From positions 62,001 through 126,000 of the forward strand of contig NIVC01000041.1 in NCBI GenBank assembly GCA_002269645.1: 64,000 nucleotides of DNA, given 5' to 3'. The position numbers were made by a program, and so were the translations under genes. This DNA is from Macrostomum lignano (taxonomy: Eukaryota). The notes beneath the pieces were generated by a model. The model saw nothing but the letters and a program-made list of their open reading frames with translations. It did no database searches and was not told the origin of the DNA. Below are positions 1 through 64,000 of this stretch, piece after piece (the stretch's first letter is position 1; each line of letters opens with the position of its first letter).

Positions 1-959
1 ACAACCTGGCAACATTGGGAAGTCAATGATGATAGCATATTTTACAAATCAATTAGCTAATTGAAAAAAAAGATAATTTTTATTCGAATGAAATTAACTT
101 CGAATTTCATCTAAAGCCAGCCTGGAGCGTGTTCGAAATAGTGTACCGGAACTCGGCAGAATGCGATATTCGAGTATGAGCACTGATTATTTGACTGAGC
201 AATGCGTCCCGTCTCCCTGCTCATTCTCTGGCTGAGATTCTGAGTACGAGTAACACATTATTGTGGGACTTGTGCCCGAAAATTGGTCGTGCGATTCACA
301 GTTATGAGGGCCAAACCCCAGCATGTGATCTTGGTTATAAAATTAGTGCTTTTGGATAATGTGAGGCCGTACTTATGTATGGAAAGTTGTAAAATCATCT
401 CACATCATATTCACCGCGGCCTAAACACGATTGAAATTTTAGAACCAACACAAGAGAACATGTTGACTAGCTTGTACTTGAAATTCCTGAGATGCAAAGC
501 CCGAGACAAGATTACAGAAATCACCCCATCCCGTTAATCCCACCCACGACATTCTGGGACTGGCTTGATCCAACTCTATAGCTCTTCGATATACTCGTGT
601 GCGGAGCCAGTACTGGCTTATCGTCCTTAATCATGCTCAGAAAATAGCCCGCAGACAGATGAAGGAGAGCCGCGGAGGCCGCGATCGCAGTTCTGTTTGG
701 TATCAGCTATGTTAGTAACGCTATATGCGCGATCGAATTTGCTTAGGAAAGCGTTAATACAGTTGCGCAGTTTTGAGTGACTAAGTCAAGCCTTGGGGGC
801 CTGTCTGCTTTCTAGTGCTGTCCTTTTGTGTCTGGTTGTCATAATTGTAAAGTCATTTTCACTACTGTCTGTCTTTATCAGTTTGGTTATTCATTGTCAC
901 ATACTGTCCACTTGTCCGTCAGTCTTTTACGGGGTAACGTCAGCCTGTCTGTCTATCTG

Positions 960-1440
960 CCTGTCTATTAGCAGCATACTGTCTGTGTCTGCCTGTCTAT
1001 TAGCAGCATAGTGTCTGTGTCTGCCTGTCTATTAGCAGCATAGTGTCTGTGTCTGCCTGTCTATTAGCAGCATGGTGTCTGTGTCTGCCTGTCTATTAGC
1101 AGCATAGTGTCAGTGTCTGCCTGTCTATTAGCAGCATGGTGTCTGTGTCTGCCTGTCTATTAGCAGCATAGTGTCAGTGTCTGCCTGTCTATTAGCAGCA
1201 TAGTGTCTGTGTCTGTCTGTCTATTAGCAGCATAGTGTCTGTGTCTGTCTGTCTATTAGCAGCATAGTGTCTGTGTCTGTCTGTCTATTAGCAGCATAGT
1301 GTCTGTGTCTGTCTGTCTATTAGCAGCATGGTGTCTGTGTCTGTCTGTCTATTAGCAGCATAGTGTCTGTGTCTGTCTGTCTATTAGCAGCATAGTGTCT
1401 GTGTCTGCCTGTTTATTAGCAGCATGGTGTCTGTGTCCGT
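960..1440. repeat. ~32-bp minisatellite (CTATTAGCAGCATAGTGTCTGTGTCTGCCTGT)n
   Basis: Direct tandem copies visible; lies upstream of the first visible K2P exon. Confidence 0.95.
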
Positions 1441-1992
1441 CTGTCTGTCAATCACCCTTGAACTGCCCCCCTCCGCTTGCCCATTTCTGTCAACCCGTTT
1501 CGCACCCCAGTCTATTTTCACAGGCCAATGCCATCTGTTAACGAACGCCAAAAGTGCAAACTCGACCGCGTGTGGGGAGAAATTAGAAATGGGAAGTTAA
1601 TAAGACTACCAATCCCGACAGCCTTGACTAAGATTTAGCCGAAATCCCCTTCAATTTGAGCCGGGACTGAAACTCGGCTCCCCACGGGAACACAAAATTG
1701 CCCCAAGAGGCGACTGAGCTGTAAGGAGCCGGGGAAGAAGCAGTTGGGATCTTGGCAAGCGATTGTCTTGGGCAACTGGCTCCTAAAATGCAGAACTTAG
1801 TTTCAAACAAGTGTTATAAGACAGTGAAAACTCTCAACATACAGTTGCTTTTTTCGAAACGAATTTTGCAAAGATTTTTTTGCATAGCGCTGAATGGGGC
1901 TTCACCTTGGGCAAGGCGAGTCGAGAAAAAATCTGAGCTAGAAATTCTTCTAGAAGCCAATCAAATTACCCAACAACCGCCCGCACTGCCAG

Positions 1993-2210
1993 GCTACGGG
2001 CACGCAGCTCCGAAGTCCAAGCTCGGCATGATCTGCACCATCGTGTGCGCATTCTTCGGCATCCCGCTGATGTTCCTCTACCTGAACAACATCGGCGACT
2101 ACCTGGCTGACGGGTTCCGCCTGCTCTACACCAACCTGTGCCGGCCCTATTTCAAAAGGTTCCGCCTGTGCGGCAGTCGCAACCAGCCTGACTCTCAGGG
2201 AGCGGCAGCG

Positions 2211-2248
<38 letters not shown>

Positions 2249-5200
2249 TGCCGGAGGCGACCCGGCGGGCCAGGCCGCGGCTGCGAAGTTTGCCTTCGAC
2301 ATCATCCGCGTCAAAAAGCGATTTGCCCAGCCTCTGCTGCCGTCGGCCGCCGCCGGATTGGGCGTCCATCGCAACAGCCTTGGAGGCTTCGACGAAAGCC
2401 GAGGCCTCAGCGGTGGGGTCACCAAATCGGCGACGCTGCCGCCTGGGCTCCGGCTGAGCAGCTTCGACTCGCCGAAGCCGGACCCGGACGATCCTCGGGC
2501 TCGCCGAGCGTTCGTCACCTCGCGGCTGCTCCCAGCTAAGCAGCTGAAGCCGCAGTCGCCGCCGCCGCCAGAGCAGCACCGCCAACTCCTGCAACGTAGC
2601 GCATCGACACCGCAGCCACGGCTGCGCGCAGCTTCCGCCTCGGTCTCCGAGGAGGGGGACGAAGCCAACGAAGCGCCGATCGTTGATTGGCGCTATTTGG
2701 GCGTCCCAGCTGCAGAGAGAAACAGTAGTGGTGCTTCTGCCGCCACCACGCCGACATCAGCGACCGGCCAACCGGCCCCTGCGGCAGCCGACAGCGAGAA
2801 ATACTCTCAGCCGAGGCGCATCAGCTACATCAGCTTGGACGTCGGCGATTCGAGTAGCGACGACAGCAGCGGCGCAACTTCGAGCAGCTCCAGCTGCGAG
2901 GACGACGACAACAGCGACAAGCCGAAACCCGCCAATGGCGACATTTACGACGCCGGAGGCCAGTCTCGTCGAGCTTCGTCGGACAAGCTCCGTCAACGTC
3001 TGCGTCACGTGACAGTGCCGCTGAGCCTGTCAATCGGAGTGATGATCGGATACGTTGTGCTCGGGGCTTTCATGTTCACGTTCTGGGAGACGGCCGATTA
3101 CGTCAAGTGGTCCTACTTCTGCTTCATTACGCTCAGCACTATTGGCTTTGGCGACATTGTGCCAGGTGAGAATGATTCTTAAATACGTTTTTTTATCATT
3201 TTTTAGACACAGAAGACAGAAATGGAGATAGATATAAACCATACCCAGCAATGCATTGATGCTTTTTCAGTATGTATTTAGTCAGCCAAAATTAGTCAGT
3301 TTCTCATGGTCTATTTCTCGATGCTATATCTCTGACCCAATAGAGCACGAAGTCCAGTTACTTTAATTGAGAAATACCTGTATCAAGGCAAAGCGCTTAA
3401 TGATCCGTAAGCAGAAAGTCTACATTTTCTAGTTGAGAAAGAGAATAAAGAAATCTTTCTGTCGTGCCTGACTCATTCAAGTACGTTCTAACTTATACGT
3501 AAAGAGTTAATATAATCCGTCTACGAGCTGGGTTGCCAAATGCAAGCATTCACAGGTAAGACCAACTTGTGCTTTGCCAATTCCAGTTCGATTTTATTGC
3601 GAGTATCGAAGCCCTTTGAACGTTCGCTAACACATCTCGTACTAATAAAATAATTTGTAGGAGACACTGGTAGTGTCCTTAGTAGTTCTGTTGTCTTTCA
3701 CTGAGAAAGAGCAAATAAATTCCCGACACCATTCTACTGACTTGATGTCCTTGGACCCATTAATAAGTTCCTACGAATGTATTCTACATAAGCCTTCGAT
3801 TCGAATTAATCACATCGGAATATGGCTTAAACAGGTCCTCTCCAGAATAATTTTATTTATTCTACTGACTGGGGATTCCCATCGGGACAGTAAAAAACTT
3901 TAAATGACCCATCGGACGCAAGCGTATATTTAGAAGCTATACAAACTAACAAAATTGTCAGCTCTTAGCTGATTAATGCGAGCGAGCTTCCATGAACGGG
4001 AGTCGCGTGCTGGTGCACAATTTGAACACCAACCTTCGGAGTTTACCGGAATTTTTTAGGAAAACTTCTGCCTCAATTGTATCCCAATTTGCGTGAACGA
4101 CCGGGGAATAGCGAAATGAACACGGCCTGGCAAAGCAGGCACTTTTGCATCATCTTGCCTGGTTTGAGACTTCGTTAGAGAGACGCTTTTGATTGTAAAG
4201 GTAAAACAAAACTGAAAATGAACGAGGCGACTACGCAGTGCGTGTAATTGAGGTCTCTATTGTTATTTTTGCAGTGGTTGGGGGCGGGGGGCAAAAGCAG
4301 CTGTTGCTTGTGCCTGTCTGCTTGTGTCTACGTCGGTATATGTGTCCAACTTCTTACAGGGATTATCTCAATAGCTAAATAGGATCCGAGAATCAGCAGC
4401 GGCAGGCTTGTTTTGATTGGGAAGAAGAAGATTGAAGATTACTCAACGGGTCGACGTAAACTATTTCACTGAGACATAGTTTTATGCGATCATATGCATG
4501 TTTTTATGAACGCATTTAGCTGATGTAGGTGGGCAGGTAGGTAGTTAGATAGGCATATTGGTTAGTTGATTGGTTGATTGGTTGGTTGGTTGGTTGGTTG
4601 GTTGGTTGGTTGGTTGGTTGGTTGGTTGGTTGGTTGGTTGGTTGGTTGGTTGGTTGGTTGGTTGGTTGGTTGGTTCGTTCGTTGGGGTTAGCATTGACTT
4701 TACAATAACAAATTTCTAGTAAATTATAAGCTAAGAGATACGTAGAACCCACGGTGGCCGGCAATGCAAGGGAGTTAGAAATACCAAATCATGAAGAAGC
4801 AGCGTTTGCACGTGCTGCGCAGTTATTAACAATAATGCCCATCCGTCAGCCCTCTTCGTTTCACAACTTTATCCGAGTGGCAAATTGTTTACTTCATCGA
4901 GGAGTCTTTACAACCTCGTTTGTAACATCCGCGAGTTTCTGTCTACATTTCTAAGACATCGTGTTCCATGGTACTTAGTTATCAATACGTGACCCTGAGA
5001 AATTCAGAAATTCGACACATCAATACCTTTTACGAGCATGGAAAAAATAGAGTGAAACACGTCGCTTTTTTGTGACGTGAAGTGACAAAGCTGAACTCTC
5101 TCATTAATGGGACGTTTAATAAGACAATACTTTAAAAAGAGTATTCTATCGTGAACAGAATGGACCTTGATCAGTTACGGTTGTATAACTCAGTTCATGA

Positions 5201-7875
5201 AACAAGAGGTACCTATAAATATTTTTAGTTCAAACTTGGTAGCTTGTACACTTTCACCTTCACAGGGATTATCTCAATAGCTAAATAGGATCCGAGAATC
5301 AGCAGCGGCAGGCTTGTTTTGATTGGGAAGAAGAAGATTGAAGATTACTCAACGGGTCGACGTAAACTATTTCACTGAGACATAGTTTTATGCGATCATA
5401 TGCATGTTTTTATGAACGCATTTAGCTGATGTAGGTGGGCAGGTAGGTAGTTAGATAGGCATATTGGTTAGTTGATTGGTTGATTGGTTGGTTGGTTGGT
5501 TGGTTGGTTGGTTGGTTGGTTGGTTGGTTGGTTGGTTGGTTGGTTGGTTGGTTGGTTGGTTGGTTGGTTGGTTGGTTGGTTGGTTGGTTGGTTGGTTGGT
5601 TGGTTGGTTGGTTGGTTGGTTGGTTGGTTGGTTGGTTGGTTGGTTGGTTCGTTCGTTGGGGTTAGCATTGACTTTACAATAACAAATTTCTAGTAAATTA
5701 TAAGCTAAGAGATACGTAGAACCCACGGTGGCCGGCAATGCAAGGGAGTTAGAAATACCAAATCATGAAGAAGCAGCGTTTGCACGTGCTGCGCAGTTAT
5801 TAACAATAATGCCCATCCGTCAGCCCTCTTCGTTTCACAACTTTATCCGAGTGGCAAATTGTTTACTTCATCGAGGAGTCTTTACAACCTCGTTTGTAAC
5901 ATCCGCGAGTTTCTGTCTACATTTCTAAGACATCGTGTTCCATGGTACTTAGTTATCAATACGTGACCCTGAGAAATTCAGAAATTCGACACATCAATAC
6001 CTTTTACGAGCATGGAAAAAATAGAGTGAAACACGTCGCTTTTTTGTGACGTGAAGTGACAAAGCTGAACTCTCTCATTAATGGGACGTTTAATAAGACA
6101 ATACTTTAAAAAGAGTATTCTATCGTGAACAGAATGGACCTTGATCAGTTACGGTTGTATAACTCAGTTCATGAAACAAGAGGTACCTATAAATATTTTT
6201 AGTTCAAACTTGGTAGCTTGTACACTTTCACCTTCACAGGGATTATCTCAATAGCTAAATAGGATCCGAGAATCAGCAGCGGCAGGCTTGTTTTGATTGG
6301 GAAGAAGAAGATTGAAGATTACTCAACGGGTCGACGTAAACTATTTCACTGAGACATAGTTTTATGCGATCATATGCATGTTTTTATGAACGCATTTAGC
6401 TGATGTAGGTGGGCAGGTAGGTAGTTAGATAGGCATATTGGTTAGTTGATTGGTTGATTGGTTGGTTGGTTGGTTGGTTGGTTGGTTGGTTGGTTGGTTG
6501 GTTGGTTGGTTGGTTGGTTGGTTGGTTGGTTGGTTGGTTGGTTGGTTGGTTGGTTGGTTGGTTGGTTGGTTGGTTGGTTGGTTGGTTGGTTGGTTGGTTG
6601 GTTGGTTGGTTGGTTGGTTGGTTGGTTGGTTGGTTGGTTGGTTGGTTGGTTGGTTGGTTGGTTGGTTGGTTGGTTGGTTGTTGGTTGGTTGGTTGGTTGG
6701 TTGGTTGGTTGGGTTGGTTGGTTGGTTGGTTGGTTGGTTGGTTGGTTGGTTGGTTGGTTGGTTGGTTGGTTGGTTGGTTGGTTGGTTGGTTGGTTGGTTC
6801 GTTCGTTGGGGTTAGCATTGACTTTACAATAACAAATTTCTAGTAAATTATAAGCTAAGAGATACGTAGAACCCACGGTGGCCGGCAATGCAAGGGAGTT
6901 AGAAATACCAAATCATGAAGAAGCAGCGTTTGCACGTGCTGCGCAGTTATTAACAATAATGCCCATCCGTCAGCCCTCTTCGTTTCACAACTTTATCCGA
7001 GTGGCAAATTGTTTACTTCATCGAGGAGTCTTTACAACCTCGTTTGTAACATCCGCGAGTTTCTGTCTACATTTCTAAGACATCGTGTTCCATGGTACTT
7101 AGTTATCAATACGTGACCCTGAGAAATTCAGAAATTCGACACATCAATACCTTTTACGAGCATGGAAAAAATAGAGTGAAACACGTCGCTTTTTTGTGAC
7201 GTGAAGTGACAAAGCTGAACTCTCTCATTAATGGGACGTTTAATAAGACAATACTTTAAAAAGAGTATTCTATCGTGAACAGAATGGACCTTGATCAGTT
7301 ACGGTTGTATAACTCAGTTCATGAAACAAGAGGTACCTATAAATATTTTTAGTTCAAACTTGGTAGCTTGTACACTTTCACCTTAAGTTACGGCCAAAAA
7401 GGCTCAAGTACCACCCGATTTGACATTTACATGAGCCTAGACAGCAGCCAACTACTGAAGTTTTCTCCTACTCTTGATTTCTCGGACAGGCACCGAAGTG
7501 AACACGCAGAACCCCAAGGAGAAGCTGATAGCGACAACTCTGTACGTAGCCATCGGCCTGTCAGTATTCGCAATGTGCTTCAAGCTCATGCAAGAGGAGG
7601 TTGTCCAGAAGGTGCGTCGACTTGGTCGAAGACTGGGCATAGTGGCTGTGGACCCGGCTGTGGCGGCGGCAGCTGCCGCAGCTAAAGCGAAATCGTCTGC
7701 CTCATCGACAGCAGCGGCGCGACGGAAAGAGGCGCGACGGAAGCGACGTCGGAGGCGTCAGCGCCGACTGCAACGCCAGCGTCAGGAAGCTGACGCAGTC
7801 AAATCTGGTGTCGCGGCGTCAGCGACCGGGACAACTCCAACAACCGTTTTTAGTGTGAAATTTAGCGGTGATTAG
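1993..7875 (+). CDS. Two-pore-domain (K2P/TWIK-family) potassium channel; 5' exons lie outside the window. Visible exons 1993-3165 and 7490-7875
   Basis: Exon opens at AG|GC TAC GGG: end of P1 (GYGHAAPK) plus M2 ([29 protein letters not shown]). M3 is [21 protein letters not shown] and P2 is [21 protein letters not shown] phase-1 intron joins to M4 ([27 protein letters not shown]) and the stop at 7875. Confidence 0.93.
4356..7384. repeat. Tandem triplication of a ~0.9-1.15-kb intronic unit (4356-5261, 5262-6235, 6236-7384), each copy with a (GGTT)n array
   Basis: Unique parts appear identical by eye: each starts ACAGGGATTATCTCAATAGC and ends TACACTTTCACCTT. The same 66-aa ORF recurs at 4754, 5728 and 6878. 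Copies differ in GGTT array length. Confidence 0.95.
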
Positions 7876-9554
7876 TAGCTAGTAGATTGCTTCAGTTCAA
7901 AGAGTGACCTACTCTAAAGGAATAGTGACATGCCCTTAAAGTTAGTGACCTATCAGACCTACCTTGTGATCTATCCCTATCAGAGTTCCTCCCACAGGCA
8001 GACATTCAGTGACAAAAAGGGATAAAATGGGGATCTCGTGTGAACTTAAGGCTCTAGAATGGTGTGGACAGCCTATCTGTGATTGGACTCCGTGTATATA
8101 TTAAGTTCAGTCAGTAGCTCACTGTATTTACGAGCTAGATTTGGCGTAAGCTTTTAAACTTAAGTCTATAAATTTAAAATGAAACAGTTTTCTCATTAAT
8201 CGATTTTCACTCTTTGTTCTTCAATCGATTCTAGAGAGAAAACTACAACAGGGCGTGGTTTTGTAGCCTCTTGGCTGGGTGTACATTCCTTAAGCGATGG
8301 CCTAAGACGGCGTTATTTCTGCCCCACTTTGGGCAACTCCCCTTACTCCCTTACCCCCATAAAGTATATGTACACACAATGTACACCTCAAATGTACACT
8401 TTATAGCCCCAAACTGGCCAGCCCAAGGCCAGCAACCTCACTCCGCCTCCCCGTATCTGTCACTCTCGCACAAGCGTCTCGGAGATGACCCTCCGATGCA
8501 TTTATTTGCACTGAGAGGACAAAATTGTTATAATAAATTAAATTAAAGTACATGTTTTGTGCTTCAATTGTAGTTATCAATGTATTTCCAGAGTTTCGGT
8601 TACCAGTTTCGGTTGTAGTTTGAAATGTTTCGTATTTTTGTCAACAAACATTAGAGCAGAGACTGTCTGTACTCCTTAATCACATGTTCGAAATAGTCAA
8701 CGTGATGAATGAATTTCTCTATAATTCCAGGCCATATAGTGACATGAGAGACAAGCACAAGTACAATGTGTCTTCTCTCGCCTTTCTATAATTAATTATA
8801 TCCTAAAATCTAGCTCATAAGTTTACTGATATCAGGCTGCTGGGGCCAATTTTATACAGCTGTTGTCAGAAATTTGTTTTCCTGGTTATTGCGTGTCGAA
8901 CTGGCACCATTCTCGGCCTCCTGCACTCGAAATGAGATCACAAAGTCAGATAATATTTATAACTCTGTGACGCCCTACATGTCTGGCCGCTGAAACAACG
9001 GAAGTGCCAAAAAGTTGTCCAATTTTGTAAAAAAATCTTGTTTTGTTTAAACCATGAAATACTTGCCAAAAAGTTATCTATATACCAGGTATAAATTCTG
9101 ATAATGATACTTTAGGACTGCAACACCTTTCAGTGCATGAATTAAATGGACTTGTATGACTGTCTTTCACAACGACTCGTTCATTTCTCAGCACCCCTCC
9201 ACTTCATCCACAACAATAATGGTAAGTAAAAGCAAAATAAGTGTAGAAGCCAGATACGCTTCGTCTATGAATTAGAAGAAAAACGCAGGTTTTTTATTAA
9301 AATACACTTTAAACAGTCAGTATTTTATTTTTAATAGTTCGAACAGAAACTCTTTAATAAACGACATAGCCGAAAAACAGAAAATCAATAAGCATTAAAT
9401 TTGTTTACAAGATTGAAAATTGTATTTGGATATCGCAGTCTGTTTCACTCGTTACCATCCATGCTTTACTACTGTAAGTAGACGGTTCTCGAGGGGCGGA
9501 GAGTTAGTAAAAATCAGTCTCAAAATAAATAGTGCCTGTCTAGCAGCAATGGAT

Positions 9555-12500
9555 CTACTTTGCGGCCACAGCTTTCCCGTTGGCGCCCCCGTTGCCACCG
9601 CCCCGAGCTTTGGAGCTCTGACGCGACTTCTCGTTGGCCATGGCCAGCCGCCGGATGTTGGCGATACAGCCGGAAGCGGCCAGCTGGAGCGCTTCATCGT
9701 CGGAGCCGACCAGGCCCAGGAGGTGGCGCACCACGCCGCACTCGTGCATGGTGATGCAGTTGTCGGGGTGTCGGCTGAGTTCGTGCAGAGCGCGGGCCGT
9801 GCTGCGGTGCACTTTGGGATCCTGGCATGGTTGGCGGGTGATTCTATGAATTTGTGACTGAGGCAGCGATTCTGGAGGGTGAGTACTCAGGGTCTACTCA
9901 GGTCAGGAAACTGAGGGATATTCTCAGTTTCCCAGTCGACAATGAGCTTCTGATGTCTCCCTAGAGTATATAGAGTGGCCTCTTCAAAGCGGATAGAGTG
10001 ACCGCACTATCCATAAAAAATAGTGTAATATCAACGAGGACAGAATGACCTCCTTCGGGAACAGGATGACGTCATAAAGATACTCATGGAACGACCACTA
10101 GTGAAATATACGTAACTTAATTTAACCTCCCATGAGGCTAAAGCAATCTCATCTATTAGGTACTGTAGAATAAGCCAACTAAGCGCTCACCTTTACGCGC
10201 AGGTAAGACACGAGCGGCGCCACAGCGCCCTCCTTGCCGAACACAATCCTGTTGTTGCCCCAGGCGCAGCAGCAAGCGATGGCCTCAGACAGGTGCCGCT
10301 TCAACTCCTCGTCTTGGGTGCGCGTCAGGCCGGCAAGCAGGGGAATGACGCCGTGGTCGGTCAGAACGGCGAGGTTCTCTTCGTCTTTGGCGATGCTGGC
10401 GACAGCCGCACAGATTGCGGCGAGCACCTGCGTAGAGTGGAAGACTTTTTATAGCTCGTAGCTCCTTTGAAAATATTTTCGGGAAGTAATATCTTCCCTT
10501 GATATCCCATGATACCTTCCGGCCAATTTTCATGCACAAGCCTCAAATGAACTTTGTCTGTGCACGGAATCAAAGCAGGGCTCGCTGCGCGAGAGTCAGA
10601 CGCCTTTGCGTCTCCGTTCCAAGGCAACTAACGCAAAAGCGAGTGGCAAAATTAAGCTGAGCTCCAGTCCATTCTTTTATGATTGGGTAGCAGGTCTGGG
10701 AGTTTGCGACCCCCCAGGCTTACCTTGATGTTGTCCGATCTGAGCAGGTGCACGATGAGCTCGAGGCCACCAACGTAGGATCGGACCATCTCGCCAGCGT
10801 CGTTGACGTTGTCGATGCACGGACAGATTGCGTAGGCGGCGCTGGCCTGCACCTCCGGGTTCGGGTTCTTCAGCAGCGACCACAGCAGCCGGACGCCATC
10901 CATTCTGTCGATGATGGCCATGTTCTCTTTCTCTTGGGCGCAGCGGCCAACGGCTCTGGTAGTGTTCACCAACAGAGCCTGGTTGGTGCCCGTCAGCAGC
11001 TGCACCAGGGGACCAATGCCGCCGGCCTTGCGAATGGCGTGCCGATTCTCCTTCTCTGCCGCCATCTCGCCGAGGGCGCCGACTACGTTGACGAGGACCT
11101 GAGGAGGAGGGGGAAGGGAAGGAGGCGGAGTGCTTTGTCTTTCTCTTCGTGCCGTGTCTCTGGTGCGTCATTATTCGGTACTGTCTTTCTCGTTGACTAC
11201 TGTTTTTTATGGTCTTCGTGTCCTTCTTATGGACTACTGTCTTCTCATGGACTACTGTCTTCTCATGGACTACTGTCTTCTCATGGACTACTGTCTTCTC
11301 ATGGACTACTGTCTTCTCATGGACTACTGTCTTCTCATGGACTACTGTCTTTTCATGGACTACTGTCTTCTTATGGACTACTGTCTTCTTATGGACTACT
11401 GTCTTCTCATGGACTACTGTCTTCTCATGGACTACTGTCTTCTCATGGACTACTGTCTTCTCATGGACTACTGTCTTCTCATGGACTACTGTCTTCTCAT
11501 GGATTACTGTCTTTCTTATCCTTCTCGTCTACTACCGTCTGTCTATCATGACTTCTCAAATAGCTGGATGAATCATTCGAACATGCACTGTCTACAGCAT
11601 GCAAAGGTTGTCGTGATTAATTTAAGTGAAATATCAAAAGTCGTCGCTCTCATAACTTCGGGGGGAGGCGAGAGGCTTAGTGAAATAGTCTGTTACCGCG
11701 GTTCTTAAGCTGTGTTTAGGCTGATAGATTGGTATTGATTAGCAGGTAGGTGACACCTCGTGAATGTAAAACTTCAGTTAGTAAAGCAGATTCTTTGTTT
11801 TATATTCTCAACTTCCTCGGTTTTGCAGAGCCACAGTGATAATGGCTACCAACTGGGCATGCAGTGGAAGTGTACAGAGCAGAGCTGAGTTAAAATTTGA
11901 ATTTCAAAGAAATATTCGGGGTAAAGGTGATCGAGGTGATTTTGAAATTTTGGTGCAAAATATGGGTAAATTTGGTGATCTCCTGAATGACACACATTGT
12001 AACCCAGAGAGGTCAGCAACAAATCCGGGTCCATGCTCCACCATCTGTTCTGAAAAAAAATTATAATCATTGTGCAAGCATTTCCCCGTAATTTCTTTCT
12101 CTCCCAACAACTCAAACAACTTGATTATCTAGCAGGTCAGTAGTATGGTTAGAATAAATGGTTTACCATATAATAATGCAATAATGAAATGCAAAAGTTT
12201 TCATGCAACAAGGAGAAATGGCGAATGCAGTGAGTGGGGTAAAACAGTAGCATGCGATTCCTAAACTGTGTGAAATCTCCGCATATAGCTCGTAGTACAC
12301 CTCCGTTTGGTGTACTTTAAGCATGTTAATGATTTGGCGATAGGAAATGCAGGACAAGCAAGCAAACATGCTGTTGACATTGGTTACATATGGAGGCCTG
12401 TGATAGGATCCAACTGGTTCCCATTGCTGCAATGTTTAGAATAATGTTTTGAGTCATATTTCATAGAGCGGGAGGATGCACACTTGCAGAGTCTTGGTTT

Positions 12501-15500
12501 GAACTAATATGGAATAAAAGCACTGCAAAGCATTATCAACAGAAAACAGAGTTATAAAAGCAGGCTTAGGCTCATATGGCTATATACGCTATAGCTTAAT
12601 ACATGTCAGGATGAAAGCAAAGCAACACAAAGCAGGGGGTTTCTATTATCGATTATGATAGTAAAATGGGGTTGTTCTTTTTAGATGCATCCTCGATTCG
12701 TGCTGCATTCGGCTTATAGAAATGCATGTAATACTTTTAGTCATTTATTTTTCTGAGAATAGCCCCACTAAGGAGACTTTCTAGTTGGTAGTCCTTGCTC
12801 ACTCACGCATTCGACTGCTACTCACCTCCTCTGGCTGGTCGCTGAGCAGCCGGACCAGCTTCTCAATAACGTTGAGCTCCTGGAACTTCCGAATATTTTT
12901 AGACGACATTGAGCACTTCCAAATAGCTCCGGTAGCCGCCGACAGCAGCTCTTTGTTGTCCGTTTTGTTGAGCAGGCCGACCATCGGCTCCAGGCCGTCG
13001 TAGGAGCGGACGAGATCTCGGGTTTCCTCTTCTTCAGCGCACTGAAATGTTTTTTCGAGGGGACTTGTAGTACCAAATAGTGGATCCCGGAATTAGGGAA
13101 TAAACAAAAATTCACCTTGAAAATGGTGGACGCGCAGTGCATTTGCAGTTCGGCATTATCGCTCTTGAGGTTCTTCACCAGATCCTCAACCATGCCCTCG
13201 GTGCGGATGGCCACGCGGTAGTCGGGCTCGGAGGCGCACTCCTGCAGGGTGCCAACAACCGGGATCAGCATGTCCTCGTGGCGCGACTTCAGCAGCTTGC
13301 CGAGCAGAGGGATCACTCCAGCCCGTTTCATTGCGCGCTTGTTCTTGGTAGAGTTGCTCAGAGACCAGAGGGCCAGGGCGCCGCAGCGGGCTACCTCAAT
13401 GTCGCGCTCAATCTCCGGCGAGGTTGGCCCGTTCAGGGCCGGACAATCAAGCAGCGACACGAGCTTGCGGATGCCGCCGTGCTGACGTACGATCCGTCTG
13501 GCCCGACGGAACTTGGCCACGTTGGCAATGGTCTCGGCTGCCAGGCATTTCAGATCCTTGCTGGGTTCTTTAAGGATATTCACCAGCGTCTGCAGGCCGC
13601 CAAGGTCGGCTATCGCCCGGCGGATCTGCGGATTCTGCGAGATCTCCTTCAGGATCTTCAGCGAGCCGATCTTGCAGCGGTTTTCCTCCGTTTCCAGCAA
13701 GTTGAGCAGCACCTCAAGGCCGCCAACATCGCGGATGGCCAGCTGGCAGACCTCAGTGTTGAGCTGGAAGTCGCGCAGGGCACACAGCGAAATAATTGTG
13801 CTTGTCTGGTTGCCGCCCTTCAGGTAGCGGACAAACTTGCCGATTTGCCAGTACTCGCTCGGCAGGTCCGCGTTGCTCTCGTGTCGCCGTTCCACTGCGT
13901 CTTCTTCCTCATCGGTGCCGGACTCGGAGTCGCTCTCGTCCGACTGTTGAGCAGCTGCGGCCGCAGACTGGGGCTGACGGGCGCTCCGACGCTCCTGGCT
14001 CTGCTGCTCGCTGGTGCCGAGGCTGACCCAGCGCAGGGTCGGGTCCTTTTTGCGCTCCTCCGCCTCCTCCCTGGCCGCCTGCTGATCCGCGTCGCCCTCC
14101 TGATCCGGCTTTTCGGCTCCGTCGGCAGCCTCGTCGGCAGCCGTCTCGCCGTCGCCGCTTTTTCTGCTGGTCCGCTCGCGGAAGTGGCGGCTCCGCTCGC
14201 GCAGCAGGGCAAACAGGCTGCCGTAGAGGTCGGAGCGGCGCTCGAAATCAACGTCGTTCGTGTCCTTGCTATAGCCCTGCAGTGAGAATGTTCCGAGGTC
14301 GGTAATCACAATCAGACAGTTACGATCGGGAGCGTATGGGGTCACACGTTTAGTATTAATATTTCGTTTTTATGTATTTATCGACGCAAAGCAGAAACCT
14401 ACCTTGTTGACGAACCAGCCCTTGGTGCCGGCGGTCACGCAAATAACGTCGGTGTCCTTCAAGTACACCAGAAAGTAGGCGATGTCGCCTTGCAGCTGGC
14501 GAAAATTCGGGGCCCGGTAGCCGTTGCTGAACACATGAACGTAGCCTGCAAAGCGGACGATGCGTAGAGCGCTTGGTGTGAGTACTTCCTCTGTCTATGG
14601 ACCTTTGCTTCCTGGTGGTATACTGTCCGTCAAAAGTTCTGGAACCCTTGCTACGATGTCTTCTAGCGGACATAATTTCAGTCCGTTTCAATTGTAACTT
14701 GATTCAAATGAAAGCTGCGGATCTCAGCTCCATGATGTGGTCAAGAAAAAGTTTATTCGAAGGAGCGCGTGTGAACAGGCCAGTGTTATGTACATAAAGG
14801 TTAGAGAAAAAAAGTGAGGAAAAGACAAACAAGCAATTGTTTTTTACTCTTTTTTACTCTCCCATGAAAGCTGACTGCACAAGAATCCATAAGAGCCTGT
14901 TGATTTCAACACAAGTTTTGGCCATAGACTAATGTTAGCCAGGCTGAACACTGCGCGCAAACCGATTCCTTCCCATGTGTGTTTGCTCCATAGACTCAGC
15001 AACCATAGACAATTGCTTGTTTGTCTTTTCCTCACTTTTTTCTCTAACCTTTATGAACATAACACTGGCCTGTTCACACGCGCTCCTTCGAATAAACTTT
15101 TTCTTGACCACATCATGGAGCTGAGATCCGCAGCTTTCATTTGAATCAAGTTACAATTGAAACGGACTGAAATTATGTCCGCTAGAAGACATCGTAGCAA
15201 GGGTTCCGGAACTTTTGACGGACAGTATATTAAGCTAAGGTACTATAGTAGATCGTTCTCTGGTACTTAAACTTTGCCATGATTTTCCATCTATTTCAAG
15301 ACCAATATTCTAATTGCTCTTGAACACCCATACTGGATTCATTCGTCCATTCGATTGTCTACATCCTGTATCGTTCGTTTGAGGCCATGGAGCTACATCG
15401 TCAAATCGAATCGCATCATTTAGAACACAATATGCGCACTTTACTACTATTCAATTCCACAGATCAGCTAATTTCACAGTGCTCTCAAGCTGTAACTCAC

Positions 15501-16570
15501 AGGGCACCGGCTCAATATCGCGCAGCGGCTGTTCATCCTCGGAGCCCGACAGCTCCTTCAGGCAGTCGAATTCGGCTTCAACGAGTCGCGGCGACAGGCG
15601 GGAATCCCTGCAAGCGGACGGTGTGGATATTGTTAACAATATTCGGGTGTACTACTAACCTCCTGCAGCACTTTGAGTAGCGAATCCGTTTAAAATCTTA
15701 CTTCGACATCAGTCCCTGCACGCTGCGCAGCATTCGAACGTCCAAGTTGTGAAATTCCATCGCCATCTTCAGTACAACCTTCTTAGTCTCAAACTCCTCG
15801 TAGGTGATGTCCTCGCCTTGCAGGTCCTCCTCCGCTTGCTTGTAGAACTCAACGTCGTCTTCAGTGTTGCATGCGTAGCGATTGCCAAGGATCTTCGACA
15901 CCGGGTCCGAGTTGCCTAGAAATGGCAATGCAATGCGTTTTCAGTAAGCAAGTGCTACACATCCTCAATATCTATCAGTTTATATGTTTGGTAACTGCAG
16001 CTATTTCAAATAGAAGCTCTCAGCATTCTAAGCACACTCTCAAGCCTACCTTCCAAGCAGGCGCGAACTTCGGCCGTCTTCTTGCTCCGGCAGGCGTCCA
16101 AAACCAGCTGCAGCATGTCGAAGCTGTGGCACTCAACGTGCGCTACCTCCGACTCCTGCTTAGTCACCGTGAGCAGCTCGTCCAGTTGAAGGGTGTTCTC
16201 GGATTCCCTGCGAAGGCAAAAAACTCCTTGGAAAAGCGAACTGTTTATGCTCAGCAACTGCTGAGGTGATCACTTCTAGGTTCAAGTGCGCTTAAACCTG
16301 GGTTCTAGGTTCGATAGCTATTTCAGAAAGTACACGGTATTCTTCAACTCACGTCTCGGGGAATCTTTCGGTCTTTTTAAAGTCCTCGAACTTCAACGTG
16401 GAGTCCCAGACAAGAGGCTCGCTAAACTTCATCTTGCCACCAATTGGATTGTTTTTCGAGTAGCCATCGACCGCCTTGAGAATGTCAGTCAGGATGATCT
16501 GGTTGGATGGGCTGAAGTCTAGCTTACTATTGTCCAACCAATCAGCGGCTTTGGTCAGTGTTAGACCCAT
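9555..16570 (-). CDS. ODAD2: Outer dynein arm docking complex subunit 2 (ARMC4/gudu), ~1031 aa. Ten exons: 16353-16570, 16050-16207, 15702-15915, 15501-15607, 14403-14545, 13116-14276, 12826-13041, 10724-11098, 10191-10427, 9555-9821
   Basis: Near-verbatim ARMC4 segments: [93 protein letters not shown]. All introns are GT-AG with matching phases. Confidence 0.96.
11230..11512. repeat. 18-bp minisatellite (GGACTACTGTCTTCTCAT)n in an ODAD2 intron
   Basis: Direct tandem copies; source of the LMDYCL, SSHGLL and WTTVFS repeat ORFs. Confidence 0.95.
14621..15227. mobile_element. Non-autonomous DNA transposon (Tc1/mariner-like MITE) with ~220-bp terminal inverted repeats and TA target-site duplication
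   Basis: 14621-14840 is the reverse complement of ~15009-15227 with about 2 mismatches (TACTGTCCGTCAAAAG...CTTTTGACGGACAGTA). TA lies at 14619-20 and 15228-29. No transposase ORF. Confidence 0.8.
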
Positions 16571-17892
16571 GACTGGCACCGATTTTAATCTATTGCTGCA
16601 AATTTCATAGTGAAAAAGTTTGCACATGTAGATAGAAACATAGTCGGCGAAAAAATTGCCATTAAAGCAAAAACTTAGCTACTTAGACCATCAGCTAAGT
16701 AAAAATGATTTGAATGTAGTCTTTGTATACTATCTTTTATGAGAGAAGCATGAGGGTCTTTTATGAGAGTCACGAATTTATTATATTTTTATTATCTAAA
16801 AAGCGAGACTGATAAGAGTAGCAAATAAAACCTTTTTTAGTTAAATAAATTCTAGAATATAAAGTAAGAAAGATACAAATAAGAAATAAGTTTTAGAAGT
16901 CTTTAATTTTTCAGCTCCAAACAAAAAAAATTACCTGCATTTTATTCATGAGGTGGAATCTCGAAACTAATGTCAGTACTCAATACAATACAAATAAATA
17001 AATCTTGCACTTAAATAAAAAATGGCTTCACTAACCAATACACTGAACATGCTGACTTAAAATATAAGAAAATGAAATATTATTCCAAGTTACAAGTATA
17101 TCATTATACCATAAAAAATATAAAGAACTATATTCCTATCTAGATCATTATAGCAATCAGAAGGCTTTCTTAAAACCAAGCTAGAAAATAATTACTTAAA
17201 ACTTCCGTATCCAACTAGAAATATACGAAAAGCGTTGCTAATTTTTAAAAATTATGATCACAAAATTTAATAATATCTCTGAGTCTAAATCAGAAAAATC
17301 TACCGCAGTAAAGTTGATGCTCACAAACAGACAACTAAAGAAATTATAAAAATTTAATAAAAACTAAGAAATAACTCGCTTAAATTAAATATTGAAGGTA
17401 GCACTTTAACTAAGTGTTTCAGAGTGACTGAATTCAGATCACAATTTCTTTGCAAATTGAATCTATCCTATCTTTCTCGGTTGTCCTGCCTACATATACA
17501 AAGACTGAATAAATTTTAATGGGAGTTAATGAATATGTATATTTTTTTACATTATAGGCCTGTCTTCAGATTTTTAAGCTCTGGAGCACAATGTTTTTAA
17601 TATATTTGTTTTACGCTTTTTTAAAATTCAGTTTTAGTGTATAAAGCCGTTGAAAAAATCAATTTTTTGTTTTTTTCTACACGTTTAATCCAAAAGCCAC
17701 GTATATGTATATTTGTTTATCAATATCTATATGTATTATACATGTATATGTACAATGTTTTTTAGAGAGAAAGAGAGAAAGATGATGTAAAACCAAAAGC
17801 TGCGCACCTGAATGAAATCGTAACAATCGTGTATTACAGTTTAGTAATTTTTATTAGGAAAATTGGAAATGCCGCATTTGGTTAGGCATAAT

Positions 17893-18176
17893 CAGTGGCG
17901 TAGCCAGGAATTTCAATTGAAGGGGGGGCGGGTTGGCTTGGCTGGCCATCCTTATGCCCTTATGCCATTGCCACTTTTGGCGCCGTAGGCACTCATTTTG
18001 GCGCCGCAGGCACTCATTTTAGCGTCGCAGGCACTCATTTTGGCGTCGCAGGCACTCATTTTAGCGCCGGAGGCACTCAATTGCCTCATGGTTTTTGGTA
18101 CCTGCCGCGCCCAACCCCACCCCCAGGCGATTGGGGGGGGGGGGCGCGGCCCCCCCCCCCCCTGGCTACGCCACTG
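17893..18176. mobile_element. hAT-type MITE with an internal 21-bp tandem repeat
   Basis: Perfect 16-bp TIR CAGTGGCGTAGCCAGG / CCTGGCTACGCCACTG, flanked by an exact 8-bp TSD GGCATAAT (17885-92 and 18177-84). An 8-bp TSD is typical of hAT. Confidence 0.85.
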
Positions 18177-18485
18177 GGCATAATATCTTTAAATAATTTT
18201 TATTTGTAATGATACCAAAATAGAGGGTTATTGAAACTTTGTAATATTAAGTGAAAAACTAAAAACAGTCCTCCGGAATTAGAAATGATTAAAATTGAGG
18301 CTAGTTCAATCATGCTTGAAGCTGCATTTCTGTCATGCTGATCAGAGTTCCGAGAATCAAAGTTAAATTACGAGCTATTATTTTATTTTTTCGGTCAATG
18401 GTAATTAATAGATTATTGTCTATTGATTAATTAGTAGATGTCGATATCAACACTTTGATGGTATAGCAGCCGTATCATTCCTGCA

Positions 18486-35777
<17,292 letters not shown>

Positions 35778-36164
35778 GACAATCGGTTGCGAGATTGACA
35801 CCAAAATTCGGCGATTGCATTTGGTTAAAAAGGTGTGAAAGCGTCCACGGATGCATAATATAGCAGGATCGCTAAAAGCTTGAAGTTTTGGTTTCAACCA
35901 TAGACAAGAGCCCGCAATCAGCCGCTGAGTCTCAGAAAGCATAAATTTCACATTTGAGCATCAGGAACAAAGACTATATGTTAAGCAGGAACAGGTTGGC
36001 TTGCAGTTTGAGACAGAACTTGAGATTTATTTATCTCATAAACTTCATTTATTTTTTAACTGTAGCAGCCATTTTCACTCATAAATTCACTAATAGACGT
36101 ACTGATAAACTACTCATAAATTCACAAGTAAGTTCACTCAATCGCTAACAAATCATTCATCGAT

Positions 36165-37663
36165 TCACGGCCCGCAGCGGGCGTGCAGCAGGGCGAACTC
36201 CGCAGCGCTCAGAGTCCAATTAGCGATGGCGTAGCAGACCAGATTACCGCTGAGTCCGTAACCGACCGAGGCGTGATAGCCCAGCCTGAGGCAGGAGGGT
36301 GCGTATGTGTAAGCTTGCGCACTAATCGTAGCCGAGGTATATACGCTGCCCTGCCCAAACAGGCTGTCGAAAGCACCATCTCGCATGGCGATCCCCAGAG
36401 AGACGTTCACCAAGCTGCCGTCAACGGCTCCGAACGACTGGGTGGAGGTCAGCTTCAGTTTATTATCGGGGCTGGTCATGCTGTGCTCCAGTAGCAGAGC
36501 TCCACTTTTCTCGCCAAACAGACCCGAATAATAGCTGCTAGTGGGAGTGGCGCAGTCGAACAGGTAGTGATAGGTAGACATGTAGAAGGTGCGGCGTTGA
36601 GCTCTAACGTAGAAGCTGAAACTGCTCAGATCGCTGCGAGACATTGGAGTTAGTAGCGCCTGCGACTGCGTGTCAAGGTCAATGTAGGAGCTTGTCGTGC
36701 CGTCAAATGCGGCGCCAGAAGAGCTCCGAGTTACAGCCGATGATGGAGTCAAGTTGTACTTGCTCGGGCCCGTGCCGGCTTGGTTAGTGTAGCTCTGACG
36801 AAGGTCATAGAATGCCACCAAGTTGGAGATTAGAGCGGCTGTAGGGCTCGACGTGCTTGTTTGCGGTGTCGCTGTTGGAGTACCAGATGTTGTTGCAGCT
36901 GTAGCTTCAGTTGACTCGTGGCTGAGGCACTGTTTGCACAGCTTGTAGGCCTCTGCAAACTGGCAACCAGTAGCAAGTGAGGCGCACGGAATGCTGCAGA
37001 CAGTCTGGCCAGGTCCCGTGCTGCAAGAGCCTTCGCAGAGCAGATAGAAGAGCACTGATTGGAGAATCAGCAGTAGAATCAGTCGGTTCGAGGCCTGTGG
37101 TTTATTTACGGATGCTTACCAAGCTATAATCCGGACGCAAATGTTTAGAAGGCTCCCGATTCCGATTTGGAAGTTTCTAACACAAGGATTTCCTACCGGG
37201 AGGTTTCCTATCGGGAGGTTGCTATAGGAGGTTTCCTATTGGGAGGTTGCTACCGGGGGGTTGCTATAGAGAGGTTGCTACCGGGAGGTTCCTATAGAGA
37301 GGTTGCTACCGGGAGGTTCCTATAGAAAGGTTGCTACCGGGAGGTTCCTATAGAGAGGTTGCTACCTGGAGGTTGCTACCGGGAGGTTGCTACCGGGAGG
37401 TTGCTACCGGGAGGTTGCTACCGGGAGATTGCTACCGGGAGGTTACCGGTAAATTCTAGTGGTCCTTGCGTAAGGTATGTGCACTCTCTGTGCCATGGGG
37501 GATTAGTCTCACGACAGCCTGCTGATTTCACGACAGCTCCTAGTTAGTTTTCTTGCACGAGCCATAAGTAATTGTGTAATCGAAGTTCGGAGCAACAGTC
37601 GAACACGTTACCGCTGAGCTGCTTTTCTCTGCTCCAAAAATTGAGAGGTTTGAAACTCACCAT
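36165..37663 (-). CDS. Secreted protein, ~310 aa: signal peptide, 6-Cys module, Thr/Ser linker, LamG/concanavalin-A-like jelly-roll domain. ATG at the end of exon 1 (37661-37663), exon 2 at 36165-37094
   Basis: ATG|GTGAGT donor at 37660 splices to CACAG|GCC and gives MASNRLILLLILQSVLFYLLCEG, which is signal-like. The C-terminal domain has LamG_3-like hallmarks (LVAFYDL, AAFDGTTSSYIDL, FSFYV, LRLG, LSGNLVCYAIANWTLSAAEFALLH). The fold is assigned by pattern only. Confidence 0.72.
37190..37447. repeat. 14-bp minisatellite (GGAGGTTGCTACCG)n in the intron of the LamG-like gene
   Basis: Direct tandem copies. Confidence 0.9.
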
Positions 37664-38276
37664 AGCAGCAGAAGAGTTGCTTGCTTGTTTACGAATGTCC
37701 GACTCCAATAGGCAACACTGGTAAAAGTCAATTGCAGTCAATTGCAGTCGAGGAGAAAGTAGGGAGTTTGCTTGGGGCTGCTTCTGACTAGATTGAACTG
37801 GTGCGGATTTTTATGCATCCTGGATACAGAGAAACTAAGCAGTCCATTGGCTGGCCGTTGTTAGTTCTTGTCATTCATCAAATTCTCTTCCCCTGCCCCT
37901 GCATAAACTCTCCTAGTTTCCCCCTCAGCTTCCGATTTGTCTTCTCCATCCGACCTCACCTTCCTGTAAGCTGTAATGGAGTCGACTCGCTTAGGTTTTT
38001 TTACAGTTTTAAAAAACGTCGTCATCCACCATATTCGTTGGCTTGTACCGGAGCAAACAGATTCTTATGGATTATTCCTAAGCCTTTTAACAAAATTTGC
38101 ACAGAGAACTTTCGTGTTTGACCTTCAAGATTGATTTTTTTAATCAGAGTGCATCAGAAACTTTATTGTACGACCTTATGCGTCCTGTGGCTAAGCGGAG
38201 TATAAGAAAGTCTTAGATTGGTAAAAACCGGGACAGCCCATTGAAGTACATTAAAGATCTGATCTAATCTACCGAG

Positions 38277-38643
38277 AGGGGAGCCGTAGCCCAGCGGTAG
38301 CGCAGCTGCTCTGGTGTGCCAGCGACCCAGGCTCGATTCCATGTGCAGTCGCATTAATTTGGGGCTGAATTGGAATCTCGGCTTGGCTCTGCTCGTGCAA
38401 TTAACGGCCTTGAGAGCCAACCCCCCCCCCCAAGGCGCAGTGAAGTGTACATGCCTAACGATAATATAAAGTTAGGGCCGCTGTACACTCCTGTGTGAGT
38501 GTGTGCCTGCGTACGTATCCGCGCGCTTGTACGCCTGCTCAGGGGAGTCGGCGGAATGGGCAGCAATGCCTCTCGCCGGTTGTGTGCCTATGTTGCTTAA
38601 AGTGCGCCAGGGTTCACACAACCCCCCTGCCTCTAATAAAAAA
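38277..38643 (+). mobile_element. Full-length tRNA-derived SINE family A
   Basis: tRNA-like head GGGGAGCCGTAGCCCAGCGGTAG (A box), GCTCGATTCC (B-box-like, 38331-40), a shared body and an A-rich tail. Homologous reverse copies at 53665-54000 and 58718-59070. Confidence 0.8.
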
Positions 38644-39685
38644 ATCTATCTACCGTACTTTTCTTGCGAATTGAGCAGTTTTGTGCTTGTCCACACCATC
38701 AGGTGGAGGCCAAGTTTTATGGGTTCAGATGACTTTTACTCGGCTTTGCACGGAACTGATGCTTCGGCTGATGGCGCCTGAGAACTGCCAGGGACCATCA
38801 GTAGCCATCGATCGCTTTGTCAACGCCTGGCTGAAAGCTTTTTTCGATAAGAAAGACGCAGCAGCTTTAGCTTTAATGCTAGCCATTTGCTAAAAAGTAA
38901 AGTGTAGCATTGTGTCCCCTGGAAGCTAGGAGCACACAGGAGAAAGACGTGACGCTAGAGTCATCGATAGTAGTGCAAGACATTCTAGTGGCTGCAATTG
39001 CAGCGGACTTTGCTTTTATTGTGTACTAGAAATACACCAGAGTGCTAACCGTTGGGAGGGTAACTTAAACACTGTTAGAGCAGTACGTAAAATATTCAAA
39101 GTGCATTTCAACGCGCAAAGAACGCGTCTAACAATGTCAGTAAATGTCTAACGGCGATAAGTAACTTGTAACTCTATAGAATCGTAAATAATAAATATGG
39201 CGGATAACATTGCTAATGAAAGTGAAATGTAATAGAGGTGAAAAAATCTAGCTCAATCAAACAACCCCCCAAATAGATAGATAGATATGATTAAAATACA
39301 CTAATAGAAGTAGATAAAAAAACGCATGACGATAAATGGTCGCATTTTATCAAGGCTTAGACGCCTAGACAGACCCATGAACTACCTTTCTGTGACTATT
39401 AGCTGACATGTGATTTCAGTATAACTTACTAATTAGTAACTATCCCAATGTATATATATATATATGCTAAAATATGATACGCTACAGAAAAAGTCGTTAA
39501 TTTATCATCAATTACCATGGCTCGCTTCCAGCCTACGAAGGCTGTTTCAGAGTATTGCTAATAGAGTTAAACTATTCGAAATCTCGAGAAAAATAAATTC
39601 CTTAAATCTACTAACTGTTCGAGATGATTTTATAACCCAGAGCGTCCACTTATACTCTAGAAACGTCACAGGTCGATGCTCAGAC

Positions 39686-42600
39686 TCAGCCATCTTCATC
39701 AACTACTTTCGAGCTTCCAGTCATCGGGTAGCTCTCCGATGCTTTGTGGTTGCCGTCTCCATCCTCGGCTTCGGACGCGTTGGCGTTGCTCTTGTTGCCA
39801 TGGCGACGCTTAGACCAAGCCCGGTGGATCAGGTCCAATGGGAAAGTGTCCATTGGTCCCAGGGACAGCCAATGGCGGATGGTGTAGCGAGTCACGTGAC
39901 CGGAATCCACCAACCGGTGATCGCGGATCGGAGTGATGGCCTTCGCCAGACTCTGGTTGAAGTTTTTTACAATTGTTGAGTCAGAGGTGTGTCAGGGAAT
40001 TCAATCTAATAGCCTGTTGCACCTTCATGTAACTAGGTGTCTGTGGCGCCAAACAGGGTGTCAGAATCACCGAAACAACTTGTGACAGAAGCATTTGACT
40101 GGCCGGATGTCATGACACCAAAACTGGGGTGTCAGGTCAGCAAAACTGGGGTGTCAGGTCAGCAAAACTGGAGTAACAGGTCACCAAAACTGGGGTGTCA
40201 TTTCAACAAAACTAGAATGACAGGACACCAAAACTGGAAATTTCAGGACACCAAAACTGGAATGTCAGGACACCAAAACTGGAATGACAGGACACCAAAA
40301 CTGGGATGTCAGGACACCAAAACTGGAATGACAGGACACCAAAACTGGAATGACAGGACACCAAAACTGGAATGACAGGACACCAAAACTGGAAATGTCA
40401 GGACACCAAAACTGGAATGACAGGACACCAAAACTAGAATGACAGGACACCAAAACTGGAATGTCAGGACACCAAAACTAGAATGACAGGACACCAAAAC
40501 TGGAATAACAGGACACCAAAACTGGAATGACAGGACACCAAAACTGGAAATGTCAGGACACCAAAACTGGAATGACAGGACACCAAAACTGGAATGACAG
40601 GACACCAAAACTGGGATTTCACGTCACCAAAAATGGGATTTCACGTCACCAAAAATGGGATTTCACGTCACCAAAAATGGGATTTCAGGACACCAAAACT
40701 GGGATTTCACGTCACCAAAAATGGGATTTCACGTCACCAAAAATGGGATTTCAGGACACCAAAACTGGAATGTCAGGACACCAAAACTGGAATGTCAGGA
40801 CACCAAAACTGGAATGTCAGGACACCAAAACTGGGATGTCAGGACACCAAAACTGACTATCAGGGGCATAAAAGTTGGTGTCAGACGCATTAAACTGTGC
40901 GTCAGAGGTACCAAGTGTGGGGGTTGGCTATTATCTGCAGGAGAGGCTTACTTTGTAGGACACGATAGCGTACACAGCCAAGGCCGGAATCATGCCCAGC
41001 TGGATCGCGCAGATGCCCCAGCCGATCAGTTTGCCTCCGGTGGGATAAAAATAGAAATAATTATTACCCTCGGTGCGATTAGCGAACAGCTCGGGATGGT
41101 ACTCGGTGTACTTGTAAAAGTACAGAAAACTCGACGAATCCATCAGTATGACAATGTTGAACACAATGATCACCTGAAATTTAAATAATGCTTTTTCAAA
41201 TAACAACATGTTTTCTGCTTTTGTTTGCATAGTGCTTCTGAATTTTGTACTTTTCTTTTCGTCTTAATGATAGTTTTGCGTAAACATACAGTAAATACGC
41301 TCGTAGGACCCTGAATTAGTACTTTTGATATTTAGTTAAGACCTATTGTGTTGTCCCTCACTCTCCCTCATTGTCCCTCACTCTCCCTCATTGTCTCTCA
41401 CTCTCCCTCATTGTCCCTCACTCTCCCTCATTGTCTCTCACTCTCCCTCATTGTCCCTCACTCTCCCTCATTGTCCCTCACTCTCCCTCATTGTCTCTCA
41501 CTCTCCCTCATTGTCCCTCACTCTCCCTCATTGTCTCTCACTCTCCCTCATTGTCCCTCACTCTCCCTCATTGTCCCTCACTCTCCCTCATTGTCTCTCA
41601 CTCTCCCTCATTGTCCCTCACTCTCCCTCATTGTCCCTCACTCTCCCTCATTGTCTCTCACTCTCCCTCATTGTCCCTCACTCTCCCTCATTGTCTCTCA
41701 CTCTCCCTCATTGTCCCTCACTCTCCCTCATTGTCCCTCACTCTCCCTCATTGTCTCTCACTCTCCCTCATTGTCCCTCACTCTCCCTTATTGTCCCTCA
41801 CTCTCCCTTATTGTCCCTCACTCTCCCTTATTGTCCCTCACTCTCCCTCATTGTCCCTCACTCTCCCTCATTGTCCCTCACTCTCCCTCATTGTCCCTCA
41901 CTCTCCCTCATTGTCCCTCACTCTCCCTCATTGTCCCTCACTCTCCCTCATTGTCCCTCACTCTCCTTCATTGTCCCTCACTCTCCCTCATTGTCCCTCA
42001 CTCTCTTCCATTCTCTTACTCTCTGTCAATCTCCCCCACTCTCCTGCACTCTCATCCACTCTGTCACTCTTCTCCACTCTCCCTCACCCTTACTAACTCT
42101 CCTTTACTCTCCTTCACACCCTCACTTTCTCAGTGACTCACCAGAATAAAAACAGGCGAGATAAACTTCCAACACAGGCGCCAAAATATTCCGGGCGAAA
42201 ATCCCAGATTATCCTTAATATCTTTGCAGAACTGATCCAAGCCTTCGGCAAGGTTAGGAAAAATAGAATAAATTAGCTTCGTAAAATCAATAATGCTTAG
42301 TAGAATTGCTAATAGCATAAAAATGATTAAAGCACACTTACCGTAGAACCAAGAGACTGCAATTGCCTGAGAAAAAGCCACAACAATAATGGACAAACCA
42401 GCCGAGAAATTGTTCAATAAATTCCAGATGTACATGCCTCCCTGCGGAATGATCGCGTGACTTATAACGCAAATAGGTGCCTACATGATTCAAGGCCATT
42501 TCTCAAGGTCACTTTTTTTACTAGACTCATCCAGGTTGTACATCTATTCTCAGGAGGGGCGGGGGCAACAAGCTGTGTATTCCTCAAGGTCACTTGTCGC

Positions 42601-45600
42601 TGATTGGCTAGATTATGCTAAATAGCAGATTCCTATGCAGGAGACCAACAAACCGTGCATTCCTCAAGGTCACTTGTCGCCGATTGGCTAGAATATTCCA
42701 AATAGCATATTTCTATGCAGGGGACCAACAAACCGTGTATTCCTCAAGGTCACTTGTCGCCGATTGGCTAGAATATTCCAAATAGCATATTTATATGCAG
42801 GGGACCAACAAACCGTGTATTCCTCAAGGTCACTTGTCGCCGATTGGATGGAATAATCCAAATAACAGGTTCCATGCAGGGGTCCAACAAACCGTGGATT
42901 ACTTAAGGTCATTTGTCTCCTGTTTCTCAGGGTCACTTGTCGTTGATTGATTCAATTGACGTTATAAAATATTGAATATACTCCAGTCATCGCGAAAAAA
43001 ATTAACCGCAGCCGGAATAGCAACTTACCTGGGTGCACAAAAAGATTGACATGAAGAAGGCGAACACGATCACACAGACGGTGAAAATCTCGCGAACATT
43101 TTTGTAGCGACGCAGAGGCTTCTCAATGAGATCGCCGACGCCAGTCAGTAGGCACTCCATGCCGCCCATCTGGGGAGAATTATGAAATTAATCTTGATTA
43201 CTTGGGCTTTCAGTATATTCAATATGACAAAAATGAATTCAAATTGTTTAAATATGCGTATGCATTGTTTATCTCTTCAACAGGCCAATACACAAGCCTT
43301 ACAGTGACTTTCTAAATGTCAATGCAATTCTCAATTTAAGGCATTTTTAAGGTCCTCGCCTTCTCTTTAAATTGAAAGAAATATTTGCTAAAAGCATTTC
43401 ATCCTAGTGTTGAATGTTAAAAGGTTTGCAAGCGAGTGTGATATTGGCCTAGAAGCTTGAAATCTTCCACCTGACATTGGCAATAGTGCTTCTGCGACCT
43501 CTCCTTATATCCTCCACTTTAACAGACTACAATAGGCTGATGAAGTTCATCTGTCTGCCAGAGATTCTTGAGCGCGCGGATCCTTACCGCACTATCCAGC
43601 CCCAGCGTGATGAGCAGGGAGAAGAACAGGATTGACCATAGAGGCGCCACTGGCAGGGTGCCAATCGCTATCGGATAGACCTGGAAGACCAGACCGGGTC
43701 CTGTGGAAAAAAGTACAAAACAATTTTTTTTTAATAATTGACTTCTCGTTCTGCGTTATCGTGCGACTCCCACTCAGCCCCAAAGACACAGAGAGTGTAC
43801 ATGCCTGACGATAGAAAAGTCAAAGGGCCACTGTACACCCTGTGTGAGCGAGTGTACTAGGGGCACTTGGGGCACTTGTGTGTGCTCAGGAGCCAGCGGA
43901 ACGGGCAGAATTGCCCTTCAGCACTGGTTGTGGGACGTCAGGTAGCCTGCAGCATTCATTTTTAAGACCCGAAGTACTGTGTCTTATTTCAAGGTCAAAC
44001 GTCGTTGATTGGCTGTAACTTTTCTTATCATATACATATTTATCTTGATCTCAAGGTCACTGGTTCACTGATTGGTTCAAATCAATTCTGCCTTGGCTTC
44101 ATTCCTAAAATAGCAATTCTCAAGTACGGTATGCCCCAGATTAGATAACATAATTTTAGCATGTTAATTACCCTCAGCAGTGACCTGATCCACCGGTTTC
44201 CCGGTGATCTCGGACATGTATCCCAGGTAGGAGAACACAACAAAACCGGCTAGGAAGCTGGCAGCCGCATTGGCGGCCGCAGTGATGAGGCAGTCTCGGT
44301 AGCAGTTGTTTTTCGGCCGGCTGTAGCTGGCGTAGGACAGGTGGACGCCAAAGCCGGCGCCTGTTGAGTAGAACACCTGGATTGCCGCCTCGATCCAAGG
44401 CTGTGTGAGGAATTGCTCACTGCTTCATTTTGTTTTTAGTGACATTTTAGTGACCAGATGGAGATCAATGTACAGTTTGAGAAAAGAGAATATGTGAAAA
44501 GGGTAGGGATGAGAGAGGGCAGAAAAGATAGGTGAGAAGAGAGGGGAGAAGATAATAATAAATTATTATAATTGATGCATCCTTCTAGGGTTTGGTGAAT
44601 CTTTATAGGGTTTGGTGAATCTTTATAGGGTTTGGTGAATATTTTTAGGGGTTGGTGAATCTTCTTAGGGTCGGTGAATCTTTTTAGTTTTCTTGAACCA
44701 TTTAAGAAGTTGATGAATATCTTCGGGTTCGGGAATATTTTTAAGCTTTGTGAATCTATGAGGCTTGAGAAGCATTTGAGGGTTGGTGGAGGATTCAAAT
44801 TTAAAGTTTCAAGTCCTCAAGCAGCATCAATTCTTTAGTAAGTCCCCCAATGAACTCACATCGATAGAGTTCAACTTGGACAGGTCCGGGTTAATAAAGT
44901 ACTTTATGCCCCTGCTGGCACCGGGCAGTCTGGCCCCATTGACGAGCAGGATGGACAACAGGATGTAAGGCATTGTGGCGGTGATGTACACCACTTTGCC
45001 GGAGGTCTTCACTCCCTTCCACAGGGAGAAGTACAAGCAGGTGAACACGATCATGCAGCAGATCACCAGCAGCAGGCGCGGCTGGCCCAGGTTGCTCAGT
45101 CCGACGCTCTCGTGGATGGCGAGGACCCCGCGCCTGAGAAATCGAGATACGAATTCCGGGAGGTTGAGAGCTGGTTGACAATATAATGTTGGTTATGAAT
45201 GTACATTGCTGCAGGTCTCTTGCACTAACAAGTTGGACCTGTTTAATATGAAAATCAAGAGGTGACCCACTGAATGATCAGGCGGTGACCCACTGGAGGA
45301 TCAGGAGGTGACACACTGGATGATCAGATGACCCACTAGAGGATCAGGTGACCCACTGGAGGATCAGAGGTGACCCACTGGATGATCAGATGACCCACTA
45401 GAGGATCAGGTGACCCACTGTAGGATCAGGAGGTGACCCACTGGATGATCAGGTGACACACTGGATGATCAGGAGGTGACACACTGGATGATCAGGAGGT
45501 GACCCACTGGAGGATCAGGAGGTGACACACTGGAGGATCAGTTGACCCACTGGAGGATCAGATGACCCACTGGAGGATCAGGAGGTGACACACTGGATGA

Positions 45601-48600
45601 TCAGGAGGTGACACACTGGATGATCAGGTGACACACTGGATGATCAGGAGGTGACACACTGGATGATCAGGTGACACACTGGATGATCAGGAGGTGACAC
45701 ACTGGATGATCAGGTGACACACTGGATGATCAGGAGGGGACACACTGGATGATCAGATGACCCACTAGAGGATCAGGTGACCCACTGGAGGATCAGATGA
45801 CCCACTGGATGATCAGATGACCCACTAGAGGATCAGGTGACCCACTGGAGGATCAGGAGGTGACCCACTGGATGATCAGGTGACACACTGGATGATCAGG
45901 AGGTGACACACTGGATGATCAGGAGGTGACCCACTGGAGGATCAGGAGGTGACACACTGGATGATCAGGTGACACACTGGAGGATCAGATGACCCACTGG
46001 AGGATCAGGAGGTGACACACTGGATGATCAGGAGGTGACACACTGGATGATCAGGTGACACACTGGATGATCAGGAGGTGACACACTGGATGATCAGGAG
46101 GTGACACACTGGATGATCAGGTGACACACTGGATGATCAGGAGGGGACACACTGGATGATCAGATGACCCACTAGAGGATCAGGTGACCCACTGGAGGAT
46201 CAGATGACCCACTGGATGATCAGATGACCCACTGGAGGATCAGGTGACCCACTGGAGGATCAGATGACCCACTGGAGGATCAGTTGACCCACTGGAGGAT
46301 CAGATGACCCACTGGAGGATCAGTTGACCCACTAGAGGATCAGGTGACCCACTGGAGGATCAGGAGGTGACCCACTGGATGATCAGATGACCCACTGGAG
46401 GATCAGATGACCCACTGGAGGATCAGGAGGTGACACACTGGAGGATCAGGAGGTGACACACTGGATGATCAGATGACCCACTAGAGGATCAGGTGACCCA
46501 CTGGATGATCAGGTGACACACTGGATGATCAGGAGGTGACACACTGGATGATCAGGAGGTGACCCACTGGATGATCAGGTGACACACTGGATGATCAGGA
46601 GGTGACACACTGGATGATCAGGAGGTGACCCACTGGAGGATCAGGAGGTGACACACTGGAGGATCAGTTGACCCACTGGAGGATCAGATGACCCACTGGA
46701 GGATCAGGAGGTGACACACTGGATGATCAGGAGGTGACACACTGGATGATCAGGTGACACACTGGATGATCAGGAGGTGACACACTGGATGATCAGGTGA
46801 CACACTGGATGATCAGAAGGTGACACACTGGATGATCAGGTGACACACTGGATGATCAGGAGGGGACACACTGGATGATCAGATGACCCACTAGAGGATC
46901 AGGTGACCCACTGGAGGATCAGATGACCCACTGGAGGATCAGGTGACCCACTGGAGGATCAGATGACCCACTGGAGGATCAGGTGACCCACTGGAGGATC
47001 AGTTGACCCACTGGAGGATCAGGTGACCCACTGGAGGATCAGTTGACCCACTGGAGGATCAGATGACCCACTGGAGGATCAGGAGGTGACACACTGGATG
47101 ATCAGGAGGTGACACACTGGATGATCAGGAGGTGACCCACTGGAGGATCAGGAGGTGACACACTGGATGATCAGGTGACACACTGGAGGATCAGGAGGTG
47201 ACCCACTGGATGATCAGGTGACACACTGGATGATCAGGAGGTGACACACTGGATGATCAGGAGGTGACCCACTGGAGGATCAGGAGGTGACACACTGGAT
47301 GATCAGGTGACACACTGGAGGATCAGATGACCCACTGGAGGATCAGGAGGTGACACACTGGATGATCAGGAGGTGACACACTGGATGATCAGGTGACACA
47401 CTGGATGATCAGGAGGTGACACACTGGATGATCAGGAGGTGACCCACTGGAGGATCAGGAGGTGACACACTGGATGATCAGGAGGTGACACACTGGATGA
47501 TCAGGAGGTGACACACTGGATGATCAGGAGGTGACCCACTGGAGGATCAGGAGGTGACACACTGGATGATCAGGAGGTGACACACTGGATGATCAGGAGG
47601 TGACACACTGGATGATCAGATGACCCACTAGAGGATCAGGTGACCCACTGGAGGATCAGGAAGTGACCCACTGGATGATCAGGTGACCCACTGGATGATC
47701 AGGTGACCCACTGGAGGATCAGGTGACCCACTGGAGGATCAGGTGACCCACTGGAGGATCAGGTGACCCACTAGAGGATCAGGTGACCCACTGGAGGATC
47801 AGGTGACAGAGTCTGTTCAACAGCAAGACTGACAACTCACTCAAAGAATTCCTCAGATGCGAGAACGTACTTGGCGCTCCGATTCTGCATAGTAAGGTTC
47901 TTGTACTGCTCAACCGTGACGCACCACTCCGTATTAAATGCGTTGTCGCACTTCATCCAGGGCAGAGTGGTCGTTGAGAATGAGTTGAATAAGAACAAGA
48001 AGCACCAAGCTATGATGACGTTGTAGTAGAATGCAACCAGATAGGTCATGAGGTTCTGGGCCAGACCGATGCCCCTGGCCAGAGGGCAGATGTCCCACAC
48101 TCGGATGGGGCCGTGCTGGTTCACCTGGCCCAGCACCAGCTCCATGTAGAACAGGGGCACCGCCTGTGAATGGAGGGAGTGAGGCGAGTTGTTGATACAA
48201 CGGTAGCTTCAAGTGGTCCATGAGTGAGGGTAGTGAAGGGAGCGAGGGTAGTGAAGGGAGTGAAAGAAGTGAAGGGAGTGAGGGTAGTGAAGGGAGCGAG
48301 GGTAGTGAAGGAAGTGAGGGAAGTGAAAGGAGTGAAGGGAATGAAGGGAGTGAGGGTAGTGAGGGAAGGGATTGTGAAGGGATTGAAGGGAGTGAAGGGA
48401 GTGGAAGGAGTGAAGGGATTGAGGGTAGTGAAGGAAGTGAAGGGAGTGGAGGGAGTGAAGGGAGTGAATGGAGTGAATGGAGTGGAAGGAGTGAAGGGAG
48501 TGAAGGGAGTGAAGGAGTGAAGGGAGTGAAGGGAGTGAAGGGAGTGAAGTGAGTGTAGGGAGTGAAGGGAGAGGAAGGAGTGAATGCAGTGAAGGGAGTG

Positions 48601-49458
48601 AAGGGAGGGAAGGGAGTGAAGGGAGGGAAGGGAGTGAAGAGAGGGAAGGGAGTGAAGTGAGTGAAGGGAGTGAAGGGAGGGAAGGGAGTGAAGGGAGTGA
48701 AGGGAGTGAAGGGAGTGAAGGGAGTGAAGGGAGTGGAAGGAGTGAAGGGATTGAGGGTAGTGAAGGAAGTGAAGGGAGTGGAGGGAGTGAAGGGAGTGAA
48801 GGGAGTGAATGGAGTGAATGGAGTGGAAGGAGTGGAATGAGTGAAGGGATTGAGGGTAGTGAAGGAAGTGAAGGGAGTGGAGGGAGTGAAGGGAGTGAAT
48901 GGAGTGAATGGAGTGGAAGGAGTGAAGGGAGTGAAGGGAGTGAAGGGAGTGAAGGGAGTGAAGGGAGTGAAGGGAGTGAAGTGAGTGTAGGGAGTGAAGG
49001 GAGAGGAAGGAGTGAATGCAGTGAAGGGAGTGAAGGGAGGGAAGGGAGTGAAGGGAGGGAAGGGAGTGAAGAGAGGGAAGGGAGTGAAGAGAGGGAAGGG
49101 AGTGAACAGATCAGTGCAAGATTCAAAGTCGAGCGGTTGCCACCTGGAAGATGTTCATGAGGAAGTAGGGCAGCAGGAAGGCCCCGCCGCCGTATTTATA
49201 GCACAGGTAGGGGAAGCGCCACACGTTTGCCAAATCCACGGCAAAGCCAATGATTGACAGGAGAAAGTCGATCTTCGTGCCCCAGCTTTCTCGCTCGTCA
49301 ACGGCGACTTCGACTTCGAATTCGGGGTCGTCTTGGGCGACGTTCGACGCAGTGGAATTGCCGCCAACGCCGCCACTCGACAAAGGGGCCAGGGGGGATC
49401 TCTCCTCGGCGGCCGGGGAGTCCGCCGATGCGGCCTCTGGCGAACTTTGATCGCTCAT
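39686..49458 (-). CDS. DAT: SLC6 Na+/Cl- monoamine transporter of DAT/NET type, ~694 aa. Exons 49144-49458, 47841-48163, 44860-45133, 44172-44400, 43588-43700, 43029-43169, 42342-42441, 42142-42242, 40952-41173, 39686-39952
   Basis: TM1 [33 protein letters not shown] has the amine-binding Asp and the FAVDLA catecholamine-type motif. Other segments: TM3 [23 protein letters not shown]8 LGLDSAMGGME (DAT-like), and a C-tail [16 protein letters not shown] resembling DAT LVDRGEVRQFTLRHWL. Splice phases are consistent (2085 nt). Confidence 0.9.
40105..40856. repeat. ~22-bp minisatellite (CAGGACACCAAAACTGGAATGA)n
   Basis: Direct tandem copies in the last transporter intron. Confidence 0.95.
41346..42000. 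repeat. 20-bp minisatellite (CTCACTCTCCCTCATTGTCC)n
   Basis: Direct tandem copies. Confidence 0.96.
42575..42945. repeat. 80-bp tandem repeat (about 5 copies), each with TCAAGGTCA and GATTGG
   Basis: TCAAGGTCA starts at 42584, 42664, 42744 and 42824, with a variant at 42903: an exact 80-bp period. Confidence 0.88.
43765..43950 (+). mobile_element. SINE family A fragment
   Basis: GAGAGTGTACATGCCTGACGATAGAAAAGTCAAAGGGCCACTGTACACCCTGTGTGAGCG body motif. Confidence 0.65.
45260..47808. repeat. 2.5-kb minisatellite of mixed 20/23-bp units (GATCAG[GAG]GTGAC(A/C)CACTGGA(T/G))n
   Basis: Direct tandem copies; fills transporter intron 2. Confidence 0.97.
48220..49108. repeat. 9-bp purine-rich minisatellite (GAAGGGAGT)n
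   Basis: Direct tandem copies; fills transporter intron 1. Confidence 0.96.
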
Positions 49459-49478
49459 CTGTGCCTTGCGGGCGTTGA

Positions 49479-50130
49479 GTGTGCCATTTTTTATTGGAAA
49501 TGTGCCATTTTTATGGGAAATGCGCCATTTTTATGGGAAATGCGCCATTTTTATGGGAAATGCGCCATTTTTATGGGAAATGCGCTATTTTTATGGGAAA
49601 TGCGCCATTTTTTAATAGGAAATGTGCCATTTTTTATTGGAAATGTGCCATTTTTATGGGAAATGCGCCATTTTTATGGGAAATGTGCCATTTTTATGGG
49701 AAATGCGCCATTTTTATGGGAAATGTGCCATTTTTATGGGACATGCGCCATTTTTTATAGGAAATGTGCCATTTTTTATTGGAAATGTGCCATTTTTTAT
49801 TGGAAATGTGCCATTTTTATGGGAAATTCGCCATTTTTTAATAGGAAATGTGCCATTTTTATGGGAAATGTGCCATTTTTATGGGAAATTCGCCATCTTT
49901 TAATAGGAAATGTGCCATTTTTTATTGGAAATGTGCCATTTTTATGGGAAATGCGCCATTTTTTATAGGAAATGTGCCATTTTTTATTGGAAATGTGCCA
50001 TTTTTATGGGAAATGTGCCATTTTTTATAGGAAATGTGCCATTGTTTATTGGAAATGTGCCATTTTTATGGGAAATGCGCCATTTTTTATAGGAAATGTG
50101 TCACTTCAAAGGGAAATGTGCCATTTTATG
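49479..50130. repeat. ~22-bp minisatellite (GGGAAATG(C/T)GCCATTTTTAT)n
   Basis: Direct tandem copies starting ~20 bp upstream of the transporter ATG and acceptor. Confidence 0.95.
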
Positions 50131-50654
50131 GGATCCTTTTTTATATAGAAATTATTGATTTTTTCGGATGTCGCAGATAAGACCTGGTGCTTCAACTTGA
50201 CATTACCCGAGCTGATAAACTCGAGTCACATCATCTTAGTAGGCCAGAACACAGTGATTTAAAAAATACTGCACTTACAGAATGCTTGAGAAGTTCCAAT
50301 ACATTTTTTGTCGATCTGATTAAGTGTGGCACAATGGCAGTAGCAGACAACCAGTACACTATATATATAACTGACGGAAATTCTAGCACTGTTCTCAGGT
50401 CAAGTGGCTTTAACGCTAAGGTGCTGCTCTTTTGTCAGTTGTCTGAATGATTGATTGAATTAATAGACTTAAAAGTTGCAATTCTAATTGACAGCTGAGC
50501 AATTTTGAGCCCAATGCATTTTTAATTTAATGAATTCTGCATTGGGGAAAATTTTGGATCTGAAGTTGTCTGGATGAGTCGGTCAGTCTGAGGCATTTAA
50601 CGTTTCCCTACATTTCACAACAACTGCATTGCAGCAGTCAGTTGCTTTAGGGTT

Positions 50655-52863
50655 TGTGAATCCTGGGGATTGTGAAGCTTGAGGATTGTGAAGCTTGAAA
50701 ATTGTGAAGCTTGGTGATTGTGAATCTTAGGGATTGTGAAGCTCATGGGTTGTGAAGCTTGCGGATTGTGAAGCTTGAGGATTGTGAAGCTTGAGGATTG
50801 TGAATCTTAGAGATTGTAAATCTTGGTGATTGTGAATCTTGGTGATTGTGAATCTTGGTGATTGTGAATCTTGCGGATTGTAAATCTTGAGGATTGTGAA
50901 GCTTGAGGATTTTGAAGCTTGAGGATTGTGAAGCTTGAGGATTTTGAATCTTAGAGATTGTAAATCTTGGTGATTGTGAATCTTAGAGATTGTAAATCTT
51001 GGTGATTGTGAATCTTGGTGATTGTGAATCTTGGTGATTGTGAATCTCGGGGATTGTGAATCTTGGGGATTGTGAAGCTTGGGGATTGCGAAGCTTGAGG
51101 ATTGTGAAGCTTGAGGATTGTGAAGCTTGGGGATTGTGAAGCTTGAGGATTGTGAAGCTTGAGGATTGTGAATCTTAGAGATTGTAAATCTTGGTGATTG
51201 TGAATCTTGGTGATTGTGAATCTTGGTGATTGTGAATCTCGGGGATTGTGAATCTTGGGGATTGTGAAGCTTGAGGATTGTGAAGCTTGGGGATTCTGAA
51301 TCTTGGTGATTGTGAAGCTTGGGGATTGTGAAGCTGGGGAATTGTAAAAAGCACCCTAATATATCAAAGGTTATGTCTCATGGGTTTTAACTCACAAAAA
51401 CTGGTAGCTATGAGCCCAAACAATTCGCACTTTGTCAAATTGTCTTAGTGCACTAACATGTTCTGCAGCAGGCTTCTTTCCAAGAAGCAGAAGACACACA
51501 CTGCAGCACACAGAGAGCCAGCTGGTGTTTGACTATGCAATCGGTAGAGGGTGCAGATAAAAGCCAATGAAGGGACTCACCTGTGCTGCGTTCAACCGAT
51601 TATTATGAACAAAGGGGGCCAAGAGGCCACAAGCAGCTAACCAGAGACAATAAGAAATGAAAGTTAAACCAAGAAAGACAAGAGCTGGCCTTAAATATTT
51701 GCTGTGAGGGTGAGAACTGGCTGCCCTCTGCCGCGCCAACGTCTCTCTCTCTGTCAGGCACTTCAGGCATCCAACGCAGGCATGAAAGCCTGACAGAGCT
51801 TTGCAGCCCTGAAGCACTCAATCATTTTTCTTGTAAAAAAACATCGGCTCTCTTTGGGCCCTCCTACTCTCGGGCGCCCCATTCTCATGGCGGAGGTGAA
51901 GCGAAATCCGAGATTGACAGGTCCATGAGGACCTGGTGGATTCGTTCGCTCTCTACTCCTCGATCTTGTCCACTTTCAGTCAGATGCAGGTTGTTACCTG
52001 CCTCAAATATGGACTCGAAAATTGATATCTTTTATGCAATCTTTTCACAGATACGTAAAAATTTCAATATCCGAAAATCTAGAAAAAAAGTCTAGATTGG
52101 GGATTGTGAAGCTTGGGGATTGTGAAGCTTGGGGATTGTGAAAGTTAGGGATTGTGAAGCTTGGGGATTGTGAAGCTTGAGGATTGTGAAGCTTAAGGAT
52201 TGTGAAGCTTGGGGATTGTGAAGCTTGGGGATTGTGAAGCTTGGGGATTGTGAAGCTTAGGGATATTAAAGCTTGGGGATTGTGAAAGTTAGGGATTGTG
52301 AAGCTTGGTGATTGTGAAGCTTGGGGATTGTGAAGCTTGGGGATTGTAAAGCTTGGGGATTGTGAAGCTTGTTGATTGTGAAGCTTGGGGATTGTGAAGC
52401 TTGTTGATTGTGAAGCTTGTTGATTGTGAAGCTTGGGGATTGTGAAGCTTGGGGATTGTGAAGCTTGGGGATTGTGAAGCTTGTTGATTGTGAAGCTTGA
52501 GGATTGTTAAGCTTGGGGATTGTGAAGCTTGGGGATTGTGAAGCTTGAAATTTGTGAATCTCGGGGATTGTGAATCTTGGGGATTGTGAATCTTGGGGAT
52601 TGTGAAGCTTGGGGATTGTGAAGCTTGTTGATTGTGAAGCTTGGGGATTGTGAAGCTTGGGGATTGTGAAGCTTGGGGATTGTGAATCTTGGTGATTGTG
52701 AATCTCGGGGATTGTGAATCTTGGGGATTGTGAATCTTGGGGATTGTGAAGCTTGGGGATTGTGAAGCTTGGGGATTGTGAAGCTTGGGGATTGTGAAGC
52801 TTGGGGATTGTGAAGCTTGGGGATTGTGAAGCTTGGGGATTGTGAAGCTTGGGGATTGTGAAG
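50655..52863. repeat. Two arrays of a 16-bp unit (TGTGAAGCTTGGGGAT)n at 50655-51345 and 52095-52863, flanking ~750 bp of unique sequence
   Basis: Direct tandem copies. Confidence 0.93.
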
Positions 52864-53664
52864 CAACGGAGAGGGAACAGAGGAATGAGAAGAGGAAGGA
52901 TGAGATGAGAGATAAGAAAAGAGAGAGCTGAGAAGAGACAAACCTTGAGGGGGGCGGATTGCTATTGTGAAGTTTCTAAGGACTTAAAAACCGGATAGAG
53001 AGGCTTCGTAGACCGGAGTTTGCCAACCCCAGCATTAAACATCTTGCGATAGAAAATCTTTTCAAAGCAGACTTGCTTTGTGACCAAATAGTGACTGGCT
53101 AGATTACCAGTGTCTGTAAAAGTTTCATCTAAGGCCAGCGTTGGAGGCCCGTAGAACTCATCTTTATTTATAAACATTCCGAAATTAATCAACTTTCAAC
53201 ACTGCTCCCGGCTCTCCTGTCAGTCTGTCTGTCCGTCTCAAAAGAGACGCAATTAACTCGGCTCACGTAGGCAATGCAGATGGCAATAATTGCTTGAAAC
53301 AGTACGTCTACTAGAAGAAGAAGACACTTCAAAGACTCTGCAGGGTTCTTATAGTGTTTATTGGCCAACCAATATTGCTGTGTTTATTGTTTTAAGCAAG
53401 CCTGTTCTCTAGTAAAGGCCAACATTTACAACAAAGACAACATTTCTTTTTTATGACATCAACTGACAAACACTGAAAGTAAATTGCGAACCATTTTTTC
53501 GTGGGAATTAATAAATAATGTTAAAAAATATGATTCACTGAAACAGGAAAGAGGAGATGCTTTAACAGCTTTCAGAATGCTTGGAAAAACAAATACAATG
53601 CCAATTACAAAAGCAGAGATCAGCTTAAAGCAGGGAAAACTTTTGTCAGTGAAGCTGATTTTTT

Positions 53665-54000
53665 AGAGGCAAGGGGGTTGTGTGCACCCTGACGCACTTT
53701 AAGCGACGTTGTCACACAACCGGCGAGAGGCATTACTGCCCCATTCCGCCGACTCCCCTGAGCAGTCACACGCACAGGCACACACTCACACAGGAGTGTA
53801 CAGCGGCCCTAACTTTATTTATCGTTAGGCATGTACACTTTACTGTGCCTTTGGGGTTGGCCATCAAGGCCGTTAATTGCACGAGCAGAGCCAAGCCGAG
53901 ATTCCAATTAAGCCCCAAATTAATGCGACTGCACTTGGAATCGAGCCTTGGCCGCCAGCACAACAGAGCGCCGCGCTAGACCTCTGGACTACGGTCCCCT
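53665..54000 (-). mobile_element. Full-length SINE family A, reverse orientation
   Basis: The - strand reads GGGGACCGTAGTCCAGAGGTCTAGCGCG...GGCTCGATTCC..., homologous to 38277-38643. Confidence 0.8.
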
Positions 54001-54172
54001 TCATTGAAAGTTAATCAGCTTGATCAGGTAAAAACAATCAATTGGAAAGTCCCCATTCGCTGCGCCAATGAAGTTCTGTAGCCAGAATACTTGATTGTCT
54101 TTTAACCAGAGAGAAAGAGAGCAGAGCCGGTCTGTGAAAGACTGCAGCTTCTTGTATTTGCGAGTTTTCGGA

Positions 54173-54365
54173 TTGATTGGCTGTATTGTCTATGGCCGAG
54201 TGCAGCTCTGTGGCAGTGGCTTTGATTGGCTGTATTGTCTATGGCCGAGTGCAGCTCTGTGGCAGTGGCTTTGATTGGCTGTATTGTCTATGGCCGAGTG
54301 CAGCTCTGTGGCAGTGGCTTTGATTGGCTGTATTGTCTATGGCCGAGTGCAGCTCTGTGGCAGTG
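54173..54365. repeat. 49-bp tandem repeat (about 4 copies) containing GATTGGCT
   Basis: Direct tandem copies. Confidence 0.9.
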
Positions 54366-54819
54366 GTTGCTTCAGCGAATGGGGACTCTCCGCTTGAGCA
54401 GCTTCGTTATCAACTTCACTGAAAGAAACTATAGTAGCTGGAGCAACCAGAAGCTAACAAAAAATATGAAAATTAACCAGCGAGTAGAATTTAGGCAATG
54501 ATTAAGCAGTCACTTAGGGCATGAAGTTTAAACTAATTGAATAATACAACGTAAAACAAAATTCGTTCATTGACAACAGAAATGGAAAATAATGAAGTTT
54601 TAATTTACACAGCAAAGCGTCGTTGTCAATCAATGGAATTTTATCAAATTAGTACAAATTCTTATCATACTACTACTACTGAAGTAGTAAAGCAGTAGTA
54701 TCAAGTAGTTTTAGCAATTGGAAATATAACGAAGAAAAACACATTAATGTTTCATGGATATGGTGGCGATGTTTACTGGTCACAGTATAGTGTTGTTCAT
54801 GCGCTCTTATCACCCCCAG

Positions 54820-55155
54820 CAACAATAGCGAGCCCCTAACAACCAATAGCCAGACCCTAGCAGCAGTGGCCAGACCCTAGCAACCATTAGCCAGACCCTA
54901 GCAACCAATAGCCAGTCCCTAGCAACAACAGCCAGGCCCTAGCAACAATAGCCAGTCTCTAGCAACAATAGCCAGGCCCTAGCAACAATAGCCAGCCCCT
55001 AGCAACCAATAGCCAGCCCCTAGCAACCAATAGCCAGACCCTAGCAACCAATAGCCAGTCCCTAGCAACCAATAGCCAGTCCCTAGCAACCAATAGCCAG
55101 ACCCTAGCAACCAATAGCCAGTCCCTAGCAACCAATAGCCAGCCCCCAGCAACAA
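54820..55155. repeat. ~21-bp minisatellite (AGCCAGACCCTAGCAACCAAT)n just downstream of the rhomboid stop codon
   Basis: Direct tandem copies. Confidence 0.93.
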
Positions 55156-55168
55156 TAGTAGTCCTCAG

Positions 55169-56764
55169 CTAGCCAGCATGCCGAGTCCCCCCTCCGCAGG
55201 CCAGTCCGCCAGCAGCCGAATACCATCCGGTGTTGAAGACATTCCACAGAATCGCAAATGCGGCCAAGCCGGCAAAACCTGCTAGACTGACTCTCAGCAG
55301 GCAGCGCTGGCACCGGCGTCTCCGCTGTCTGCCGCCATTCTCAGCGCTGTCCTCGTCACCTTCGCCGTCGTCATCCAGGTCGAAGCTGAGCAGCTGGGTG
55401 CCGACCAGACAGCCCCAGGCCAGGCCGGCAGGCTGAGCACAGTAGGAGCTCAGACTCAGCCAATGCTTGTCCCCAGCCAGTATGGCAAACCGGCGCCAGT
55501 GCCGCTGGTAAATCGCAACGGCAAAATCGGCGTAAGTGAAGCCGACCAGCAGAGCCAGGCGCAGCATTGAGGAGGCCAACAATTGGCGAAGTTTTCCTCC
55601 GCCAGTTTTCAAGTTGCCGCCTCCTGATTCTGTTGTTGGCGCCGTGATTTGGCGCCACTCGGCGCTTAACTGGCCCCAGTTGGCCAGCGCCAGGCCGATG
55701 TGCGCCCCAACTAGCGCGTAGGTGGCGCCGGCGGCGCCAATCAGAACGGCGCTTGGCTCGGCGACGGAGGAGAGCAGAGAGCCGAGCAGGACGCCGCCTA
55801 ACATGACGGCGCCGACGCGAAGGCCGCCGTGGGCCAGCTGCAGAGGCAGGCCCAGCAGCAGCAGCATCAGCGAGTTGAACACCAGATGGTGCCAGCCGTC
55901 GTGCAGTAGAGAGTAGGTTGCGAACCGCCACACCTGGGTGTTGATCGAATGCATTTGTAGCCGCTACCCCCTCTGAATACCCTTCAGTGAATTCCGCTAC
56001 CCCCTCTGAATAACCCTCAGTGAATTCCGCTACCCCCTCTGAATAACCCTCAGTGAATTCCACTACCCCCTCTGAATAACCCTCAGTGAATTCCGCTACC
56101 CCCTCTGAATAACCCTCAGTGAATTCCGCTACCCCCTTTGAATAACCCTCAGTGAATTCCGCTACCCCCTCTGAATAACCCTCAGTGAATTCCGCTACCC
56201 CCTCTGAATACCCTTCAGTGAATTCCGCGACCCCCTCTGAATACCCTTCAGTGAATTCCGCGACCCCCTCTGAATACCCTTCAGTGAATTCCGCGACCCC
56301 CTCTGAATACCCTTCAGTGAATTCCGCTACTCCCTCTGAATACCCTTCAGTGAATTCCGCTACTCCCTCTGAATACCCTTCAGTGAATTCCGCTACCCCC
56401 TCTGAATACCCTTCAGTGAATTCCGCTACCCCCTCTGAATACCCTTCAGTGAATGCCGCCACCCCCTCAGAGGGTCTTTAACCTCCGTAATCGTCAGCAG
56501 CTCTTCACCTCGTGCCGCCGGGCCGGGCAGAAGGCCAGTGGGCTGCTGTAGGGCAGGCCAGACGCCCAGCCGACCCGGTTCCAGGCGGGCCCGTCGTTAA
56601 GCTGCACCGCGCTGACGCAGAAGCCGATCCAAACAGCTAGCAGAGCCAGCGGGATGAACACGGGCGGTGGGTGGCATCTGTACAGCTCGATGTACGCCTC
56701 TTCGGGCACCTCGCCGGGTTCTTCGTCGTCATCGAAGTCTCGCTCGTCAGCAACCAGAACCGAC

Positions 56765-56798
<34 letters not shown>

Positions 56799-57462
56799 TT
56801 CCCCGCTGTCGCTGTTGTTGTCGTCGACGTCGTCGAACTACTCGACGTTGTCGGAGGCGCCGTTCCGCCGCGGCGACCCCGGGATCGGCCGCGCGGACCA
56901 GCCGGTTCACCAGCCGCTTGGCCGGCGCCACCTCCGACCGCATCCGGTAGGTCATGCCGGCGTAGAAATCCGGCCAGCTGGTCCGGCCGCTCCTGTCCGT
57001 GTCCGCCCGCCGAAGCAGCCGAATTAGCTTGCGGCGTCGGCCGCCGGCGGCGCCGACCCGATTGAACAGGTCGAGGAACAGCCGGTTTGGCATGCCGCCA
57101 GCCTCCGAGTAGGGCTGGAACTGCCTGCGGTAGCGCCGAGTCAGCCACTGACGGTACGCCAGCTCGCTGCTCTGTGATCGCTGAGGTGCTGGAAGCGACT
57201 GGGGAGGCGGCGGCGGCAGGGGCAAGGTGGCGCAGAGGCCGCCTCCTGGCGGCTGCGGCTTCCACAGCAGGCGTCGGCAGTCGAGCAGGACGGGTGTACC
57301 CGACGAAGATGCCGTCGGCGCCGCATCGCCGACGGTTGAGCTCCAGTTTGAGCAGCCGGGAAACGAGAATGTCAAGGGCTGCTCAATGGCGCTGTCGAGC
57401 ATAGCGCCGCTGTTGTCCGGGTCTGGCGGCTGCTGCTGATCGGCAGGCAGAGAATGCGCCAT
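55169..57462 (-). CDS. EF-hand rhomboid-family protein (RHBDL1/3, Rhomboid-4 type), predicted inactive pseudoprotease, ~572 aa. Exons 56509-57462 and 55169-55933
   Basis: EF-hand-like ADTDRSGRTSWPDF, YRCHPPPVF, L1 loop RRHE|VWRFATYSLLHDGWHHLVFN, LLGLPLQLAHGGLRVG, TM4 LIGAAGATYAL (GxSG site), TM6 SYCAQPAG (His site), FAILWNVF. Phase-0 GT-AG intron. Confidence 0.92.
55960..56470. repeat. 33-bp minisatellite filling the rhomboid intron
   Basis: (CCCCCTCTGAATA(A/C)CC(T/C)TCAGTGAATTCCGCTA)n. Confidence 0.96.
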
Positions 57463-58144
57463 GGTGACTGCTGCTGCTCCGGTGTTGTGAGATCTGCTCA
57501 GTCTGCTGCCGCTGCAGTTCGGTTCTCCCCAGTTTTTACAGTTTTTGCTCCCCCCACTGCTGTGGCATTTGGGCTATGACGAGATCTGAGGGGATCGATA
57601 TCCCCCTCCGCTACCCTCCGCTCTCCTCTCTTTACCCCGAGCGCTGATCTGGGATCGATATTCGCATTTCTTTTTCATTTCCTTTACTATTTTCTTTCCT
57701 GAGAAGCAAGAAATGACTGCAGGACTCCTGCATTCTCTCTCTCGCTCTCTCCCTCTGTATGCTCGTCTGCTTCTTCTGCAGTGAGCCTTTAAGTAAATTG
57801 CCCCCAGCTACCAGCATGTGTTCTGTTTGCATTGTAGCTTTCGAGACAGCTCGTACGCCTGAATATGCATGTATATATAATTAATAAGCAGATTCTTCGT
57901 GCTCGTTTAAGCTACTTACTGGACAGTAGAATATAAGAAAATTTTATAGATTTTTTAATAGAATAGAGACAAAAACTTGACTACTACGAGTATAATAGAA
58001 AAAAATGTATTATTTAAGAATCAATTCTGCAAAGTCCAGTGAATGAATTGAGTAAATTAAGTTTGTGACTTTTTATCCGGTCTTCTCGACAAACTATTGA
58101 TATGATACTTGCAGTAGTTGAGGGGCGTATACAGGAGTTATTGG

Positions 58145-58326
58145 GGGCGCCAGAACCAAATGGCGCCAGCACCAAGTGGGGCCAGCACCAAGTGGCGCCA
58201 GCACCAAGTGGCGCCAGCACCATGGGGCGCCAGCACCAAGTGGCGCCATCACCATGGGGTGCCAGCACCAAGTGGCGCCAGCACCAAGTGGCGCCAGCAC
58301 CAAGTGGCGCCAGCACCAAGTGGCAC
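58145..58326. repeat. 16-bp minisatellite (GCACCAAGTGGCGCCA)n
   Basis: Direct tandem copies downstream of the BOK stop codon. Confidence 0.9.
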
Positions 58327-58379
58327 TATAATTTTTGTCAGCCTGTTAAGAGGGGCCACGGCAGTTCAGCTGATGACAG

Positions 58380-61300
58380 TCACAGCAGCAGCAGCAGCAG
58401 GACGCAGGCTGTCAGAACGGCCAGGGCAGCGAAGGAGGCGAAAATCCAGGTCGCTGTCTGATCTCCGCTGGTCTGGTTGCAGCGGGTCACATCCGGCTGT
58501 TTGGAAAGTGAAGATTTGTAGATTTACAGAGATAAAAATTAAATCTGTAACTTCTTCCGAAAGTAGTAAAATAGGAATCGTTGGTTAGAGGGAAAATAAA
58601 ACAGAGAGCTGGTTTTCGAAGTTTTATTACTTTGAGAATAGTCAGCTATTCTACTTATTAAGTAGCAATACAAGCCTAATAGGCCATTTTAGAGAATAAA
58701 TTGGGTTGGGTTTTTTAGTTAGAGGCAAGGGGCTGTGTGCACCTTGTCGCACTTTAAGCGACATTGTCACACAACCGGCGAGAGGCATTGCTGCCAATTC
58801 CGCCGACTCCCCTGAGCAGGCACACAAGCGCGCGGATACGTACGCAGGCACACACTCACACAGGAGTGTACAGCGGCCCAAACTTTATTTATCATTAGGC
58901 ATGTACACTTCACTGTGCCTTGGGGGTTGGCCCTCAAGGCTGTTAATTGCACGAGCAGAGCCAACAAGCCGAGATTCCAATTTAGCCCCAAATTAATGCG
59001 ACTGCACTTGGAATCGAGCCTGGGCGGCCAGCACGTCAGAGCGCCGCGCCAGATCACTGCGGCTACGGCCCATTCAAAGTTAAGGTTTCCGCAAATTGAT
59101 GCGATATCCGACCTGCGGCCAGTTATACTCATACCGCAGACCTCCGAGCACACATTCACAGAGGGTGTACAGCAGCCCTGCACACTCTGCGCCTTCAAGG
59201 GGAGTGCCCCCCTGCCAAGCGTTCTTTGCAGCAATTCTGCCCCCCCCCCCATTTCAAGGGTATGAAAAAGCTGTAATGACTTATAGTCCCACGAAAATAA
59301 ACTCAAAACAATACTCAACGATAATCCATCCACCCTGTTCGGTAAGCCAGGTGCACAGACGCGTAGCAACGAACGCACCGAATGCGTCCACAATTTTTTG
59401 CGCATAGTCCAGGTGGCCTTGGCTGGCGCAGTCGGCGGCAAAGGCGCCCGCCATGGCGAACAGGGCGACAACTTTGCCCCAGTGGATGCTGTCGCGGCAC
59501 AGCTGGTCGCAGAACATCACAAAAGTCCGTCTAGAGACTTCCTCGGAGTGCATGGCCAAGTTCAGCTGACGGTGCACATTATTGAACAGGTCCGGGTACA
59601 TCGTCTCCAGCTCTTCGCCAACTAGGCGAAGCTCTTCGCCGACTTCGCTGTACTCGGCTGGCGGGCCGAGGGCATCCAGCTGGCGCTGGGTGAGGGCGCC
59701 GCTCCGTCTGAGCCGATGATTGACGTATTCGAGGCACAGGGCCTTGCCTTCGGCCACCAGGTCATCTGGGTTGGGTCCGGCTTGCGAGGCTTGGGATGAG
59801 TCCTGTTGTTGCTGGGGGCCGCTGGCTCGGCCTGTGCTCGGCGAAGATGGACGGCGATGGTGGTGGTGGTGAAGGTAAGACGGTTGCGAGAAGCGGAGGC
59901 TGCGCTGACGTTGACTGATGGCACTATGGACGCTGGAGATGCGCCGGTGAGGCATTTTTTGGGTTCTCTGCGGTGTTTGGCGGCTGATTTGGAGAATTCC
60001 TGTTCGGCTTTGATCACGGGACAGTTGGGATGGGGTAGATTGAGTTGTGGGTAGGTAGGTAGACGGGTAGGTAGGTAGACGGGTTGGTAGATAGACGGGT
60101 AGGTAGATAGACGGGTAGGTAGGCAGATGGGTAGGTAGGTAGATGGGCAGGTAGATAGACGGGTAGGTAGATAGACGGGTAGGTAGATAGACGGGTAGGT
60201 AGATAGACGGGTAGGTAGATAGACGGGTAGGTAGGCAGATGGGTAGGTAGGTAGATGGGTAGGTAGATAGACGGGTAGGTAGATAGACGGGTAGGTAGAT
60301 AGACGGGTAGGTAGATAGACGGGTAGGTAGATAGACGGGTAGGTAGGTAGGCAGATGGGTAGGTAGGTAGATGGGTAGGTAGATAGACGGGTAGGTAGAT
60401 AGACGGGTAGGTAGATAGACGGGTAGGTAGATAGACGGGTAGGTAGATAGACGGGTAGGTAGATAGACGGGTAGGTAGATAGACGGGTAGGTAGATAGAC
60501 GGGTAGGTAGATAGACGGGTAGGTAGGCAGATGGGTAGGTAGGTAGATGGGTAGGTAGATAGACGGGTAGGTAGATAGACGGGTAGGTAGATAGACGGGT
60601 AGGTAGATAGACGGGTAGGTAGATAGACGGGTAGGTAGGTAGGCAGATGGGTAGGTAGGTAGACGGGTAGGTAGATAGACGGGTAGGTAGATAGACGGGT
60701 AGGTAGGCAGATGGGTAGGTAGATAGACGGGTAGGTAGATAGACGGGTAGGTAGATAGACGGGTAGGTAGGTAGACGGGTAGGTAGGTAGACAGGTAGGT
60801 AGATAGACGGGTAGGTAGGCAGGCGGGTAGGTATGCAGATGGGTAGGTAGCTACAAATTTAAGTAAGTATATAGGTAGGTAGACAGTTAAGTAGGAGATA
60901 GGTTAATAGTTATGTAGACAGATTCTGTAGAGCGGCAGATAGACGGGTGGTTAGACTAATATTTCTCATGTGAAGCTCTATAAAACCGCTCTATTTTATA
61001 TCAAGTCCAGGCGCAAAAACAGAGAGCTGTTGAGGTGGCAAAGCGCTCCATTTCTTATCTAATCTGGGAGAGTTCTAGGGGAGCAGCAAAAATGTAAATA
61101 CAGAATAACGGTGGGACTCGACTCAAACTCAGGGCCCAATGCCGCGAAAAATAGGGACTCAATCGGATAAAAAGGCATTAATCCTGGCTCACTAGTATCG
61201 AGTTTCCACTATGACATGTCTTCAACAAGTCCTTGTTCTGTAGGTTATGTTCTAAGCTTCATGAAAAATATGAATTCGAAGCTTATAAAGCATTAAATAC

Positions 61301-61697
61301 GTGTATGTTTTGTACGACCAATAATGATAGGTTCCGATAGTGCATTTTTAATGGTTGCGCGAAACTCCGCCCTACTGCTGTCTATGGTTGAAAAGCACTC
61401 ACCCCTATAGAACAGAGTTTTCAGTATGGAGGTCAGGCTCAGCTGCTGGCTCCAGCTGCGCACTGAGCTGATGCACCAGTCCGTGTGGCTGCCGCTTCGC
61501 CACCTGTTCAGCATGGCTTTGTGCCTCTCGCTCTCCAGAATGATCTCCATGTAGGGTGGTAGGCGCGAGATCCGCCTGCTGGTGTCCGGGTTGTAGGCGC
61601 CGCGGCGCTGAACTGGCGCGCTGACTGGCGCGTGGCGCTGAGGCTGTTTTGATTGCGGCGGCATTTGACTGGTAATGAGGGGAGGGGGTGAATGCAT
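58380..61697 (-). CDS. BOK: BOK/Debcl-like multi-BH Bcl-2 family protein. Exon 1 at 61403-61697, exon 2 from 59999 to ~59320, candidate transmembrane-anchor exon at 58380-58496
   Basis: BH4 LVAEGKALCLEYVNHRLRRSG, BH3 LRLVGEELE, BH1 IHWGKVVALFAMAG and BH2 WLTEQGGW occur in BOK order. The exon 1/2 phase-1 junction fits (G|GTGAGT...CAG|GA). The downstream exon encodes TWIFASFAALAVLTACVLLLLLL-stop. The exon 2 donor is uncertain. Confidence 0.85.
58718..59070 (-). mobile_element. SINE family A, reverse orientation, in a BOK intron
   Basis: Homologous to 53665-54000 along its length. Confidence 0.78.
60050..60850. repeat. 16-bp compound repeat (GGGTAGGTAGATAGAC)n in BOK intron 1
   Basis: Direct tandem copies. 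Confidence 0.95.
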
Positions 61698-61737
61698 ACG
61701 GCAACCCTTTTGACCAAGCTATCAGATCTACTTATCA

Positions 61738-62030
61738 ATAATAATAATTGATTACACCTGCTCCAATGGCCAGATGTGCAACCGACAGCTCAGCCGCAGC
61801 TATTGCGCGGCGCATCTGAAGGCTGCGTACGGCTGTTCAGTCCAAGGACTGGGGGGTCGCCACACACACCCTCAATTACCCCAGCTAATGCTGGCACCCA
61901 TTTTACAGCTGGGTGAACTGGAGCAATGCAGAGTTAAGTGTCTTGCTCAAGGACACAAATTGTTCCGAGTGGGCCGAGAATCGAACCCCCGACCTTCAAG
62001 TCGTGAGTCCGCTCTAATTAGTAGACTACA
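61738..62030 (-). mobile_element. tRNA-derived CORE-SINE (family B)
   Basis: 61897-61956 CCCATTTTACAGCTGGGTGAACTGGAGCAATGCAGAGTTAAGTGTCTTGCTCAAGGACAC resembles the reverse complement of the MIR/CORE domain (CCCATTTTACAG...AGAGGTTAAGTGACTTGCCCAAGGTCAC, recalled from memory). B-box GGTTCGATTC on the - strand and an (AAT)n tail. Confidence 0.72.
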
Positions 62031-62589
62031 ACCCTCTCATCGTATTTGAACCTCTTTGATAGATCAAACCATCAGATATGTTGATCAAGCTATCAAGCCT
62101 GATGCCTGTTTACCTCAAGTCTTAATTCAGCCCAATGGACCTAAACCTTTTCGAATAAGCGCACTATGCTACTGATCTCAGTAGGCATTCTCATTTAAAA
62201 TACTAAATGCAGCAAGTTTATTGTTTCTTGCTATCCTGTTTCCCAAGCGACGCAAAAAAAGTAATTTGGAAACCGCAACAAAGGAGAGGAAAGAAAAGAC
62301 TGCAGTGGCCTCCGCACTTCCTTCTTATGGCTATAAGTCAGGATAAGAAATGGGAAGGTGGAAGCCTGGAGACAGTATTAGAGCTAAAGGTGTGCGACAC
62401 TGACTTACGGGGGGGGGGGCGACTTCGCAGCAGCCGGCAGCTGATGCCATTTCATCTGCTATCCATGCCGCTATGGGTAACGTTCTAATAAATAAAGCCA
62501 CTGCACACGACTGCTTTTCTTCTAAGGCGAAGAAAGGAAAAGATGAAAGCTAAAATGCCATTGAAAAAGTTTATCTCAGAAGTATTGAA

Positions 62590-62750
62590 GGGGAGGGGCA
62601 GAGCGACTCAGCGGTGAACGCGTCGGACTCTTGCGCGCCACAACGGCACCTGGTTCGATTCACACTCATAAGGGCCAACCCCCAAGGTACAGAGAGTGTA
62701 CATGCCTGATGATTAGAAAGTCAGGGCTGCTGTACACCCTGTGTGAGCGT
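62590..62750 (+). mobile_element. SINE family A variant with a different, shorter tRNA-like head; 3' truncated
   Basis: B-box GGTTCGATTC at 62652-61, followed by the shared body AAGGTACAGAGAGTGTACATGCC. Confidence 0.65.
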
Positions 62751-62751
62751 G

Positions 62752-63440
62752 TAGGAAACTAACCGGACCGGAAACTAACAGGACCGGAAACTAACAGGAC
62801 CGGAAACTAACAGGACCAGAAACTTAATGGACCGGAAACAAACCGGACCGGAAACTAACAGGACCGGAAACTTAATGGACCGGAAACAAACCGGACCGGA
62901 AACTAACAGGACCGGAAACTTAATGGACCGGAAACTTAATGGACCGGAAACTAACAGGACCGGAAACAAACCGGACCGGAAACTAACCGGACCAGAAACT
63001 AACTGGACCAGAAACTAAAGGACCGGAAACTAACCGGACCGGAAACTAACAGGACAGGAAACTAACCGGACCAGAAACTAACAGGACCGGAAACAAACCG
63101 GACCGGAAACTAACAGGACCGGAAACTAACAGGACCGGAAACTAACAGGACCGGAAACTAACAGGACCGGAAACTAACAGGACCAGAAACTAACAGGACC
63201 GGAAACTTAATGGACCGGAAACAAACCGGATCGGAAACTAACAGGACCGGAAACAAACCGGACCGGAAACTAACAGGACCGGAAACTAACAGGACCGGAA
63301 ACTAACAGGACCGGAAACTAACAGGACCGGAAACTAACAGGACCGGAAACTAACAGGACCAGAAACTAACAGGACCAGAAACAAACAGGACCGGAAACTT
63401 AATAGACCGGAAACAAACCGGACCGGAAACTTAATGGACC
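62752..63440. repeat. 16-bp minisatellite (GGACCGGAAACTAACA)n
   Basis: Direct tandem copies ~1 kb upstream of the BOK ATG. Confidence 0.95.
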
Positions 63441-64000
63441 GATAAAAAACCGGACCTGAACCCGACGATTTTAAACGCCTTTTTCTTACCAGTACGAGCT
63501 ACACAATTCTAAGCAGTGTAAAACTCCCAAAAGACTGTATAAACGATTAATTCATTACTTACCGATATGTTAATGCATGTGCCTTCAGCCAATGGCTAAA
63601 TTTTCGTTTTGAGCTTCTGTCAAGCGACTGAATTTTGATATATTTTATAGCATTGCGTCTGTTGCTTACTGCATACATGTACAGACAGTCTGTCACCGAG
63701 CTGTCAAAAGAGAAAATTTTCTACCCAGCAGATAGCCAGCGCGCAGTCAGTGACAGCCGGTAAAAATCACATGCCCCCCAGCTTAGCTGTCAGCACTGCA
63801 CCAGGCTGTGCCCGCCTCTGAAGCATTCATCTAGGGCCTCGTCCCGGCAGAACCCCCTGCCTGTTCCATTCCATACTGTATGCATACGCACGGGTTTCCT
63901 GTTGCTTCGAACTGCTCATGGACAATAAAAGTACAAGGACGCTATATTTTAAGCGCTTACATAGCAGTTTTTTAATCTGAGAGAAAGAGAGAGAGAGAGA

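What the first reader, a model, noticed from the sequence alone, without database searches (positions are those of the whole stretch)
55169..57462. EF-hand rhomboid pseudoprotease that is not an iRhom: both dyad residues replaced
Seen in sequence: TM4 reads G-A-A-G (Ser to Ala, codon 55730-32) and TM6 reads S-Y-C-A-Q-P-A-G where active RHBDLs have S-F-x-A-H-x-x-G (His to Gln, codon 55433-35). The WR motif and TM2 HxxxHxxxN are kept. Established: the Ser-His dyad is essential, and iRhoms are marked by a GPx motif and a large luminal iRhom homology domain, both absent here. The scaffold is RHBDL1/3 or Rhomboid-4-like with an N-terminal EF-hand. Inference: an independently evolved, possibly Ca2+-responsive inactive rhomboid that could trap substrates or act as an adaptor or dominant-negative in EGF-ligand or ER quality-control pathways. 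The reading frame is intact.
Basis: partly seen in the sequence, partly recalled or inferred. Interest (0 to 1): 0.82.

Follow-up and report, generated by a model that had tools for sequence, protein, structure and literature searches.

The report
Catalytically dead flatworm rhomboid gene
This flatworm (Macrostomum lignano) gene encodes a membrane protein that keeps the fold of a rhomboid protease but has lost both catalytic residues. Related tapeworm genes lost the same residues separately and are still conserved. It adds a case to the known class of "dead" rhomboids rather than defining a new kind.

Summary
On the minus strand, a two-exon gene (57462-56509 and 55933-55169, with a 575-nt GT..AG intron) encodes a 572-aa RHBDL-type rhomboid. 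The catalytic Ser is Ala386 (GCC, 55730-55732) and the catalytic His is Gln485 (CAG, 55433-55435). Both columns are S and H in 117 of 127 related domains.

The WR motif, TM2 HxxxxHxxxN, TM4 Gly/Tyr and TM6 GxxxGxxxG are kept. There is no iRhom homology domain and no GPx motif. An independent, error-prone M. lignano assembly carries the same codons.

The N-terminal "EF-hand" is real by homology but degenerate. It matches no Pfam EF-hand model, and Ca2+ binding is doubtful.

The N-terminus shares two motifs only with a monogenean/cestode EF-hand rhomboid group. In that group the dyad is intact in basal lineages. His is lost in Hymenolepis and Echinococcus, and both residues are lost in Taenia and Anoplocephala. 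The dead forms there evolve under dN/dS of about 0.12.

The Macrostomum gene is therefore probably a separately arisen pseudoprotease. No close orthologue or transcript could be found, so a decaying duplicate is not excluded. I rate it a new member of a known kind, of moderate interest.

The parts
56509..57462 (-). Exon 1 (954 nt, aa 1-318). Start ATG at 57460-57462 in the context ACCATGG. Encodes a disordered N-terminus, the EF-hand-derived domain, a low-complexity linker, TM1 and the L1 loop.
   Evidence: in-frame stop 38 codons upstream; strong Kozak context. tblastn of relatives.
55934..56508 (-). Intron (575 nt, GT..AG, phase 0). It is 52% GC against 67% for the CDS and is mostly filled by a 33-bp x 15.4 tandem repeat (55961-56468).
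   Evidence: The junction restores the family consensus RRxE|VWRF.
55169..55933 (-). Exon 2 (aa 319-572 plus the TAG stop at 55169-55171). Encodes the WR motif and TM2-TM7.
   Evidence: Pfam Rhomboid PF01694, E=3.2e-18, aa 317-413.
56836..57174 (-). Cytosolic EF-hand-pair-derived domain (aa 97-209). It includes the motifs YRQW (57145-57156) and AADPG (56878-56892), shared only with neodermatan EF-hand rhomboids.
   Evidence: The neodermatan N-terminal HMM scores 46.7 bits, against 24.2 for other lophotrochozoan RHBDLs. Motif census. AF2 pLDDT is 71-92, with helix-loop-helix pairs and two short strands. All 27 PDB fold matches are EF-hand proteins, but weak (E>=1.6).
56968..57003 (-). Degenerate EF-hand loop DTDRSGRTSWPD (aa 154-165). 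Oxygen ligands are kept at positions 1, 3, 5, 9 and 12, and Gly at 6. Position 8 is Thr (usually Ile/Val/Leu) and position 12 is Asp (usually Glu).
   Evidence: Aligned to DANRDGRIT(Y/F)E(E/Q)F of relatives. No Pfam EF-hand hit at E<=10.
56761..56802 (-). Low-complexity linker (poly-Arg/Gln, then [14 protein letters not shown], then an acidic stretch). It replaces the conserved LEPDGVWPTS linker of the neodermatan relatives.
   Evidence: (CCG)11 repeat. pLDDT below 50 for aa 227-250.
55925..55930 (-). WR motif (W320-R321) at the end of the L1 loop, retained.
   Evidence: Invariant columns in A1.
55874..55903 (-). TM2 motif H329-DGWH-H334-LVF-N338, matching GlpG H145/H150/N154, retained.
   Evidence: H334 and N338 invariant. 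GlpG numbering is from my own knowledge.
55838..55840 (-). Gln350 (CAG) where all 117 dyad-intact relatives have Glu (GlpG E166 equivalent).
   Evidence: this column is 100% E among the dyad-intact sequences.
55727..55738 (-). TM4 G384-A-A386-G387. The catalytic Ser is replaced by Ala (GCC at 55730-55732, one nucleotide from TCC). Y390 and G394 are retained.
   Evidence: The same DNA is in the independent assembly P0001.
55424..55447 (-). TM6 S-Y-C-A-Q485-P-A-G. The catalytic His is replaced by Gln (CAG at 55433-55435, one nucleotide from CAC/CAT). It is followed by the retained G488xxxG492xxxG496.
   Evidence: P0001 also reads HWLSLSSYCAQ.
55313..55381 (-). Acidic/basic insertion DLDDDGEGDEDSAENGGRQRRRR in the cytosolic TM6-TM7 loop. 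It replaces the conserved LRNLxxKPWER motif of relatives.
   Evidence: Alignment A1.

Best explanation
The window comes from Macrostomum lignano. It holds an intact two-exon gene for a 572-aa secretase-type (RHBDL-like, 6+1 TM) rhomboid-family protein that cannot be a serine protease. The nucleophile Ser is Ala386, the general base His is Gln485, and the universally conserved TM2 Glu is Gln350. The rest of the scaffold is kept: WR, TM2 H/H/N, TM4 G/G/Y, TM6 GxxxGxxxG, the TM5 Asp and the TM7 Asn.

The protein carries a cytosolic N-terminal domain descended from the EF-hand pair of RHBDL-type rhomboids. Two motifs in that domain (YRQW and A-A-D/N-P-G) are shared only with a monogenean/cestode EF-hand rhomboid group. 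In that group the dyad was lost separately and stepwise, and the dead forms are conserved.

The most likely reading is a lineage-specific rhomboid pseudoprotease. It would sit in a secretory-pathway membrane and still use the rhomboid fold to engage transmembrane clients, without cutting them. In that way it could sequester or hand on the substrates of the worm's active paralogues (P0009, P0010).

Shown: gene structure, fold family, residue replacements, retention of scaffold residues, recurrent loss among relatives, and selection on the dead tapeworm forms. Inferred: that the Macrostomum protein is expressed and functional, that it binds clients, and any regulation by Ca2+.
For: - Gene model: GT..AG intron, a junction that restores the family consensus, Kozak ACCATGG and an upstream in-frame stop.
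- Coding signal: 0 stops in 572 codons against 7-17 in the other five frames and 12.8 in shuffles. GC1/2/3 is 0.70/0.55/0.76, like neighbouring genes.
- Family: Pfam Rhomboid E=3.2e-18. AF2 gives a seven-helix core, and the best PDB matches are iRhom1/2 and GlpG (prob 1.0, TM about 0.6 on the GlpG length).
- Dyad: the columns are S/H in 117 of 127 related domains and A/Q here. An independent assembly confirms this. No alternative rhomboid exons exist in the window.
- Scaffold: 33 of 39 columns that are at least 85% conserved in dyad-intact relatives are kept. The six changes include all three columns that are 100% conserved (E, S, H).
- Relatives: full-length alignment to the T. solium protein, E=1e-53. 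The N-terminal HMM scores 46.7 against 24.2 bits. The motifs are exclusive to the 11 neodermatan sequences plus this protein, out of 185.
- Precedent: His-less or dyad-less cyclophyllidean orthologues have dN/dS of 0.127 and 0.12.
- Literature: an EF-hand S54 member without a locatable active site was noted in T. solium (PMC4070553).
Against: - No orthologue closer than about 47% identity exists among 1.84 billion representatives, so dN/dS on this lineage could not be measured.
- No correctly translated copy of the protein was found. The only other copy is the frame-hopping UniRef model P0001. Exact look-ups of the two exon ORFs also found nothing. There is therefore no expression evidence.
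- The protein evolves about twice as fast as active relatives (Tajima test, p from 3e-3 to 3e-6 against P0010).
- It has gained poly-Gly/Arg and acidic insertions and lost the conserved KPWER and EPDGVWP motifs.
- Each of the three key changes is a single-nucleotide step, so inactivation could be recent.
- The position of the rhomboid core in the tree is unstable: sister to P0042 in 50% of bootstraps, P0009 in 15%, and the neodermatan group in 6%. Core HMM scores are equivocal.
Confidence: 0.6

Rival explanations
1. It is a non-functional, decaying duplicate of an RHBDL-type gene (an unprocessed pseudogene in the making). Its reading frame has not yet been broken, and the dyad loss is simply part of neutral decay.
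For: - No close orthologue and no correctly translated or transcript-derived copy was found in the public protein sets searched.
- The substitution rate is accelerated.
- Low-complexity expansions have appeared and conserved loop motifs have been lost.
- Minisatellites fill the intron and abut the stop codon.
- M. lignano has at least two intact active paralogues (P0009, P0010).
- All three key substitutions are single-nucleotide changes (and the sequence).
Against: - A 572-codon frame without stops, where the other frames have 7-17.
- The splice sites, Kozak context and coding GC3 pattern are preserved.
- 33 of 39 scaffold columns are kept despite about 55-65% overall divergence from every relative. 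This is not expected if most of that divergence were neutral.
- Dead forms among the related tapeworm genes are demonstrably under purifying selection.
Confidence: 0.3
2. It is still a protease that uses substitute catalytic residues, for example Thr389, Cys483 or one of the TM2 histidines.
For: The oxyanion-hole His334 and Asn338 and the surrounding architecture are retained. A Cys lies two residues before Gln485.
Against: In characterised rhomboids, replacing either the Ser or the His abolishes activity (established knowledge of GlpG and Rhomboid-1). No relative with an alternative dyad was seen among 127 domains. The TM2 Glu, universal among the dyad-intact relatives, is also changed.
Confidence: 0.03
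3. The Ala and Gln codons are assembly or sequencing errors in an ordinary active rhomboid gene.
For: Each codon is one nucleotide from Ser or His. A 2014 paper suggested inaccurate sequencing as the explanation for the Taenia case (PMC4070553).
Against: The independently produced M. lignano model P0001 carries the same SSYCAQ and the same GCC GCC DNA. Three separate conserved positions are changed. In tapeworms the losses recur consistently across seven species' genomes.
Confidence: 0.02

Closest known systems
Neodermatan EF-hand rhomboids, annotated 'Rhomboid-related protein 2' (Taenia solium KAL5965265.1 = P0014; Echinococcus granulosus P0152; Hymenolepis, Rodentolepis, Anoplocephala, Mesocestoides, Spirometra; Cichlidogyrus P0160)
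   Same: The architecture is collinear along the full length. The N-terminal motifs YR(Q/E)W, F-x-P-Y-x3-GG-x-P and A(A/G)(N/D)PG are shared, as is one EF-hand loop and a 6+1 TM core. Several members are also catalytically dead. His is lost in Hymenolepis, Rodentolepis and Echinococcus, and both residues are lost in Taenia (Gly) and Anoplocephala (Ala).
   Different: Identity is only 30-35%. The window protein lacks the conserved LEPDGVWPTS linker and the KPWER loop, and carries low-complexity insertions. The basal neodermatan members (Monogenea, Spirometra, Mesocestoides) keep Ser and His, so the Macrostomum loss is separate. Intron positions differ from Echinococcus. Orthology rests on the N-terminus, and the core tree is unresolved.
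EF-hand-bearing active secretase rhomboids: Drosophila Rhomboid-4, mammalian RHBDL1 and RHBDL3
   Same: Cytosolic N-terminal EF-hand region followed by a 6+1 TM RHBDL-type core. Ca2+ activates Rho4 (PMC12615303, PMC13597478).
   Different: Those proteins are active proteases with Ser and His and recognisable EF-hands. This one has neither catalytic residue, and its EF loop is degenerate. No direct comparison with those particular proteins was made. The named vertebrate hits were RHBDL2.
iRhoms (RHBDF1/2, Drosophila Rhomboid-5)
   Same: Secretory-pathway rhomboid-fold proteins without protease activity. They are among the best structural matches.
   Different: There is no iRhom homology domain between TM1 and TM2 (L1 is about 31 aa). 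TM4 reads GAAG rather than GPxG. The N-terminal domain is unrelated. The sequence match to iRhom2 (E=0.98) is weaker than to GlpG (E=0.011). The closest homologues are all RHBDL-type.
Active M. lignano paralogues A0A1I8GEZ3 (P0009) and the rhomboid part of A0A1I8H955 (P0010)
   Same: Same species and same RHBDL-type clade, with up to 47% identity over TM1-TM4.
   Different: They keep GASGG and AAH(V/G)GG and evolve more slowly. They are candidate enzymes whose substrates the dead copy might bind.
Other sporadic Ser-less RHBDL-type proteins seen among the hits: Arion vulgaris A0A0B7AG69 (P0128, GAAGG with His kept) and Dimorphilus gyrociliatus A0A7I8W8E8 (P0032, GSAGG)
   Same: Isolated loss of the catalytic Ser within an otherwise RHBDL-type lophotrochozoan protein.
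   Different: His is retained in both, and they are unrelated lineages. They were not studied further.

Membership tests
Rhomboid superfamily (Pfam PF01694 fold) | Significant match to the Rhomboid profile | tested here: met
   PF01694, E=3.2e-18, 66.7 bits (cut-off 22.6), aa 317-413.
Rhomboid superfamily (Pfam PF01694 fold) | Six-helix rhomboid core fold | tested here: met
   AF2 model with pTM 0.64. The top PDB matches are iRhom1/2 and GlpG, prob 1.0.
Rhomboid superfamily (Pfam PF01694 fold) | WR motif in L1, TM2 HxxxxHxxxN and TM6 GxxxG | tested here: met
   W320, R321, H329, H334, N338, G488, G492 and G496 all lie in invariant columns.
Active rhomboid protease (MEROPS S54 peptidase) | Catalytic Ser in the TM4 GxSG motif | tested here: not met
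   The motif is GAAG, with Ala386 (GCC). The column is S in 122 of 127 domains.
Active rhomboid protease (MEROPS S54 peptidase) | Catalytic His in TM6 | tested here: not met
   Gln485 (CAG). The column is H in 119 of 127 domains.
Active rhomboid protease (MEROPS S54 peptidase) | Proteolytic activity on transmembrane substrates | not testable with these tools
   Needs a cleavage assay.
Secretase-type RHBDL (6+1 TM; KEGG 'rhomboid-related protein 1/2/3') | Closest homologues are RHBDL-type, and a seventh TM helix follows the core | tested here: met
   Named hits are rhomboid-related protein 2 or 1/2/3. Helix 518-552 follows TM6, and the conserved TM7 Asn549 is present.
iRhom | Large luminal iRhom homology domain between TM1 and TM2 | tested here: not met
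   TM1 ends near aa 288 and WR is at 320, so L1 is about 31 aa.
iRhom | Pro in place of the residue before the catalytic position (GPxG) in TM4 | tested here: not met
   TM4 reads G-A-A-G.
iRhom | Groups with iRhoms by sequence | tested here: not met
   The iRhom2 chain scores E=0.98 against 0.011 for GlpG in the PDB sequence search. All close homologues are RHBDL-type.
Derlin / RHBDD / UBAC2 pseudoproteases | Match to those families' profiles or presence of their UBA/SHP features | tested here: not met
   No Pfam family other than Rhomboid at E<=1 over the whole protein.
EF-hand Ca2+-binding domain | Match to EF-hand profiles | tested here: not met
   No Pfam hit for aa 96-209 at E<=10. Relatives score 17-27 bits, below the cut-offs.
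EF-hand Ca2+-binding domain | Canonical 12-residue loop (ligands at 1, 3, 5, 9; Gly6; hydrophobic 8; Glu12) and a paired helix-loop-helix fold | tested here: inconclusive
   The loop DTDRSGRTSWPD keeps D1, D3, S5, G6 and S9 but has T8 and D12. AF2 gives helix-loop-helix pairs with two short strands. All 27 fold matches are EF-hand proteins, but with E>=1.6 and prob<=0.3.
EF-hand Ca2+-binding domain | Binds Ca2+ | not testable with these tools
   Needs ITC, a 45Ca overlay or similar.
Flatworm (neodermatan-type) EF-hand rhomboid orthogroup | Shared N-terminal motifs YR(Q/E)W and A(A/G)(N/D)PG | tested here: met
   Present only in the 11 neodermatan sequences and the window protein, among 185 fetched. 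The group HMM scores 46.7 bits against 24.2 for the other group.
Flatworm (neodermatan-type) EF-hand rhomboid orthogroup | Conserved linker motif LEPDGVWPTS | tested here: not met
   Absent. It is replaced by a poly-Arg/Gly/acidic stretch.
Flatworm (neodermatan-type) EF-hand rhomboid orthogroup | Monophyly of the rhomboid core with that group | tested here: inconclusive
   NJ bootstrap places the window sequence as sister to the neodermatan group in 6% of replicates, to P0042 in 50% and to P0009 in 15%. Core HMM scores are 176-181 against 170-187.

The most novel reading that the evidence does not exclude
Flatworms possess their own EF-hand rhomboid lineage that has turned into a pseudoprotease more than once: in Macrostomum, and stepwise in cyclophyllidean tapeworms, with His lost first and Ser later. 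In this reading the Macrostomum protein is a functional client-binding regulator, possibly still gated by Ca2+ or Mg2+. It would antagonise or chaperone the substrates of the worm's active RHBDL paralogues, such as EGF-type ligands in this regenerating animal. That would make it a second, independent iRhom-like invention from a secretase rhomboid.
Probability: 0.15. Interest if true: 0.65.

Novelty: new member of a known kind. Interest (0 to 1): 0.42.

Why it matters
Rhomboid pseudoproteases such as iRhoms and Derlins are major regulators of membrane-protein trafficking and degradation. How a protease becomes a non-catalytic regulator is mostly inferred from ancient events.

This gene and its tapeworm relatives offer younger, graded examples within one protein lineage: dyad intact, His lost, and both residues lost. 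The dead tapeworm forms are clearly under purifying selection. That makes the transition open to experiment through revertants, client capture and RNAi, in a tractable regenerating flatworm and in medically relevant cestodes (Taenia, Echinococcus).

On its own, the Macrostomum gene is one more sporadic inactive rhomboid. Its function and expression are unproven.

Tried and rejected
- **Word-index homology searches.** Searches with the full protein and with a version stripped of low-complexity stretches were swamped. They returned only the broken M. lignano model P0001 and one wallaby RHBDL2. The exhaustive HMMER search was what worked.
- **Exact look-ups.** Look-ups of the exon-1 ORF, the exon-2 ORF and P0001 in public assemblies found nothing. 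The spliced protein was not accepted by the tool. No second locus or transcript could therefore be obtained, and dN/dS for this lineage could not be computed.
- **Intron positions as an orthology marker.** The Echinococcus gene has five introns, none at the window's RRHE|VWRF junction. The nearest lies about 14 codons downstream. This was uninformative.
- **Core-domain tree and group HMMs.** NJ with 200 bootstraps and group-specific HMMs did not resolve the sister group of the window protein. Only the N-terminal domain discriminates.
- **Alternative exons.** tblastn with six active relatives found only the two known exons, so there is no hidden exon encoding an active TM4 or TM6.
- **Literature.** A search for Macrostomum plus rhomboid gave nothing relevant.
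- **Organism behind P0042.** This is the Logan sequence that most often pairs with the window protein. It comes from run DRR639055, and the organism could not be determined offline.
Full report
**What is at the locus**

The minus strand between 57462 and 55169 carries two long ORFs in different frames, separated by a 33-bp minisatellite. Joining CACGAG|gtgaag (last exon base 56509) to cccag|GTGTGG (first exon base 55933) removes a 575-nt GT..AG intron in phase 0. The result is a 1719-nt CDS encoding 572 aa.

The junction reads ...FCPARRHE|VWRFATYSLLH. This reproduces the family consensus RRxEVWRF without a gap, so the splice model is validated by homology. The ATG sits in ACCATGG, with an in-frame stop 38 codons upstream.

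The coding frame has no stop. The other five frames have 7-17, and composition-matched shuffles average 12.8. GC1/2/3 is 0.70/0.55/0.76, the same pattern as neighbouring coding ORFs. The intron is 52% GC against 67% for the CDS.

**Which organism**

The only near-identical protein in 5.8 billion clusters is UniRef A0A1I8JQ84 of Macrostomum lignano (P0001). Piecewise comparison shows that P0001 is this same locus read from an indel-ridden assembly. It hops between the three frames every few dozen residues, with high local identity (up to 100% in several pieces). It is also fused to a downstream SNF-type transporter. The window is therefore M. lignano.

P0001 serves as an independent check. It contains HWLSLSSYCAQ. 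In a shifted frame it also contains the exact DNA of L-I-G-A-A-G-A-T.

**The observation**

Pfam finds only Rhomboid (E=3.2e-18, aa 317-413). I extracted 127 complete rhomboid domains from the 185 proteins fetched and aligned them to one profile. The catalytic columns are S/H in 117 of them, and the window protein is the only A/Q.

The following residues are retained (GlpG numbering is from my own knowledge):
- W320 and R321 (the WR motif).
- H329, H334 and N338 (GlpG H145, H150, N154).
- G384, G387, Y390 and G394.
- D454.
- G488, G492 and G496.
- N549.

Of 39 columns that are at least 85% conserved among the 117 dyad-intact relatives, the window protein keeps 33. The six changes include all three columns that are 100% conserved there: Glu to Gln350 (GlpG E166), Ser to Ala386, and His to Gln485. 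Each of these three is a single-nucleotide step from the ancestral codon.

No other rhomboid-like exon exists in the window. AlphaFold2 (35-sequence alignment, pTM 0.64) gives a seven-helix membrane core. The best PDB matches are iRhom1/2 and GlpG.

**Not an iRhom**

The L1 loop between TM1 (ending near aa 288) and WR (aa 320) is about 31 residues, so there is no iRhom homology domain. TM4 is GAAG, not GPxG. The iRhom2 chain matches at E=0.98 against 0.011 for GlpG. All close homologues are RHBDL-type proteins, annotated 'rhomboid-related protein 2' or '1/2/3'. No Derlin, UBA or other domain is detected.

**The N-terminal domain**

Residues 97-209 align with the cytosolic N-terminus of related RHBDL-type proteins. 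In those, Pfam detects EF-hand models at sub-threshold scores of 17-27 bits. UniProt names one of them an EF-hand domain-containing protein.

In the window protein no EF-hand model matches even at E<=10. The loop DTDRSGRTSWPD keeps oxygen ligands at positions 1, 3, 5 and 9, and Gly at 6. It has Thr at position 8 and Asp instead of the bidentate Glu at position 12.

AF2 predicts two helix-loop-helix units bridged by two short strands, with pLDDT 71-92 in the full-length model. All 27 PDB fold matches of the isolated domain are EF-hand proteins (calmodulin, troponin C, centrin, ALG-2, EH domains). They are statistically weak, with E>=1.6.

The domain is therefore EF-hand-derived, but Ca2+ binding is doubtful.

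**Relatives, and the finding that changes the picture**

The exhaustive search of 1.84 billion representatives gave 2268 hits. None is closer than about 47% identity over TM1-TM4. One hit, Taenia solium 'Rhomboid-related protein 2' (P0014), aligns over nearly the whole length (aa 99-555, E=1e-53). It too lacks the dyad.

Searching with P0014 recovered a monogenean/cestode group with this distribution:

| Lineage | Ser | His |
|---|---|---|
| Cichlidogyrus (Monogenea), Spirometra, an unnamed Logan sequence (P0159), Mesocestoides | kept | kept |
| Hymenolepis weldensis, H. microstoma, Rodentolepis nana, Echinococcus granulosus | kept | lost (..APTIAG / ..SPIPAG) |
| Taenia solium, T. asiatica | lost (GAGGG) | lost |
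| Anoplocephala | lost (GAAGG) | lost |

This distribution implies that His was lost once within Cyclophyllidea. Ser was then lost at least twice afterwards.

The dead genes are not decaying. Nei-Gojobori dN/dS is 0.127 for T. solium against E. granulosus (451 codons). It is 0.12 for H. weldensis against R. nana (477 codons). The values are similar for the N-terminal domain and the core.

Yan et al. 2014 (PMC4070553) had noted that the single T. solium S54 member has an EF-hand. They could not locate its active site and suggested a sequencing error. The consistency across seven genomes shows the loss is real.

**How the Macrostomum protein relates to that group**

The motifs YR(Q/E)W and A(A/G)(N/D)PG occur only in the 11 neodermatan sequences and the window protein, among all 185 proteins fetched. 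An HMM of the neodermatan N-termini scores the window N-terminus at 46.7 bits. An HMM of other lophotrochozoan RHBDL N-termini scores it at 24.2 bits.

The rhomboid core does not discriminate. NJ bootstraps place the window sequence with the unnamed Logan protein P0042 in 50% of replicates. It goes with the M. lignano paralogue P0009 in 15% and with the neodermatan clade in 6%. Group HMM scores are about equal. The conserved neodermatan linker motif LEPDGVWPTS is absent, and intron positions differ.

Membership of that orthogroup is therefore likely but not established. Either way, basal neodermatans keep the dyad, so the Macrostomum loss is a separate event. M. lignano also has at least two dyad-intact paralogues (P0009 = A0A1I8GEZ3, and the rhomboid part of P0010 = A0A1I8H955).

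**Live gene or decaying copy?**

For a live gene:
- An uninterrupted 572-codon frame.
- Intact splice and start signals.
- Coding-type GC3.
- Retention of 85% of the most conserved scaffold positions despite 55-65% overall divergence.

Against:
- A rate about twice that of active relatives. Tajima tests against P0010, P0003 and P0154 give p between about 3e-2 and 3e-6. The difference from P0009 is marginal at best (p 0.03-0.3) and there is none from P0042.
- Poly-Gly/Arg and acidic insertions, and loss of the KPWER loop motif.
- No correctly translated copy anywhere in about 15 billion public proteins, so no sign of a transcript-derived model.

The dead cyclophyllidean proteins show the same kind of rate acceleration (3-4 fold) while being under clear purifying selection. 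Acceleration alone therefore does not indicate decay. I put about 0.6 on a functional pseudoprotease and about 0.3 on a decaying duplicate.

**Likely mechanism (inferred)**

By analogy with iRhoms and Derlins, the protein would use its conserved rhomboid fold to recognise transmembrane segments without cleaving them (PMC12615303, PMC3149277). It would thereby retain, hand over or mask clients that would otherwise be cut by the active paralogues.

In active relatives, cytosolic EF-hands couple Ca2+ to substrate gating. This is described for Drosophila Rho4, and RHBDL1/3 carry EF-hands (PMC13597478). Here the degenerate loop may have lost that input, or may act as a protein-interaction module. 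None of this was testable with the tools available.

**Novelty**

Inactive rhomboids outside the iRhoms are a recognised category (PMC7065720, citing Lemberg & Freeman 2007). Other sporadic Ser-less RHBDL-type proteins turned up among the hits, in Arion and Dimorphilus. The window gene is therefore a new member of a known kind.

The more interesting result is the recurrent, stepwise and selected loss of the dyad within one flatworm EF-hand rhomboid lineage. It emerged from following this finding outside the window.

Noticed in passing
window 55961-56468: A 33-bp tandem repeat (15.4 copies, 97% matches) fills most of the rhomboid gene's only intron. It creates a spurious 363-aa ORF (55371-56462, minus strand) that overlaps exon 2 in another frame.
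   Followed up: partly
window 54814-55158; also 54173-54366 and 58146-58324: A 21-bp x 16.8 minisatellite starts 11 nt after the stop codon, in the presumed 3' UTR. Further arrays (49 bp x 4 and 16 bp x 11) flank the gene. The whole window is rich in such arrays, and they generate many long spurious ORFs (for example 24.2-25.3 kb, 32.2-33.4 kb, 41.3-42.1 kb, 48.2-49.2 kb).
   Followed up: no
window 59281-59955 (-): The neighbouring upstream ORF is a Bcl-2 family apoptosis regulator (Pfam PF00452, E=6.9e-24).
   Followed up: partly
window ~49437-49225 and 48169-48071 (-): These are exons of a sodium:neurotransmitter symporter-type gene about 6 kb downstream. They were wrongly fused to the rhomboid in the UniRef model A0A1I8JQ84 (P0001). 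That model also hops between reading frames and is misnamed 'Protein kinase domain-containing protein'.
   Followed up: partly
window 12822-14345 (-) and 1752-3182 (+): An Armadillo-repeat protein ORF (Pfam Arm, E=2.8e-21) and a two-pore-type K+ channel exon (Ion_trans_2, E=6.7e-18, with an internal poly-Gly tract).
   Followed up: no
P0014 / L003 (Taenia solium) versus L002 (Echinococcus granulosus): The T. solium model has a 16-aa insertion (QQAAQKMTTTLSTTTIG), longer still in T. asiatica. It lies exactly where Echinococcus has an intron (after ...FLVHQ) and is probably retained intron sequence in the annotation. It removes the conserved TM2 His of LVH from the model.
   Followed up: partly
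P0152-P0157, P0014, P0151, P0156 (cyclophyllidean cestodes): Stepwise loss of the rhomboid dyad in tapeworms. His is absent in all Hymenolepis, Rodentolepis, Echinococcus, Taenia and Anoplocephala orthologues. Ser is additionally lost in Taenia (Gly) and Anoplocephala (Ala). dN/dS is about 0.12, so these are conserved pseudoproteases of medically relevant parasites.
   Followed up: yes
P0128 (Arion vulgaris A0A0B7AG69), P0032 (Dimorphilus gyrociliatus A0A7I8W8E8): Two further RHBDL-type lophotrochozoan proteins lack the catalytic Ser (GAAGG and GSAGG) but keep the TM6 His.
   Followed up: no
P0002 (Pseudolycoriella hygida), P0005 (Molorchus minor), P0007: Several insect hits are gene models with two to four tandem rhomboid domains in one protein. 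These are probably tandem gene arrays merged by annotation.
   Followed up: no
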